Below, in pieces: positions 1 through 64,000 of a stretch of 64,000 nucleotides of DNA. The translations under genes were made by a program, and so were the position numbers. The stretch is from a bacterium (GTDB lineage Bacteria; Elusimicrobiota; JBDRMW01; JBDROU01). Numbering within the stretch: the first letter of the stretch is position 1; each line of letters opens with the position of its first letter. The notes below the pieces were generated by a model. The model was given only the letters and a program-made list of their open reading frames with translations, did not search any database and had not been told where the DNA came from. The stretch covers positions 98,218 to 162,217 of the forward strand of contig JBDROU010000073.1 of the NCBI GenBank assembly GCA_043809745.1, read 5' to 3'.

Positions 1-908
1 GCTTTAAGCAGCCCGTATTCCCTCCTTCGTTCCAAAACAGACATGAGCACGGTATTCAGAACACCTATAGCCATTATTAAAATAATAATAAAAAGCATTA
101 TCCACATGCCCTGCTGATCTGCTTTCATTGCCTGGTAGAATGATTTAGCGAATTCCTGCCACGGCTCAACAAGAAGAGCTGGATCATCAACCTTTTGTTT
201 AATATCATCTGCAATAATTCGTACATTATTTATGTTGTTAACCATTATTATAAATTCATGCGCCTTGTTCTCTAAAGCAAGCATCTCTTGTGCATCTTGA
301 ATGTGCAGGAAGAAGCCGGTCCTGTCGGTAATTTTGTCACCGCTCTCAATGATTCCGAAGAGAGAGTAGATGTTGTCTGCTATTGATCCATCAGCAGCTT
401 GTGAAACAATTACTATCTCGTCCCCGATTGCAACGTTTAATATATTAGCAAGGTCAATGCCTATTATTACCTTTTTCTGGGCATTAGCGGGAAACATGCT
501 TCCGCTTTTGATTTTTTTATGAAATTTTGTTGCCTTATCTTCAAGTGATGGATCGATGCCGATAATTTGCACACCAGCGCTTTTGTTGCCGGCAGAAACT
601 AGACCGGCAGAGTATAAACGCGGTGCCCAGGTTTGAACGCCTTCTGCGCTGAGTATTTTCTGGCCGACTTTTTTGTAGTCGTCAATTGTAAAGTATAGAG
701 ATCGTTTCTCTGTAAATGATTTGTTGTGTATCTGAATATGTCCGAGCCTATTGCCGGTAAACATATTTATAATATTTGAATACGATCCGTCCGACCAGCC
801 AATAGAAACGGCAGATAATGCAAACCCTCCAAAAATTGTCAGGAGGGTAAACATTGTTCTTCGCTTCTGCCTAAAGACATTTCTTAGAGCTATTTTTAAT
901 ATGATCAT
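1..908 (-). CDS. ABC transporter permease (FtsX/LolE-like), 3' part outside the window
   Basis: Not in the ORF track. Manual translation from ATG (cat 906-908) gives MIILKIALRNVFRQKRRTMFTLLTIFGGFALSAVSIGWSDGSY...GHIQIH, a typical MacB/LolE permease N-terminus. Abuts the stop of the upstream LolA-like gene. Confidence 0.88.
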   Translation of the reverse strand, partial: MIILKIALRNVFRQKRRTMFTLLTIFGGFALSAVSIGWSDGSYSNIINMFTGNRLGHIQIHNKSFTEKRSLYFTIDDYKKVGQKILSAEGVQTWAPRLYSAGLVSAGNKSAGVQIIGIDPSLEDKATKFHKKIKSGSMFPANAQKKVIIGIDLANILNVAIGDEIVIVSQAADGSIADNIYSLFGIIESGDKITDRTGFFLHIQDAQEMLALENKAHEFIIMVNNINNVRIIADDIKQKVDDPALLVEPWQEFAKSFYQAMKADQQGMWIMLFIIILIMAIGVLNTVLMSVLERRREYGLLK

Positions 909-1694
909 TTACTTGTTTGCAGCACTTGTTTTTAAAGGGGTCCGAAGATTTCTTAAAGTAAACATATCTTTATCGATTTTGATATCGAATTTTAGATCGA
1001 GGTATCGGATAATAGTTTTCTGGTTCTTTTTATTCTGAGGAGCTATCTCAATTATTGAGGGTACTAATTTATTATTAAATTCTTTTATATCCTTGAATGT
1101 CATGACACGCATTAATTTATCCTGTTCGCCAAAGTATTTCTGCCATAAAGGTATGTAATCTTTCTTTCTTGCCGAAATAACAATCCTCGACCAGACTATC
1201 GCGGTATCTTCTTTAGGTTTCAGCTCAATATAGAACGCATCCTTGTTTGCATCTTCCGGGGTAATGAACCTATGTGTATAGTCACTTAACATAGAAGATT
1301 CCTTTACGAGGTCATCATTAGAAAAATCAGATCCCATCCAAGAGGACATCATCATAGAAGGAGGTATTTTAATCACTTTGTTTGAGTTAGGAAGGTAGTT
1401 CCACATTTCATTGTTTATCCTTAATGTGCCAATGCCATGCTCTTTTTTAGGGGATAATATTTTAATAAGTGTTTTATCCATTTTTTCAGTCCAAGCAAGC
1501 ATCTTCAGGGTTCTTTCCCAATGGGGTGTAATAATCTGCATCTCAAATTCAGAAAAAGTGGTTTTGCTGCGATATAACTCATCTATTTTTTTGACTATTT
1601 GGTCAGCGGTAACACTAAATTCCTCGGCATGCGAAAACGTGAAAAAGGAAATAACCAGGATTAGTATAAAGTAGACTGTTGTTTTTCTTTTCAT
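909..1694 (-). CDS. Outer-membrane lipoprotein-sorting protein (LolA-like)
   Basis: Signal peptide; MWNYLP..KVIKIPPSMMMSSWMGSDFSNDDL motif; sits in operon with ABC permease. Confidence 0.85.
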   Translation of the reverse strand: MKRKTTVYFILILVISFFTFSHAEEFSVTADQIVKKIDELYRSKTTFSEFEMQIITPHWERTLKMLAWTEKMDKTLIKILSPKKEHGIGTLRINNEMWNYLPNSNKVIKIPPSMMMSSWMGSDFSNDDLVKESSMLSDYTHRFITPEDANKDAFYIELKPKEDTAIVWSRIVISARKKDYIPLWQKYFGEQDKLMRVMTFKDIKEFNNKLVPSIIEIAPQNKKNQKTIIRYLDLKFDIKIDKDMFTLRNLRTPLKTSAANK

Positions 1695-1783
1695 TTAAGT
1701 TATAGAAAAATTGCCTTTATAATAATATAGCTAAAAAACTTTTTTTTGTCGAGTAGCCCATATTATTTAGTATAATAAACAAT

Positions 1784-2497
1784 ATGGAGATAATTGCGCA
1801 TCGCGGGGCAAGTGCATATGCTGCCGAGAATAGCCTGCAGTCAGTGGAATTAGCACTGCAAATGAATGCTTCCAGCATTGAAGTAGATGTTGTATGGTCA
1901 GGAGATAGGAAGTTACTTGTTCATCATGATGAACAAGTAAAAAACGTATACAACCAAATAATAAACTTTTCAGATAAAAATTATAGCGAGATTAAAAATC
2001 AGGTAAGATTGAGCAATAACGAAACAGTCCCGCTTTTAGAAGACATCCTTAATATTATAAATCAGAGAAAAAAACTATATATAGAAATAAAGCAGTATTA
2101 CATAGCAGGCCCTTTATTCAAGCTGCTTTCAGATAGTAATTATTTGAAGAATATTGAAATTACATCTAAGCTTTTGGGAGAGGTGTTGTATTTTAGGGAA
2201 TGTAATCCGTTGATGCCTATTTCTTTAGTTGTAGACGAAATAGAAGTATTCTCAGTAGATACCATAATGAAAACTTTAAAAAGCGCAAATATAAAAAATG
2301 CGAGCTTAAACAAAAAATACATAACCAAAGAAGTAGTGGAGAAGTTAAAGGAGATTGGTTGTTCGGTAAGGGTTTTTACGGTGAATGATATTTCAGATGC
2401 CGAATATCTGATTAATTGCGGTGTTGATGCAATTTTTACAGATAAACCTGATGTAATGAGCCGCTTGGGCGCGCACTTAACTTCGGCGGCAACGTAG
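1784..2497 (+). CDS. Glycerophosphodiester phosphodiesterase family protein
   Basis: IIAHRGAS..AENS, EVDV, HHD, IEIK, FTVND, GVDAIFTDKP motifs. Confidence 0.92.
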   Translation: MEIIAHRGASAYAAENSLQSVELALQMNASSIEVDVVWSGDRKLLVHHDEQVKNVYNQIINFSDKNYSEIKNQVRLSNNETVPLLEDILNIINQRKKLYIEIKQYYIAGPLFKLLSDSNYLKNIEITSKLLGEVLYFRECNPLMPISLVVDEIEVFSVDTIMKTLKSANIKNASLNKKYITKEVVEKLKEIGCSVRVFTVNDISDAEYLINCGVDAIFTDKPDVMSRLGAHLTSAAT

Positions 2498-2596
2498 TTT
2501 GCTGATTTTCATAAAAAAAATTACACGTTTGAAATAAACTTGAAGTTTGAGTATAATTAAATCAGTATTGTTTATTTTGTTGAAAGGGAAAGCTAA

Positions 2597-4840
2597 ATGT
2601 TTAACTCCTTGAGTTCAAGGTTTTGGTACATTAAGGGTAGATTCCTGATTGTTGCTGCAATCTCATTATTCACCATTAGTAGTATTTTCGGCATAACAAA
2701 ACTGGAGCAGTTAGGACAAGTAAGCTTTTATATGAAAAGCGGAAGGATATTGAAGAGTGAAGTTCTTAAAGAATTTCCGACCACTGTAAGGATACTCCAT
2801 AAAGGAGAGGAGATGGTCCTTAGAAAAGACTTGATTCAGTTTGCTTTGGATAGCAGTGGGACTGAAGTAGAAATTAAAGTAGAGGATGAATCGAAAGATG
2901 TTGAGGAACAAAAGCTTGAGGAAAAAAAAGAAGAACCGGTGATAAAAGATGAAAATATAATAGAGGAAATTGAGGAAACTGAGGAAACTGCAAAAGAGCT
3001 GCCGCCGGAGATTAAAGAATCCAAGCATCTTCCCGAACCTGTTAAGAAAATAGGACTAGAAGAAGACAAGATATTGCCTTTTGCAGCAGCAGAGGACGAG
3101 ATTGATTCTGAGAAAATTGAAGAAAATGTTTCTTCCCTGGTGAGTGAGCAGCTTGATGAAGCAGAGCCCGAGGATGATATCTTAGATGGTGTTGGGGGAG
3201 GGAGAAGAGTATTTATTCAGTTGAAGAACGGAAAGGTTTATGAAGGCAATATAGATAAGGAAAATAAAAAGTATTATTATCTTAGAGCCGGCGATAAGTT
3301 ACATAAACTTAATAAGAAGAATGTGGAGAATGTTGAAGAGATAGATCTCAAAGAAACTAAAGATAAGAAGGATAATAGGATTGATTTTTATTTAAAGAAT
3401 AAAACAATAGTTCAAGGTATTGTTGTTGAAGAAAAAGCTGCATCATTTATTGTTGAAAGTGAAGGTAAAAGACAGGAGCTTCAAAAAAAGGATATAACAT
3501 TTGCGTTGGATGAGAACGGGAAGGATTTTTCTGTAAATATAGACCTTGCCCTGCTTAAGAAGTTGGAAGAAGACGAGAAGCAAAAGAAAAAAGCAGCCGT
3601 TAAAAAAATCGAGGAAGAAAAGAAAAAAACGGCAATAGTAACAAAAGTAAAGAAAGCTAAGGAGAAAAAGCAATCTGAAAAGGAAAATTATTATTCCCAA
3701 GGCTTAAAACAATTCGAGGAAGGCAATTATAAGGCAGCTATCCCGTTATTTGAAAGAGTCTTAATTGCTGACCCTAAATTGGGGGAAGCATATTATAGGC
3801 TTGCTTTTTCGTACTACCAAATTGGCGAAGAGGAATTGGCTTGGAAAAATATTGATAAAGCAAAGCAGTATGGAATAAGCCAGGCAGAAACGCTTCTTTC
3901 CATAATGAAGAAGGATAAGCAGAGAAGAGAAAAGCGAGCAAAGATAAAGAAGATATTGATATGGGGAGGTGTGGGATTAGGAGGCGCGCTGTTAGTTGGT
4001 TTTTTCTTGATGTTTGTCTTTAGAAGGAAAGATCAGGAGTTTGAAGCAACCTCATTTGAGAAGCCAGAATTTGCGTCTGCGGATTCTAAAGTTGAGGAAG
4101 AGCCGCCTCCAAAGATTGTATCATCATTCGAACAGTCGAAGCCTCCTGAATCAGCTTCATTTGCAATAGCGGATGAATCATCAGCAGCAGATATTGAGGC
4201 AAAAAAAACAGCAGAAGTAGAGTCAAGATATTCGTCAGTATTAGATGGAACTAATACTTCTGATAGTTTAATATTACCTAAATCTGAGAGCCCTGAGATG
4301 GTTTCGCCGGCAACGATTAATCAAAAACTTACGGAGGAGCCAAAATTAGAGGCTGTATCTCAAATAGATCAAACAAAGCTTTTACAGCAGGAATTATCTG
4401 AAACTAAAGAAATGCCTCTAACGAGTAATGATGCGGCAGGGATTATTCAGCAAGAAGATAAAAAAGAGATTCCTTCTTCAGGTTTTAATCCGGAAAAAGC
4501 TGAGAAAAATTATATAAAAGGTAATGACCTTTGCAATCAAGGAAATCTAATTGGAGCAAAGATAGAGTATGAAAACGCTATACGATTTAATCCGAGGCTG
4601 GACGTGGCATATATAGGATTAGGATACGTATATCTGTCCCAAGGCAAGATTAAAGAAGCTATACGTGAATATGTTAAATCCTTGGATATTAATCCGAATC
4701 AACCGGAAGCTCATTATAGTTTAGGCGTAGCATACTACAATAACGGAGATGTTAGTCAAGCAAGATACGAGTGGAAAAAAGCGCTGCTAATTGATCCAAA
4801 CTTTACTGATGCCAAGCGTTGTCTCGAAGAAGCAAAGTAA
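2597..4840 (+). CDS. Membrane-anchored TPR protein with three repeated small beta domains
   Basis: N-terminal signal/TM; three copies of FxLKxG..xGxI...E; TPR; one TM (ILIWGGVGLGGALLVGFFLMFVF); acidic linker; C-terminal TPRs. Confidence 0.7.
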   Translation: MFNSLSSRFWYIKGRFLIVAAISLFTISSIFGITKLEQLGQVSFYMKSGRILKSEVLKEFPTTVRILHKGEEMVLRKDLIQFALDSSGTEVEIKVEDESKDVEEQKLEEKKEEPVIKDENIIEEIEETEETAKELPPEIKESKHLPEPVKKIGLEEDKILPFAAAEDEIDSEKIEENVSSLVSEQLDEAEPEDDILDGVGGGRRVFIQLKNGKVYEGNIDKENKKYYYLRAGDKLHKLNKKNVENVEEIDLKETKDKKDNRIDFYLKNKTIVQGIVVEEKAASFIVESEGKRQELQKKDITFALDENGKDFSVNIDLALLKKLEEDEKQKKKAAVKKIEEEKKKTAIVTKVKKAKEKKQSEKENYYSQGLKQFEEGNYKAAIPLFERVLIADPKLGEAYYRLAFSYYQIGEEELAWKNIDKAKQYGISQAETLLSIMKKDKQRREKRAKIKKILIWGGVGLGGALLVGFFLMFVFRRKDQEFEATSFEKPEFASADSKVEEEPPPKIVSSFEQSKPPESASFAIADESSAADIEAKKTAEVESRYSSVLDGTNTSDSLILPKSESPEMVSPATINQKLTEEPKLEAVSQIDQTKLLQQELSETKEMPLTSNDAAGIIQQEDKKEIPSSGFNPEKAEKNYIKGNDLCNQGNLIGAKIEYENAIRFNPRLDVAYIGLGYVYLSQGKIKEAIREYVKSLDINPNQPEAHYSLGVAYYNNGDVSQARYEWKKALLIDPNFTDAKRCLEEAK

Positions 4841-4902
4841 ACCTTAGGTTTTACGTTTTATGCTGGGTCTAAGTTTTAAACAAATTAAAAAATAAATCTC
4901 AT

Positions 4903-6501
4903 TTGAATAGAAAAATACTTTTTTTTTCAGCCTTGATTATTTCATTTGTTTGTCATCAGAATTCACTTCAAAGCGCTGAGGATAGCAGCAGCTATATTGG
5001 CGAGATAAAAATACAAAACAAAAGCATATACGATTTTGATAGAGAAGATTTACCGTTCATGCCGTACGGAATAATAAATAAACTGCATATAGTAACACGG
5101 GATAGGATTATACGAAGGGAATTATTATTCAGAACCGGTGATGAATTGGATAGGAATGTAATTGCTGAGACTGAAAGGCGTCTAAGGAGTTTCTCTTTTA
5201 TCAGGGTGGCGGATATAAATTTAGAGCATGCAGAAAATAATAAGATGAATGCTGTTGTTTATACGCAGGATTCCTGGACTACCGAGCCGCAGATCTCAAT
5301 CGGCGGGGGTGGCGGTAAAGCAAGGTATGCGTTTGGTGTCGAAGAAAAGAATTTTTTAGGACTTGGAAAAGAGCTTGGATTATTTTATGCTAACGATGAA
5401 AATGACAGTATTTCAAGACAGCTTTTCTATAACGATCCGCATTTCCTCCCGGGGCACTGGAAGCTTGAGAGTTTTTTTTCTAATATAGATGAGGGGTCAA
5501 TGAATATGATTTCTGTATTAAGACCATACTACAAGCTTGATACTAATTGGGCTGCGGATGTTAATTGGGTAAATAATAATGTAGAAGAAGATATATATTT
5601 GAACAACGAAACTATAGCATCATTTAGCCATGCCGGTTATAAAACTGAAGTCTCTGCGAGCAATAATATTTATACTGGAAATCTTACAGCATATAGAGCC
5701 GGATTAGGATTCAACAATGAAACAAATAATTTTTACGGTCTCGAATCTGCGAGTATAACTGCATTGCCTGGCAACTACGAGATAAAAGGTCCTTTGGTAT
5801 CTTTCCAGAGGTTGCATTATGATTATATTAAAGTAAAGAACGTAAATACTTTCATGAAAGACGAGGATTATAATTTAGGGCAGGATATTAAGATAAAATA
5901 TGTATACGGTTCGGAAGATTTTGGGATTGAGAAAGATGCATCATATATATCATTAAAAAACTCAAATGGTCTGTATTTTGGCAAAGAAAATTTTTTATTA
6001 GCTGAGTTAAAAGCAAACGGGTTATATTTGGACAAAAAACCAAGGAATCTTGTTGCAGAGTCAAAGATTAGTTATTACAATCGGATTTTTTCGAACCAAA
6101 CCCTGGGTCTTAATATGACCGGGATTTTTGGAAAAAATCTGGATATTAATAATCAAGTGGTGTTGGGCGGATTGAACGGTTTGCGTGGATATCCCGCGAG
6201 GGAATTTACGGGAAATAAAGGATTACTCTTCAGTTTAGAAGACAGAATATTTTGGGCAGAGGAATATCTTTCAATTGTAGGTGTTGGGGGCGTGGTTTTC
6301 TTTGACAGCGGATTTGCATGGGATAAAGGTGAGTCTATCAGCATATCTGATTTAAAAAGTGATATTGGGTTCGGATTCAGGTTTGCACTGCCGCGTTCTT
6401 GTGAAGCTATCGTGTTTCGGTTAGATTTTGCCTATGCGTTGGATAAGGTAAGGGATGAGGATAGATTTGTAATAAGCTTTGGATCAGGGCAGAGTTTCTA
6501 G
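4903..6501 (+). CDS. Omp85 (BamA/TamA-like) outer-membrane protein with POTRA domain
   Basis: Signal peptide; POTRA-like TRDRIIRRELLF..GD...ETERRLR; LGG.NGLRGY loop-6 motif; FFDSG; GFGFR; C-terminal Phe (GQSF). Confidence 0.85.
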   Translation: MNRKILFFSALIISFVCHQNSLQSAEDSSSYIGEIKIQNKSIYDFDREDLPFMPYGIINKLHIVTRDRIIRRELLFRTGDELDRNVIAETERRLRSFSFIRVADINLEHAENNKMNAVVYTQDSWTTEPQISIGGGGGKARYAFGVEEKNFLGLGKELGLFYANDENDSISRQLFYNDPHFLPGHWKLESFFSNIDEGSMNMISVLRPYYKLDTNWAADVNWVNNNVEEDIYLNNETIASFSHAGYKTEVSASNNIYTGNLTAYRAGLGFNNETNNFYGLESASITALPGNYEIKGPLVSFQRLHYDYIKVKNVNTFMKDEDYNLGQDIKIKYVYGSEDFGIEKDASYISLKNSNGLYFGKENFLLAELKANGLYLDKKPRNLVAESKISYYNRIFSNQTLGLNMTGIFGKNLDINNQVVLGGLNGLRGYPAREFTGNKGLLFSLEDRIFWAEEYLSIVGVGGVVFFDSGFAWDKGESISISDLKSDIGFGFRFALPRSCEAIVFRLDFAYALDKVRDEDRFVISFGSGQSF

Positions 6502-6520
6502 ATTATATAAATTTAATAAA

Positions 6521-8164
6521 ATGAAATATATAAAATTGACATTAATGGTATTATTGGCAACTTTTATTATAGGTGTTTTATATGCCGATAATGAGCCTAA
6601 GACATATTGGGATAGGATGATGCAAGAACAATCCTATATTCAGCAGCAGCGCGGGAATCGAGCGCTCTATTTCAGGGACTATGAGGCAGCGCTTAAGGAA
6701 TTTAAAAAAGCTGTGGAATCAAATTATAATGATTATAATGCCCATAGGATGCTCGGAATAACATATTATTGGACGGGACAGGTTGATAAAGCCATGGAAG
6801 AGTATAAAATTGCTCTTGAGATCAACCCTAAGGATGCCCAATCTCATATGGTGCTGGGGATCGCCTATGCGTGGGGAATGGATATGGATAAGGCAATAAC
6901 TGAATTTGAAAAGGTAATTAAATATGATCCGGCAAGATATGATGCGTACATGAATCTCGGATCAGCATTCCAAGCTAGAGGAGAATTAAGGAAGTCAATT
7001 TATTATTTTCAACAGGCTGTTAAATATGATAAACGCAATCCCGTTGCTCATTTTCAACTGGCAATAACTTACAAATTGCTTGAAAGATATACGGAAGCTA
7101 TTAGCGAGTTTAAGAAAGCCATCAAAATCTTTCCGGGATATGAGGATGCGTATTTAGAATTGGGGGGGATTGCTGAAAAAAATGATCTTGCTTCCGAAGC
7201 ATTGGGATATTATAAAGCGGCGGCTGACTTAAAGGATGGGGACGCTGTGGCTCAATTAAAAGTTGGACTTAGCTATTTAAAACTCAATAAAAGAATGAAG
7301 GCTATTAGAAGTTTTGCTAAGGCTTTGAGGTTAACCCCGTCCGGTGATCAAAAGAGATTAGCGCTGGATCTTGCATTCAGCGGAGATGATTCAGATTCGT
7401 CAAGAGGAAGAGAAGATCCGCTCGCTTCTTTTGAAGAGAATATTAAACAGGTCTCACCTGAAGAGGAAGCAGAGGTTAATTTCGAAATACGGTACAAAGA
7501 GGAATTGCCTTTATCATCAGTAGAAAAAATGGATGTTGTTTCTTATGGCAGCGGTAAAGGCATACGATATGTATTGCCGTTAATAGATGAAGATCCTCTG
7601 GAGCGGAAGAAAAAAATAGAGCAGTTTGTTGATAAAATAAGGCGTGATTTGGGAAGAATGCCAAAATCTTCTAAAATGGAAGTGGAGATGACAATAGATT
7701 ACAAGGATCGGGATAATAATTTAAGTCAAGCTTCAGGTTCAAGCAAAAATAAAAAATCAGATAAAAAGCGTCTTATGTACCAACCTAGGGTAGTAGGGAA
7801 TGATCTGGGATTGTGGGTTTTAGGTTCACATTGGTTGCTGTTAGTTCATGAGACAATTGATATGCTTTCAAAGAAATTAAATTCAAATAGCAGTTGGGAG
7901 GAACAACTCGGTTTGGCTATTGCCTATCTCCAAGCTGGTTTCGCATGGCAGGCTCTGGACATATTAAATATGTTAAAGTTGAGAATGCCGGAAGAGGTTA
8001 TTATAAATCAAGGATTAATCGTTGCATATGTAGAGTTAGGCGAATGGGATAGAGTAAATAAAGAATTAGATGAGATTCTGCAGTTAGAACCCAGAAATGA
8101 CTACGCCCAAGAAATCAAAAAATGGCTCGAAGATGAATCCGGGGCTAAAACCAACGAACGTTGA
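6521..8164 (+). CDS. Exported tetratricopeptide repeat protein
   Basis: Signal peptide from ATG 6521; about 7 consecutive TPRs; uncharacterised C-terminal region. Confidence 0.8.
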   Translation: MKYIKLTLMVLLATFIIGVLYADNEPKTYWDRMMQEQSYIQQQRGNRALYFRDYEAALKEFKKAVESNYNDYNAHRMLGITYYWTGQVDKAMEEYKIALEINPKDAQSHMVLGIAYAWGMDMDKAITEFEKVIKYDPARYDAYMNLGSAFQARGELRKSIYYFQQAVKYDKRNPVAHFQLAITYKLLERYTEAISEFKKAIKIFPGYEDAYLELGGIAEKNDLASEALGYYKAAADLKDGDAVAQLKVGLSYLKLNKRMKAIRSFAKALRLTPSGDQKRLALDLAFSGDDSDSSRGREDPLASFEENIKQVSPEEEAEVNFEIRYKEELPLSSVEKMDVVSYGSGKGIRYVLPLIDEDPLERKKKIEQFVDKIRRDLGRMPKSSKMEVEMTIDYKDRDNNLSQASGSSKNKKSDKKRLMYQPRVVGNDLGLWVLGSHWLLLVHETIDMLSKKLNSNSSWEEQLGLAIAYLQAGFAWQALDILNMLKLRMPEEVIINQGLIVAYVELGEWDRVNKELDEILQLEPRNDYAQEIKKWLEDESGAKTNER

Positions 8165-8239
8165 TTAATAGTAAAGCAGGTTCAATATGCGCTGCAGCTT
8201 GCCCAAGGCACAATACCGGCGAAAAAACCCGTAAGGAAG

Positions 8240-9253
8240 TCATGGGGTCTCAAGTATTGACAAGAATTTGCCAATTCTTTCAAATTTATTTCTAAAAGTT
8301 ACGTTCTCTTTAAACTTTTTCTGAATTCTTTTATGTACATAACCTACCCCGGAACCACTGATGTTACCAGTTTCTCTTCCAATATCAGTTAAACTTTTTA
8401 TATTGATGTTAGCTAAATATGCTAATTCTATCATAATATTCCGAGCCTCAATATATCTTGATTTTTTTCTTATTATCTCTCCCTTATCAATCCCAAATTC
8501 CTTGGATACCTCTTTTGCTATCTCATCTATTTCTATTCCGCCCTCTATCCCTTTAACATGCGGGTGAGATGCTAAATCCTTACCTTTTATATACTTTTCT
8601 TTTATCTCTTCAACAAACTTATCTGGCCCTATTACCAGCTGGTATTTTACCTCTTTCAATGGAGATTCCACTTCTCTATTCAATCCAGCTTCTACATACT
8701 CCTGATATTCCTTTCTTACTGGCTTACTATCTCCTCCCAATTGCTCAAGCACTTCTTCAACCTTGAAATGTGTAGATCTATAACTAGGTTCTATTATTCC
8801 AAGATAACTACTCCATATATAACTATTTAATATTTTTTCTTTTTCAACTTTGCTCTTTTTTTCTATGTTTTTAATTTTTATAGGATTTAAATGTATATAT
8901 CGACTCAATGCCAAATAATATTCGTCCGATCCCACTAGTATTGCTTTATACCTTCCCTGCATTAAAGGACCTACTCTGTTGTATTTATAGTTAAAATATT
9001 GAGTATATGTTCCATTTAAACGCTGCATGAACCGACTAAGATTTGCCTCTTCTGTACGCAATAAAAAATGGAAGTGATTGCTCATTAAACAATATGTTAT
9101 CACTTCCACCCTGAAATAATCAGCCCCATCCTTCAATAATTGTATAAAATACTGTCTGTCTTTGTCTTTATTAAATATGTTATTTCTATCTATTCCCCTA
9201 CTTGTTATATGGTAAACTGCTCCCGGGTATTCTATTCTTAATGGTCTGCTCAT
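8240..9253 (-). CDS. REP-associated/IS200-like HUH (Y1) tyrosine transposase with C-terminal HTH
   Basis: MSRPLRIEYPGAVYHITSRG start; HUH motif NHFHFLL; QGRYKAILV; catalytic Tyr in RYIHLNP; WSSY; C-terminal DnaA_C-like HTH (SLTDIGRETGNISGSGV). Confidence 0.93.
   Translation of the reverse strand: MSRPLRIEYPGAVYHITSRGIDRNNIFNKDKDRQYFIQLLKDGADYFRVEVITYCLMSNHFHFLLRTEEANLSRFMQRLNGTYTQYFNYKYNRVGPLMQGRYKAILVGSDEYYLALSRYIHLNPIKIKNIEKKSKVEKEKILNSYIWSSYLGIIEPSYRSTHFKVEEVLEQLGGDSKPVRKEYQEYVEAGLNREVESPLKEVKYQLVIGPDKFVEEIKEKYIKGKDLASHPHVKGIEGGIEIDEIAKEVSKEFGIDKGEIIRKKSRYIEARNIMIELAYLANINIKSLTDIGRETGNISGSGVGYVHKRIQKKFKENVTFRNKFERIGKFLSILETP
8246..8264. repeat. Left 19-bp inverted repeat (overlaps last codons of the transposase)
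   Basis: Perfect reverse complement of 9281-9299. Confidence 0.9.
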
Positions 9254-9259
9254 TCTGTG

Positions 9260-9288
9260 AGCTTATCATTTTTCTTTATGCTTGTCAA
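9260..9288 (-). promoter_or_regulatory. Sigma70-type promoter of the transposase, probably leaderless
   Basis: Minus strand: TTGACA (inside the IR), 17 nt ending TGA, TAAGCT, 6 nt, ATG; no SD sequence. Confidence 0.6.
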
Positions 9289-9299
9289 TACTTGAGACC
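9281..9299. repeat. Right 19-bp inverted repeat
   Basis: Perfect reverse complement of 8246-8264. Confidence 0.9.
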
Positions 9300-9348
9300 T
9301 GACCCTTTTACTTCTTTTACTTCTTTTACTTTTTTGACCCTTTTACTT
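9300..9348. repeat. Tandem 9-bp repeat CTTTTACTT with duplicated TGACCC end motif
   Basis: CTTTTACTT at 9305, 9314, 9323 and 9340; TGACCCTTTTACTT at 9300-9313 and 9335-9348. Confidence 0.9.
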
Positions 9349-9375
9349 TTTCCCCCTTCCTTTCTGTTAAAAATC

Positions 9376-9404
9376 TTGACATTTTGAGAGTTACCTGTTA
9401 TAAT
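9376..9404 (+). promoter_or_regulatory. Consensus sigma70 promoter of the abiE operon
   Basis: TTGACA (9376-9381), 17 nt with extended TG, TATAAT (9399-9404); downstream IR AAGTATA-N6-TATACTT (9415-9434). Confidence 0.8.
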
Positions 9405-9436
9405 CATTTCAGATAAGTATAATATAGTATACTTTT

Positions 9437-10039
9437 ATGAAACGATATATTAATCCTATTTCGGTGCAGGAACAGATAAAATCTAAAAATATTAGATTTT
9501 TTACTCCTGTTGAATTCCAAAGAATGTTCCACATTACTTCATCGAGGGCAAAATATTATCTTGAAACTTATACTCACATGGGACTCTTTGCCCGGTTGAA
9601 AAAAGGGCTTTATGTCATGAAAAATCAATTTCCAAGTGAAGAGGAAATTGCCTGTATGCTTTATAGACCCTCTTATATCTCTTTTGAATATGCTTTGGCC
9701 CGGCATGGGATAATTCCGGAAATGGTTTATTCCATAACCTCTGCGACTACAAAACCGACGCGAGAGTTTTTTACCTACAATAAGGAATTTGTCTATCTCT
9801 CAATTAAAAAATCTTCTTTTACAGGCTACTCTCTTTTAAAAGAGGGACCAAGTCATTATTTAATGGCTGATCCAGAGAAAGCTTTCATTGATCTGCTCTA
9901 TTTTGTTTCTTTAGGGAAAAGGACGATCGGGGACAGATTGAACACACACAATCTAAAAAAAGAAAAGGCATTTCAATACGCCAGACTCTACAAACGTCAA
10001 GGTTTAATCAAATTGGTAGAAAAATATGATCTCAAGTGA
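9437..10039 (+). CDS. abiEi: Type IV toxin-antitoxin antitoxin, AbiEi family
   Basis: N-terminal wHTH with RLKKGLY; PSYISFEYAL..HGIIPE..YSITS; A.PEKAFIDLLY; overlaps the abiEii start. Confidence 0.85.
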   Translation: MKRYINPISVQEQIKSKNIRFFTPVEFQRMFHITSSRAKYYLETYTHMGLFARLKKGLYVMKNQFPSEEEIACMLYRPSYISFEYALARHGIIPEMVYSITSATTKPTREFFTYNKEFVYLSIKKSSFTGYSLLKEGPSHYLMADPEKAFIDLLYFVSLGKRTIGDRLNTHNLKKEKAFQYARLYKRQGLIKLVEKYDLK

Positions 10040-10751
10040 AATAATTAAAGAATTAGCAGTTAAGCATCAAACGACAGAACTTAACGTTGTTCGAGAGTAC
10101 TTTCAGCATCTCTTTCTGTATTACTTTTATATCCAAAAACCATCCTCTAAAGTATTATTTAAGGGCGGTACCGCATTGAGAGTTATTTACGCTAGCCCGC
10201 GTTTTTCTGAAGACTTGGATTTTAGTACCGAAATAAAAAGCATCTCTACTTTAGAGGATCTGGTGCTGGAGGCACTTTCAGAAATGGAAAGGGAAGGATT
10301 ATCCGGGAAAATTAGAGAATCAAAAGCAACAAGCGGTGGATATTTGTCAATTATTTATTTTGAGTTTGGAAACAGGAAGATTACTATTCAAATTGAGGTT
10401 TCTCTCAGAAACAAGGGGATTAAGGGAGAAACGGTTACAATTGCGAGCGATTTCATCCCACCATATACTCTTGAGCAATTGCTCCAGGAGGATTTGGTGG
10501 ATGAAAAAATCAAAGCTCTTTTCTCAAGGCAAAAACCGAGAGATTTTTATGATCTTTATTTTATGCTGAGGGCTAACTTGATTCCAACGCAGAAAAAATC
10601 ACTTATGACAAAAACCCTTAAAATACTTCAGAATACAAAAATACCTTTTGCAAAAGAACTAAAAGTCTTTCTTCCTCAAAGCCACTGGGCAGTGATCAAA
10701 ACTTTCAAAGAATCACTTGAGAGGGAAATACATAGGAATTTCAGTTTTTAA
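10026..10751 (+). CDS. abiEii: Type IV toxin, AbiEii/AbiGii nucleotidyltransferase
   Basis: FKGGTALR, RFSEDLDF, EKIKAL..R.KPRDFYDL motifs. Confidence 0.92.
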   Translation: MISSEIIKELAVKHQTTELNVVREYFQHLFLYYFYIQKPSSKVLFKGGTALRVIYASPRFSEDLDFSTEIKSISTLEDLVLEALSEMEREGLSGKIRESKATSGGYLSIIYFEFGNRKITIQIEVSLRNKGIKGETVTIASDFIPPYTLEQLLQEDLVDEKIKALFSRQKPRDFYDLYFMLRANLIPTQKKSLMTKTLKILQNTKIPFAKELKVFLPQSHWAVIKTFKESLEREIHRNFSF

Positions 10752-10814
10752 TGAAGTTCCGAGAGCATGTCCCAATTCCACTTATTTTAGTTTATTTTTG
10801 TTATTGGGGTTATT

Positions 10815-10937
10815 GGGGACGGGGTTATGTAATACGGTATTGGTTCTCAAAGACTTCTTGCGACCCTTTTATATTGAATCACTTATCGAAGATCTTGTGA
10901 TACCAAAATATCTTGCTGGTTCCACACCGCTGATCTT
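10815..10937 (-). pseudogene. 3'-terminal remnant of a second RAYT-like transposase (HTH and end motif)
   Basis: Minus-strand translation KISGVEPARYFGITRSSISDSI*KGRKKSLRTNTVLHNPVP: an HTH with an internal stop, ending in a CGTCCCC (VP) terminus as I recall for this transposase group; begins at a 7-bp hairpin (10928-10946). Confidence 0.6.
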
Positions 10938-10985
10938 TTATCAGCGTCCTTGGATGTTTATCAAAATAATGATATAATACCTCCT

Positions 10986-11333
10986 GTGAATATAGAAATT
11001 ATAAAAACAAAAATATCTAAACAAAAATTACATAAAATTGCCAAGAATAATTATGGGAATATGGTCAAAGGTGTTATCGATATCCATTTAAAGATAATAG
11101 CCCTTGGTGGAGAACTTCATGCAGATGCAGAAGCCATTTTACTTCAAAAAGGATCAAATCAACAAGATCTATGGGGTTTCAATATCTATATCGACAAACC
11201 GATTAGTAAGAGAATACAATACACATCCTTTATTAATATAAGACCCGCGCAAAATAATCGCTCTTTAGAGATTAAAAACGCAGAACTAAAAGCGAAAATT
11301 AAAAGAATAATTGATTCTTTAATTAGAAGCTAA
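10986..11333 (+). CDS. DUF5674 family protein
   Basis: MVKGVIDI...IALGGELHADAE..LL..GS.Q.DLWGFNIY...SFINIRP.QNNRS; probable leaderless GTG start 7 nt after TATAAT (10973-10978). Confidence 0.85.
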   Translation: MNIEIIKTKISKQKLHKIAKNNYGNMVKGVIDIHLKIIALGGELHADAEAILLQKGSNQQDLWGFNIYIDKPISKRIQYTSFINIRPAQNNRSLEIKNAELKAKIKRIIDSLIRS

Positions 11334-11334
11334 T

Positions 11335-11649
11335 ATGGATAAAAAAAGATGGTCTAAACTCTCCAAAGCCCAGCAATTGGGCAATATCGGTAGTGAAATT
11401 GCAAGGGCTAATTATTGGGAAATGCACGATGATGACAGAAATAGAGAAAAAGCTTTTGTGCGTTCTTTAGAACTGCTTGATCTAACATTAAGCGACCAAC
11501 GTTGGAAATCGGGCTTAAAAGAGATTGCTCGCTTTCGAGAAGTTGTAAGCGCCTTGTTTTGCAAACATGCATATTTTGATATTTCAACAAAAGAACTCGA
11601 AAATTATTGTATTGACTTTGTAATCAACTCAAAAAAATCAATAATATAA
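11335..11649 (+). CDS. Small helical hypothetical protein, partner of DUF5674
   Basis: RW..LS..QQLGNIGSEI.RA ... RSLELLDLT.....LKEIARFRE; starts 1 nt after the DUF5674 stop. Confidence 0.75.
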   Translation: MDKKRWSKLSKAQQLGNIGSEIARANYWEMHDDDRNREKAFVRSLELLDLTLSDQRWKSGLKEIARFREVVSALFCKHAYFDISTKELENYCIDFVINSKKSII

Positions 11650-11855
11650 CAACTCACCCGTCATATCTTATCTTGGCCTGATCCGTTATCAGCAAAACTG
11701 CTTATTTTGATTTCACAAAATCAAAGGAACACAACACGCTTCTTTTAATATATAACCACATCTGGGCGCCTTAATTGTGTTGAAATTATATTCATATATG
11801 CATCAGTTATTCTCAAAAAGGTCATATCAAAAGTGGTGTAAATGGCTAAAAAAGT

Positions 11856-11909
11856 TTTACAATTACTTTACATTTTCTTTAAACGTTTTTTACATAATAT
11901 CTTTATAAT
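11856..11909 (+). promoter_or_regulatory. Four TTTAcA direct repeats at 11-bp period upstream of a -10 box
   Basis: TTTACA 11856, TTTACA 11867, TTTAAA 11878, TTTACA 11889; TATAAT 11904-11909. Confidence 0.6.
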
Positions 11910-11968
11910 ATACAGACAGAGTGGAGATTAAGGAAAAAGGTGCTAATTAGAAATTTATTGGAGGTAAG

Positions 11969-14900
11969 ATGAAAAATAAACTGATTATAGTATTGCTTGC
12001 GGTTGTATGTGCTCAGTTGATTATGAGTAAATATGTTTATGCTTCTGTGTTTGTAAGTTCGAATAATGGAGATGTGCGTTTCTCAGCAGTAAAAGGCAGA
12101 TCAAATCCTGGCCCTGAAAGTATAAGAATTTGGAATGGAAATGGTGATGTGACTCAGTGGACACTAAGGGTGGATGAATCTTGGATAAGCGTTTCACCAT
12201 CTTCAGGCCGTCTTTTCGTAGAGGATCCTGATAATCCAGGTTTTATTGATTCAGAGTTACTTTCTGTTACTGTAGATATAAGTAGTTTGGATGTAGGTAC
12301 TTACCAAAAAAAAATATATGTAGACTGGTATAAAACCTACACGCCTACATATAGAGGCACTTTGGAAATTCCAGTTTATATAACTTTATTTTCTGATCCA
12401 TTCATAAATTCAGTATCACCTGAAAGTGTTAACCAGGGAGGCGATCAGCCTGCAAATGTTATTCTTTCAATTGTTGGTTCGAATTTTGCTAGTGATGCTG
12501 AGATTAGTTTTAGTTCGGATAAAATTATTGTTAATTCACTGGTAGTCTTTGATGCCAGTAATATTAATGCTGATATAAGTATATATGATGCTCCTGGAGG
12601 TAGTAAAAATCTAACAGTAACTAATGGTGACGGTGGTAGTTATACTAAATATGGAGCCATTAAGGTTATTGATATAACTTCACCAACACCAAATCCACCA
12701 TTAATTGAGAGCGCGGAAGTTATTTCGACAAGTAGGATTAGCTGGTTTGTAACAAAATGTAATGATCCAAGCTTGCCTTTGACTTATAGTAGCGAATACG
12801 AAATACAGGAATTAGGAAGTGAAACTTGGGAATTCAATAAAAATATTAATCATAGAGGACAAGTTTTAGAAAGGAACGATTTGGAAGCTAATCGGCATTA
12901 TAGGGTACGGACAAAGATAGTTGATAACCAATGGAATGAGACCTCTTTTAGTGAGTATTATTATGCTTGGACATTAGCTTCCCAACCTCAATTTGAATTG
13001 TATCCAGCTATGACAAATACTACTCTTTGTGTTGAGTGGTCAAGTTTAAATCACGATTTAACTGAATTTTATTGTGAAATAGTGGAAAGTCCAGATATTA
13101 ATTCTGGATGGATACAAGGGATAACTAAATATAACTTTACTGGATTAAATGGCGGTAGAGAGTATAGCGTTAGAATAAAGGCTAGAAATGGTGGAGGAGT
13201 AGAAACTGGGTGGGAAGAATGTCCAGCGGTAACAATACAAGATAACCCAATAATAACGATAAATAGTCCAAATGGGGGTGAGTATTTCAGCGGAAGATTT
13301 ATTCGCTGGTCTGTCGTTGGATACTCTGATTACAATATAAAGATCTCATATTCTGATAATGGAGGTGAAAGCTTTCCGTATATTATTACTGAATCTACAA
13401 AAAATAATGGTGAGTATTTTTGGGAAACTGATAATATATTGATAAAAAAATGCCGGATTAGAATAGAAAAGATTGATGATCCTTCTATAGCAGATGAAAG
13501 TGATGGGGATTTTACTGTTGATTCATTGCCGTTGCTACCTAATCCAGCTGAGATTAGCTACTGTGAGCCGGTTTCTTCTACCACGATTAGGTGGGTAGCT
13601 GTGGAACCAACAAAAGATGGGAGTTTTGTATATAAATTCCAATATTTACATGAAAGTGGTGATTTTGCTACAGGAGCGCCAGGTAGTGAGCTCGAGACAA
13701 ATATATATGAAGTATCTGGATGCCTTCCCAATGATTGTTACAAAGCACGGGTTCTCATAACACAACCAACAATAGAATCAACTCAGTGGAGTGTAGAAGT
13801 TAGCACATATACTTATGCGGCATTACCAGATGCTTATCTATACACATATATTTCAAGTAGCACAATTGTTGCCAGATGGGGGGCAAATAATAACCCTGGG
13901 TATACAGAGTATCTATGCGTATTAGAAGGGAATGATATTGCATTAACTGGTGAGGGTGGCTGGCAATATGGAAATGCTTGTACTTTTAGAAATTTAGAGG
14001 CAGATACTGAATATACTTGTAAAGTAAAAGCACGAAATCGTAATTTTATAGAAACTCCTTGGGTAGAGTTGGGAAAAGTGAAAACATTATCAATAGATGA
14101 TCCAAGCCCTGATCCAGATCCAAAACCAAACCCTGATCCAGATCCAAGCCCTGATCCAGATCCAGTACCTGTGGTGTATGCTCCAGAGATAAAGAGTATC
14201 TCGCCTTATTATGTAAGTAGAGGAGATCTGATAAAAGTTAGAATTGAAGGGAAGCATTTTTCTACAAATACAATAGTTAGAATAATAACGACTGAAAATG
14301 AGAAAATTATTATCAAGGATGTAAACTATATAAGTAATAATTTGATCGAAACTGAGATTGAAGTATCTGATTACGCTCCATTGGGGGCTGTTACAATGGT
14401 GCTGAGTAATGATGGGTTATCGAATACTGTTGATAATGCATTGAATGTAAAAGATTGTACTAAAAAGAGAGTTAAAGTGGATTCGAATGAAGGGAAGACT
14501 ATTAACATTAATTCAGAAAATGGACAGGTTTCTCTATTTGTAGCTCCCAATACATTTGGTGAAGAAGTTACGCTCAATGTGGAGATTATAAAAGGTGTCC
14601 AGAAACTTAGTGAAGGTATGAAACATACAGGTATTTTGTTGATAGTAACAAATGATCAAGGGTTGCAGCCAAAGCAAAATGTGCAAATTACAATTATTTA
14701 TGATGAAGCGGACATTGCTGGGTTCGAAGAGAAGAAATTAGTATTAGCTCGATATAATGAGCTTAACGACAAATGGATATTGCTCTCTTCCGCAGCAAAC
14801 CCTACTAGCAATACGGTTGTTGGATATACCGATCATTTCTCAACTTTTGCAATAGTACAACCAGTTCCTGTAGTAAATCTTAAGCAAGTTAAAGTTTATC

Positions 14901-15145
14901 CTATGCCTTATAATCCAAAAGCACAAGGATTTATTACTGTGGATAATCTGACCAATGATGCTGAGATTACTGTGTATACAATAAGTGGCGAGATGGTTTG
15001 CAAACTTCTCAAGCCAGATGTTCAGGGTAAGTCTTACTGGACAGGATATAATGAAGCGGGTAAGAAGGTTGCCAGCGGTATTTATTTAATGCATATAAAA
15101 AGTTCAGCAGGATCAAAGACGCTTAAAATAGCTATTCAAAAATAA
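11969..15145 (+). CDS. Large secreted Ig/FN3-repeat surface protein with C-terminal sorting (T9SS-CTD/FlgD-Ig-like) domain
   Basis: Signal peptide; BACON-like (WISVSPSSG), IPT/TIG and duplicated FN3 modules (KARN); PD linker; DHFSTFA; C-terminal VYP.PYNP...YTISGE.V...W.G.N..G..VASGIY. Confidence 0.8.
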   Translation: MKNKLIIVLLAVVCAQLIMSKYVYASVFVSSNNGDVRFSAVKGRSNPGPESIRIWNGNGDVTQWTLRVDESWISVSPSSGRLFVEDPDNPGFIDSELLSVTVDISSLDVGTYQKKIYVDWYKTYTPTYRGTLEIPVYITLFSDPFINSVSPESVNQGGDQPANVILSIVGSNFASDAEISFSSDKIIVNSLVVFDASNINADISIYDAPGGSKNLTVTNGDGGSYTKYGAIKVIDITSPTPNPPLIESAEVISTSRISWFVTKCNDPSLPLTYSSEYEIQELGSETWEFNKNINHRGQVLERNDLEANRHYRVRTKIVDNQWNETSFSEYYYAWTLASQPQFELYPAMTNTTLCVEWSSLNHDLTEFYCEIVESPDINSGWIQGITKYNFTGLNGGREYSVRIKARNGGGVETGWEECPAVTIQDNPIITINSPNGGEYFSGRFIRWSVVGYSDYNIKISYSDNGGESFPYIITESTKNNGEYFWETDNILIKKCRIRIEKIDDPSIADESDGDFTVDSLPLLPNPAEISYCEPVSSTTIRWVAVEPTKDGSFVYKFQYLHESGDFATGAPGSELETNIYEVSGCLPNDCYKARVLITQPTIESTQWSVEVSTYTYAALPDAYLYTYISSSTIVARWGANNNPGYTEYLCVLEGNDIALTGEGGWQYGNACTFRNLEADTEYTCKVKARNRNFIETPWVELGKVKTLSIDDPSPDPDPKPNPDPDPSPDPDPVPVVYAPEIKSISPYYVSRGDLIKVRIEGKHFSTNTIVRIITTENEKIIIKDVNYISNNLIETEIEVSDYAPLGAVTMVLSNDGLSNTVDNALNVKDCTKKRVKVDSNEGKTININSENGQVSLFVAPNTFGEEVTLNVEIIKGVQKLSEGMKHTGILLIVTNDQGLQPKQNVQITIIYDEADIAGFEEKKLVLARYNELNDKWILLSSAANPTSNTVVGYTDHFSTFAIVQPVPVVNLKQVKVYPMPYNPKAQGFITVDNLTNDAEITVYTISGEMVCKLLKPDVQGKSYWTGYNEAGKKVASGIYLMHIKSSAGSKTLKIAIQK
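14099..14165 (+). repeat. Intragenic Pro-Asp linker repeat
   Basis: CCCTGATCCAGATCCA at 14107, 14131 and 14149, encoding PSPDPDPKPNPDPDPSPDPDP. Confidence 0.9.
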
Positions 15146-15160
15146 ATTTTGGGGGAGATA

Positions 15161-16084
15161 ATGAAAAAAATTGCACTTCTGACAGGGATGTTGATTATAG
15201 CAGGTAGTGTATGTTACGCCGGATTTTCTAAAGATGATGCGGGGACGTCAGCCGCTCAGTTTTTAAAACTTGGAGCGGGTGCCCGCGCAACAGGCATGGG
15301 AGAAGCTTACGGGGCCGTTGCAGATGATGCTTCGGCGCTTTATTGGAATCCGGCAGGAATGGCCCAGCTGGATAACATCGAGGTATCATTAATGCATGCC
15401 GAGTGGGTGGAGGACATATCCTATGAGTGGGGTTCTGTTGCTGTTCCTGCTGGGGGTGCGGGTGTGATAGGATTAGGTGTACAGTACCTATCATACGGGG
15501 ACATGAAAGAACTGGATACGAATGGGATAGAACAGGGTGATTTTAGTCCTACGGATATGGCGGTGAACCTGGGGTATGGGTTAAAATTGACCGATTCAAT
15601 ATTTTTGGGAATAAATGCAAAGTACATAAGCTGCCAGATTAAAGAGAAGGCATCCACAACAGCGGCTGATGTCGGCCTCATCAAAAAGTTTATGGACAAA
15701 AAGTTCAGTCTTGGAGTCGCATTTCAGAATATAGGCGGAAAGATGAAGTTTGAGAGCGAGGAAGATGATTTGCCTCTAAATTTCAAAATAGGGAGTGCAT
15801 ATAAAATAAACAAATCACTGCTTTTGGCTTTAGATGTAAATGCGCCTAAGGATAATGAAACAGCAGTTGGTTTAGGTGCGGAATATATTCAGAACATAAG
15901 CAATGATTTCAGTGTAGCCGGAAGGGTTGGGTACAACAGCCGAACTAAGGATGTAGAAGGGCTAAACGGTCTTAGTTTAGGTGTTGGAGGTAATATTTTT
16001 GGCTATATGGTTGATTATTCATATGTGCCGCTCGGTGATATAGGAGATACACACCGGATATCGCTGGGAATTAGCTTCAAATAG
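15161..16084 (+). CDS. PorV/PorQ family outer-membrane beta-barrel
   Basis: AAQFLKLGAGARATGMGEAY.AVADDASALYWNPAG; C-terminal DYSYVPLGDIGDTHRISLGISF. Confidence 0.88.
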   Translation: MKKIALLTGMLIIAGSVCYAGFSKDDAGTSAAQFLKLGAGARATGMGEAYGAVADDASALYWNPAGMAQLDNIEVSLMHAEWVEDISYEWGSVAVPAGGAGVIGLGVQYLSYGDMKELDTNGIEQGDFSPTDMAVNLGYGLKLTDSIFLGINAKYISCQIKEKASTTAADVGLIKKFMDKKFSLGVAFQNIGGKMKFESEEDDLPLNFKIGSAYKINKSLLLALDVNAPKDNETAVGLGAEYIQNISNDFSVAGRVGYNSRTKDVEGLNGLSLGVGGNIFGYMVDYSYVPLGDIGDTHRISLGISFK

Positions 16085-16248
16085 AATAAACATTTCTTTT
16101 TGCTATAAATCATTTTTTACATATCAAATCCATATTTAAAATATCTTTAATTATTAATCAACGTTCTAATGCTCATCCAATATAGTTAATTTGTATTAAT
16201 TTCTATTGATTTTTTGGGAAAAAGCGAGTATAATAACTCCTTATCTTT

Positions 16249-16935
16249 ATGATATCTTTAAGTATCGGTGATATAAGAAGCAGGATCAATGATGCGGCGT
16301 TAAAGAAGGGGTGTAATCCAGAAGACATTATACTGCTGGCTGCGACAAAGAAGGTCTCTTCCGAGCTAATTCGAGAAGCTATTAACAATGGGATCTCCCA
16401 TTTCGGCGAAAATAAGGTGCAGGAAGCAATCCTTAAGATAGACTCGATTGGGCGAAGCGTTAGCTGGCATATGATCGGGCATCTGCAGACCAATAAAGCT
16501 AAAAAGGCCGTAGAAGCGTTTGATGTTATACAGTCTTTGGACAGTTTTCATCTGGCGGAATCTCTAGACAAATACGCAAAACAACTTGGCAAAAAGCAGG
16601 TGTGTCTGGTTGAGATCAATATTGGCGGTGAGGAATCAAAATTTGGAGTTAATCCGGAGGAACTTATTGAGTTCCTTAATAGGTGCAATACATTACAAAG
16701 TATTGAGATTCAAGGTTTGATGACAATAACCCCCTATTTTGAAGATAAAGAAAAAGCAAGGCCTTATTTTAAGAAGATGAATGAGCTTTTTCAAAAGTGC
16801 GGAAACAAGCTTGTTCATGCAAATGTTAAAATGAAGTTTCTTTCGATGGGGATGAGCGGCGATTTTGAGGCGGCAATAGAAGAGGGGTCTAATATGGTGC
16901 GGATAGGTACGGCTATCTTTGGGGAGCGAAACTAA
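16249..16935 (+). CDS. yggS: PLP homeostasis protein YggS
   Basis: AATK, FGENKVQE, WHMIGHLQTNK, LSMGMSGDFE.AIEEGS.MVRIGT. Confidence 0.95.
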   Translation: MISLSIGDIRSRINDAALKKGCNPEDIILLAATKKVSSELIREAINNGISHFGENKVQEAILKIDSIGRSVSWHMIGHLQTNKAKKAVEAFDVIQSLDSFHLAESLDKYAKQLGKKQVCLVEINIGGEESKFGVNPEELIEFLNRCNTLQSIEIQGLMTITPYFEDKEKARPYFKKMNELFQKCGNKLVHANVKMKFLSMGMSGDFEAAIEEGSNMVRIGTAIFGERN

Positions 16936-17742
16936 ATGAGTTTGTTAGAGAGTAAAAAGATTTCTGTTATCGGCTGCGGAAATATGGGGAGCTCTATTAT
17001 ATCCGGTTTGCTTCAATCAAAATTAGTTAAAGCCAAGAATATACTTGGTTGCGATATAGCTAAATCTTGTTTAAAAGGAATAAATGTAAACTCAACAACC
17101 GATTGTGAAAAGGCTTTATTTTGGGGAGAGATTATAATTATAGCTGTTAAACCTCAACAAATAAGTGATTTGTTGTCAAAAGTGAAGAAAAATAGCGCAA
17201 AGAATAAAATAATTATATCTGTTGTAGCAGGAAAGAGGATTGCTTTTTTTCAAAAATATTTTAATAAAGGAACAGTAATTATAAGATCTATGCCGAACAC
17301 ACCAGCTATAATACAGGAAGGAGCTGTTGCCTTTGCTCCATCTAAAAATGCATCGAAGATTCAAATAGATATGGCTGAATGCTTATTGAAAAGTATTGGG
17401 AAAGTTGTAAGAGTTAAAGAAAGCCAACTTGATGCGGTTACTGCGTTATCAGGTTCCGGCCCGGCATATGTGTTTTATTTGGCTGAAATTATGATCGATG
17501 CAGCTAAGAAGATGGGTTTACCGTCTGAGATTGCTCAAAAACTTGTGTTTCAAACGTTAATAGGAGCAAGCCTTTTAATGATTGGTTCCGATTATGATCC
17601 AAGTGTCTTGAGGAAAAAGGTGACCTCCCCCAAGGGGACAACAGAGAAAGCATTTGATTATATTAAGAAAAGCAATGTCGGGCAAAATTGGGTTAAAGCA
17701 ATAATGTTAGCTAAAAAAAGATCGGAGGAGTTGTCTGTATAG
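16936..17742 (+). CDS. proC: Pyrroline-5-carboxylate reductase
   Basis: IGCGNMG, AVKPQ, RSMPNTP, TALSGSGPAY, VTSPKGTT. Confidence 0.96.
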   Translation: MSLLESKKISVIGCGNMGSSIISGLLQSKLVKAKNILGCDIAKSCLKGINVNSTTDCEKALFWGEIIIIAVKPQQISDLLSKVKKNSAKNKIIISVVAGKRIAFFQKYFNKGTVIIRSMPNTPAIIQEGAVAFAPSKNASKIQIDMAECLLKSIGKVVRVKESQLDAVTALSGSGPAYVFYLAEIMIDAAKKMGLPSEIAQKLVFQTLIGASLLMIGSDYDPSVLRKKVTSPKGTTEKAFDYIKKSNVGQNWVKAIMLAKKRSEELSV

Positions 17743-17799
17743 TAGGAGTTTGATGTTAGAAAGTTAGCATAAATTTTAGTTATAAATAAAGGAGGACTT

Positions 17800-18063
17800 A
17801 TGATAGTAAAAGTAAGAGTAATACCAAATTCAAAAAAAAGCGAGATGGCAGGTAGAATCGGGCACATCTTAAGAATAAGGGTTGCAGCTCCCCCAGAAGA
17901 AAATAAAGCTAACGAGGAACTCGTAGACTTTATGGCAGATTTTTTCGAAGTAAAGGAAAAAATGGTAAAGATTATTCGAGGCCATAAAGCCAGGGAAAAA
18001 ACTATCAGCATTAACGGCAGGCCGGAAGATGATTTGGAAGATTTAATGGAAACAATACCATGA
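17800..18063 (+). CDS. DUF167 (YggU) family protein
   Basis: VRVIPNS, APPEENKANEEL..F.A, I.RG...REK. Confidence 0.9.
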   Translation: MIVKVRVIPNSKKSEMAGRIGHILRIRVAAPPEENKANEELVDFMADFFEVKEKMVKIIRGHKAREKTISINGRPEDDLEDLMETIP

Positions 18064-19097
18064 ACGTAAAGACCCTTTATTGGGATAATGAAAAGCTTTA
18101 CATTTTAGATCAACTTAAACTGCCCAATAAAATTTCTTATATATGCTGCAAGAATGCCGGACAGGTTGCAGATGCAATCAGGAAGATGAATTTAAGAGGA
18201 GCTCCAGCTATAGGGGTTGCCGCCGCATATGCTTTCGCGCTCGCATTTAGGAGCAAAAAGTTCAGCTCTAAGAATATTTTTCAGAATTATGTGCAAAGGG
18301 TGGCTAATGAATTAAACGGCACAAGGCCGACCGCTGTTAATTTATTCTGGGCTTGTAAGAGGATGTCGAAAAAAGCAAAAAGTATTTTTAAGTTAAACTC
18401 CTTAATTGATGACCAGCTGCTGATAGAGGCGAAAAGGATACATGAAGATGATGTTGCAATTAATAAAAAAATCGGTGAAAACGGGGAAAAGCTGTTAAAA
18501 AAAGGATCACATATAATCACGCACTGTAATGCGGGAGCGCTTGCTACTGGCGGGTACGGGACGGCGTTGGGTGTGATATATTCAGCATTTAAGAAGGGTA
18601 AGATAAAAAAAGTATTTGTTGATGAGACCAGGCCCTATCTTCAGGGGGCTCGTCTTACAATGTGGGAGTTGATGCAAAGAAAAATTCCCTGCCAGCTTAT
18701 AACCGATAATATGGCTGGTTTTGCGATGAAAAGAAACAAGATTAGCGCTTGTATTATAGGTGCTGACCGGGTGGTTAGTAACGGTGATGTGGCCAACAAG
18801 ATTGGCAGTTACTCATTAGCTGTGTTAGCGGATTACCATAAGATACCTTTTTATGTCGCTGCGCCGCTGTCAACTTTTGACGTATCTAAAAAAACGGGTG
18901 ATGAGATAGTAATTGAAGAGCGTTCGGCTAAAGAAGTAGTTTCGATTGGGCCGGTTTCAATAGCGCCAAAATGCTGCAAGGTTTGGCATCCAGCATTTGA
19001 CATAACGCCTTCGCGTTTAATAAAGGCAATAATTACAGAAAAAGGCGTAATAAAAGCCCCTTATATAAAAAGTATTGATAAGCTTATGCAAAATTAA
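18060..19097 (+). CDS. mtnA: S-methyl-5-thioribose-1-phosphate isomerase
   Basis: RGAPAIG, TRPTAVNL, THCNAGALAT, DETRPYLQGARLT, ANKIG. Confidence 0.96.
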   Translation: MNVKTLYWDNEKLYILDQLKLPNKISYICCKNAGQVADAIRKMNLRGAPAIGVAAAYAFALAFRSKKFSSKNIFQNYVQRVANELNGTRPTAVNLFWACKRMSKKAKSIFKLNSLIDDQLLIEAKRIHEDDVAINKKIGENGEKLLKKGSHIITHCNAGALATGGYGTALGVIYSAFKKGKIKKVFVDETRPYLQGARLTMWELMQRKIPCQLITDNMAGFAMKRNKISACIIGADRVVSNGDVANKIGSYSLAVLADYHKIPFYVAAPLSTFDVSKKTGDEIVIEERSAKEVVSIGPVSIAPKCCKVWHPAFDITPSRLIKAIITEKGVIKAPYIKSIDKLMQN

Positions 19098-19107
19098 GGA
19101 AATAGAT

Positions 19108-21942
19108 ATGAGTAAGAAAGAAAAGGCCAATAATACTAAGAGCGTGAATCTTCCCAGAACAGCTTTTCCTATGAAAGCTAATTTGCAGGTGCGTGAAATT
19201 GAATTCATGGATTTTTGGAAGAAGGAAGAGATATATAGAAAATTAATAAGCAAAAATAAAAATAATAAAAGGTTTATACTGCATGACGGCCCCCCATATG
19301 CTAATGGAAACATTCATCTCGGGCATGCCCTTAACAAGATCCTTAAGGACATGGTTGTTAAGTACAAGGCCTGTGATGGTCATTATACACCGTTTATACC
19401 CGGGTGGGATTGCCATGGGCTTCCCATTGAACATCAGCTTATGAAAAAGCTTAAAACTAATAAACGAAAGATTAACCGGGAAGATTTCAGGAAAAAAGCT
19501 TATGAGTTTGCTGAAAAATATTTCGTAATACAAAGAGAAGAATTTGTCAGGTTAGGTATTCTAGCAGACTGGGATAATCCATATTTGACAATGACCAAGG
19601 ATTATGAGTACGGGATAATCTCAACATTCAATAAACTTCTTAAGAATGAATATATTTATAGAAGCAAGAAGCCGGTATTTTGGTGCATCTGTTGTGAAAC
19701 AGCTTTAGCCGATGCTGAGGTAGAATATGAGAATCATATATCACCATCCATCTATGTGCGGTTCCCGCTAATTGAAGGTCAAAAATTTGGGGAAACGGTT
19801 GTTAATAAACAAACTCCGGTTTCCATGTTAATCTGGACGACAACCCCTTGGACCCTTCCAGCAAATGTTGCTGTTGCGGTAGAGCCCGAGAAGGCTTATG
19901 GTTTGTATAAAACTGGTAATAGCGAACTATATATTGCAGCCGCTGATCCAGAACTTGAAAAGGAGTATCCAAAATTAGGAATTCAAATCGATAAACCAAA
20001 ATCTGTTATTCAGGGCAGTGATTTGCTCGGTTTAAAAGTAATGCACCCTTTATTAAATAGAGAATCGGTGATTGTGGGGTCTGGTTTTGTGCAGATGGAT
20101 ACAGGGGTAGGCGCAATTCATATCGCTCCGGGTCATGGGCTTGAGGATTATCAGGTAGGGCTTGAAAATGGACTTCCGGTGATCTCTCCTGTCGACGAAA
20201 TGGGATTTTTTACTGAAGAAGCGGGAATCTGTGTAGGAGAAAATATATTTAATGCGAACGGAAAAATAACAAAAGAACTCGGAGACAGAAAACTTTTATT
20301 GTCTGAAGATAAGATTGAGCATTCATATCCACATTGCTGGCGATGTAAGAATCCTGTAATTTACAGGGCTACTAAACAATGGTTTCTTTCGATAAATCAC
20401 AGAGAGCTGCGCCAGAAGATGCTGGACAGCATCAAGAAAGTTAAATGGATTCCCGGTTATGGTGAGAATAGAATTCTTGGCATGGTTGAATCACGTCCGG
20501 ATTGGTGTCTGTCCAGGCAGAGATACTGGGGGACGCCGATACCGATTATCTATTGTGAAGACTGTCAAGCTCCTGTTATTGATGATGGAATTATAAAAAG
20601 GATAGAGGATATATTCAAAGAGGGCGGATCAGAAGCATATTATCAAACAAGCGTAAAAGAAATCATAGGCGACAATTTTGCATGCCGTTCCTGCGACGGG
20701 AGTTCTTTCAAAAAGGAGGAGGATATACTTGATGTATGGTTCGACTCAGGGGTTTCTCATGAAGCGGTTATGGAAAATCCAAGATTTAATTTAGGATGGC
20801 CGGCAACGATGTATCTGGAAGGGTCAGATCAACATAGAGGATGGTTTCAAACTTCTCTTATAACTGCGGTAGCATTGAAGGCTCGAGCACCTTATGAAAG
20901 CGTTCTTACACATGGATTTACTGTTGATGGCCAGGGAAGAAAGATGTCTAAATCACAAGGAAATGTTATCGCGCCGCAAGCGGTAATAAAGGATTATGGA
21001 GCAGATATTTTACGGCTCTGGGTTGCAGCAAGCGATTACAGGGAAGATGTTAGGGTGTCGCAGGATATTATTAGAGGCCTGGTTGATTTGTATAGGAAGA
21101 TTAGGAATACTTTTCGTTTTATTCTTGGCAATACTTATGATTATAATGCGAGTGAGCATAAGAAAAATATGGATCCTGAGCATGGGTATCCCAACTTTTT
21201 GGAAATAGATAAATATATATTGAATCGCCTGCAAAAACTGCTGAAAGTTGTTAATGATGCATATGAATCAAATGAGTTTCATAAAGTGGTATTTTATTTT
21301 AATCAGTTTTGCAGCTCGGAATTAAGTTCGTTTTACTTTGATATAATTAAAGATAGGTTATATACATTCAGTTCATTTTCAAAAGAAAGACATTATGCGC
21401 AAACTGTGCTTTGGGAGCTTTTTGAGAATTTAAGCTGTTTGATAGCCCCTATACTTTCGTTTACATCTGAAGAAGTATGGAAATTTGCAAGGGATGAGCA
21501 CAAGGATTGGGAGTCTGTCGAGAGTGTTTTTTTAGCGCCTTTTCCCAAGGTTAAGGACTTCCTTTTGTCAGATGATTTGGAAACTAACTGGCGCGAACTT
21601 TTGAAAGTGCGCGAAAAAGTCAATGCTGTGCTGGAAAATTTTCGCATTCAGAAAAAGATAGGAAGCTCACTTGAGGCATGGGTTAGATTGTTCCCTGCCG
21701 GTGAAGAGGAATATGGCTTGCTTGAACGGTTTAAGGATCAGCTGGATACGATTTTTATAGTATCAAGGGTGAGTGTTGAAGCTCCGGGAAAAGGATCAGA
21801 ATTATCTGTGGAAATTGAGAAAGCTTCTGTGGAGAAGTGTTCAAGATGCTGGCGTTATACGGGGGATCAAAGTAAGATAGGCGATGAACTTATTTGCAGT
21901 AGGTGTCTGGCTCATATTGAGGAAAATGAAAAGGGTTTATGA
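19108..21942 (+). CDS. ileS: Isoleucine--tRNA ligase
   Basis: HDGPPYANG.IHLGH, GWDCHGLPIE, WTTTPWTLP, KMSKS, C-terminal Zn finger; ATG 19108 follows AAGGA. Confidence 0.98.
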   Translation: MSKKEKANNTKSVNLPRTAFPMKANLQVREIEFMDFWKKEEIYRKLISKNKNNKRFILHDGPPYANGNIHLGHALNKILKDMVVKYKACDGHYTPFIPGWDCHGLPIEHQLMKKLKTNKRKINREDFRKKAYEFAEKYFVIQREEFVRLGILADWDNPYLTMTKDYEYGIISTFNKLLKNEYIYRSKKPVFWCICCETALADAEVEYENHISPSIYVRFPLIEGQKFGETVVNKQTPVSMLIWTTTPWTLPANVAVAVEPEKAYGLYKTGNSELYIAAADPELEKEYPKLGIQIDKPKSVIQGSDLLGLKVMHPLLNRESVIVGSGFVQMDTGVGAIHIAPGHGLEDYQVGLENGLPVISPVDEMGFFTEEAGICVGENIFNANGKITKELGDRKLLLSEDKIEHSYPHCWRCKNPVIYRATKQWFLSINHRELRQKMLDSIKKVKWIPGYGENRILGMVESRPDWCLSRQRYWGTPIPIIYCEDCQAPVIDDGIIKRIEDIFKEGGSEAYYQTSVKEIIGDNFACRSCDGSSFKKEEDILDVWFDSGVSHEAVMENPRFNLGWPATMYLEGSDQHRGWFQTSLITAVALKARAPYESVLTHGFTVDGQGRKMSKSQGNVIAPQAVIKDYGADILRLWVAASDYREDVRVSQDIIRGLVDLYRKIRNTFRFILGNTYDYNASEHKKNMDPEHGYPNFLEIDKYILNRLQKLLKVVNDAYESNEFHKVVFYFNQFCSSELSSFYFDIIKDRLYTFSSFSKERHYAQTVLWELFENLSCLIAPILSFTSEEVWKFARDEHKDWESVESVFLAPFPKVKDFLLSDDLETNWRELLKVREKVNAVLENFRIQKKIGSSLEAWVRLFPAGEEEYGLLERFKDQLDTIFIVSRVSVEAPGKGSELSVEIEKASVEKCSRCWRYTGDQSKIGDELICSRCLAHIEENEKGL

Positions 21943-22415
21943 GTAAAATTATATTCTTGTTGCCTGTAGTTTGCTTCATGATTGATCAAATAAGTAAACT
22001 CATAATTAGGAATAATCTATTCCTGGGTGAATCAATTAAGGTATTTCCGTTTCTTTATATAACATACATTACTAATACAGGGACTGCGTTTGGTTTGGCA
22101 AAAGGTAATAATACTTTTTTTATAATAGTGATACTTATTGTTATCTTCTTTATTGTTGCGTTTAAGAAGAGTATATTTTCACCGAGCTGGGTATCATTTA
22201 TATCTTACAGCCTTATACTTGGCGGAGCTTTTGGTAACTTGTTAGACAGGATTATGTTTGGCAAGGTCATTGATTTTATTGATTTTCGTTTTTGGCCGGT
22301 TTTTAACTTTGCAGATACATTTGTTTCTATTGGGGCGATTCTTTATTTAGCGGAGTCGCTTTTTAGGAGGGATTGTGTGTCCAGTACTAATTCAGTTAGG
22401 ATTATTGAGCATTAA
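21939..22415 (+). CDS. lspA: Lipoprotein signal peptidase II
   Basis: DQ.SK, NTG.AFG, GA.GNL.DR, VIDFI, FNFAD. Confidence 0.96.
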   Translation: MSKIIFLLPVVCFMIDQISKLIIRNNLFLGESIKVFPFLYITYITNTGTAFGLAKGNNTFFIIVILIVIFFIVAFKKSIFSPSWVSFISYSLILGGAFGNLLDRIMFGKVIDFIDFRFWPVFNFADTFVSIGAILYLAESLFRRDCVSSTNSVRIIEH

Positions 22416-23151
22416 AACATATGGTTTGTTTGTAATCATAGGTTTTTTAGCCGCTTTATTTTATATTAAAAGGAAAGCGCATAAATATAATTTTTCTGAT
22501 GAATTTGTTTATGATCTGGCTTTTTGGGCACTGTTTTCCGGTATACTAGGAGCAAGGATTACTTATATACTGCTGGATATTAAGTATTTTATAGGTAATC
22601 CACTTGAGATGTTTATGATATGGAAAGGGGGGCTTGTATACTATGGCGGACTCCTGGGAGGTATCCTGGGAGGTATTGCAATAATATATAAATATCGTAT
22701 ATATAATTGGAAAAAGGTTGCTGATGTCCTTTCCCCGAGTATTGCTCTTGCGCATGCGTTTGGCCGTATTGGTTGTTTTTTTGCAGGGTGCTGTTATGGG
22801 AAGATAACGAGCAGTAAGATAGGAATAACCTTTTCACACCCTGAATCATTTGCCCCTGCAGGGGTGTCAGTTTACCCGACCCAACTGATGGAGGCATTCG
22901 GAAATATTCTGATCTTCCTTTTTTTGAATTATAAATTGGGGAAAGAAAAATACGAAGGACAAATATTTACTTTATATATATTGTTGTATGCATTATTGCG
23001 TTTCATCAATGAATTTTTTAGGGGTGATTACAGAGGGCCCGAGTTATTTAGTGTGACCCTTTTGCAATGGGTTTCGCTTGGGCTTTTTGCGGCTGCAATG
23101 ATTTTCTTATTAAAAGGAGGTATGAGGTCTCCCAAAAAATCGGAATCCTGA
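22375..23151 (+). CDS. lgt: Prolipoprotein diacylglyceryl transferase
   Basis: GAR..Y, GGL.YYGG, GRIGCFFAGCCYG, PTQL.E, RF..EFFRGD. Confidence 0.95.
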   Translation: MCPVLIQLGLLSIKTYGLFVIIGFLAALFYIKRKAHKYNFSDEFVYDLAFWALFSGILGARITYILLDIKYFIGNPLEMFMIWKGGLVYYGGLLGGILGGIAIIYKYRIYNWKKVADVLSPSIALAHAFGRIGCFFAGCCYGKITSSKIGITFSHPESFAPAGVSVYPTQLMEAFGNILIFLFLNYKLGKEKYEGQIFTLYILLYALLRFINEFFRGDYRGPELFSVTLLQWVSLGLFAAAMIFLLKGGMRSPKKSES

Positions 23152-23194
23152 GCGATGTCGAAGGATTGAAGTAACGGACTTTTTGAGCGGTCTC
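23124..23194. mobile_element. 71-bp MITE/REP-like element overlapping the lgt 3' end
   Basis: Imperfect 18-bp terminal IRs (23124-23141 and 23177-23194, 13/18) around CCTGAGCGATGTCGAAGG; related copies near 35408 and 53488-53539. Confidence 0.6.
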
Positions 23195-23208
23195 TTTAGA
23201 TAAACAAA

Positions 23209-24108
23209 TTGCGTGATGAGATTATACAATTCAACAAAGAGAAATCTCAAAGGCTCGACATCTATCTTGCAGAGCATTTTACCTGCTTTTCGAGAACTTA
23301 TTTTCAGGCAATTATAAAAAAAGGATTTGTAACGGTTAATAAGACAAAAACTCTCTCTTCTAGAAAGCTGGTTAACGGAGATACAATTAGTATCAGGTTT
23401 GTTGATCGTATTTCCAATGTAGTACCAGAAAAGATAAGTTTAAACGTTATTTATGAAGATGCGGATCTTTTGGTGATTAATAAGCCTGCCGGAGTGGTTG
23501 TCCATCCTGCGTGCGGGCATCCAAAGGGGACTATAGTTAACGGGGTGCTCTTTTATCTTGGCGGTCAAATGAATGCTGTTTCAAGGATTGGACTTGTGCA
23601 CAGGCTTGATAAGGAAACCTCTGGGGTGCTGCTGATTGCCAAGAATGACAAAGCATTTCTTTCGCTTTCTAAACAGTTTTCTAAACGTACAGTAAAGAAG
23701 GCGTATCTGGTTCTGGTATCCGGTATAATTGATGAGAATGAGGGAGTGATAGAGAAACCTTTAGGAAGAAGCCCGCATGATAGAAAAAAAATCGCGGTTG
23801 TTACTGATGGGCGTAACTCTACAACCAGATTTAAGGTAATAAAACGTTTTGCGAATGAAACGTATTTGGAAGCTAAACCTACAACAGGCCGCACACATCA
23901 GATTCGTGTGCATCTTGCTTCAATAGGGAATGGAGTGGTTGGTGATAGGGAGTATAATCCTAAAAGCGCAGATTCTACAAGGATGATGCTGCATGCAGCG
24001 GAATTAGGTATTATTCATCCCAGAACGAAAAAAAGAATGGACTTTCTAGCGCCGCCGCCTTCTGAGTTCTGTGCGGAAATTAATAAGAGATCCAAGAAAA
24101 AACGTTAA
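23209..24108 (+). CDS. rluD: RluA-family 23S rRNA pseudouridine synthase (RluD-like)
   Basis: S4 domain RLD.YL; NKPAG.VVHP; HRLDKETSG; TGRTHQIRVH. Confidence 0.9.
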   Translation: MRDEIIQFNKEKSQRLDIYLAEHFTCFSRTYFQAIIKKGFVTVNKTKTLSSRKLVNGDTISIRFVDRISNVVPEKISLNVIYEDADLLVINKPAGVVVHPACGHPKGTIVNGVLFYLGGQMNAVSRIGLVHRLDKETSGVLLIAKNDKAFLSLSKQFSKRTVKKAYLVLVSGIIDENEGVIEKPLGRSPHDRKKIAVVTDGRNSTTRFKVIKRFANETYLEAKPTTGRTHQIRVHLASIGNGVVGDREYNPKSADSTRMMLHAAELGIIHPRTKKRMDFLAPPPSEFCAEINKRSKKKR

Positions 24109-24121
24109 ATTGGGAGAAGCT

Positions 24122-24667
24122 GTGAATTTTAATAAGTATTTTTGTTTTGCTGTATTATTTTTTATAATTAGTATAATAAGTGCTGGTCATATAGCCGGCC
24201 AGGATCCGGCTGTTGAAAAGGAGATAGATAAACTTTCTAAATCGCTCCAATCGCAAAAGAAGGATTTAAGCAGTTTATCCAAAACCATTTCAGATTTAAA
24301 TGCGGCTCTTTTGGAATTAAATAAAAAAAGTTTTGGATATGAGGAAGCGCTGAAGGAATTGAATGCTGATTATACAAGGCTATCTGACGATACTCAGACG
24401 ATTGAGGCGTTAGTAAGAAGAAATAAGGATGAAACTGTTCAGTTGAACCAATTTTTGGAAGAGCAAAAGGCTTTGCTGACTGAATTGCAGCAGCAAATAA
24501 GATTATTTAAAAAGACTGTTTCGAGTATACAAGAGAGGCAAAGTGTCGGAGATTATAATTTAGAAAAGGATTATAGAGGGGAAATTGTAAAAAGCCGCAG
24601 ATCATCTAAATTCTTGAGCGCTCTAGCGATTATAATTAGCGTAGTAGCTTTGGGTGTAGCTTTGTAA
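24122..24667 (+). CDS. Coiled-coil protein with N-terminal signal/TM and C-terminal TM
   Basis: GTG 24122 after GGGAG; hydrophobic termini; heptad-rich middle. Confidence 0.65.
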   Translation: MNFNKYFCFAVLFFIISIISAGHIAGQDPAVEKEIDKLSKSLQSQKKDLSSLSKTISDLNAALLELNKKSFGYEEALKELNADYTRLSDDTQTIEALVRRNKDETVQLNQFLEEQKALLTELQQQIRLFKKTVSSIQERQSVGDYNLEKDYRGEIVKSRRSSKFLSALAIIISVVALGVAL

Positions 24668-24716
24668 ATATTAAGTCCCCGAGCAGGTAAAATTTTATTT
24701 TTTGAGGATTGAACAA

Positions 24717-25316
24717 ATGGGTTTGTTATTAGTTGTCTCGTCGCCTTCGGGATGTGGAAAAACAACAGTAGTCAATAAAATACTCAAGAAATCCAAGGAT
24801 TTTAACAGGAGTGTTTCTTATACCACGAGACCGCGCCAAAATGGTGAAATAAATGGGCAGGATTATAACTTTCTCACTGAAAAAAGGTTTAAGCATCTTA
24901 TAAAAAAAAGTTTTTTTATTGAATGGGCCAATGTCCATGGATATTTGTATGGGACTTCAAAAAAACAATTATTGAAATGCATTAATGGGAGGAAAGATAC
25001 ATTCTACGTTATTGATGTTATAGGAGGTTTGCGCTTAAAAAAGATACTGCCGCATTCAATCTTAATATTTTTGGCGCCGCCTAAAATACGAGATTTGAAT
25101 AAAAGAATTGAAAAAAGAAAAAGAGAAAATAAGGAAGAAATAAAAAAGCGTCTTAAAAGAGCTGTCTTCGAATTCGAAAAAGCTAAAAGGTATGATTATT
25201 TAGTTATAAATGATGATGTTAATAAAACCGTTGCTTTAGTAGAGGATATAGTAAAAGTTGAGAAATATAAATCAAAACGTAATCTAGATAAAATTAGTGC
25301 GCTGATAAAAAGATAA
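24717..25316 (+). CDS. gmk: Guanylate kinase
   Basis: SSPSGCGKTT, SYTTRPR..E..G.DY.F, EWA.VHG.LYGT. Confidence 0.96.
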   Translation: MGLLLVVSSPSGCGKTTVVNKILKKSKDFNRSVSYTTRPRQNGEINGQDYNFLTEKRFKHLIKKSFFIEWANVHGYLYGTSKKQLLKCINGRKDTFYVIDVIGGLRLKKILPHSILIFLAPPKIRDLNKRIEKRKRENKEEIKKRLKRAVFEFEKAKRYDYLVINDDVNKTVALVEDIVKVEKYKSKRNLDKISALIKR

Positions 25317-25343
25317 TATTTTAGTAATAAACAAGGGGGCATA

Positions 25344-25565
25344 ATGACTAAAAGCAAAGAGGAGCAGGAGAAATCGTCGTTGGAAAAATTGGTTTTTGAT
25401 GATCAAAGGAATAAATACCAGATGATCGCATATACCATAAGATGGTGCAGACACCTTTCAAAGAATAATGAGGAGCATAAAACTACGCAAGAGCTTCTTT
25501 ATAAGGCTATTGAAGATGTCTATTCCGGGAATGTAAGTTTTAAGGAAATTGAGAAAAAAAATTAA
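25344..25565 (+). CDS. rpoZ: Probable RNA polymerase omega subunit (divergent)
   Basis: 73 aa between gmk and coaC (canonical rpoZ position); NKY...R and A.E...G pattern. Confidence 0.6.
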   Translation: MTKSKEEQEKSSLEKLVFDDQRNKYQMIAYTIRWCRHLSKNNEEHKTTQELLYKAIEDVYSGNVSFKEIEKKN

Positions 25566-25613
25566 TAATTAGCTGGTATTATTTCTAGAAAATGATATCA
25601 GGCCGGTAATTTT

Positions 25614-26180
25614 ATGAAAAGAAAAATTGATAGGAATTTCTATAAAAAAGAGATAATAGTCGGTATAACCGGGAGCATAGCTGCATATAAGGCGTGCGAC
25701 CTGGTGCATGCTTTGAAAAAGTGCGGCGCAAATGTAAATGTCATTATTACTGAAAATGGCAAGCGTTTCATTACTCCACTAAGTCTGCAATATTTAAGCG
25801 GCGGCAGAGTTTATGATGATTTTTTCGAAATTGGCACATGGTCTGATAAACATATAGGCTTGGCCGAGCGGGCAGATATAATTGTAGTTGCGCCTGCTAG
25901 TGCAGATTTTATTGCCAGGGTTGCTTTAGGGCGGGCAAGCGATCTGTTAAGCGCCACACTTCTTACAACGAGATCCCGAGTAATTATTGTTCCTGCGATG
26001 AATTCTAATATGTTTACACATCAATTAACTCAAGCTAATTTGGAGAGATTAAGATCAACAGGTTATAAGATCCTTGGCCCCCAAAAAGGTGATCTGGCAT
26101 GCGGAGAGGAAGGGATTGGACGTATGTTTGATGTCACTGGGATAGTTGATTATTTGAGAAAGTGCTTGAGCGCTAAATAA
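25614..26180 (+). CDS. coaC: Phosphopantothenoylcysteine decarboxylase (stand-alone CoaC)
   Basis: GITGSIAAYKA, HI.LA, APASA, PAMN..M, LACGE.G.GR. Confidence 0.92.
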   Translation: MKRKIDRNFYKKEIIVGITGSIAAYKACDLVHALKKCGANVNVIITENGKRFITPLSLQYLSGGRVYDDFFEIGTWSDKHIGLAERADIIVVAPASADFIARVALGRASDLLSATLLTTRSRVIIVPAMNSNMFTHQLTQANLERLRSTGYKILGPQKGDLACGEEGIGRMFDVTGIVDYLRKCLSAK

Positions 26181-26268
26181 GATTACTAAAACAACATAAG
26201 AGCTTCATTTTTTTCTTGAGCAAATAGAATAATCTATAGTTAGTGTTTAACCCAAGTTTGAATTAATA

Positions 26269-26916
26269 ATGATTGTTAAAAAACCTCTTAATACTAAAAC
26301 TGTTTTAATTAGCGCGGGTCCTACAAGAGAGTATCTGGATCCTGTTCGCTTTATATCCAATGAGTCATCCGGGAATATGGGCTACGCTTTAGCAAGCGAA
26401 GCAAGAAGACTTGGTGCTAAAGTAATACTCATATCCGGTCCAACGAACTTAAAACCGCCTCAAGGTGTAAGGTTTGTGAAAGTTGTTTCAGCGGGCGATA
26501 TGCTGAAGAAGGTGCATCAAAACATTGAACAGGCTGACTTTTTTTTGTCGTCTGCCGCAGTAGCAGATTTTGCCCCGAAAAAGTTCGTCAGGAATAAAAT
26601 AAGAAAAAGGCAATTCGATTACTTCCTGCAGCTTAAACCCACGGCAGATATACTAAAGAAACTTTCTTCAAAAAAAGGTAAAAGAATTTTCGTAGGTTTT
26701 AATTTAAGCGATTCGATAAAAAATAATTCTGAAGCGGTAAAAAAACTTAAGGAAAAACAATTGGATTTTATCTTTTCAAATTCGCTAAAAAACTTAAATA
26801 ATCCTAAAGGCAGTTATATATTACTTGATAAAAAGAACAATGTTGAGCGACTAACTTTTATGAGCAAAAGTATGCTGGCTAAGAAAATGTTTAAGTTTAT
26901 ATTAAAAAATATCTAA
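26269..26916 (+). CDS. coaB: Phosphopantothenate--cysteine ligase (stand-alone CoaB)
   Basis: SAGPTRE.LDPVRFISN.SSG.MG, AAVADF, VGF. Confidence 0.9.
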   Translation: MIVKKPLNTKTVLISAGPTREYLDPVRFISNESSGNMGYALASEARRLGAKVILISGPTNLKPPQGVRFVKVVSAGDMLKKVHQNIEQADFFLSSAAVADFAPKKFVRNKIRKRQFDYFLQLKPTADILKKLSSKKGKRIFVGFNLSDSIKNNSEAVKKLKEKQLDFIFSNSLKNLNNPKGSYILLDKKNNVERLTFMSKSMLAKKMFKFILKNI

Positions 26917-26997
26917 TTGTTTTTACATGAGGTGTAAAAATTTTTCCTGAAGTTGATGTTTCAATGTTGGGAAGAACGCAAGATGAGAGGGATGAAA

Positions 26998-27762
26998 ATG
27001 AAAAATAAGAAGGAGAAAGATCGGTCAGAAAACTTATTAAATAATGCGGGATATTACGAACTGTTAGATGCAGCTAAACAAAAGGTGAGGGAGATGAAAG
27101 ATAGAGGTCAAAGAGATGTGCTTTTTCCCAAAAGCGTAAGTCTTGTTCAAAAAAAAAGAGATGGTTCAGAAAAAACGGAACTGCTTAAAGAAGTTGCAGG
27201 AAAAGCCGAACTTTGCAGAAAGTGTCCTTTAGGAGATACCAGGATAAAATCTGTTTTTGGTGTAGGTAATCCCGATGCGGCAGTGATTTTTATAGGAGAA
27301 GGTCCGGGGTATGATGAAGACAGACAGGGATTCCCTTTTGTAGGCAGGGCAGGGAAGCTGTTGGACAAGATGCTTGCTTCAATAAATCTGGATCGGAATA
27401 AAGCGTATATAGCTAATGTTGTCAAGTGTCATCCAATGATTGATCCCGGTAATCCTGAAAAGAGAGGGAATGACAGGCCGCCTTCATACGAAGAGGCTTC
27501 GCAATGTATACACTTTCTAAAGGAGCAAATAAGGATTATAAAGCCTAAGATTCTGTGTATTCTTGGGGCGTCAGCTTTACGGTATGTGATTGGTATTGAA
27601 GAAGGTATAGGGCAGGTGAGAGGGAGGTTCATAGATTATGAAGGTATCAAGACGCTAATTACTTATCATCCTGCTGCGCTTTTAAGAAATCCTTCATTGA
27701 AACTTAAATCTTGGCAAGATCTTCAAATGTTGCGTGATGCTATCCAACAAATTTCTTCATAA
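26998..27762 (+). CDS. Uracil-DNA glycosylase, family 4
   Basis: C..C.L, GEGPG.DED.QG.PFVGRAG.LL, NVVKC.P, TYHPAALLR; start could also be 26983 or 26992. Confidence 0.93.
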   Translation: MKNKKEKDRSENLLNNAGYYELLDAAKQKVREMKDRGQRDVLFPKSVSLVQKKRDGSEKTELLKEVAGKAELCRKCPLGDTRIKSVFGVGNPDAAVIFIGEGPGYDEDRQGFPFVGRAGKLLDKMLASINLDRNKAYIANVVKCHPMIDPGNPEKRGNDRPPSYEEASQCIHFLKEQIRIIKPKILCILGASALRYVIGIEEGIGQVRGRFIDYEGIKTLITYHPAALLRNPSLKLKSWQDLQMLRDAIQQISS

Positions 27763-29863
27763 TAATATAATTGCGGAAGTAGCTCTCCCTTTACCAATAG
27801 AGAGAAATTTCTACTATATATATCCTTCCAACACTTTAGAGCTAAAATCTATCGGCTGCAAAGTAAAGGTATCTTTTGGAAGGAGATCACTGATAGGAAT
27901 TATCGTGCAGCTTCTTTATGCCGATGAGCTTGCAGGCAAACTGCCGAAAGAGATCAAACCGATTGAAAAAATCTTCTTTGATCAGCAAGGCATAACAGAA
28001 GAATTGCTGAGTCTGTCAAAATGGATGTCGGAATATTATTGCTGTTCAAGAGGTGAAGCTCTGGCAAGCATATTTCCGGTAAGCGGGTACAGCCGTATCC
28101 CAAAAAAACTTAGCGCAGATTCATATAATACTTTTGATTTGAATCCTGCGGAACCAATTGAGCTTTCTCAAGAGCAGTCGGTTGTTTTTAATAATCTGCT
28201 TAGTTCTATAAAAGCTGATGCTGAAGAAACGTCGCTGCTTTACGGGGTGACAGGTTCAGGGAAAACTGAGATTTATTTAAAGCTTATAAAAGAGATATTA
28301 AAAGATGGCTACTCTGCGATATTCCTCCTTCCTGAGATATCCCTTACGCCTCAATTTATAAAAAGATGTTATGAGCATTTCTCTAATAATGTTGTGTTAT
28401 GGCATAGCAGGTTAACGCGTCAGCAAAGATTTAAAGCATGGCATGAATTAGCCGCAGGTGAAAAGAGGGTTGTCTTAGGTGTGAGATCCGCAATTTTTGC
28501 ACCTCTAAAACGGATCAAGCTAATAGTCATAGACGAAGAGCAGGAAGATACATATAAACAGGAAAGTAAACCTATGTATCATACTCGTGAGGTGGCGATA
28601 AGAAGGGCCAAGCATCATAGGGCTGTTGTGGTGCTTGGAAGCGCAACCCCTGATGTTGTCAGCTTCCATAAAGCCCGCACGCATGAATATTCACTTAATG
28701 TGCTAAAGGAACGCTTTGGAAAGATATCCATGCCAAATATACAGTTGATAGATTTGAAGAGAGGATCTATAGGAAGAACCCAGGCTTTAATTTCAAGAGA
28801 ATTAGAGGGTTCAATTAAAACGCGGTTGGCCCGCAGGGAGCAGATAATATTGTTTCTAAATAGGAGGGGTTTTGCACCTCACAGTATGTGTCCGCGCTGC
28901 GGTTGGATAGCAAAATGCCCAAGGTGTTTGATATCTCTGGTTAAACATGAAACATGGTCAACCAAAATTGCGCCATACCATCATTATCAGTTCAGCGAAT
29001 CTAAAGAAGAGCATTTCAGACAAAAGGTGCATCAGAAAGATATAGAGGGCCACCTCAGATGTCATCTTTGCGGATTTTTCAGGGATATACCCAAAAAATG
29101 CCCGGAATGCAATAGCGATCATCTGGTATTTTTTGGAATCGGCACTCAAAAACTGGAAAAGGAGCTAAGAAGGCTATTCCCTGAAGCAAGGATGTTTAGG
29201 ATGGATTATGATACTACCAGGGAAAGAGATATTCATATGAAGATTTATAAGGATTTTTTAAATGAGAAATTTGATATCCTGCTCGGAACTCAGATGATAA
29301 GCAAGGGATTCGATTTCCCGCGTGTTACATTGGTCGGGATTGTGGATGCCGATATTCTTCTTCATATGCCGGATTTTAGGGCCGCGGAAAAAACCTTTAG
29401 AATGATTATACAGGTTGCAGGAAGAGCTGGGAGGAGGGATATCCCTGGAGAGGTTTTGGTACAAACCTACTATCCAGAACATTTTGTTTTACAGCTTGCT
29501 AAACAGCACAATTACGAAGCATTCTTCGATTATGAGATTAAGTCGCGTGAATATTTTAGATATCCTCCCTTTACTGAGATTATAAATATTATTGTTCAAG
29601 GCAAAAATGAGGAGGAGGTAATAAGACAAAGTGAAGAATTGGCTTCGTCTATTAATTCTTTTATTAGCGATAAAGCATCAACAAGCGAGCTGTCCGGTCC
29701 TTCCCCTGCTTTAAGGCCTCTCTTTAAGGGTCAGTTTAGATGGCAGATGATACTGCGCACAAAAAGTGAATATAAATATATCTGGTCAAGTTTCTTTAAG
29801 AATGTAAAAATTAAAAATTCGCTTAAATTAGCTGTTGATGTAGATCCGCAGCAGCTGATGTAG
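27734..29863 (+). CDS. priA: Primosomal protein N' (replication restart helicase)
   Basis: GVTGSGKTE.Y, PEISLTPQ, DEEQ, four CxxC, GTQMISKG.DFP, QVAGRAGR, DVDP. Confidence 0.96.
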   Translation: MMLSNKFLHNNIIAEVALPLPIERNFYYIYPSNTLELKSIGCKVKVSFGRRSLIGIIVQLLYADELAGKLPKEIKPIEKIFFDQQGITEELLSLSKWMSEYYCCSRGEALASIFPVSGYSRIPKKLSADSYNTFDLNPAEPIELSQEQSVVFNNLLSSIKADAEETSLLYGVTGSGKTEIYLKLIKEILKDGYSAIFLLPEISLTPQFIKRCYEHFSNNVVLWHSRLTRQQRFKAWHELAAGEKRVVLGVRSAIFAPLKRIKLIVIDEEQEDTYKQESKPMYHTREVAIRRAKHHRAVVVLGSATPDVVSFHKARTHEYSLNVLKERFGKISMPNIQLIDLKRGSIGRTQALISRELEGSIKTRLARREQIILFLNRRGFAPHSMCPRCGWIAKCPRCLISLVKHETWSTKIAPYHHYQFSESKEEHFRQKVHQKDIEGHLRCHLCGFFRDIPKKCPECNSDHLVFFGIGTQKLEKELRRLFPEARMFRMDYDTTRERDIHMKIYKDFLNEKFDILLGTQMISKGFDFPRVTLVGIVDADILLHMPDFRAAEKTFRMIIQVAGRAGRRDIPGEVLVQTYYPEHFVLQLAKQHNYEAFFDYEIKSREYFRYPPFTEIINIIVQGKNEEEVIRQSEELASSINSFISDKASTSELSGPSPALRPLFKGQFRWQMILRTKSEYKYIWSSFFKNVKIKNSLKLAVDVDPQQLM

Positions 29864-29893
29864 TTTAATCTTTAATATGTCTGACATTTCATT

Positions 29894-32164
29894 ATGAAAG
29901 ATAATTTACTTAATAAATTGCTTAATTCATATTTTCTCGTAATTCCTTTATTAGGTGTATTTTTTGTGTTTCTTTATACACTCTATGGCAGTATCGCCCC
30001 TTATCGGGATAGCGGAGATTTGATTGTTTCAAGTTTTACGTTAGGGATAGCTCATCCGCCGGGTTATTTCTTATACACAATTCTTGGTAAGTTATTTATC
30101 AATCTGATACCCTGGGGAAATATTGCTTATAGAGTTCAAATATATTCTGCGCTTTTTGCTTCCCTAAACGGGATAATGATTGTTGTTATATTAAAAGAGA
30201 TATTAAAGTCTTACTCAAATGAAGGAATTAAGACAGATTGGATTCTTTCGGGTTTCATTATTACCGGATTAATATCAGTATTTACACCCGCGATGTGGTC
30301 GCTTTCTCAAGTTGCTGAGATGTATACTCAACAGGCAGCAATGAGTCTTTTTATTGTTTGGTTAGTATTAAAATTCTATCTTTCAAGATCAGGATTTATT
30401 AATTTTGAATATATTTATCTGGCTTCATTTATGTTTGGACTGACATTAGGGATGCATCAAACAGTTATATTTTTCATGCCAGGTTATCTGTATATTATTA
30501 TTAAAAAACTATATTTATGCAGAAGTAATTTGTCCAAGATGAATGTTGTTGGATTGGCAGGTGTCAGTATGTTAATGTTTATATTGGGTTTAAGTTTGTA
30601 TATTTATGCGCCTTTAAGATCTTTCCAAGAGCCGGTAATGGATTGGGGAAATCCAGAGAATATTAGGAATTTTTGGCGATTAATATCTAGAGCAGATTAT
30701 GGCATGTTTAAGCTTCATCCTGAGGAAAGCGCTATTATTAGTTCTTTCAATAATATTTTTGTTCAAATAAAGTATTTTTACTTAAATTTAATAAAGCAAT
30801 TTAACCCGGTTTTTATTTTGGTTGCTATTCTGGGAATATGGCAGAGTTATAGAGCAGGATTATTTGGCTTCCTCTTTATGTTGTTTGTTATTTCAGGCCC
30901 GGTATTCAGTCTTGCCGCTAACCTTCCTGTGCATGAGAGAACATCATATCCGATACTCGAGCCGAATATGATTTTGCCAAGTTTAGTAATAGCTTTATGG
31001 ATTGGAATGGCGTTCCCTTTTATAAATAGATTATCTAAAAGTTTGAAGGTTCCTTTGTATATCTTGATAGCAGGATTAATTATTCTTCATATTTTAGTAA
31101 AATTTCCTAATTACAACCGCAGAGATAATTTTTTAGCGCATGATTACGGCAGGAATATATTTCGTTCTTTAGAAAAGAATTCATTCATATTTGATCCGGA
31201 CGATTCGACTACTTTTATTACTGAATATCTGTCAAAAGTCCATTCGCTTAGGTTAGATGTTATGAAGATGGTGCTATTCAGAACAAGATGGGGCGCCGAG
31301 CGGCTTACACGCCTTTACCCTGAATATATGCCAGAACACATCCAATCTAATGCGCAAGAGTATTTGAATGAGTTTTTCAGAAAAAATATTTCTGTTGTGC
31401 CAATATATGCAGACTTGCCGCTCAAAGTGCCGGATCAATTTGATTATTTTCCTCAGGGCATAATGTATCGCTTGCTTAAAAGAGAAAAAAATCATTCTGT
31501 GGAAAGATTATATAAACGCTCAAATGATTTATGGAATTTTTATAACGTTAGGCTTACTTTAGGAGCGCTCAATCAAAAGGATTTCTTTAATGAGCAGATA
31601 CTTGCCTATTATATGTCGGGTTGCAATAATTTAGGTTTAAGATATGCTTCTGCGGGTGATTACAGCCAGGCGTTGAGAAGATACCATAAAGCGCTTGTTT
31701 TTGATATAGATTTCTATGAAGTATATAATAATATAGGTATAATCTATTTTTATAGGAGAGAGTTTGAACGCGCGCTGTATTATTTTAACTTGGCAAAAAC
31801 AAAAGATCCAAATGAGCCGACATTAGACTATAATATCGGATTGGTATATAGGGATAAAAAGGAGTTTAATGAGGCATTATATCATTTGTCTAAAGCAGAA
31901 ACTGCTCCAGCATTAAATGAGATGGGGTATATTTGTCTTATTCAGAATGATTTAACAACGGCAGAACAGCACTTTCTAAGAGCAATACGTCTTAAAAAGG
32001 AATATACAATCCCGTATTATAACCTTGGGGTAGTATATGAAAAGAATAAGGAGTATCAGCTAGCTGAGAAATATTATAAAATGTATAAAGATATTGTTGC
32101 TGACGAAAATGAGAAAAAACTGGCAGATCTAAAAATTAAGGGGTTGTATATACAAAAACAATAA
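29894..32164 (+). CDS. DUF2723/TMEM260-like membrane glycosyltransferase with C-terminal TPRs
   Basis: DSGDL....LGIAHPPGY.LY, AEMY, WG.P; many TM helices; TPR tail. Confidence 0.85.
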   Translation: MKDNLLNKLLNSYFLVIPLLGVFFVFLYTLYGSIAPYRDSGDLIVSSFTLGIAHPPGYFLYTILGKLFINLIPWGNIAYRVQIYSALFASLNGIMIVVILKEILKSYSNEGIKTDWILSGFIITGLISVFTPAMWSLSQVAEMYTQQAAMSLFIVWLVLKFYLSRSGFINFEYIYLASFMFGLTLGMHQTVIFFMPGYLYIIIKKLYLCRSNLSKMNVVGLAGVSMLMFILGLSLYIYAPLRSFQEPVMDWGNPENIRNFWRLISRADYGMFKLHPEESAIISSFNNIFVQIKYFYLNLIKQFNPVFILVAILGIWQSYRAGLFGFLFMLFVISGPVFSLAANLPVHERTSYPILEPNMILPSLVIALWIGMAFPFINRLSKSLKVPLYILIAGLIILHILVKFPNYNRRDNFLAHDYGRNIFRSLEKNSFIFDPDDSTTFITEYLSKVHSLRLDVMKMVLFRTRWGAERLTRLYPEYMPEHIQSNAQEYLNEFFRKNISVVPIYADLPLKVPDQFDYFPQGIMYRLLKREKNHSVERLYKRSNDLWNFYNVRLTLGALNQKDFFNEQILAYYMSGCNNLGLRYASAGDYSQALRRYHKALVFDIDFYEVYNNIGIIYFYRREFERALYYFNLAKTKDPNEPTLDYNIGLVYRDKKEFNEALYHLSKAETAPALNEMGYICLIQNDLTTAEQHFLRAIRLKKEYTIPYYNLGVVYEKNKEYQLAEKYYKMYKDIVADENEKKLADLKIKGLYIQKQ

Positions 32165-32197
32165 AAATTATTTTTATTTTAAGAGAGATAAATCAAT

Positions 32198-32710
32198 ATG
32201 GCAATAAGAAAAATAAGAAAATTCGGCGATAATGTCCTGAAGCAGAAAACCAAAAAAGTAGGGAATATCGATGAACAAATACAGGAATTAGTTAAGGATT
32301 TATTCCATACTATGTATAATGCTCCCGGGGTGGGATTGGCTGCCAATCAAATAGGAGTTCCTTTGCAGGTTGCGGTTATAGATGTAATGCCTGAAGGGAG
32401 AAGCAAGCCAATGGTTTTTATTAATCCGGTTATTAAAGAAAAATATGGCAATATATGCGAGGAAGAGGGCTGTTTATCTGTGCCGGGGATTTTTGCAAAG
32501 GTTAAGAGGTCTGCGAAGGTTAAGATATGGGCTTTGGATGAAAATGGCAGGGAATTTACCATAACACTTGATGGAATTTCCGCAAGAGCAATTGAACATG
32601 AAATAGATCATCTTAATGGAGTTGTATTTGTAGATAGGCTTACTCCTTTAAAAAAAATAAAAGCCAGATTAATGATAAGGAAATTGAAACGTCATGGGCA
32701 ATGGAAATAG
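32198..32710 (+). CDS. def: Peptide deformylase
   Basis: GVGLAANQIG, EGCLS, HEIDHLNG. Confidence 0.97.
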   Translation: MAIRKIRKFGDNVLKQKTKKVGNIDEQIQELVKDLFHTMYNAPGVGLAANQIGVPLQVAVIDVMPEGRSKPMVFINPVIKEKYGNICEEEGCLSVPGIFAKVKRSAKVKIWALDENGREFTITLDGISARAIEHEIDHLNGVVFVDRLTPLKKIKARLMIRKLKRHGQWK

Positions 32711-32712
32711 AT

Positions 32713-33669
32713 ATGGGTGATAAAGAAAAAAAGCTTAAGGTTGTTTTTTTTGGAACGCCTGCTTCGGTTATCCCGTTTATGGAATATCTATATGCTAATG
32801 AGTTGCTTTCGGGAGTAGTTACGCAACCATCAAAATTGGCAGGGAGGGGATTTCAGTTAAAAGTATCTCCGGTTGGGAAGTATGCCATGGAATTAAACAT
32901 TGCGCATTTTCAGCCTGAAAAACTTAATGATCCTTCTTTTATAAATTCGCTTGTTGATTTGAAACTTGATTTAGGAGTAGTTGCAGCTTTCGGTAGAAAG
33001 ATACCTAGTGAATGTCTGGAGGCAGCCAGGGAGGGATTTGTAAATATCCATTACTCACTTTTGCCGAAGTATAGGGGGCCTGCGCCTATACAGCATACAC
33101 TTCTTAATGAGGAAGAATTCGCGGGAGTTACTATATTTTATCTGTCGGAACAGATAGATGAGGGGCCCATATTTGTGCAGCAAAAAATACCAATATTCCC
33201 GGAGGATGATTATATCAGTTTAGAGGATAAACTAACTAATTTAGGGTTGGAACTGCTTAAAGATGTTTTGGAAAAAATAAAAGCTAAGAATATAAGAACA
33301 TATCATCAAACTGGAACGCCTTCCAAAGCCCCATTAATAAAAAAGGAAAACGGGAGAATTGATTGGAATACAAATGCAGCGCATATAGTTGCTGCTGCTA
33401 AAGCATTTATATTGTGGCCAAATGTTTTTTTTCTAATGGGCAATGGGAACATTGTAAAAGTACTGCAGGCATCAATAATAAAGCCTGTTAGTGACAAAAA
33501 TTATAAAATAGGCGAAATAATAGGTCTTGTGAGAGATAAAGGATTTGTGGTAAAATGCCGAAATAGTTCTGTTTTGATTGAAACTGTTCATCCTCAAGGA
33601 AAACAAAAAATGTCTGGTTGGGCATTTTGGCAGGGAGCCAGGCTGAAAATTGGAGATGTATTGAGATGA
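32713..33669 (+). CDS. fmt: Methionyl-tRNA formyltransferase
   Basis: VVFFGTP, VVTQP, NIHYSLLPKYRGPAPIQ, D.GP; follows def. Confidence 0.95.
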   Translation: MGDKEKKLKVVFFGTPASVIPFMEYLYANELLSGVVTQPSKLAGRGFQLKVSPVGKYAMELNIAHFQPEKLNDPSFINSLVDLKLDLGVVAAFGRKIPSECLEAAREGFVNIHYSLLPKYRGPAPIQHTLLNEEEFAGVTIFYLSEQIDEGPIFVQQKIPIFPEDDYISLEDKLTNLGLELLKDVLEKIKAKNIRTYHQTGTPSKAPLIKKENGRIDWNTNAAHIVAAAKAFILWPNVFFLMGNGNIVKVLQASIIKPVSDKNYKIGEIIGLVRDKGFVVKCRNSSVLIETVHPQGKQKMSGWAFWQGARLKIGDVLR

Positions 33670-33718
33670 CATTTGAAGAAGATATGTAATTTCTGAAGAT
33701 CAAAAGAGAAGGGGAAGC

Positions 33719-34339
33719 ATGAATTACTTATTATATATTACTGCCGCTATTATCATTGTGCTTTTTGCGCATGCAATTTTGATTGCGCTTACAATTCTTA
33801 GAAATAAAAATTTCCTTTTTATAAAAAATTATAATATAAAATCTATCGCCCATTTTTTTTGGTTATTCAGGATACTAATGCTGCTTAAGGTATTTAACAG
33901 GAGATTGATGGGATATTTTATCAACATCAACAATAAACTTGTTAAAATTTTTAGTTATAACAAAAAACACAGTAATGTTCTTATTGTACTGCCCAGATGT
34001 TTGCAGTATCAATCTTGCGCGCAAGCAGTTGTAGAATCAGTGGAAAATTGTAAAATATGCGGGAAATGCGATCTTGCTGAAATAAAAAAAACAAACTCGG
34101 CTAGTTTTGCTAATATTCTTGTTGCAACCGGAGGTGAGATTGCGAAGAGTTTTGTTAGTAAGCTTAACCCGGATTTTGTAATAGCTATCGCTTGCGAACG
34201 GGAAATATTCCATGGTTTGGCTGAGGTGACAACAATTCCAGTATTTGCTATTATAAATTATCAGCCGGAAGGACCATGCAAAAATACTCGTGTAGATGTC
34301 GGAATTTTGAAAGAAGCATTGGCAGTTGCAGGGATTTAG
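33719..34339 (+). CDS. DUF116 domain protein
   Basis: LPRCLQ..C, C..CG.C, VATGG, AIACERE, GPC.NT.VD. Confidence 0.9.
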   Translation: MNYLLYITAAIIIVLFAHAILIALTILRNKNFLFIKNYNIKSIAHFFWLFRILMLLKVFNRRLMGYFININNKLVKIFSYNKKHSNVLIVLPRCLQYQSCAQAVVESVENCKICGKCDLAEIKKTNSASFANILVATGGEIAKSFVSKLNPDFVIAIACEREIFHGLAEVTTIPVFAIINYQPEGPCKNTRVDVGILKEALAVAGI

Positions 34340-34400
34340 TATTAAAAGTGAATAAATGTTATAAAAGTTACAAAAATTTCTTACAAGAGTAGGGTATCGC

Positions 34401-35360
34401 ATGAAAAAATATGTTTTGATGGGTATAGAAATTGGTATTACTTTATTTTTTGTAATTCTTTTATCTTATTTTATGTTTAACTGGTTAATGAATAAGGTTA
34501 TACATAGCAAACAAGAGGTCTTTGTGCCGGATGTTCAAGGAGAGTCGCTGGCAAAAGCGCTTGATATGTTGTCTGAACAAGATCTCGCACTTAAAAAAGT
34601 CGGGGAAGAATTCAACAGTTCGTTGCCTGCAAAGTCTGTTATAAGACAAAATCCGCTTCCGGGAGTGAGCATTCGTAAGGATAGGGCTGTAAAAGTAGTT
34701 CTAAGTATAGGTGGCGAGGTAGAACAAGTTCCTGATTTAATAGGGAAGTCATTACGTGAGGCAGAGATTGAATTGAGGCAAATTTATCTAACTCTTGGAG
34801 AGATTTCATATAAGTATTCTTTAATATTTAAGAAGGATGAAATTGTGAGCCATGATCCACCACCAGGCAGTATTACGGATAAAGGATATTTAGTTAATAT
34901 AGTGATATCCCGCGGCATGCCGCCGGACTCATTAGTGCTTATGCCGGATTTTTCAACCAAAAAAATAAGTGAAGCTAAGATATGGGCAGAGCAAAAAAGC
35001 ATAAAAATAGATTCAATAATTGAGGATTATGATTCGGTGGCTAATAAGGATGTAATTATAGAGCAAGAACCTAAACCGGATACGGTTATAACAGAAAAGG
35101 GTAAAATAAATTTTGTTGTTGGTACCAGGACAGAGGTATACAGTAATATTGGCGATAAGTATTTTGAATATGAGGTTCCGAAGGGATCTGATGATCGCAA
35201 AATTAAGATAGTGTTAAAAGATGAGAACCGAGAGAAAGTGCTATTTCAAGGTAAAAAAAACTCTGGCGCTAAAATAAAAATACCTTATAATTCAACGCCG
35301 AATGCGAGGATCAGAGTTTTTGTTAACGGGATGTTGGTTGATGAACGTTCGGTAGAGTGA
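34401..35360 (+). CDS. PASTA domain-containing protein
   Basis: N-terminal TM and three PASTA repeats (VPDV.G, VPDLIG, MPDF). Confidence 0.9.
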   Translation: MKKYVLMGIEIGITLFFVILLSYFMFNWLMNKVIHSKQEVFVPDVQGESLAKALDMLSEQDLALKKVGEEFNSSLPAKSVIRQNPLPGVSIRKDRAVKVVLSIGGEVEQVPDLIGKSLREAEIELRQIYLTLGEISYKYSLIFKKDEIVSHDPPPGSITDKGYLVNIVISRGMPPDSLVLMPDFSTKKISEAKIWAEQKSIKIDSIIEDYDSVANKDVIIEQEPKPDTVITEKGKINFVVGTRTEVYSNIGDKYFEYEVPKGSDDRKIKIVLKDENREKVLFQGKKNSGAKIKIPYNSTPNARIRVFVNGMLVDERSVE

Positions 35361-35424
35361 TTTTAGCTATATCTTCGCCGCATGCAGATTCCTAATTTTT
35401 TCTTAAAGATTTTATAAGAGATCT

Positions 35425-36267
35425 CTATAAGGATATGGTTTTTCCTTCTCGAGCGCCGAAGCAGATTTGTTTTCCGACTTTTTTTTCCGCAACTTTATTA
35501 TGCTGTTTAACTATAGAATCAATTTTTCTATCTGAATATTCAGGGTCATAATGAAAAAATGCAAGGCGTTTTACTGCGGCTTTTACAGCCAATTCTAACG
35601 CTGATTCGAAGCATGAATGACCCCAGCCTATTTTTGCTTTGTATTCCTCTTTAGTATACATAGTATCGTGCACTAGCAGGTCTGCATTTTCGCAAAATTT
35701 TACCAATCCTGTAAAAAATTCCTTGTTGTAATTTGGATAAGAGATTTCATTGTCAGTCATATAAATAAATGTTTTGCCTTTTTCTGTAAACTTGTACGCA
35801 GACGTCCTGTCAGGATGATTAGTAAAAAAGATTTCTATTTTGGCATCCCCAATCTTAAATTTACTCTTCACTGGTTTTGAGAATTGTATTCTGGAAGGAA
35901 GATTCTCGTAAGTTACCGGAAAATAGGGGCGTTTTAGTAAATCCAGAAAGCTCTGCCTAAGTATTTCCTTTGTTATAGTGTTGCTTACAATTGTGAATAC
36001 ATTATCCTTTTTGTATAGAGGCAAAAAAAATGGTATGCCTTGAATATGATCCCAGTGAGAATGAGTTATAAAAATATATGCGTTAGTTGTAGAACCGCTT
36101 TTTAAAAGCTCTAATCCAAGCTTTCGGATTCCTGTCCCTGCATCGAGTATAATAAATTCTCCTGAATTTAATTTAAGGCTTACGCATGGCGTGTTCCCGC
36201 CATATTTTATGGTTGCTCTTCCAGGCGCGGGAATTGAGCCCCGAGTCCCCCAAAAAGTTATTTTCAT
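35425..36267 (-). CDS. MBL-fold metallo-hydrolase (phosphodiesterase-like)
   Basis: WGTRGSIP.PG....YGGNT.C, DAGTG, THSHWDHIQG, TDNE, WGHS, FHYDP. Confidence 0.9.
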   Translation of the reverse strand: MKITFWGTRGSIPAPGRATIKYGGNTPCVSLKLNSGEFIILDAGTGIRKLGLELLKSGSTTNAYIFITHSHWDHIQGIPFFLPLYKKDNVFTIVSNTITKEILRQSFLDLLKRPYFPVTYENLPSRIQFSKPVKSKFKIGDAKIEIFFTNHPDRTSAYKFTEKGKTFIYMTDNEISYPNYNKEFFTGLVKFCENADLLVHDTMYTKEEYKAKIGWGHSCFESALELAVKAAVKRLAFFHYDPEYSDRKIDSIVKQHNKVAEKKVGKQICFGAREGKTISL

Positions 36268-36428
36268 GTTTTGCCTCCTGCATAATAGTATATATAAAAT
36301 AATTATAATTTCAATGAAATTCTCTAAAATTTATATAACAATATTATCAGCCAAATCTGGTATGGAGTTTTTCGTTTATCTTTTATATAATCATATAGTT
36401 GCGATTTGTTTGAAATGTATAGGGGAAA

Positions 36429-38126
36429 ATGGATAAGATTAAGATACTAATAGCTGAAAACAATACAGATATAATCGAAGCAACAAAAGCAATTCTGGAA
36501 TATAAGGGATATATTGTAATTATTGCCAAAAGCGGGCTAGAAGCACAAGTTCTGATTGAGAAGGAGTTGCCGCAGTTAATTATTTTAGATTTGAACCTGC
36601 CTGATATTAACAGTAATGAGATATGCAGAAAGCTTAAAGGTGATTCTCTTTCACAAATAGTGCCAATTATCGCGCTTACAGGAAAAGGCGAACTGGAAGA
36701 GAAGGTTTCAATTCTTGAATCCGGGGCGGATGATTTTATTACCAAACCCTTTGATTTAGCAGAACTTGTAGCAAGGGTAAATACTATTATAAGAAGGAAC
36801 TATTATAATCTTGATGCAAGCCCGCTTACGCGCCTCCCCGGTAATCAAAGTATTATACGAAAGATAGAAGAGCATATTATGCACCAGGATCCGTTTGCGG
36901 TTAGTTATTTAGATCTTAACAATTTTAAGGCATTTAATGATAAGTATGGATTTTCTAAAGGTGATGATATTATTAAGAGAACTGCTCAAATAATTGTTGA
37001 GGTGTTAAAAGAAATTGGAGAATCTGAAGATTTTGTTGGTCACATAGGAGGAGATGATTTTATTGTTATCTCCAGACCCAATAAAATAGATCAAATCTGT
37101 CTTCAAATAATTGATTATTTTGAAAGAACGATTGGCAGTTTTTATGATCAATCTGATGTTGCTCAAGGAGGTATAGTTGTCGAAGATAGGCTTGGCAGGG
37201 TATCTACTTTCCCTATTATGTCAATTTCAATAGGAACGATTACAAATGATAACACAAAACTTACCCATATCGGCCAAATTTCCGCTTTGGCAAGCGAACT
37301 AAAAAAATATGCCAAATCGTTTCAAGGAAGCGCGTATGTGAAAGACAGAAGGATACAGGAGCATTCAGTTGTTAACGTTGATCCCAGCATGTCTAAGAAA
37401 GAATCCGTTGATAGGATAGGGCTTTTGAATAATATTCTCGAAGATAGATTGATAGACATACTTTTACAGCCTATAGTTGCGCTTAAAACTGATGAAATTT
37501 TTGGCCATGAAGCTTTCTGCAGAGGGCCGAAGGGAACGTCCCTGGAATATCCGGATGAGTTATTCAGAGTAGCCAGAATAATGGATTATGTCTGGGAACT
37601 TGATCGTATTTGTATGCAAAAGTCTTTAGTTGTTGTCCGTAAATTGAAAAAAAATATAAAATACTTCATTAACATTGCTCCCGAAACTTGGCTTAATCCT
37701 AAGACCAAAGGCAAGGACTTCTTTTCTAATATGATACTTAATCCTAACAATATATTCTTTGAAATTCAGGTGAACGATCTTATTTCAGACTTTAATCATT
37801 ATAAACAGGCGTGCGATTATTTCTGTTCTAAGGGATTCGGATTGGCCGTAGATGATGTAGGTGATGTTGGCGTGAAGACATTGGGACACATCAAGGATTT
37901 ATGTCCAAACTATATCAAGTTGGACATATCTTTGATTAGAGATATTCACAAGGATTCTGTGAAACAAAACACGGTTGGCATATTGATTGATATTTTCAAA
38001 AACGGAGAAATAAAACTGATAGCAGAACAAGTTGAAACTGCTGAGGAAAAAGAATATCTCAAAAAAGCCGGCATTGATTATGCTCAAGGATATCTATTTG
38101 CGAGGCCGGAGAAGCTGGAGGAATAA
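36429..38126 (+). CDS. Response regulator with GGDEF and EAL domains
   Basis: REC (LD, KPF); PLTRLPGN, FK.FND.YG...GD, HIGGDDF; EAL-type QPIV..EAF.R, DDVG, KLD, AE.VE, QGY. Confidence 0.9.
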   Translation: MDKIKILIAENNTDIIEATKAILEYKGYIVIIAKSGLEAQVLIEKELPQLIILDLNLPDINSNEICRKLKGDSLSQIVPIIALTGKGELEEKVSILESGADDFITKPFDLAELVARVNTIIRRNYYNLDASPLTRLPGNQSIIRKIEEHIMHQDPFAVSYLDLNNFKAFNDKYGFSKGDDIIKRTAQIIVEVLKEIGESEDFVGHIGGDDFIVISRPNKIDQICLQIIDYFERTIGSFYDQSDVAQGGIVVEDRLGRVSTFPIMSISIGTITNDNTKLTHIGQISALASELKKYAKSFQGSAYVKDRRIQEHSVVNVDPSMSKKESVDRIGLLNNILEDRLIDILLQPIVALKTDEIFGHEAFCRGPKGTSLEYPDELFRVARIMDYVWELDRICMQKSLVVVRKLKKNIKYFINIAPETWLNPKTKGKDFFSNMILNPNNIFFEIQVNDLISDFNHYKQACDYFCSKGFGLAVDDVGDVGVKTLGHIKDLCPNYIKLDISLIRDIHKDSVKQNTVGILIDIFKNGEIKLIAEQVETAEEKEYLKKAGIDYAQGYLFARPEKLEE

Positions 38127-38211
38127 AGGGCTAAAATATTTTATTCTGCTGAAGTAAAATTTTTTGTAATATATATAAAAGGGAGTTAGCTCTTAAAGGC
38201 GGTAAATTAGG

Positions 38212-38928
38212 ATGAAAAAATATTGCATGACATATAGTATATTTTTAGTTTTATTGTTTTCTGTTAATCTTTCAGCCGAACCGGTCTTAACTTCATCCGA
38301 AGGATTAAAGACCGATGGGGTCTACCAAAATAAACAGGTAATAACTGCTTCGAGGAATCCTCGTTTATCTTGGGAATTTACTTTTGATTCAGGAACAGAG
38401 CAAGAGAGTATAAATCTTAGAGTTGGTAATTCATTTGGGGCCAGTGATGTGTGGACTTATTCAGGGATATATGACAAGGGTTTTATTCTGTATGCCGGGC
38501 CATCGTTAAGCGTTAATGCTACTTACTATTGGGCGGTTGTTGTTACAGATGATAATGTGCCAAGTCAGGCTTCCGTTTGGGAAAGCACTTTTTTTTATAC
38601 TGATAGTTCTGCTGTTACAACCCCTTATGAATCTCTTATTCTTTACGTGGATTGGAATAATCCCTTTAATCCTAAAGAAGGTGAGATTACAAAGATAAGA
38701 TATGGAATAAATGGGAGTAATGAACAATTGAAAGTAAGGATTTATTCGCTTAATGGAGAACTAATTAGAACACTTGCTGAGCATTTAGGATTTCAGGGCG
38801 CTTTATATACAGTAGATTGGGATGGTAATAATGCAAAAGGGGAGATTGTTTCTAGCGGGATATATATTGTGTTTCTAGAATCAGGTGATGGACAATCGGA
38901 AGTAGTTAGGGTTGTAGTATTAAAGTAA
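38212..38928 (+). CDS. Secreted protein with C-terminal FlgD-Ig/T9SS-CTD-like domain
   Basis: Signal peptide; NPFNP...IYSLNGELIRTL...WDG.N..G..VSSGIY. Confidence 0.75.
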   Translation: MKKYCMTYSIFLVLLFSVNLSAEPVLTSSEGLKTDGVYQNKQVITASRNPRLSWEFTFDSGTEQESINLRVGNSFGASDVWTYSGIYDKGFILYAGPSLSVNATYYWAVVVTDDNVPSQASVWESTFFYTDSSAVTTPYESLILYVDWNNPFNPKEGEITKIRYGINGSNEQLKVRIYSLNGELIRTLAEHLGFQGALYTVDWDGNNAKGEIVSSGIYIVFLESGDGQSEVVRVVVLK

Positions 38929-38934
38929 TTGATT

Positions 38935-40944
38935 ATGAAAAAAATATTTATATTTAGCATTGGTTTTATTTGTTGTTTTGGCTCAGATTTAGGTTTTTGC
39001 GCTGATGATATAAGTAAAAAGGTTGGAACAAGCACAGCTCAGTTCCTGAAAATGGGCGCAACGGCCCGCGTTCATGGTATGGGAGGCGCATTTGTAGGGC
39101 AGGCCGATGATGCAAGCGCAGTTATACTGAATCCCGGAGGTTTGGGTTTCATTGTTAATCCGGAATTCCAGGCCATGCATGCTTTGTGGCTTGCAGATAC
39201 TTATTACAATTATTTTGGTTATGTTCAACCTACTGTTTTAGGAGGTTTTGGATTAAGCGTTCAGCATTATGGCGGACCGAAAATAACCAGTATAAAAAAC
39301 GGAGTAAAGGGAGATAAGTTTGATAATAGAGATCTGGCTGTTTCATTAGCATACGGAAAATCATTCGCTAATATTTTTTCGCTGGGCTTTAATGTTAAAC
39401 ATATATCTTCCAAACTTGCAGAAAAGAGCGCTAATACTTTAGCTTCAGATGTTGGATTGCTCTTAAAGTTGCCCGGTGATTTCTGCAAATTTGGAGTTTC
39501 TGGAGAAAATATTGGCGGCGGGCGGCTTAAATATGATAAGGTAAGTGATCCAATTCCATATCAAATAAGAACTGGATTCGGATTTAACATAGAATTACCC
39601 CAGCATTATTCGGAAATTAATATCCTTACTGAGGCCATAATGCCATCTGATAATAATCTTTATTATGTAATAGGAATAGAGCATTGGGGTGGCGATATTT
39701 TTGCGCTTAGGTTTGGGTACAAGTTTTTAACAGTGGATACAAAATTGGAGCCAATATATAACTGGTGTGGCGGGTTGGGGTTAAACATAAAGGGTATCTT
39801 AATTGATTATTCATACAACCCTTTTGGGGAATTAGGTAATGTCCAGCGAATTTCTTTAGGGTATAGATTTTTAGATTTTGTGCCGCATAAGCGCGAAGTC
39901 GAGACTTCCATGACTGTTGAGCCATTGGTATTTTCGCCTAATAGCGATGCGGTTCGCGATACTATTTTTTTTAGTCCAAAGATTAGTGAAATTAAATCTT
40001 TGAAGAGTTGGAAGCTGGATATACGGGAGCAAGACAGCGGGTCACTTATAAAAAGTTTTACCGGCGAAAAGGATATCCCGGGTGTTCTTGTGTGGGACGG
40101 CAAGAATGAAGAAAAAACTATAGTTCCAGAAGGTAGATACAAATATGACTTTAGCGTAAAAGGTGAAGCGGGTAAGATTGGGAAACATGTTGGAAGAGAT
40201 ATCCTGATTGATCTTTCACCGCCGAAATTGGATTTGGTGATTTCCTCAGCAACATTTTCTCCTAATGGGGACAACATTGAAGATGTATTGAATATGGGTT
40301 TAAGGGCTAGAGATGAAAGTAATATTACGCGATGGACTGTTGCAATATCTAATGAAAAAAATAAAATCGTAAAAGTTATTAAGTCAACGGCTTCTCTGCC
40401 GATGGATATTGTCTGGGATGGAACGGATGATTATTATAGTACAGTTGTTCCAGATGGCATGTATATGTTAGATTTTTCTGCATGGGATGAAGCTGGGAAT
40501 AGAGGATCCAGCAAGATTGTTCCGGTAGAATTAAGAATACCACCTAAATTAGTAAGTGTAAAGGAAACAGACAAGGGTCTGATAGTTAATCTTTCATCAA
40601 AGGTTTTGTTCTCCTCTGGGAAAGCAGTTCTTAAAGAAATGGCTAAAGCCTCGATGGATGAAGTTGTTAAATTATTGCAAGCATATCCTGAGAATAAGGT
40701 GTTAATTGAAGGGCATACGGATAGCATTGGGTCAGCTAAATCAAATATGAGACTGTCCAGTAAGAGGGCATGGGAGGTTTATAGTTATTTTGTAAGGAAC
40801 GGTATTAATCCTAATAGATTGGCTCCTAAAGGGTTAGGGGAGAGTAATCCAATAGCCTCTAACGAGACTTCTGACGGGAGATCAAAAAATCGAAGAGTTG
40901 AAATTACAATATTGAAGAAGGAAATGAAGGATAAAGTTGAATAA
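38935..40944 (+). CDS. PorV-like barrel fused to two FlgD-Ig-like repeats and an OmpA peptidoglycan-binding domain
   Basis: AQFLKMGATAR..GMGGAF...DDASA...NP; two FSPN.D...WDG....VP.G.Y repeats; IEGHTDS.G....N..LS..RA...NRRVEI. Confidence 0.85.
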   Translation: MKKIFIFSIGFICCFGSDLGFCADDISKKVGTSTAQFLKMGATARVHGMGGAFVGQADDASAVILNPGGLGFIVNPEFQAMHALWLADTYYNYFGYVQPTVLGGFGLSVQHYGGPKITSIKNGVKGDKFDNRDLAVSLAYGKSFANIFSLGFNVKHISSKLAEKSANTLASDVGLLLKLPGDFCKFGVSGENIGGGRLKYDKVSDPIPYQIRTGFGFNIELPQHYSEINILTEAIMPSDNNLYYVIGIEHWGGDIFALRFGYKFLTVDTKLEPIYNWCGGLGLNIKGILIDYSYNPFGELGNVQRISLGYRFLDFVPHKREVETSMTVEPLVFSPNSDAVRDTIFFSPKISEIKSLKSWKLDIREQDSGSLIKSFTGEKDIPGVLVWDGKNEEKTIVPEGRYKYDFSVKGEAGKIGKHVGRDILIDLSPPKLDLVISSATFSPNGDNIEDVLNMGLRARDESNITRWTVAISNEKNKIVKVIKSTASLPMDIVWDGTDDYYSTVVPDGMYMLDFSAWDEAGNRGSSKIVPVELRIPPKLVSVKETDKGLIVNLSSKVLFSSGKAVLKEMAKASMDEVVKLLQAYPENKVLIEGHTDSIGSAKSNMRLSSKRAWEVYSYFVRNGINPNRLAPKGLGESNPIASNETSDGRSKNRRVEITILKKEMKDKVE

Positions 40945-40998
40945 CTAAACTTTTAATATTTTTCTCAAAGTTTAAATCATTAACAGAAGACTCCCATG

Positions 40999-41036
40999 TA
41001 GAAATTGCCGAAATAAATTTCTTCGAGCAGTTTCTA
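40999..41036 (+). terminator. Stem-loop downstream of the OmpA-fusion gene
   Basis: TAGAAATTGC...GCAGTTTCTA arms with inner CGAA/TTCG; no clear U-tract. Confidence 0.35.
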
Positions 41037-41098
41037 GAGATCTTAATTTATAATCGATTTAATTAAGCTAAATATACGAATTGTTAAAAGGAGTTTTT

Positions 41099-42562
41099 GT
41101 GGAGTTTGAACCGGTTATAGGCCTTGAAGTACACGCGCAGTTAAAAACAAATTCAAAAATATTTTGTTCATGTTCAACACATTTTGGAGAAGACCCGAAT
41201 AGCAATATATGCCCTGTGTGTACAGGGCAACCGGGGGTATTGCCGGTTCTTAATAAACGGGTGGTTGAATTGATTGTAAAGGCTGGAATTGCTGCGCATT
41301 GTTCAATCTCGCCTCACTCAATTTTTGCGCGCAAACACTATTTTTATCCTGATCTGCCTAAGAATTACCAAATATCACAATACGAAGCGCCGGTTTGCGA
41401 GAATGGATATCTAAATATTAAAATCAATGATAAAACGAAAAAGATAGGAATAACCAGGATCCATCTCGAAGAAGATGCTGGGAAGCTGCTTCATATGATA
41501 GGTTCCCGTGTTATTGAAGGCAGTCTTGTTGATTTCAATCGAACGGGTATTCCTCTAATAGAGATTGTATCGGAGCCGGATATTAATTTTCCAGAAGAGT
41601 GTTATGAATATTTAATTAGTTTGAAGCAGATATTAGAATATATGGAAATCTCGGACTGTAATATGGAGGAAGGTAAGCTCAGGTGTGATGCAAATATCAG
41701 CTTGCGCAAAAAAGGGGATAAAAAACTCGGTGTTAAAACTGAACTAAAAAATATGAATTCATTCAAAGCGGTAAAAGAAGCTGTGTTTTATGAAATAGAG
41801 CGTCAAAGAGAAATACTATCAGCTGGCGGGACAATTGTGCAAGAAACTAGGTTATGGTCATCAGATCGGAAAATAACCGAAACGATGAGGACTAAAGAAG
41901 AAGCACATGATTATCACTACTTTCCTGAGCCGGATCTCATACCTTTAGAGTTAAAAGAGGATTTTATTAAAAATGTTAAATTAACCATTGGAGAGCTTCC
42001 AAAGGATAAGAGCGACAGGTTTGTTAAAGAATTGGGGCTTTCTGAATATGATGCGGGGGTGCTGACAGCTAACAGGAATATTGCTGCATTTTTTGAGAAA
42101 ACACTGAATCATCTTGATTCCGAAAACTTTGCGCTAAATGAAAAAGCTAAGATGGCTTCCAATTATCTTACCAGTGAGATTCTGGGCAGGCTTAATAAAG
42201 CTAAATTAGAAATAAGTACATCTCCAATAAATCCGGAGAATCTGGCGCATTTAATTGGATATTTGTTAAGAGGAGATATATCCAATAAAATAGCAAAATC
42301 TGTTTTAGATGAGTTATTTACAACTTCTAAAAGCGTTAAAGAAATAATTAAAGAAAAAGGCTTAAAACAAATCACGGATTCAAAAATACTGGAAAAATAC
42401 ATTTTAGAAGCAATTCAGGATAATCCGCAGGCTGTACAACAGTATTTGGAAGGAAAGGAAAAAGCACTTGGGGCTTTAGTCGGACATATAATGAAAAAGA
42501 CAAATGGACAAGCAAATCCGCAATTAATTAATAATCTTCTTAAGGAAAAAATTAGACAATAA
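41099..42562 (+). CDS. gatB: Asp-tRNA(Asn)/Glu-tRNA(Gln) amidotransferase subunit B
   Basis: IGLEVH.QL.T.SK.FC, YFYPDLPK.YQISQ, HLEEDAGK, LRCDANIS, YFPEPDL; GTG after AAGGAG. Confidence 0.97.
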   Translation: MEFEPVIGLEVHAQLKTNSKIFCSCSTHFGEDPNSNICPVCTGQPGVLPVLNKRVVELIVKAGIAAHCSISPHSIFARKHYFYPDLPKNYQISQYEAPVCENGYLNIKINDKTKKIGITRIHLEEDAGKLLHMIGSRVIEGSLVDFNRTGIPLIEIVSEPDINFPEECYEYLISLKQILEYMEISDCNMEEGKLRCDANISLRKKGDKKLGVKTELKNMNSFKAVKEAVFYEIERQREILSAGGTIVQETRLWSSDRKITETMRTKEEAHDYHYFPEPDLIPLELKEDFIKNVKLTIGELPKDKSDRFVKELGLSEYDAGVLTANRNIAAFFEKTLNHLDSENFALNEKAKMASNYLTSEILGRLNKAKLEISTSPINPENLAHLIGYLLRGDISNKIAKSVLDELFTTSKSVKEIIKEKGLKQITDSKILEKYILEAIQDNPQAVQQYLEGKEKALGALVGHIMKKTNGQANPQLINNLLKEKIRQ

Positions 42563-43899
42563 TGTTCAAAAAAGAAAGTATTTTTTGGGTAGTTTTGCCA
42601 TATACAATATTGATTTTCTTATGTGTTCTTGCTTGGCTAGAACAAAACATAAACTTAACCGATTATATTGGTGAAGATTGGGGTGCGGTATTCTATACTC
42701 TGCAAGATGGAGTCAAAACATTTGGGAGCGCTCATCTGTGGTTGTTTTATACTTCGGTTGCACTAATGGCTTGTTACTTAATTTATCAACTGCAAAAGCT
42801 TCCTCAAGGATCAAAATTAATCGAAAATTCAATAAATGAAGAAACGTTTAAATCATATGAAAGCAACGATACATTTAATGTCAATCATGATCTAGAATTC
42901 GTCGCTGATATTATAAAGCGTGCTATGCGAGCTTTTGGGTTCCATATACTTGAAGCTCAATCCGGAAAGGAAATTTATTTTTGGGCAGAGAAGCACAGGT
43001 TAAATAGATGGGGCATGTATATAATACATTTAAGCTTATTAGTGGTATTGTTGGGAGCGCTAATAGGGAATATCTTTGGTTTTAAGAAATCAGTTACGCT
43101 TGTGGCAGGCGCACAGCAGGAGTTTGAATATAAAAGTATGAGTATTAAGCAGGATATGTTTAATATAAATTTTTATAAGGATTCAAATATTCCGAAAGTG
43201 ATAAATAGTTCAGTCGGGCTTTATCAAAAAGAAAAATTAATAATAAATAAGGAGATTAGATTCAACTCTCCTCTAGAATACAACGGATTAAGAATTTATC
43301 AATCGCAGTATGATATAGTAATTCGGGATGCTCAAGTTGAGATTGAAATACCGCAAAATTATCGTCAACGAAAAAAGACAAGATTAATACGTTTGCATTT
43401 TGGGAGAGTTTTTCCTATTGAAAGAACAAGATTAAGTATTCGGTTAGATAGTTTTGTTCCTGATTACGGCCAAAATGAAAATGGATTTTATTCTCGCAGC
43501 GCTGAGTGGAATAATCCGGCAATTCTCTTAAGTTTATTTAAAAAAGATGAGCTTGTAGGCAGGGACTGGCTTTTTAGCCGTATGCCGGATTACCAAAAGA
43601 ACATTTTTAAAACGAATGTGGGATATAAATTAAAACTAAATGAGATCAATCCTGCTTATTCCAGCACGTATTTTATTAATTTCGATCCGGGGTTAAAAGT
43701 AGTTTGGGTAGGTTTTGGCCTTCTGCTTATAGGATTGGTTCTGCAGTTCTATTTAGTTAACCGTAATGTTAAAATACTTATACGCTCCAGAAATAAAAAT
43801 ACAGCTGTTTTGATAGCAGGTGAATCGGTGCGCGACAGATTGATGTTTAATGAATATTTTAAAAAAATTGTGCGGGAATTAAAAAAAGCAAATAAATAA
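42562..43899 (+). CDS. ResB/CcsB-like cytochrome c biogenesis protein
   Basis: R.G.YIIH.S....L.GA, N.PL.Y.G.RIYQ, S.....DPG..VW.G. Confidence 0.8.
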   Translation: MFKKESIFWVVLPYTILIFLCVLAWLEQNINLTDYIGEDWGAVFYTLQDGVKTFGSAHLWLFYTSVALMACYLIYQLQKLPQGSKLIENSINEETFKSYESNDTFNVNHDLEFVADIIKRAMRAFGFHILEAQSGKEIYFWAEKHRLNRWGMYIIHLSLLVVLLGALIGNIFGFKKSVTLVAGAQQEFEYKSMSIKQDMFNINFYKDSNIPKVINSSVGLYQKEKLIINKEIRFNSPLEYNGLRIYQSQYDIVIRDAQVEIEIPQNYRQRKKTRLIRLHFGRVFPIERTRLSIRLDSFVPDYGQNENGFYSRSAEWNNPAILLSLFKKDELVGRDWLFSRMPDYQKNIFKTNVGYKLKLNEINPAYSSTYFINFDPGLKVVWVGFGLLLIGLVLQFYLVNRNVKILIRSRNKNTAVLIAGESVRDRLMFNEYFKKIVRELKKANK

Positions 43900-43936
43900 A
43901 TCTTGAAAGAAATTCAACTGCAAAGAAAGGATTAAG

Positions 43937-44785
43937 ATGGATATTCTGTTCTTAAATTTAAGTTGCTGGGGTTATGGGATTAGTCTCATATGCTACTTGA
44001 GCTATTTATTTATAGTTAAAAGAAGATTTGCGGCTGCTATTCTTAAGATGCTGATTTCTTTAACAATATTTTCGCACGCGCTTTTTTTTATAAGCAGATA
44101 TATGCTGATTTATTTTCCGGTTATTGAGTATAAAAAATATTTGCCATTTAACACTTATTGGGAAGGATTAACACTTTTAGCCTTGGGTATTATAGTTCTG
44201 ACATTCAGTCTTGGTTTCTTTGAAAAACAAAGATTAGTAGCGGCAATTAATTTGACACTGGTGTTAGGCATGCAGTTATTAGTGTTTAATATGGATAAAT
44301 ACATGCCTTTGATTGCGCCTCCATATCAAACATTCTGGATGAGTTCGTATGCTTTTATAAGTTTGATCGGATACTCATTCCTTGCAATAAGTTTTATTTG
44401 TAGTTTAGTGTACTTGGCATTATTGCTAATTTCCAAATCTGCTTTCCTAAAACGCATTTTCTCGAAATCTAAGGATCTTTCTTTAGAGGAGCTTTTAATA
44501 TTTAATCAGCGTTTTGTTTATTTCGGGTTCCCTTTAATGTGCGCTGGAATTATATTGAGATCCAGCTGGTCGAATCTCGCATGGGGGGAATGGTGGCAAT
44601 GGAATAATGAGGAAATTTGGTCGCTAATAGCTTGGCTGCTTTATATGTTGTTTATATACATTCGTGAAAATAAGCAGAATATACAATTGTTCCCGGCAAT
44701 TGTATCTTTAATTGCGTTTGTTTGCGGAATAATAAGCTACTTCGGGCATAACATTATAGGATTTAATATATTTAAAAACTTCTAA
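43937..44785 (+). CDS. CcsA/ResC-like membrane protein with degenerate heme-handling motifs
   Basis: P....E, GFP, W...AWG.WW.W..EE.WSLI.W..Y (WWD-like); canonical His positions read Tyr. Confidence 0.8.
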   Translation: MDILFLNLSCWGYGISLICYLSYLFIVKRRFAAAILKMLISLTIFSHALFFISRYMLIYFPVIEYKKYLPFNTYWEGLTLLALGIIVLTFSLGFFEKQRLVAAINLTLVLGMQLLVFNMDKYMPLIAPPYQTFWMSSYAFISLIGYSFLAISFICSLVYLALLLISKSAFLKRIFSKSKDLSLEELLIFNQRFVYFGFPLMCAGIILRSSWSNLAWGEWWQWNNEEIWSLIAWLLYMLFIYIRENKQNIQLFPAIVSLIAFVCGIISYFGHNIIGFNIFKNF

Positions 44786-44795
44786 GGAGCGCTAA

Positions 44796-45590
44796 ATGAT
44801 CTCTGATTATAAACATTTGTTTGCAGGCTGTTTTCTAATGGCATTCTCTTTTGTTTGTGCTTCAACACTCTGGAGTGATCAAAATTTACAGACAGAAATC
44901 ACATATTATGGATTGTTTTGCTTCAGTATCAAGGATTCGAATAATAGGATTACTTTAACAGATCCTTTTGATGCATCAGAAGTTGGTTTGTCAACCCATA
45001 CTGTCAGGCCCAATACGGTAATAATTACTCATGCTCAAACTAAAAAGAAACTTATCGAGATTGTAAAACCTCCATTTCAAATACTAAATTCTTACGGTAA
45101 TTATAGAATTATGGGTATTCTATATAATGGGATCATGACCTCGAAATTAAATAATATGTATTTGTGGGATATGGATGGCATCCGATTTTTGCATATGGGG
45201 AATTTAACGCAGAATAAATTTAACGATGGAACCTTAAAAAAACTTCAATCAATTGATGTTGTATTTTTTCCAATCGGAGGGTATTTTAAGAATAGGTCAG
45301 ATGAAATATGGGATTTGATCTCTATTCTTCAGCCAAGTATTGTAATACCTATGTATTATCAACTGCCTGAGCTTCCAGAATCTTTTACTCTCGGGAATTT
45401 AGATGATTTTATTCAAAGTTATGAGGGTATTATAAAAAATATCGGGGATAGGACTCTGCGTATAAATAAGGAAAATTTGCCGGATCAGATTACAATATAT
45501 ATACTTTCGCACAAAGAAGCAGAGATCCCAGAAGCAACTGAAAAAGTTATTGAGGAGTTGGAAGAAAATGAAATTAAAGAAGAAGAATAA
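44796..45590 (+). CDS. Exported MBL-fold protein, probably catalytically inactive
   Basis: Lactamase_B_3-like scaffold (TDPF, H.G.L, PIGG, P..VIPM.Y) with substituted metal ligands; signal peptide. Confidence 0.7.
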   Translation: MISDYKHLFAGCFLMAFSFVCASTLWSDQNLQTEITYYGLFCFSIKDSNNRITLTDPFDASEVGLSTHTVRPNTVIITHAQTKKKLIEIVKPPFQILNSYGNYRIMGILYNGIMTSKLNNMYLWDMDGIRFLHMGNLTQNKFNDGTLKKLQSIDVVFFPIGGYFKNRSDEIWDLISILQPSIVIPMYYQLPELPESFTLGNLDDFIQSYEGIIKNIGDRTLRINKENLPDQITIYILSHKEAEIPEATEKVIEELEENEIKEEE

Positions 45591-45604
45591 TCGGAGATGA
45601 TATT

Positions 45605-46873
45605 ATGCCATTTGTAATCCCGTTTTCAGGAGTAAGATTTAATCAAGAGAAAATAACAGATTTGTCAAAAGTTATTTGCCCGCCGTATGATGTCATCAGC
45701 TCTCAGGATAGAAAACACATATTTAATTCCCATCCAAACAATGTTATACGGCTTGAATTGCCGGAATCCAGAGGCAATTCTGATAAATATGAAGAAGCTT
45801 CAAAAACGCTTAATAAAATGTTTAATGAAAAAATATTAAAGCAGGATACATCAAGGCATTATTATCTATATGAACAAGGATTTAAATTGGAGAAACGTTA
45901 CTGCAGGCGGTTAGGATTTTTTGCTGCGGTTAGGGTAGAGGACCCAAGAAAAGGAAGTATACTTCCTCACGAGAGAACCTTTGCAGGGCCAAAGGAAGAC
46001 AGATTAAAACTTATGCGGGCTTTGCGAATGAATGTAAGCCCAATATTTTTAGTATTTGCAGATAAACGTAAAAGAATCATTAAGCTTTTAAAAACACAAT
46101 CCAGAAAGAAACCGGTGTTCAAGTTCAGGGATATTGCTGGGATAAGTCATACATTATGGTTAATTGATGATAAAAATACGCAAAGTTCTATGCACAATGC
46201 TTTGTCAGACAAAAAGCTTTTTATTGCTGATGGACACCATAGATATGAGACCGCTTGGAAATACAGCCAGCTAAATTCAGAGGATATAAAGCGGGGTGTT
46301 TACAATAACAGCAATTTTATTTTGAGTTTTATTTGTCCGATGGAGGACAAGGGTTTGGTAATACTGCCTACTCACAGACTTATAGAACTTTCGGATGCTA
46401 ATGCATTTTTCAAATTAAATGAAAACATTTCCAAATATTTTACAAAAATAAATATAGAAAAATTTTCCGATTTTAAGCGCTTATTAAATGCTAGCAGCAG
46501 TAGATCTGAAAATGCTTTTGGTTTGATTAATTCAAAGGAAAATATTTTTATAAAATTGAATATAAAACTTGAAAAAGCAAATATTTTAAACAGTCACTCT
46601 AAAGCATACAGAGCTTTAGATGTTACAATACTTCATAATCTTATTCTTAAAGACGTTAACATAAAAGGGATCAGATATATAAAGGATTCATCCGAAATCT
46701 TACGCGTCGTAAAAAAAGAAAAAAACACATGTGGATTCCTTCTTAAATCGACATCCGTACAGGAAGTTGAGCAAGTTGCTAAATCAGGAGAAGCGATGCC
46801 GGAGAAATCTACATATTTTTATCCTAAACTGGCTACAGGAATAGTGTTGAAAAGTTTGGTTGGCGGGGTTTAG
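45605..46873 (+). CDS. DUF1015 family protein
   Basis: PPYDVIS, PHE.T...K.DR..L, IADGHHRYETA, PTHR, MP.KSTYFYPK. Confidence 0.92.
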   Translation: MPFVIPFSGVRFNQEKITDLSKVICPPYDVISSQDRKHIFNSHPNNVIRLELPESRGNSDKYEEASKTLNKMFNEKILKQDTSRHYYLYEQGFKLEKRYCRRLGFFAAVRVEDPRKGSILPHERTFAGPKEDRLKLMRALRMNVSPIFLVFADKRKRIIKLLKTQSRKKPVFKFRDIAGISHTLWLIDDKNTQSSMHNALSDKKLFIADGHHRYETAWKYSQLNSEDIKRGVYNNSNFILSFICPMEDKGLVILPTHRLIELSDANAFFKLNENISKYFTKINIEKFSDFKRLLNASSSRSENAFGLINSKENIFIKLNIKLEKANILNSHSKAYRALDVTILHNLILKDVNIKGIRYIKDSSEILRVVKKEKNTCGFLLKSTSVQEVEQVAKSGEAMPEKSTYFYPKLATGIVLKSLVGGV

Positions 46874-46889
46874 TTGTTTTAATATTTCT

Positions 46890-47465
46890 ATGAATATATT
46901 GGATTTCTTTATTATCATATTAATCATCATAGGCGGTATTTTTGGATGGAGAAAGGGATTATTTTTGACTATGAGTTATGTAGTCGGCGGCATATTGGGG
47001 TGCTGGGCGGGAAGCAATTATTATGCATTGCCCGGCAGGTTTTTCCCGTTTTTAAGAGATTATATGGCAATTAGTTATTTTTTGACTTTTATTTGTGTTT
47101 TCTTTTTAGTTATTGCAATAGGTCTAATAATTAGAAAACTGCTTAAAATAATGTATATAGATTTTATTGACAAGATAATCGGATTGCCCGCAGGTGTTTT
47201 TTTGAGTTTTTGCATAATCGGAAGTATTTTGATCCCGATAAATTTAGCAAAAATAACTTTTATTAAAAAGTCAGTAAATGAATCTGTGCTTGCTCCTGGC
47301 ATTTTGCAGGCGACAAAGAGAATAATCAAGATATTGCCTCCTAGAAGAAAAAAATTGTTTGAACACACTATTGTCAAAAAAGTCAAACCTGTTGTTGACG
47401 GTGTGGAACAAAAATACTACACCCCTGTTAAAAAATATATTAAGCGCAACAAAAATATTAATTAA
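46890..47465 (+). CDS. CvpA family protein
   Basis: N.LD.........G...G; four TM helices; DK..G...G; S.LAP. Confidence 0.8.
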   Translation: MNILDFFIIILIIIGGIFGWRKGLFLTMSYVVGGILGCWAGSNYYALPGRFFPFLRDYMAISYFLTFICVFFLVIAIGLIIRKLLKIMYIDFIDKIIGLPAGVFLSFCIIGSILIPINLAKITFIKKSVNESVLAPGILQATKRIIKILPPRRKKLFEHTIVKKVKPVVDGVEQKYYTPVKKYIKRNKNIN

Positions 47466-47490
47466 TTTTATTATTTACATAAATTAAATT

Positions 47491-48333
47491 ATGGGTTATA
47501 GATCTTACAATGCTGAAAAATTCTTTTCTCCTTCTTACGGTTTTAGGGGAGCGGTTAAGTACCTGATAATAATAAACTGCATAATATTTGTTTTTCAACA
47601 GTTTACAACCTTTGAATTTATACGTATTTTTGGGCTCGTTCCTTCAAAAGTAATAAATGATCTATGGATCTGGCAGATTGTTAGTTATATGTTTTTGCAC
47701 GGAGGTTTCGTACATTTGTTATTTAATATGTTTTGCCTGTGGATGTTTGGCAGAAATATTGAGGCACAGTGGGGGAGCGCGGAGTTTATTAAATTTTATT
47801 TTATTACTGGTATTGGAGCGGCTTTATTTACTATAGCAACCTCTTATAATTCAACAATTCCAAGTATTGGGGCCTCGGGATCAGTTTACGGACTGCTTGT
47901 TGCATTTGCAATGATGTATCCAAATGCGGTTATATATCTGTATTTTCTTTTTCCTGTAAAAGCCAAATACCTTATTATTATCTTTGCAGCGGTTGAATTC
48001 CTTGCTTCATTCTCTCACAATACAGGAATAGCGAATTTTGCCCATCTTGGCGGGATGTTAACCGGATTTTTATATCTGCGTTATGGTTGGAAAATTAGGA
48101 ATCAATACAAGTCAATATTGGAAGATATTTTTAACATTAATACTATTAAGAGAAAATCTAAGTCTAGAAAAAAATCTTTTACTTCGGATGATTTAACAAG
48201 CAAAGTTAATAGAATACTTGAGAAAATATTGGTAAATGGTGCGGATAGTCTGACTAAAGAAGAAAAGAAGATAATGGATCAATACTCAGAACTAATAAAT
48301 AAAAGCGGATCTTCTCACAATACGCTGCACTAG
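47491..48333 (+). CDS. Rhomboid family intramembrane serine protease
   Basis: WQ..SYMFLHG, HLLFNM, GASG, AHLGG; C-terminal ILEKI..G..SLT.EEK. Confidence 0.93.
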   Translation: MGYRSYNAEKFFSPSYGFRGAVKYLIIINCIIFVFQQFTTFEFIRIFGLVPSKVINDLWIWQIVSYMFLHGGFVHLLFNMFCLWMFGRNIEAQWGSAEFIKFYFITGIGAALFTIATSYNSTIPSIGASGSVYGLLVAFAMMYPNAVIYLYFLFPVKAKYLIIIFAAVEFLASFSHNTGIANFAHLGGMLTGFLYLRYGWKIRNQYKSILEDIFNINTIKRKSKSRKKSFTSDDLTSKVNRILEKILVNGADSLTKEEKKIMDQYSELINKSGSSHNTLH

Positions 48334-48352
48334 GGACAAAAGTAAAACTATA

Positions 48353-48931
48353 ATGGATAAAGATAAACTTATTGAAGAAATAGTTAACCGGCAGAGTGTT
48401 CGCTCATATAAGGATGTTCCTGTTGAGCGAGAGAAAATTATACGTTGTATACACGCTGGGCATCTTGCCCCATCCGCATGCAATAAACAGCCATGGCATT
48501 TTACGGTTGTAGACGATAAGGAAATAAAGCAGGAGATTTCCAGTAAGGCTTTCAATTGTCCGCCCGGTTTTAATAAATTTGCAAAATCTGCACCGGTTAT
48601 GGTTATTGTTTCTGCTGAAAAACATTTTTTGACACATGCTGTATTTGGCGGATTGCAGGGTGTTCAGTATTATTTACTTGATATAGGCGCTTCGGTTGAA
48701 AACTTTCTTTTAGAGGCTACTAGAGTTGGGCTGGGATGTTGCTGGCTTGGATGGTTTAATGAAAAAGTTGTGAAAAATGTGTTGGGCATACCTGAAGAGG
48801 TAAAAGTGGTTTCAATTATTACTGTTGGATATCCTGAGTCCATGGAACAAAAAGTACGGATTCGCAAACCTCTAGATACAATTTATTCTTTTAACCATTA
48901 TAGCTCAACGCCTGATTACAAAAAGCAGTAA
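48353..48931 (+). CDS. Nitroreductase family protein
   Basis: R.SVR.Y, APSACNKQPW.F, D.G, GLGCCW.G, GYP. Confidence 0.92.
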   Translation: MDKDKLIEEIVNRQSVRSYKDVPVEREKIIRCIHAGHLAPSACNKQPWHFTVVDDKEIKQEISSKAFNCPPGFNKFAKSAPVMVIVSAEKHFLTHAVFGGLQGVQYYLLDIGASVENFLLEATRVGLGCCWLGWFNEKVVKNVLGIPEEVKVVSIITVGYPESMEQKVRIRKPLDTIYSFNHYSSTPDYKKQ

Positions 48932-49077
48932 ATTCTCTATGCTTAAATAGAATTATTTCTTTTAGTTGAATATATATGATATTTTTATATAATTTATATA
49001 TAAGGGATACGCTTGGGATTATAGTTTGCGTATTTCAAAAACAATACGGTAATTATACATTTTTAACGGTTTAATAC

Positions 49078-50211
49078 ATGAATGTTCAAGAAACGAATTC
49101 AGTTGGAATTATTAAAACCCAGTTTTTTACATTTGCACAGTCTGATAATGAGTTTAGGTTTGAATCAGGGCAAAAACTCGGACCTATTACTGTAGCTTAT
49201 GAAACATATGGAAATCTTAATCAAGATAAGAGTAACGCAATTCTTATTGTGCATGCTTTAACAGGAGATGCGCATGCAGCAGGGAAAAACTCGCCTAGAG
49301 ATGAAAAGGCAGGGTGGTGGGATATAATGATAGGTCCTGATAAAGCATTTGATACAAACAGGTACTTTATAATATGCTCTAACATAATCGGAGGATGTAA
49401 AGGCACAACAGGCCCGAGTTCGATTAATCCAAAAACTGAAAAACCATATGGATTAACTTTTCCATTTATCACAATTAATGATATGGTTCGAGTTCAAAAG
49501 ATGCTGATTGATCATTTAGGATTGAAGACCATGCTTTCTGTTGTAGGTGGTTCGATGGGAGGTATGCAGGTTATAGAATGGGCATTAGAGTATCCGGAGA
49601 TGGTAAGATCTGCTGCTATAATTGCTTCTGCAGCAAGGATTACCCCTCAAGCTATTGCTTTTAATGAAGTAGGCAGACAAGCGATTATGTCAGATAAGAA
49701 TTGGAAAAGCGGCAATTATTATGGTTCTGATATGCCTGCACAGGGTTTATCCATAGCCAGAATGATTGGACATATAACATACTTGAGTGAATCCTCAATG
49801 CATAGTAAATTCGGAAGGCGGCTTTCGGATAAAGATGATTATAACTATGAATTTAAAAAGGATTTTGCAGTAGAAAGTTATTTGCGTTATAAAGGATCTA
49901 GTTTTGTAAAGCGGTTTGATGCTAATTCATACCTTTATATGAGCAAAGCAATGGATTATTATGATATTGTTGAGAAATATGGTTCGCTTGAGAAAGCATT
50001 TAAAAATGTTTTGTCGAAATTCTTAGTTATTTCATTCAGCTCGGATTGGCTTTTTCCCCCATATCAATCTGAAGAAATAGTAAAAGCTCTTATGCATAAC
50101 GGCAAAAATGTTTCTTATTGTGCAATAAAATCGACATATGGGCATGATGCATTTTTATTGGAAGATAAACAGTTAACAATTTTAATGCGTAATTTTCTAA
50201 AGAATGTTTAA
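49078..50211 (+). CDS. metX: Homoserine O-acetyltransferase
   Basis: HALTGD.H, GWW..IGP, GGSMGGMQ, RFDANSY, SDWLFP, GHDAFL. Confidence 0.96.
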   Translation: MNVQETNSVGIIKTQFFTFAQSDNEFRFESGQKLGPITVAYETYGNLNQDKSNAILIVHALTGDAHAAGKNSPRDEKAGWWDIMIGPDKAFDTNRYFIICSNIIGGCKGTTGPSSINPKTEKPYGLTFPFITINDMVRVQKMLIDHLGLKTMLSVVGGSMGGMQVIEWALEYPEMVRSAAIIASAARITPQAIAFNEVGRQAIMSDKNWKSGNYYGSDMPAQGLSIARMIGHITYLSESSMHSKFGRRLSDKDDYNYEFKKDFAVESYLRYKGSSFVKRFDANSYLYMSKAMDYYDIVEKYGSLEKAFKNVLSKFLVISFSSDWLFPPYQSEEIVKALMHNGKNVSYCAIKSTYGHDAFLLEDKQLTILMRNFLKNV

Positions 50212-50839
50212 GACAAAAAATATAATGACAAATTTAAAACCTGATTATGATCATGTTATTAGTCTAATCAAGCCTGGCAGGCATGTGCTTGATTTAGGCT
50301 GCGGTAATGGGGAGTTATTGGAAAGGCTTATTAAAGAAAAAAATGCTACTGGGTTGGGCGTGGAGATAGATGAACATAATGTTTTGGAGTGTATAGGGCG
50401 AGGTTTATCAATTTTTCAGGGCAATATTGATGAGGGATTGAATAATTATCCCGATAACTCATACGATTACGTTATTCTCAATCAGACACTGCAAGTAGTG
50501 CATAAACCGGATTATGTTTTAAGCGAGATGCTCAGGGTAGGTAACCAAATAATAGTAAGTTTCCCAAATTTTGCTTATTGGCAAATACGACTAAATTTAT
50601 TGTTCTCCGGCTCTATGCCAAAGACTAAGTTTCTTCCATTTGAGTGGTATAATACGCCGAATATACATTTACTGTCTATAAAAGATTTTAAAAATATGTG
50701 TGTAAGACAAAAATGGACAATACTGGAGGAAATTTACATAGGAAGTAAAACAGATATATTTTCCCTTGGAAAGTTAATTTCCCCAAATTTATTCGCAGAA
50801 GAAGCAATATTTCTGTTAACAAATAAAGGTAGGGTATGA
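50204..50839 (+). CDS. metW: Methionine biosynthesis protein MetW
   Basis: VLDLGCG.G.LL, QTLQ, SFPNF.YW..R, WY.TPNIH; follows metX. Confidence 0.94.
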   Translation: MFKTKNIMTNLKPDYDHVISLIKPGRHVLDLGCGNGELLERLIKEKNATGLGVEIDEHNVLECIGRGLSIFQGNIDEGLNNYPDNSYDYVILNQTLQVVHKPDYVLSEMLRVGNQIIVSFPNFAYWQIRLNLLFSGSMPKTKFLPFEWYNTPNIHLLSIKDFKNMCVRQKWTILEEIYIGSKTDIFSLGKLISPNLFAEEAIFLLTNKGRV

Positions 50840-51426
50840 TTATTCATTTTTCATCCGATCAAGAAAAAAATATTGAAAGAAAGCATACTGATATGAACGG
50901 GCATGAGATCATAGTAAAAAAGAAGATGCTATTGCATAATTATTCAAAAATACTGAATAAATATTTAACATCAATGAATCTGATAAATATCCTTAATGAA
51001 ATTGTAATAGATATTGTGCCGGGTCATAAAGAATGCTTTTTTTTAAGCAGTAATTATAAGCTGGCAAGAGTCTATTATGATGATATAGATAATGGGCGGG
51101 ATTTTGACCAAGTGATGGTACACCAGCTGGGCCATATTCAGGATGTGCTTGTAAGGGGTTTCGATTTAAAGGGTTTCAGAGAGATTAAAAGGATAGATTT
51201 TAATCTAGGATATATCCTATGGGATATACATCTGGATGGCCGTCTGGTTAAAGAGAGATATTTTACATATTTCCAGGAGCAAAGTCTTTATTATGAGCAT
51301 AAAATGAAATTTAGGATATTGGAGAATAAGGTTAAAGAAAATATTGATGTATTATTTGACAGTATGTGGGCAAAAAATGATTATAACTTGGCTGATGTTA
51401 AATCTATTTTTTGCAGATTAAATTAA
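50836..51426 (+). CDS. Hypothetical protein with HQxxH motif
   Basis: 196-aa ORF coupled to metW (ATGA overlap); VHQLGHIQD ... LWDIHLDGRL. Confidence 0.65.
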   Translation: MIIHFSSDQEKNIERKHTDMNGHEIIVKKKMLLHNYSKILNKYLTSMNLINILNEIVIDIVPGHKECFFLSSNYKLARVYYDDIDNGRDFDQVMVHQLGHIQDVLVRGFDLKGFREIKRIDFNLGYILWDIHLDGRLVKERYFTYFQEQSLYYEHKMKFRILENKVKENIDVLFDSMWAKNDYNLADVKSIFCRLN

Positions 51427-51427
51427 G

Positions 51428-52075
51428 ATGAAAAGCTTTGTTAAGCTCTTTATTTTTGATTTTGACGGTACACTTGTGAATACGAGTAAAGATATTGCCG
51501 CGGCGATAAATCATACCTTGCGCAGATTCAACAGGCAGGAATTATCCGAAGACATTATAACCGGTTATGTAGGTGATGGGCTTCTGATACTTCTTGAGAA
51601 AGCTCTTAATTCAAATGATTCTACATTAATTGCAGGAGCTGCTAAAATATTTAGAGAATATTATTCGGCGCATCTGCTGGACAATACTTATTTATATCCG
51701 GGGGTGCTGCCTTTAATAAAACATTTTAGTGATAAGATATTTTCCATAGCAAGTAATAAACCTAAAATATACATAGAAATTATATTGCAAAAACTTGGAT
51801 TGCTGGATAATTTTAAATTTATTGTTGGCGGAGACACAACTAAAAATAAAAAACCATCTCCAGAACAATTAATTTGGATACTTAAAAAAGCGCATGTAGA
51901 AAATGAATGCGCATTAATGGTAGGGGATAGTATAAATGATATAAAAGCGGCTCTTTCCGCTGGAATAAAAAGTTGTTATATAAAGTCAGGTTTTAATAAA
52001 GGCAATGATATCAAAGATGTAAGGCCTGATTGTGTAGTAGAAGATATTTTTAATATTAAGGATTATTTTAATTAG
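51428..52075 (+). CDS. HAD-family phosphatase (phosphoglycolate phosphatase-like)
   Basis: FDFDGTL, SNK, KPSP, VGDS..D. Confidence 0.9.
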   Translation: MKSFVKLFIFDFDGTLVNTSKDIAAAINHTLRRFNRQELSEDIITGYVGDGLLILLEKALNSNDSTLIAGAAKIFREYYSAHLLDNTYLYPGVLPLIKHFSDKIFSIASNKPKIYIEIILQKLGLLDNFKFIVGGDTTKNKKPSPEQLIWILKKAHVENECALMVGDSINDIKAALSAGIKSCYIKSGFNKGNDIKDVRPDCVVEDIFNIKDYFN

Positions 52076-52076
52076 T

Positions 52077-53432
52077 ATGTATAAAAGCAGAAAATTTAAA
52101 ATTATTGAAAAACATCTTAAAGAGCAAAATTTCGAGAAGATTAAAGAATTGATTAACAGATTTCATCCTTCCGATTCAGCTATAATCATTTCGTCCCTTT
52201 CTGATCAAGAAATTCCGCAGCTTATACGCATCATTGACTATGAAAAAAACGCCAGCATATACGAAAAACTCGATCCGGAAATTCAGCTAAAAATATTCTT
52301 TCTGCTAGATATTAAGGAAATTTCAGAGATTGTACAATTAATGAGTTCGGACAAAATAGCGGATTTGTTAGAAAAACTTCCGGAAAAAGAAGCTGATATG
52401 CTTAAAAATCTTATGACTTCTGAAGAAGCAGAGGAAGCATACCAGTTATTAAAATATCCAAAGGATAGCGCTGGCGGAATTATGAGTAAGGATTTTATTT
52501 ATGTAAGGGTGGATCAAACCTTGGGGCAGGTTCTTAAGGTTTTAAAGGGGGTATTCCCAAAACTAGATGTTCAGCGAGCTAATTACGTTTATGTGGTTGA
52601 TAAAGATAAAAAACTTGCAGGGGTTTTACAGATGAGAGATTTGGTCGTTAAGGATGCCAAGCTGAATGTCCAAGAAGTTATGCGCACCTCGTTGATAACC
52701 GTTGATGTGGAAATGGACCAGGAGTCTGTAGTGCATGTGTTTAAGAAGTATAATCTGCTTGCATTGCCTGTAATTGATATGGATAAGAGGATGCTTGGAA
52801 TTATCACCGCTGATAGTGTAATAGATGTATTAGATAAAGAGGCCAGCGAGGATATGCTGAAGCTAAGCGGTATTCCGGGCGGTGAGGAAAGCCATGATAT
52901 GTCTATTTTTTATGTTATGAAAAGAAGGCTGAAATGGCTTAGCATCAATATATTGTTAAATGTGCTTGCTGCCAGTATAATAGCCTTCTACCAGAACACT
53001 CTGCAAGCAGTTATTGCTTTAGCGGTCTTTTTACCAATAATCTCTGACATGAGCGGGTGTTCCGGTATGCAAGCGGTTGTTATCAGCGTAAGGGAACTGG
53101 CTTTAGGTAAAATTGACTCAAGTGATTTTAAGAAGATACTATTACGGGAGCTTTTTATTGGATTTATTAACGGTTTGGCACTTGGTTTGCAAATAGGCGC
53201 TGTTGCTTTTTTCTGGAAGCGTATCCCAGGTTTAGGTCTGGTAGTAGCTTTAGCTTTGTGGATTAATACTACACTTTCCGTTTGTTTAGGCAGTATGCTG
53301 CCGCTTATTCTTAAGAAACTTAAAATCGATCCTGCGATTGCTTCCGGCCCAGTTTTAACTACAATTACAGATATGATGGGTTTCTTTTTAGTTCTGTTCT
53401 TAGCAACAAAATTTTTATGGCTTTTAGTTTGA
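52077..53432 (+). CDS. mgtE: Magnesium transporter MgtE
   Basis: MgtE_N; Y..DSAGGIM; CBS pair; R..WL; DPA.ASGP..TT.TD. Confidence 0.95.
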   Translation: MYKSRKFKIIEKHLKEQNFEKIKELINRFHPSDSAIIISSLSDQEIPQLIRIIDYEKNASIYEKLDPEIQLKIFFLLDIKEISEIVQLMSSDKIADLLEKLPEKEADMLKNLMTSEEAEEAYQLLKYPKDSAGGIMSKDFIYVRVDQTLGQVLKVLKGVFPKLDVQRANYVYVVDKDKKLAGVLQMRDLVVKDAKLNVQEVMRTSLITVDVEMDQESVVHVFKKYNLLALPVIDMDKRMLGIITADSVIDVLDKEASEDMLKLSGIPGGEESHDMSIFYVMKRRLKWLSINILLNVLAASIIAFYQNTLQAVIALAVFLPIISDMSGCSGMQAVVISVRELALGKIDSSDFKKILLRELFIGFINGLALGLQIGAVAFFWKRIPGLGLVVALALWINTTLSVCLGSMLPLILKKLKIDPAIASGPVLTTITDMMGFFLVLFLATKFLWLLV

Positions 53433-53487
53433 GAAATCTTAATTTAGACCTACCAGATAGTACTCGTATAAAATGATCAAATATTGC

Positions 53488-53539
53488 CCTTCGACAAGCT
53501 CAGGATCAAAACTACGCAAAAGATTTTTTGAGCGATCTC
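53488..53539. repeat. REP/MITE-like copy downstream of mgtE
   Basis: CCTTCGACAAGCTCAGGAT (53488-53506) and GATTTTTTGAGCGATCTC (53522-53539; 16/18 identical to 23177-23194). Confidence 0.65.
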
Positions 53540-53680
53540 GCTGCAGATAGTAAAAAAGAAACACTGGCATTTCGCGGAAATTCCACTATAATTGTATTGT
53601 AATTAATATGTATATACAAACTGTTGTAAAAGTAGCATTACAACGTAGTAGTTCATGCAGAGAATATTTCGGTTATAAAG

Positions 53681-56600
53681 GTGATTGAAATGGAAAGGCT
53701 TATATTAGAAACAGGTGAACTGATAAACGACAGATACTTAATTCAGTCCAAATTGGGCGAAGGCGGTATGAGTGTGGTATACAAGGTTGAAGACATAAAA
53801 AATACCGTACAATTAGCAATGAAACTTTTGAAGCCGAATATAATGTCTTCTTCGGTAGAAGACGTAATAAGATTTAAGCAGGAGATGAAGCTTATCAGCG
53901 CTCTAAAACATGAAAATTTATTGATGTTGCACGGTGTAGGCGAATATAAAAATATACCCTATTTAATAACTGAATTAGTAGAAGAAAAAAGGCTTGAAGA
54001 GTTATTGGATGTAGAGGTGTTAAAAATTGACCAGATTCTTAACATAATGATACAACTTGCGGAAGTCCTGAAATATGTTCACAGTAAAGGTATTATTCAC
54101 AGGGACATAAAACCAACTAACATAATAATCGGAAAATCAAAAAATGAATATAAAGTAAAATTAATCGACTTCGGCATTGCCTTAATGATGGAATTAGGAG
54201 CAATACACAAAGTAGAGCAGGTTGTGGGTACATTCGGGTATATGTCGCCTGAGACAATGGGTATTGTCAACAGGCGAGTTGATGAACGCAGCGATCTTTA
54301 TTCACTCGGAATAATTTTTTACAAACTTATAACAGGAGAGCTTCCATTTAAAGCGAAAGAAATCAGCAAATTGCTGCATTCCCAAGCAGCGGTTGTGCCA
54401 AGAAGACCAGCAGAATTAAGAAAAGGCGTCCATAAAACTATAGATGACATAGTTATGCAACTATTGTATAAAGAACCAGAATTAAGATATCAGAGCGCTG
54501 CCGGTTTACTGCACGATTTGAAAAGATTCAAAAGCGGAGAGGAGAATTTTGTTGTTGGGGAAAAGGATCAAAAAGTCAAGTTAAGTTATCAGACAAGGCT
54601 GGTCGGCAGAGAAGCAGAAATAGAAAAAATAAAAAAAATATATCAAAGAGCCAGGGTGTCCAGAGGATCAATATGTTTAATTGGAGGTGAATCCGGCATA
54701 GGTAAGAGCAGGTTAGGAGATGAGCTAAAAACTTATACATATACAGACGGAGGTGTATTTATAAGCGGAAGATGTATAGAGCAAGAAAACATGGTGTCGT
54801 TTCAACCTTTCAGAGACGCTATAAATGAATACATCAGCGTATTAGATCGGTTGGACATAGAAGATAGAGAACTAGAAATTAGTAGAATAAAAAATGTGCT
54901 TGGTAATTTAACTGAAATAATAGTCAAACTTAATCCGCGTTTAAGCTCATTATTCGGCAAGGTTGAAAAATTAGAGCCGTTGGCACCCGAGCGCGAGGGC
55001 AGGCGTTTATTAATGACTGTTTCGATTTTTTTTCGTAATCTGATTCCGCAAGAAATGGGTCCCTGCGTTTTGTTTCTTGATGATCTGCAGTGGGCGGATA
55101 AAAGCAGTTTAAATCTTTTAAGCGAGCTCTCTGAAGAAATCGGAAATTCAAATCTGCTGATATTTGGAACTTATCGAAACAATGAGGTCGGTGAAGATCA
55201 CCCACTTGCAATAATTAAAAATAAAGCAAAGCAGAAGGACTATTCTTTAGAAGACATAATGCTAAATCCATTTCATCACGAACAACTCAATGAGGTGACA
55301 GCGGCGATTTTGGGTGTAGAACCGCACACGACTCATAATCTTACTTATTACCTTATACAGAAATCTAACGGCAATCCGTTCTTTGCTATAACACTTTTAA
55401 GGGGAATAGTAGAGCAGGGCTGCATCAGCTGGAAACAGGGTGTTTGGGAGGAAGATTGGGAACATATTAATAGCGTAAATGTATCCGCCAACATGGTTGA
55501 TATTGTGCTTATGCGAGTTAAAAATATTGGCCAGGAATTGGATAATTTATTGCGAATAGCATCAGCAATAGGCATGGAAATAGATATTAATGCGTTATTT
55601 TTGCTTGCTGAAACCAGTAAAGAGGAAGTGGTTAGGCAGGTCAATGAAGCGGTTGACATTCAGCTGTTGGAATGGTCAAAGAAAGAAAAAAGTAAATTAA
55701 TTTTTGTCCATGAGCGGATAAAAGCAGCGTTTTACAAAAAAATGGAAGATTGGAAAAAACGTCAATATCATCTTAAAATAGCAGAGTTTTATGAAAAAAA
55801 GAATCAGGGTAAGGAAAAAGAATGTGTGTTTGAGCTTGTTCATCACTATCTTGAAGGTGATAATAAGGATAAAGTGCTTGAATATGCGGTGTTGGCAGCT
55901 GAAAAATCTAGAGAAGATTTTGCGCATGAAAATTCACTGCATTACTATAAGTTAGTGATACAGATATTAGAAGAGCAAGGAAGGGCTAGATGTCATGCCT
56001 GGATGAAAGCAAAAGAAGGCATTGTTGAAGTATACCTGCTAATAGGTAGAAATGATGAGGCTATAGAGGTTTCCGAAACTCTCTTAAATTTGGAACAGAG
56101 TATTTTAGAAAAAGCCAGAATATACAGCACTATAGCGACAGCGTATTATAAAAAAGGGGATTGGCAGCATTGTGAAGATAGTTCCGCAAAGGGATTGGAA
56201 TTATTGGATGATAATCTGCCAAGAAGCAGGTCGGGGATTGCAATACCTATGTTGAAGGAATTATTGATACATTTTATACATTCAATTGCGCCAAAGTATT
56301 ATTACCGGAGAAAAAAACAAATAAAGCCGGAGGATATAGTAAAATCAGGTATTTATCTATGTTTAACATGGATGTTCATATTAACTGATACGACTAGACT
56401 AGCATATGTTATGTTAAAGAGTATGAACTTGTCAGAGTCAAATTTGGGGCTTTCTAAAGAATTAGTGAATACAAATGTAGCATATGGATTTATGATTGGA
56501 GCGGTTTCATTTTTTTCAAGAGCAATCAAAGTATTAAAAAGAACTCTTGAAATAAAAAAAGAATTGCATACCGAATTCGACATTTCTAGGGCCATAACGG

Positions 56601-58558
56601 CTTTGGGTTATATGTATCTTTGGAATGGCGATTATAAATTGTCTTTGGACTATTTGATTAAGGCTAAAGAAAACTACGAAAGAATAGGAGATGTCTGGGA
56701 ATTGGCTCAAAATCTTATCGGGTTGGGTCATGTGTACAGATATCTGGGTGAATATGAAAAGAGTATAGATATATATAAGACAAGAGAACAAATATGTGAA
56801 AAAATAAAAGATGAACATGGAGTGCTTGGAGCCATAGCAATGACCGGCTGCTGTTATATGGAACAAGGAAAGTTCAGAGAGGCAGAAAATTTATTAGAAA
56901 CATCCTTAAAACAGAGTGAATATTTAGATGATTTTATAGCTATCTGCTACAGCAAAATGTATCTTGGCTATTTGGCGATAGAAAAACAGGATTACCCAAA
57001 GGCAATACATTTTTTGGAAGGAGCAAGAAAAGTATTCTTTGAAAATTCATTTGTAAGGGATGTTGTGATTGAGCTTTTTGCGCACCTGGCGGAAGCTTAT
57101 TTAGAGGATTACAAAATTAGGAGCATCGGGTATGGAATAAAAGAAAACAAAGATAAGCTTCTGGAAATTAAGAAGGCCTGCAGGGAATCCTTAAAGAAAA
57201 CCAGCAGATGGATTAACCATAGAGGGGCTGCTTTACGCGTTATGGCAAAGTATTATTCGCTAACTAATAATAGAAAAAAAGCAGAGAAGTATTTTCTTAA
57301 AAGTATTATTCATTCAAGAATATTAAACAAGAGATACGAATTAGGCAGGAGTTATTATGAATATGGGCAGTTCCTCAAATTCACCGGTAATCATAAAGAT
57401 GCGCTCAGGGAATGGAAGAATGCTCTCTGGGTGTTCAAAGAAATAGGAGCATCATTATATGTTCAACGATGTCAGAAACATATCGGATCAGAAAAAGAGG
57501 CGGATATAAATGAAAAATTTGGTCCCAGACAGAGATTAAGAACCGAGAAAAGAATGTCTGCGGTTTTGGAGGCAAGCAGAATATTGAGCTCAATTCTTAA
57601 TTTAGATGAATTATTAGAAAAAATAATGGATTATACCGTTGAATCTGTCGGCGCGGAAAGGGGCATCTTATATTTATATCCTCAGCATTCTCAGGAAAGA
57701 GAAAATCAAAGGCTCGAAATAAGGGTTGTGCGCAATGTTGAGAGAGCCGAACTTGAAGGCGAGGTTTTAAGAACCAGCAAAAGCATAATTGCTAAGGTTG
57801 AGAGGGAGATGAAACCATTGCTTATACAAGATGCTTCTCAGGATGAACTGTTGAAGTCGCAGGCAAGCGTTGTAAAATCAGGATTAAAATCTGTGATGTG
57901 CGCGCCTATTTTTCTTAAGGATAAATTATTCGGCATTATTTACATTGACAATCATTTGATCAGCGGGTTATTTACGGAGGAAGATTTGTGGGTTTTAACC
58001 GTTATCTCTAATCAAGCGGCCATATCAATTCAGAATGCGCATTTGTATGAGGAAGCTATTAAAGATGGATTAACAGGATTGTATACCCATTCTTTCTTTA
58101 TTAATTATTTAAAAAGACAGGTTTTCGAAGCAATAAGATTCAGTAAGAAAATAAGCCTTCTGATTATAGATATTGACTATTTCAAAAAATTGAATGACAC
58201 GTATGGTCATCAATGCGGCGATGCGGTATTAAAAAATGTTTCTCAAATAATTACTGATAAAATAAGAAGATCAGATATAGCAGCTAGGTATGGAGGCGAT
58301 GAATTTGTGGTAATCCTTTCCGAAACAGATATTAATGGCGCGAAAATTATTGCTGATAAGCTAAGAAAGGAAGTTGAAGAGCAAAAGCTACTTCTTACAA
58401 ACCAAGAAACGATGGAGAACTTAACATCAACTATAACAATCGGTGCCGCAGAATTGCAAAAGGGCGATGATGAGATCCAGCTGATCGAAAAGGCCGATAA
58501 AGCATTGTATAAAGCCAAACAATCCGGAAGAAATTGTGTAAGAATCTATAATCAATAA
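53681..58558 (+). CDS. Ser/Thr kinase-AAA ATPase-TPR-GAF-GGDEF diguanylate cyclase
   Basis: LGEGGM, HRDIKP.N, DFG, YMSPE; LVGRE.E, GESGIGKS, LDDLQWAD, GNPFF; TPRs; GAF; D.LTGL, RxxD I-site, RYGGDEF. Confidence 0.92.
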   Translation: MIEMERLILETGELINDRYLIQSKLGEGGMSVVYKVEDIKNTVQLAMKLLKPNIMSSSVEDVIRFKQEMKLISALKHENLLMLHGVGEYKNIPYLITELVEEKRLEELLDVEVLKIDQILNIMIQLAEVLKYVHSKGIIHRDIKPTNIIIGKSKNEYKVKLIDFGIALMMELGAIHKVEQVVGTFGYMSPETMGIVNRRVDERSDLYSLGIIFYKLITGELPFKAKEISKLLHSQAAVVPRRPAELRKGVHKTIDDIVMQLLYKEPELRYQSAAGLLHDLKRFKSGEENFVVGEKDQKVKLSYQTRLVGREAEIEKIKKIYQRARVSRGSICLIGGESGIGKSRLGDELKTYTYTDGGVFISGRCIEQENMVSFQPFRDAINEYISVLDRLDIEDRELEISRIKNVLGNLTEIIVKLNPRLSSLFGKVEKLEPLAPEREGRRLLMTVSIFFRNLIPQEMGPCVLFLDDLQWADKSSLNLLSELSEEIGNSNLLIFGTYRNNEVGEDHPLAIIKNKAKQKDYSLEDIMLNPFHHEQLNEVTAAILGVEPHTTHNLTYYLIQKSNGNPFFAITLLRGIVEQGCISWKQGVWEEDWEHINSVNVSANMVDIVLMRVKNIGQELDNLLRIASAIGMEIDINALFLLAETSKEEVVRQVNEAVDIQLLEWSKKEKSKLIFVHERIKAAFYKKMEDWKKRQYHLKIAEFYEKKNQGKEKECVFELVHHYLEGDNKDKVLEYAVLAAEKSREDFAHENSLHYYKLVIQILEEQGRARCHAWMKAKEGIVEVYLLIGRNDEAIEVSETLLNLEQSILEKARIYSTIATAYYKKGDWQHCEDSSAKGLELLDDNLPRSRSGIAIPMLKELLIHFIHSIAPKYYYRRKKQIKPEDIVKSGIYLCLTWMFILTDTTRLAYVMLKSMNLSESNLGLSKELVNTNVAYGFMIGAVSFFSRAIKVLKRTLEIKKELHTEFDISRAITALGYMYLWNGDYKLSLDYLIKAKENYERIGDVWELAQNLIGLGHVYRYLGEYEKSIDIYKTREQICEKIKDEHGVLGAIAMTGCCYMEQGKFREAENLLETSLKQSEYLDDFIAICYSKMYLGYLAIEKQDYPKAIHFLEGARKVFFENSFVRDVVIELFAHLAEAYLEDYKIRSIGYGIKENKDKLLEIKKACRESLKKTSRWINHRGAALRVMAKYYSLTNNRKKAEKYFLKSIIHSRILNKRYELGRSYYEYGQFLKFTGNHKDALREWKNALWVFKEIGASLYVQRCQKHIGSEKEADINEKFGPRQRLRTEKRMSAVLEASRILSSILNLDELLEKIMDYTVESVGAERGILYLYPQHSQERENQRLEIRVVRNVERAELEGEVLRTSKSIIAKVEREMKPLLIQDASQDELLKSQASVVKSGLKSVMCAPIFLKDKLFGIIYIDNHLISGLFTEEDLWVLTVISNQAAISIQNAHLYEEAIKDGLTGLYTHSFFINYLKRQVFEAIRFSKKISLLIIDIDYFKKLNDTYGHQCGDAVLKNVSQIITDKIRRSDIAARYGGDEFVVILSETDINGAKIIADKLRKEVEEQKLLLTNQETMENLTSTITIGAAELQKGDDEIQLIEKADKALYKAKQSGRNCVRIYNQ

Positions 58559-58741
58559 TGATTAATATCTCTTGCCAAATTGGTGACTTTTAAATCAATA
58601 TTTTTTTTGAATATACATAGCTGACGGTTTTCCATATTCATTTCTAATGCAGGAATTGATCAACAGTAATGCTGTTTTTAGTTTGAATCTTCCACTTAAT
58701 TTATATATAATGAGAGAAAATGTGCTTTTTGAGGTTTATTT

Positions 58742-59182
58742 ATGAATGATTATTTTAAAACCTGCAAAGTGTTTGAAAAGTTTTCAGATGCAGAGCGTGA
58801 GTTGTTAAGTAATTCGTTCGTGAAACAGGAGCTGAAAAAAGGTGAAATACTCTTTAAGGAAAACGATATTGGTGATTCGGTTTATTTTATTGAAGCTGGA
58901 ATGATAAAAATCTCTAAAATGACGGGTGGGAATGAAAATACCATACTTGCTATATATAAAAAAGATGATATATTTGGGGAAATGGCGCTTTTCAACATAA
59001 TACCTCGTTATGCTAACGCGGAGGCATTGGCGAATTCAACCGTGCACTTTTTGAAAAAAGCAGTTTTTCAAAGTATTAGAGAATCAAGCCAGAAAACAGC
59101 TTTAATGGTCATGGATATTATTCTTGAATCGTTAGCATTGAGATTAAGAAAAATAACAGACCGAATGTATGGGATTTATTAA
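58742..59182 (+). CDS. Stand-alone cyclic nucleotide-binding domain protein
   Basis: LFKE.D.GD..YFI..G.IKI, FGEMAL....PR.A.A.A; no HTH. Confidence 0.88.
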   Translation: MNDYFKTCKVFEKFSDAERELLSNSFVKQELKKGEILFKENDIGDSVYFIEAGMIKISKMTGGNENTILAIYKKDDIFGEMALFNIIPRYANAEALANSTVHFLKKAVFQSIRESSQKTALMVMDIILESLALRLRKITDRMYGIY

Positions 59183-59348
59183 ATATAGTAATTATACATC
59201 AAAGGTTCTAATCTTAGAAACTTTTTTAATGCCGGAACTTGAATTGGTGAAGCCGAACCCCAGAACCATTAATTTTGGCTCTTGGTTCCCCGATTTTGAA
59301 GCTCTGGCATTTTGAACTTATAGGTATGTTTTTAAAAAAGGCGGACCC

Positions 59349-61271
59349 ATGTTTGAAAATAAGCGTTTTTTTATTGTTTTATTAATCTCAGTTATTTCAT
59401 TTTCGCTTTTATCGGTAAATGCCGAAAGCAGAAAAGATAAAGATGTTGGCAATAGAAGCAAAGCTAATAGCTCTAATCATGAACTATCCATTAAATATTT
59501 TGGAACTGAAAAAATTATTGATTATGAAAAATATGGAAAATTCAAAGGTACTGGGACGGATAATTACAAGTATGCGATTGACGATATAATTGGGCTGAAA
59601 AGAGCTGCTGGTACAGGCATCTATCCTGACAGTATTAGCGTGTTTAAAGAGCCGTTATATAAAAAGTTGAAAAAGGAAAAGTCATTATCGGGCGATAAGT
59701 GGGATTTTATTCATTCAGATAATTATGCGGCAAATATTTATAAATGGGCTTCATGTGAGGATGAAGATATTGAAGGAGTTAAGCAGTGGTTTACTGCATT
59801 TGCTTTGGAGCGCGCAGGCTTGTTGGATCACGCAATAAAGGCATATTATGCTATTATTGTTCATTTCCCAAAAAGTGTGGGTTGGACATTTTTTAATACT
59901 CCATGGTACCAGGGAAGAGCTGCTGTTGATAAAGTAGATTTGCTTTGCAGGCAAAATCCTAAATTGGGCATGAAACTTGTGGATTGCGAAATAAAAATAA
60001 TAAATGGATATAATAATGAAACAGGAGACGATATATTCTATGTCAGGCCTGGGAAGCTTATCAAGGTTGATCCTGAACAGGTATTAGACAAAAGGATTAA
60101 TCTTAGCAGTCTGACTGAAGTAAGAAAGATTGGGAGATCTGATGTGCAGCTGATTAAGTATAATAATAACCACTGGCAGTTAATACTTAATAACAAACCA
60201 TTTGTTGTGAAGGCTGTTGCATATTCTCCTAATAAGGTAGGATTATCCCCTGATTCAAGTACATTAACGCCGCACAAAGATTATATGAAAGATGATTATA
60301 ACAGTAATGGCAAAATAGATGGCCCATATGATGCTTGGGTTGATAAGAACGGAAATAATCTTCAAGACGAAGATGAAACTGCGGTAGGTGATTTCCGGTT
60401 AATGAAGGAGATGGGGGTGAATGCAGTTAGATTATACCATCATGTTTATAATAAAGAATTATTAATGGATCTTTATAATAATTACGGAATCATGGCGTTG
60501 ATAGGTGATTATTTAGGTATGTATTCTGTGGGTTCTGATGCCCCGTTTTCCACCGGGACAGATTATTCTAATGAAGAATATAGAAAGAATATGGTTGAAA
60601 GTGTAAAATCAATGGTAGTGGATAATAAAGATGAACCATATGTTTTAATGTGGATATTGGGAAATGAGAATAATTATAGTGCTGATCCGGTTACCTATTA
60701 CAAGTTCGTTAATGAAGTCGCGAAGATAATAAAAAGTATTGATCCTAATCATCCTGTGGCAATATGCAACGGTGATTTCTTATTTCTGGATTTATTTGCC
60801 AAATATTGCCCGGATATTGATATTTACGGAACCAACAGTTATAGGGGTAAGGATGGATTTGGTTTAAGCCTATGGAAAGGTGTCAGTGATTTAGCCGATA
60901 AAGCCGTACTTATTACAGAGTATGGATGCCCTGCCTATCATTCTGGTAAAAGTTTTGAAATAGCTGAGGACGAACAGTCAGAATACCATGAGTTTTGCTG
61001 GAAGGATATCATGTACAATACAGCAGGGAGTGGCTACGGAAATTCTATAGGAGGTGTTGTTTTTGAATGGTGTGATGAATGGTGGAAGAATGGAAATTCC
61101 TATAATGCTGATAAGCATGATGAAAAAGGAAAGGTCAAAGGGCCATATCCGGATGGATGGCTTTATGAGGAGTGGTTAGGTATATGCGGTCAAGGTGATG
61201 GTAAAAACAGCCCCTTTTTAAGACATCTGAGAAAAGTATATTACACTTACCAAAAAATATGGAATGAATGA
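59349..61271 (+). CDS. Exported glycoside hydrolase, GH2-like TIM barrel (clan GH-A)
   Basis: Signal peptide; D..LMK.MGVNAVR.Y; W.LGNE acid/base; DP.HPV; ITEYG nucleophile; FEW.DEWWK. Confidence 0.8.
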   Translation: MFENKRFFIVLLISVISFSLLSVNAESRKDKDVGNRSKANSSNHELSIKYFGTEKIIDYEKYGKFKGTGTDNYKYAIDDIIGLKRAAGTGIYPDSISVFKEPLYKKLKKEKSLSGDKWDFIHSDNYAANIYKWASCEDEDIEGVKQWFTAFALERAGLLDHAIKAYYAIIVHFPKSVGWTFFNTPWYQGRAAVDKVDLLCRQNPKLGMKLVDCEIKIINGYNNETGDDIFYVRPGKLIKVDPEQVLDKRINLSSLTEVRKIGRSDVQLIKYNNNHWQLILNNKPFVVKAVAYSPNKVGLSPDSSTLTPHKDYMKDDYNSNGKIDGPYDAWVDKNGNNLQDEDETAVGDFRLMKEMGVNAVRLYHHVYNKELLMDLYNNYGIMALIGDYLGMYSVGSDAPFSTGTDYSNEEYRKNMVESVKSMVVDNKDEPYVLMWILGNENNYSADPVTYYKFVNEVAKIIKSIDPNHPVAICNGDFLFLDLFAKYCPDIDIYGTNSYRGKDGFGLSLWKGVSDLADKAVLITEYGCPAYHSGKSFEIAEDEQSEYHEFCWKDIMYNTAGSGYGNSIGGVVFEWCDEWWKNGNSYNADKHDEKGKVKGPYPDGWLYEEWLGICGQGDGKNSPFLRHLRKVYYTYQKIWNE

Positions 61272-61335
61272 ATATGAGAGATCTCAATATTAATTCTCTT
61301 TTTTAATCCTTTAATAAATTGAAGTCCATGCTGAT

Positions 61336-61701
61336 ATGCAAATTGCACTACTAATAATTGCTTTCATATTAATAATTGAAGGTGTTATGGAAATAATAGT
61401 TCCGGCAAAGATGAGAAATGCTTTAGCTCAGATGTATATGGAAATCCCACCTAAAGCTTTGGGCATTCTTTACTGTTTTATAGGAGTAAGTTTGAGCTTT
61501 GCTTCTCAATCAATTAGAATAAGAATGATTGGGCTATTAATAGGTGTGTTATTCTTTTTAGCAGGATTTTTGGTTGTAATTCTGCCTGAGGGAGCGGTAG
61601 TTAAAGTATTGGAGAAATTTAGCAAAGCCTCAATAATATTCTTTCGGTTATGGGGCATTATGGTTGTCGGAATTGGAGTGTTACTTGTTTTTGCCCGTTA
61701 A
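61336..61701 (+). CDS. Small membrane protein (DUF2065-like)
   Basis: LIIEG....P..; four TM helices; R..G...G. Confidence 0.6.
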   Translation: MQIALLIIAFILIIEGVMEIIVPAKMRNALAQMYMEIPPKALGILYCFIGVSLSFASQSIRIRMIGLLIGVLFFLAGFLVVILPEGAVVKVLEKFSKASIIFFRLWGIMVVGIGVLLVFAR

Positions 61702-61714
61702 ATCCTTTTTACGT

Positions 61715-62401
61715 TTATCTTTTTGAACGAGTAACTAAATTAAAAAATCTATCTTCATATGCGCTGAATAATTTAGAGTCTTTTAAGCACCTTCCAAGAA
61801 TACGTATCTTTCTCGGATCTTTTTCAGCCTGGCGGAATAAATTTTCTATTTCAATTTTAATTTTTGTTAATTGTCGTTCCTCGGGCGGATCAAAAAAACC
61901 ACGCTCTTCAAATTCAGTTATATTGCTACTCGCGGAGCGGAGCATCATTTCCAACGTCAATTTTAGTATCGACAGTTCATTGCTTGAATCTATCCCGGAT
62001 AGAATGGCAATGTAGTTATCCTCTGAGGTACGCTCTTTTATTCTTCTTAATACATTTGAAAAAGAATCAGATACGATCTTGGTTTGTGTTGGTTCATGCT
62101 TGAAATGGTAACCGATAATCCTTATTTCTGTTCTGATATCTTGATAGATTTCATCAATAAAATCTTCCACTTCTGAGCCATAGCCTTCAAATGAGTCTTT
62201 AATATCTTGAGATAATATGATCTTTGGTTTCTGAAATATTACCCTGCCCTCTCTCGTTTTTGTTTTCTTTACGTCAAGAGAAGCCAAGAAAAAATAATCT
62301 ATGGCAGATTGTCCAAAAGTTGACAAAGAGTAACGAGGATAACTTAAAATCTTCGTCATACGGAAAATATCTTCAAATTTTTGATTTTTTTTGCTGTACA
62401 T
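61715..62401 (-). CDS. Conserved-looking hypothetical protein
   Basis: 228-aa ORF; L.TFG.S.I.Y, REG.V...P.I, S...N..E.EERG.F. Confidence 0.7.
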   Translation of the reverse strand: MYSKKNQKFEDIFRMTKILSYPRYSLSTFGQSAIDYFFLASLDVKKTKTREGRVIFQKPKIILSQDIKDSFEGYGSEVEDFIDEIYQDIRTEIRIIGYHFKHEPTQTKIVSDSFSNVLRRIKERTSEDNYIAILSGIDSSNELSILKLTLEMMLRSASSNITEFEERGFFDPPEERQLTKIKIEIENLFRQAEKDPRKIRILGRCLKDSKLFSAYEDRFFNLVTRSKR

Positions 62402-62516
62402 GTTTTAGTTAATGTCCTTGAAAGTGGTTAGAATGTTAGCAAAATATTTTCAACAAATCAAGATTTACTTAGAGATTATGTTTAGGCCTTTGTTTGCAGG
62501 TATATGGAATTAACAA

Positions 62517-63572
62517 TTATTTGTTGCTTTCTTTAATTTTGGTAATTTCTGGTATAATATCGAAAAATGCATCTACAAGTTTTGGATCAAAATCTATACC
62601 GCTTTTTTTTCTAATTTCATTTATTCCCTCTAACATTGATTTTGCTTTTTTATAAAGTCGATTTGAAGTGATAGTGTCAAATACATCTGCTATTGCGCAT
62701 ATTCTGCCTTCTAATGGTATTTGCTCTCCTTTTAGCTTCTTAGGGTAGCCGCTGCCATTCCAGCGTTCATGGTGTGTTAAAGCAACTATCTCTGCCATTT
62801 TTAATAATTCTGATTTACTGCCTGAAAGTAAATTAGCTCCAAATTCCGAATGTTTTTCCATTAGCAAACGCTGTTTTTCATCTAACTTATCAGGCCTTAA
62901 TAATATTGTGTCAGGTATTCCCAGTTTCCCGGTATCATGAAGTGCCGCTGCATCTCTCAGCAGGCTGCAATGTTGTTCATTAAGGCCGATTTTTTGGCCT
63001 AATAAATGAGAGATTGCGCTCACCCGCAACGCATGTGAGCCGGTAATATTGTCACGATATTCGATTGCAAGACTCAATTTGTGAATAATTTCGCGCTGGG
63101 ATTCCATAAGTTCTTTTGTCCTCTCCATTACCTTTTGTTCAAGGATTATGTTCTGCTCATTAATTCTATTATGAAGCAGCCGCACTTCCAGCATATTTTG
63201 TATATGTATTAATGTTTCAGTTGAATCGATGGGTTTAGTTATAAAGCCTTTTGCTCCCATCTGAAGAGCTTTTATTTTACTTTCTTTATCCTGTTTAGCT
63301 GTAAGTATAAGAATAGGACAGTATGAATTCTCTTCAATTTTTTGAATTTCATTCATAATGTCAAATCCATTAACAATTGGCATTTCAAGATCGAGTATCA
63401 ACAGATCCGGACAGAAGTTTTTATATGTCTCTATTGCTTTCCTGGAATCTGTAATTGATTTAATGTTTTTATATCCTTTTGACTCTAATAAGGTTGTTAA
63501 AAGAAAAACATTTTCTTCTTGGTCATCTATAAGCAGTATTCTCGCATTAAGTATTTCTTCAATATCAATCAC
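62517..63572 (-). CDS. Response regulator with HD-GYP phosphodiesterase domain
   Basis: REC (IDD, LD.EMP, KP); E.RD..TG.H..RV; HD.GK; HHERWNGSGYP; ADVFD; FDP. Confidence 0.93.
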   Translation of the reverse strand: MIDIEEILNARILLIDDQEENVFLLTTLLESKGYKNIKSITDSRKAIETYKNFCPDLLILDLEMPIVNGFDIMNEIQKIEENSYCPILILTAKQDKESKIKALQMGAKGFITKPIDSTETLIHIQNMLEVRLLHNRINEQNIILEQKVMERTKELMESQREIIHKLSLAIEYRDNITGSHALRVSAISHLLGQKIGLNEQHCSLLRDAAALHDTGKLGIPDTILLRPDKLDEKQRLLMEKHSEFGANLLSGSKSELLKMAEIVALTHHERWNGSGYPKKLKGEQIPLEGRICAIADVFDTITSNRLYKKAKSMLEGINEIRKKSGIDFDPKLVDAFFDIIPEITKIKESNK

Positions 63573-63745
63573 AATATTAGTCCTTTTTTGAGCAAAACGG
63601 CTATATATATATATGTATACTGAGAACGGAAATTTTGCAAGACATTATTAAAATTGTTCGTTTCCAGTTTCCTTTACTTCCCTTGTTTAAATATGCATCT
63701 TATTAAAAATATAGCACCGGAAAAGAAGGTCCTATATTTATGAAA

Positions 63746-63774
63746 TTGACTTTCACTTATTATTTTGCTACTTT
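63746..63774 (+). promoter_or_regulatory. Sigma70-type promoter of nikR
   Basis: TTGACT (63746-63751), 17 nt ending TGC, TACTTT (63769-63774). Confidence 0.5.
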
Positions 63775-63791
63775 TTTATAAATCGTAACAC
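63765..63791. promoter_or_regulatory. Putative NikR operator
   Basis: TTGCTAC-N13-GTAACAC pseudo-palindrome overlapping the -10 box, just upstream of nikR. Confidence 0.65.
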
Positions 63792-63811
63792 TAATTAAAA
63801 GGTGGTTTATT

Positions 63812-64000
63812 ATGGTAAATGTAGATAGATTTGGTGTTTCCATGGAGAGAAAGCTTTTAGAGAAATTTGATTCCCTTATTAAGGAAAAGGGATATAGAAA
63901 TAGATCAGAAGCAATCAGGGATATAATTCGAGATCGTTTAGTTCAGGAAGAGTGGAAATCCTGCAAGGAAGCAGTTGGTACGGTTACTATAGTGTATGAC
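63812..64000 (+). CDS. nikR: Nickel-responsive regulator NikR, 5' part only
   Basis: Not in the ORF track. Manual translation [41 protein letters not shown]...VGTVTIVYD is a ribbon-helix-helix followed by the start of the NikR ACT domain. Confidence 0.93.

What the first reader, a model, noticed from the sequence alone, without database searches (positions are those of the whole stretch)
8246..9305. HUH/Y1 transposase bracketed by a perfect 19-bp terminal inverted repeat
Seen: GGTCTCAAGTATTGACAAG and its exact reverse complement flank the gene tightly. One copy encodes the last residues (LSILET); the other lies 27 nt upstream of the ATG and continues TGACCC. The 3' copy reads GAGACCCCATGAC instead of GAGACCTGACCC. 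Known: IS200/IS605 elements use subterminal hairpins and lack TIRs, and canonical RAYTs are flanked by REP palindromes. Inference: the extra C-terminal HTH may bind these IRs as dsDNA, giving an HUH element with DDE-like end architecture. The altered 3' end may have immobilised this copy.
Basis: partly seen in the sequence, partly recalled or inferred. Interest (0 to 1): 0.7.

Follow-up and report, generated by a model that had tools for sequence, protein, structure and literature searches.

The report
TIRtron with one damaged end
This is an ordinary member of a named but apparently never bench-tested kind of bacterial mobile element: an intact predicted DNA cut-and-join enzyme gene between two mirror-image repeats, one of which likely lost five bases, and its relatives suggest that the enzyme likely cuts about eight bases outside each repeat and likely sits on its own promoter.

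Summary
A perfect 19-bp inverted repeat (8246-8264 / 9281-9299) brackets an intact 337-aa Y1-HUH gene with a DnaA-domain-IV-like tail. The design is not new: it is a TIRtron/TIRYT (PMC3733652; subclass 2.1.2 in PMC6006769), and the scan has 47 earlier findings with these words on other DNA. 86 of 109 homologues carry such repeats.

The 3' end likely lost 5 nt between two GGTC copies: the four closest proteins end SILET, this one SILETP. Whether that immobilises it is untested.

TIRs also flank HTH-less homologues, and TIR similarity tracks the catalytic core, not the HTH. There are no target-site duplications, so the likeness to DDE elements is only in outline.

New here, all inferred: 35 of 165 ends, this 5' end included, carry short tandem copies that start about 8 nt outside the GGGWC motif and end at variable places. 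This points to a fixed-distance nick with the enzyme bound to the element's 5' end. The inner 5' repeat holds the -35 box of a predicted leaderless transposase promoter. New member of a known kind.

The parts
8240..9253 (-). Intact 337-aa TIRYT gene (Y1 HUH core, linker, DnaA-domain-IV-like HTH)
   Evidence: ORF; Pfam Y1_Tnp E 4e-15 and Bac_DnaA_C E 4e-6 (27.2 bits, under the 31.5 cut-off); AF2 pLDDT 89.8; Foldseek 4er8, IS608/ISDra2 TnpA, 1j1v
9068..9076 (-). HUH motif H60-F61-H62
   Evidence: H60 and H62 invariant in 113 aligned homologues
8897..8899 (-). Y119, predicted catalytic tyrosine (RYIHLNP)
   Evidence: Invariant; catalytic role inferred from the RAYT motif (recalled)
8324..8530 (-). 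DnaA-domain-IV-like HTH (aa 242-310)
   Evidence: profile hits DnaA structures 8btg and 1j1v at E about 1e-8; Foldseek 1j1v TM(target) 0.87
9281..9305 (-). Intact 5' TIR: outer GGGTC motif (9305-9301), then an inner TCAA-N3-TTGA box ending in TTGACA
   Evidence: same-family ends
8237..8264 (+). 3' TIR inside the gene's last codons; likely lost 5 nt between two GGTC copies, so the outer motif lies 5 nt closer to the inner box
9260..9288 (-). Predicted leaderless sigma70-type promoter of the transposase: TTGACA (9288-9283, inside the TIR), 17 nt, TGn-TAAGCT (9265-9260), ATG 6 nt later
   Evidence: Sequence; conserved spacing in homologues. Not listed by the generic scan because the -10 matches only 3 of 6
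9305..9350 (-). Array of four 9-nt units outside the 5' TIR (9348-9340, 9331-9323, 9322-9314, 9313-9305), each starting 8 nt outside the GGGTC register; inferred nick-and-rejoin scars, predicted nick between 9314 and 9313

Best explanation
This is a TIRtron: an intact Y1-HUH gene with a DnaA-like tail between terminal inverted repeats, whose enzyme likely binds each repeat, likely nicks the inward-reading strand about 8 nt outside the GGGWC motif, and likely rejoins that 5' end to a new 3'-OH, while this copy's 3' end likely lost 5 nt and may be impaired. Shown here: the gene, the motifs, the repeats, the lack of end hairpins, the lack of target-site duplications across homologues, the fixed-start tandem scars and the conserved promoter spacing. 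Inferred: (a) The catalytic core reads the outer part of the repeat and the HTH adds contacts on about 8 further inner bases. (b) The nick leaves a 5'-phosphotyrosine on the element side. Extension of the free 3'-OH followed by re-ligation gives the short tandem copies; transfer to a distant 3'-OH moves an end, a MITE or, rarely, the whole element. (c) The two nicks lie on opposite strands, unlike IS608. (d) Binding over the -35 box represses the enzyme's own leaderless transcript. (e) The shortened 3' end puts the outer motif half a helical turn out of register, while the 5' end has been cut repeatedly, by this enzyme or by its 47%-identical paralogue on contig C37.
For: Family. TIRs in 86 of 109 homologues with flanks against 0 shuffled controls (this element included, 7 more left out for short flanks). 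Scars: 35 of 165 ends, against a mean of 0.97 with shuffled flanks and 1.6% at random positions; 23 of the 35 start at -7 to -9, and the ends range from -1 to +18. In a subset where starts of -2 were detectable, 18 of 165 ends scored; 11 start at -7 to -9, none at -2 to -4, and the null gives 0.74 per run, all at 0 to -4. Tyr-5'P/3'-OH chemistry for TnpAREP is from PMC8266576 passages. Positions -8 to -6 are not shared between an element's two ends, so the cut lies in flank DNA. Mobility of the class: two 1143-bp copies at 99.9% with different flanks in G281, and gene-less TIR pairs of 70-380 bp in this genome. Promoter: TTGAC 34-37 nt before the start codon in 31 of 86, and a -10 ending 5-7 nt before it in 39 of 86, against 2-5 at control offsets; promoter-like sites at 37 of 79 upstream ends against 3 of 79 downstream ends. 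Lesion: P0002-P0005 and L034 end SILET; 8 of 9 element-like same-family ends keep the spacer motif, and this 3' end is the exception.
Against: No biochemistry exists for any step in the papers I found. This copy is single in its genome and its protein cluster has one member. No empty site or sister copy was found. The HTH-TIR covariation test gave no HTH-specific signal. Near-identical ends within this genome show only a blurred outward boundary, with identity 0.35-0.85 at -1 to -10 in 20 non-independent pairs. The G281 duplicate shares 7 nt of flank at one end and none at the other, so the two ends are not simply both cut at -8. The 8-nt minimum length by itself favours starts near -5 to -8; only the subset is free of that bias. 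23 of 109 homologues lack paired TIRs. All homologues with flanks come from one phylum and are kin.
Confidence: 0.6

Rival explanations
1. One reading: the HTH alone reads the repeats as dsDNA and gives a DDE-like, two-ended cut-and-paste element.
For: The tail is DnaA-domain-IV-like. HTH-bearing members have longer TIRs, median 25 against 17 nt. There is no hairpin at the ends.
Against: HTH-less members also have TIRs with the same outer motif. No HTH-specific covariation. No target-site duplication in 80 elements.
Confidence: 0.15
2. The enzyme works on single-stranded DNA, as RAYTs and IS608 do, for example at the replication fork. It reads the linear TIR sequence on one strand at a time, and the HTH serves only for autorepression or fork targeting.
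For: The closest folds are ssDNA enzymes (4er8, IS608, ISDra2). PMC6006769 suggests that the DnaA-like domain may target the fork or may not read the target. The scar polarity fits this equally well.
Against: No guide hairpin. No clear fixed dinucleotide at the inferred cut. Both arms are conserved over about 25 bp.
Confidence: 0.3
3. This copy is a sedentary relic or a semi-domesticated gene that only maintains or spreads short TIR repeats in trans. The 9-nt array arose by ordinary slippage.
For: Single copy with one shortened end. Group 1 RAYTs duplicate rarely (6.2%, PMC5581495 passage). A catalytically dead clade exists in the phylum.
Against: The catalytic residues are intact. Arrays start at one register in many unrelated flanks, which slippage would not give. 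A gene-less TIR pair 3 mismatches from this TIR exists on C61. This rival and the best explanation overlap for this particular copy.
Confidence: 0.25
4. The 5-nt difference at the 3' end is an assembly error, or the junction of a truncated insertion, not a deletion.
For: No reads could be checked. Truncated end copies are common in this class.
Against: The bases outside the junction (TCATGGGG) match the outer ends of intact same-family elements in G001, and the loss lies between two GGTC copies.
Confidence: 0.1

Closest known systems
TIRtron / TIRYT (Di Nocera et al. 2013, PMC3733652; abstract, passages and section 16 read; Figure 9 and supplements not seen)
   Same: RAYT-like Y1 gene flanked by TIRs instead of REPs; outer motif near GGGGWSAS (7 of 8 at each end); TIR may overlap the 3' end of the gene; dispersed TIR repeats and dimers in the genome
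   Different: This copy's 3' TIR is 5 nt short. In what I read, the paper gives no cut site, promoter or mechanism.
TnpA-Y1 subclass 2.1, subgroup 2.1.2 (Quentin et al. 2018, PMC6006769; passages and section 11 read); RAYT group 1 of PMC5581495 (equated in bioRxiv 10.1101/2020.03.09.984088, passages)
   Same: Long protein, Bac_DnaA_C-like C-terminus, conserved serine after the catalytic Tyr, no REP hairpins; 20 of 26 TIRYTs fall in 2.1
   Different: No difference found. Their profiles were not available, so the placement rests on features.
E. coli TnpAREP / REPtron (PDB 4ER8; PMC8266576 passages)
   Same: HUH + single-Tyr fold (best Foldseek hit); single copy with dispersed non-autonomous repeats
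   Different: No GTAG-tagged hairpin; extra HTH; the inferred cut is set by distance rather than by a CT/CA dinucleotide; below the NCBIfam NF047646 cut-off (61 against 80 bits)
IS200/IS605 TnpA (IS608, ISDra2)
   Same: Y1_Tnp fold and presumed chemistry
   Different: No subterminal hairpins, no tnpB, a much longer protein, inverted ends
DDE insertion sequences
   Same: Terminal inverted repeats, MITE-like derivatives, promoter in the left end (general features recalled)
   Different: HUH rather than DDE catalytic core; no target-site duplications

Membership tests
TIRtron/TIRYT | RAYT-like Y1 transposase with HUH and catalytic Tyr | tested here: met
TIRtron/TIRYT | Gene flanked closely by TIRs, not REPs | tested here: met
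TIRtron/TIRYT | GGGGWSAS outer motif (in most members) | tested here: met
   5' end AGGGTCAG, 7 of 8; shortened 3' end GGGGTCTC, 7 of 8; same-family ends match fully
Subclass 2.1.2 (Quentin 2018) | C-terminal Bac_DnaA_C or HTH domain | tested here: met
   Pfam E 4e-6 but under the cut-off; confirmed
Subclass 2.1.2 (Quentin 2018) | Conserved serine motif after the catalytic Tyr | tested here: met
   W147-S148-S149; S149 invariant. Equating it with the paper's serine is my inference.
Subclass 2.1.2 (Quentin 2018) | Placement by the authors' HMM profiles or tree | not tested
   Supplements not opened
REPtron (RAYT groups 2 and 3) | Flanking GTAG-tagged REP hairpins | tested here: not met
   Folding z-scores of -1.9 to +0.1; the TIRs form no stable stem
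IS200/IS605 | Subterminal hairpins and a short TnpA, with or without TnpB | tested here: not met
DDE insertion sequence | DDE catalytic fold and target-site duplication | tested here: not met
Active transposon | Further copies, an empty site or excision joints for this element | tested here: inconclusive
   Single copy; no close relative among the genomes searched; no runs listed
TIRtron/TIRYT | Protein binds and cuts its own TIR | not testable with these tools
   Needs EMSA and cleavage assays

The most novel reading that the evidence does not exclude
TIRtrons are a third mode of HUH transposition. The enzyme binds duplex inverted ends, measures about 8 nt outward, nicks opposite strands at the two ends, holds the element's 5' ends and joins them to free 3'-OH groups with no guide hairpin and no target duplication, and it represses its own leaderless promoter through the same repeat. 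This locus would be a natural test pair: one intact, repeatedly cut end and one end shifted by half a helical turn on the same element.
Probability: 0.4. Interest if true: 0.65.

Novelty: new member of a known kind. Interest (0 to 1): 0.3.

Why it matters
The element itself is ordinary: it has more than 6,000 homologues, several paralogues in this genome, and many earlier hits in this scan. Its value is as a substrate. PMC6006769 calls subclass 2.1 one of the largest Y1 groups (14.9% of strains), yet my six literature searches found no biochemical study of it. The scars give a base-level prediction of where and on which strand the enzyme cuts, and the promoter spacing predicts autorepression. 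The intact and shortened ends make a ready matched pair for testing both.

Tried and rejected
Sequencing runs: none was listed for 7400-10200, so excision, inversion, expression and the 3' junction could not be checked in reads.

Viral contigs gave 1 distant locus and 0 TIR matches. Plasmids gave 9 records and phages 1, all partial and under 40% identity; none was followed up.

Empty site: the nearest genome (G001, same order) has the upstream TPR gene followed by a different ATPase gene, with no element and no AbiE pair. It is too distant to define junctions. None of 9 other AbiEi loci had a transposase match nearby, so no link to AbiE was shown.

Rejected: REP or IS200 hairpin ends; target-site duplications; a chance repeat. 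The HTH-TIR covariation test used crude ungapped TIR identity and kin sequences; I read it as 'no support', not as disproof. The outward-identity profile of near-identical ends in this genome was too noisy to place the cut. No complex prediction was run. Supplements of PMC3733652 and PMC6006769 (TIR lists, alignments) were not opened and could hold end details that bear on novelty.

Full report
Observation. The 19-mer occurs twice in the window, at 8246-8264 (+) and 9281-9299 (-), and nowhere else within 3 mismatches; chance expectation is 0.01. It brackets a 337-aa ORF at 8240-9253 (-).

Protein. Pfam gives Y1_Tnp at aa 13-121 and Bac_DnaA_C at aa 242-310, the latter under its cut-off. NCBIfam's REP-transposase model scores 61 against a cut-off of 80. 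H60, H62, Y119 and S149 are invariant in 113 aligned homologues (113 of the 120 listed). The AlphaFold model (pLDDT 89.8) matches E. coli TnpAREP 4er8 best, then IS608 and ISDra2 TnpA, and DnaA domain IV 1j1v. A profile search of the PDB hit only DnaA chains, so no close relative has a solved structure there. The search scored 7,998 candidates and 6,037 passed E 1e-30.

What it is. PMC3733652 (abstract, passages, section 16) names RAYT-like genes flanked by TIRs 'TIRtrons/TIRYT', with a GGGGWSAS motif. PMC6006769 (passages, section 11) places 20 of 26 TIRYTs in subclass 2.1, all with an HTH or Bac_DnaA_C tail. This element meets every feature I could test. Only these two works hold the words TIRYT or TIRtron in the library. 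None of six searches (listings only, except the papers named) showed a biochemical study. The scan's index holds 47 earlier findings with my search words.

How general the ends are. I took homologue loci, a high-scoring part of the matches in one phylum. Of 116 distinct genes, 7 lacked enough flank. Of the other 109 (this one included), 86 have a flanking inverted repeat scoring 14 or more, against 0 shuffled controls. In 79 pairs, the two arms agree from about -4 to +25 relative to a G[GT]G[ATC]C anchor, and positions -8 to -6 fall to background. This genome holds five complete elements with paired TIRs (C73, C37, C5, C33, C68) and an HTH-less one (C40), each single copy with its own TIR. It also holds gene-less TIR pairs of 70-380 bp, many solo ends, and one 83-bp unit with two different TIR types. 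In G281, one 1143-bp element is present twice at 99.9% with different flanks, so whole elements do move at times.

The 3' lesion. The four closest proteins (56-63% identity) end LSILET and only this one of 120 ends ETP. A fragment in G001 with the same inner repeat also ends SILET. A pattern search of 401 genomes gave 10 hits. One has no outer motif and looks like chance; of the other 9, 8 keep G[GT]GTC[AT] directly outside the core, and this 3' end alone lacks it. The bases beyond the junction match the outer ends of intact kin, and the loss lies between two GGTC copies, so a 5-nt slippage deletion is the likely cause. A GGGGTC motif survives but sits half a helical turn closer to the inner box. 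That this impairs the end is inference; no reads were available.

Role of the HTH. Twelve short homologues (209-232 aa) have TIRs with the same outer motif, and none of the 11 scanned has an HTH in Pfam. Their TIRs are shorter: median 17 against 25 nt (n = 12 against 67; kin not independent). Across 68 long proteins, TIR similarity correlates with the core (rho 0.58 outer, 0.32 inner) more than with the HTH domain (0.36, 0.19), and the partial correlation for the HTH given the core is about 0. So the HTH is not what creates TIRs; it may read the extra inner bases. The test is crude. The ends form no hairpin, and 80 elements show no target-site duplication at boundaries 0 to -10.

Scars and the cut site. 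Outside the 5' TIR lie four copies of a 9-nt unit, each starting 8 nt outside the GGGTC register and ending at different places. 35 of 165 ends (7 of 172 had no anchor) carry such junction repeats, against a mean of 0.97 with shuffled flanks and 1.6% of random positions; 23 start at -7 to -9, while their ends range from -1 to +18. The detection rule biases starts toward -5 to -8, so I repeated the count on repeats that cover the whole motif. There, 18 of 165 ends scored, 11 start at -7 to -9 and none at -2 to -4; the null gives 0.74 per run, all at 0 to -4. A fixed outer start with a variable inner end is what HUH chemistry (Tyr-5'P and a free 3'-OH; PMC8266576 passages) would leave if the inward-reading strand is nicked near -8, the 3'-OH is extended, and the enzyme-bound 5' end is rejoined. 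No clear fixed dinucleotide marks the site, unlike TnpAREP. Against a neat picture: the G281 duplicate carries 7 nt of flank at one end and none at the other, and near-identical ends in this genome give a blurred boundary.

Promoter. The inner end of the 5' TIR is TTGACA, followed after 17 nt by TGn-TAAGCT and after 6 more by the ATG. The generic scan did not list it. In homologues, TTGAC lies 34-37 nt before the start codon in 31 of 86 (exactly 35 nt in 23), and a -10-like hexamer ends 5-7 nt before it in 39 of 86, against 2-5 at four control offsets. Promoter-like sites occur at 37 of 79 upstream and 3 of 79 downstream ends. This predicts a leaderless transcript whose -35 box would be covered by bound transposase. 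Autorepression is inferred.

Context. The element lies between a TPR gene and a divergent AbiEi/AbiEii pair. In G001 the TPR orthologue has another neighbour, and 9 other AbiEi loci show no transposase, so the neighbourhood looks incidental.

Verdict. This is a real and ordinary TIRtron with intact catalytic residues, one repeatedly processed end and one shortened end: a new member of a known kind. Interest is 0.3. The class's mechanism is still open, and this locus gives exact predictions for it.

Noticed in passing
L078, L079, L089, L091, L095, L097, L100, L101, L102, L112, L129, L135, L136, L137, L139 (other genomes, same phylum): A clade of about 300-aa homologues lacks an intact HxH in 15 of 15 aligned. 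14 have no paired TIR, and L089 scored 15 on a repeat without the outer motif. Several precede a conserved gene with a signal-peptide-like start. This looks like a dead, host-kept derivative; the scan noted a similar case (e1-9559971).
   Followed up: partly
G000:C79:61549-61631 (L151): 83-bp gene-less unit with a C37-type TIR at one end and a C5-type TIR at the other; it suggests that ends of different elements can be joined or inserted beside each other.
   Followed up: partly
G000:C61:57458-57529, C42:150-283, C42:1477-1611, C42 near 4678-4808, C56:2042-2174, C46:17452-17607, C81:157525-157906: MITE-like TIR pairs of several families; the C61 one is 3 mismatches in 22 nt from this element's 5' TIR.
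   Followed up: partly
G000:C43 start, C61 end, C81:157906: Three 5' ends of one further TIRtron family (C43 and C61 each about 92% identical to C81), two at contig ends and all with outer tandem arrays; possibly a recently active multi-copy element that broke the assembly.
   Followed up: no
window 9376-10751: AbiEi/AbiEii type IV toxin-antitoxin pair with a 12/12 consensus promoter at 9376-9404, back to back with the transposase promoter. A 7-bp inverted repeat just before the AbiEi start may be its operator (seen in the sequence, untested).
   Followed up: partly
window 10950-11649: DUF5674 gene and a 104-aa gene with no Pfam, NCBIfam or PADLOC hit, following the AbiE pair.
   Followed up: no
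Homologue TIRs, e.g. L116, L122, L105, L117, L128: Many TIRs hold an internal direct repeat of about 7-9 nt, whereas this family has an internal TCAA-N3-TTGA palindrome; possibly two protein half-sites (seen, not quantified).
   Followed up: no
G000:C40:9336 and other short homologues: Several HTH-less members end in a basic GRP-type tail, reminiscent of an AT-hook (label recalled).
   Followed up: no
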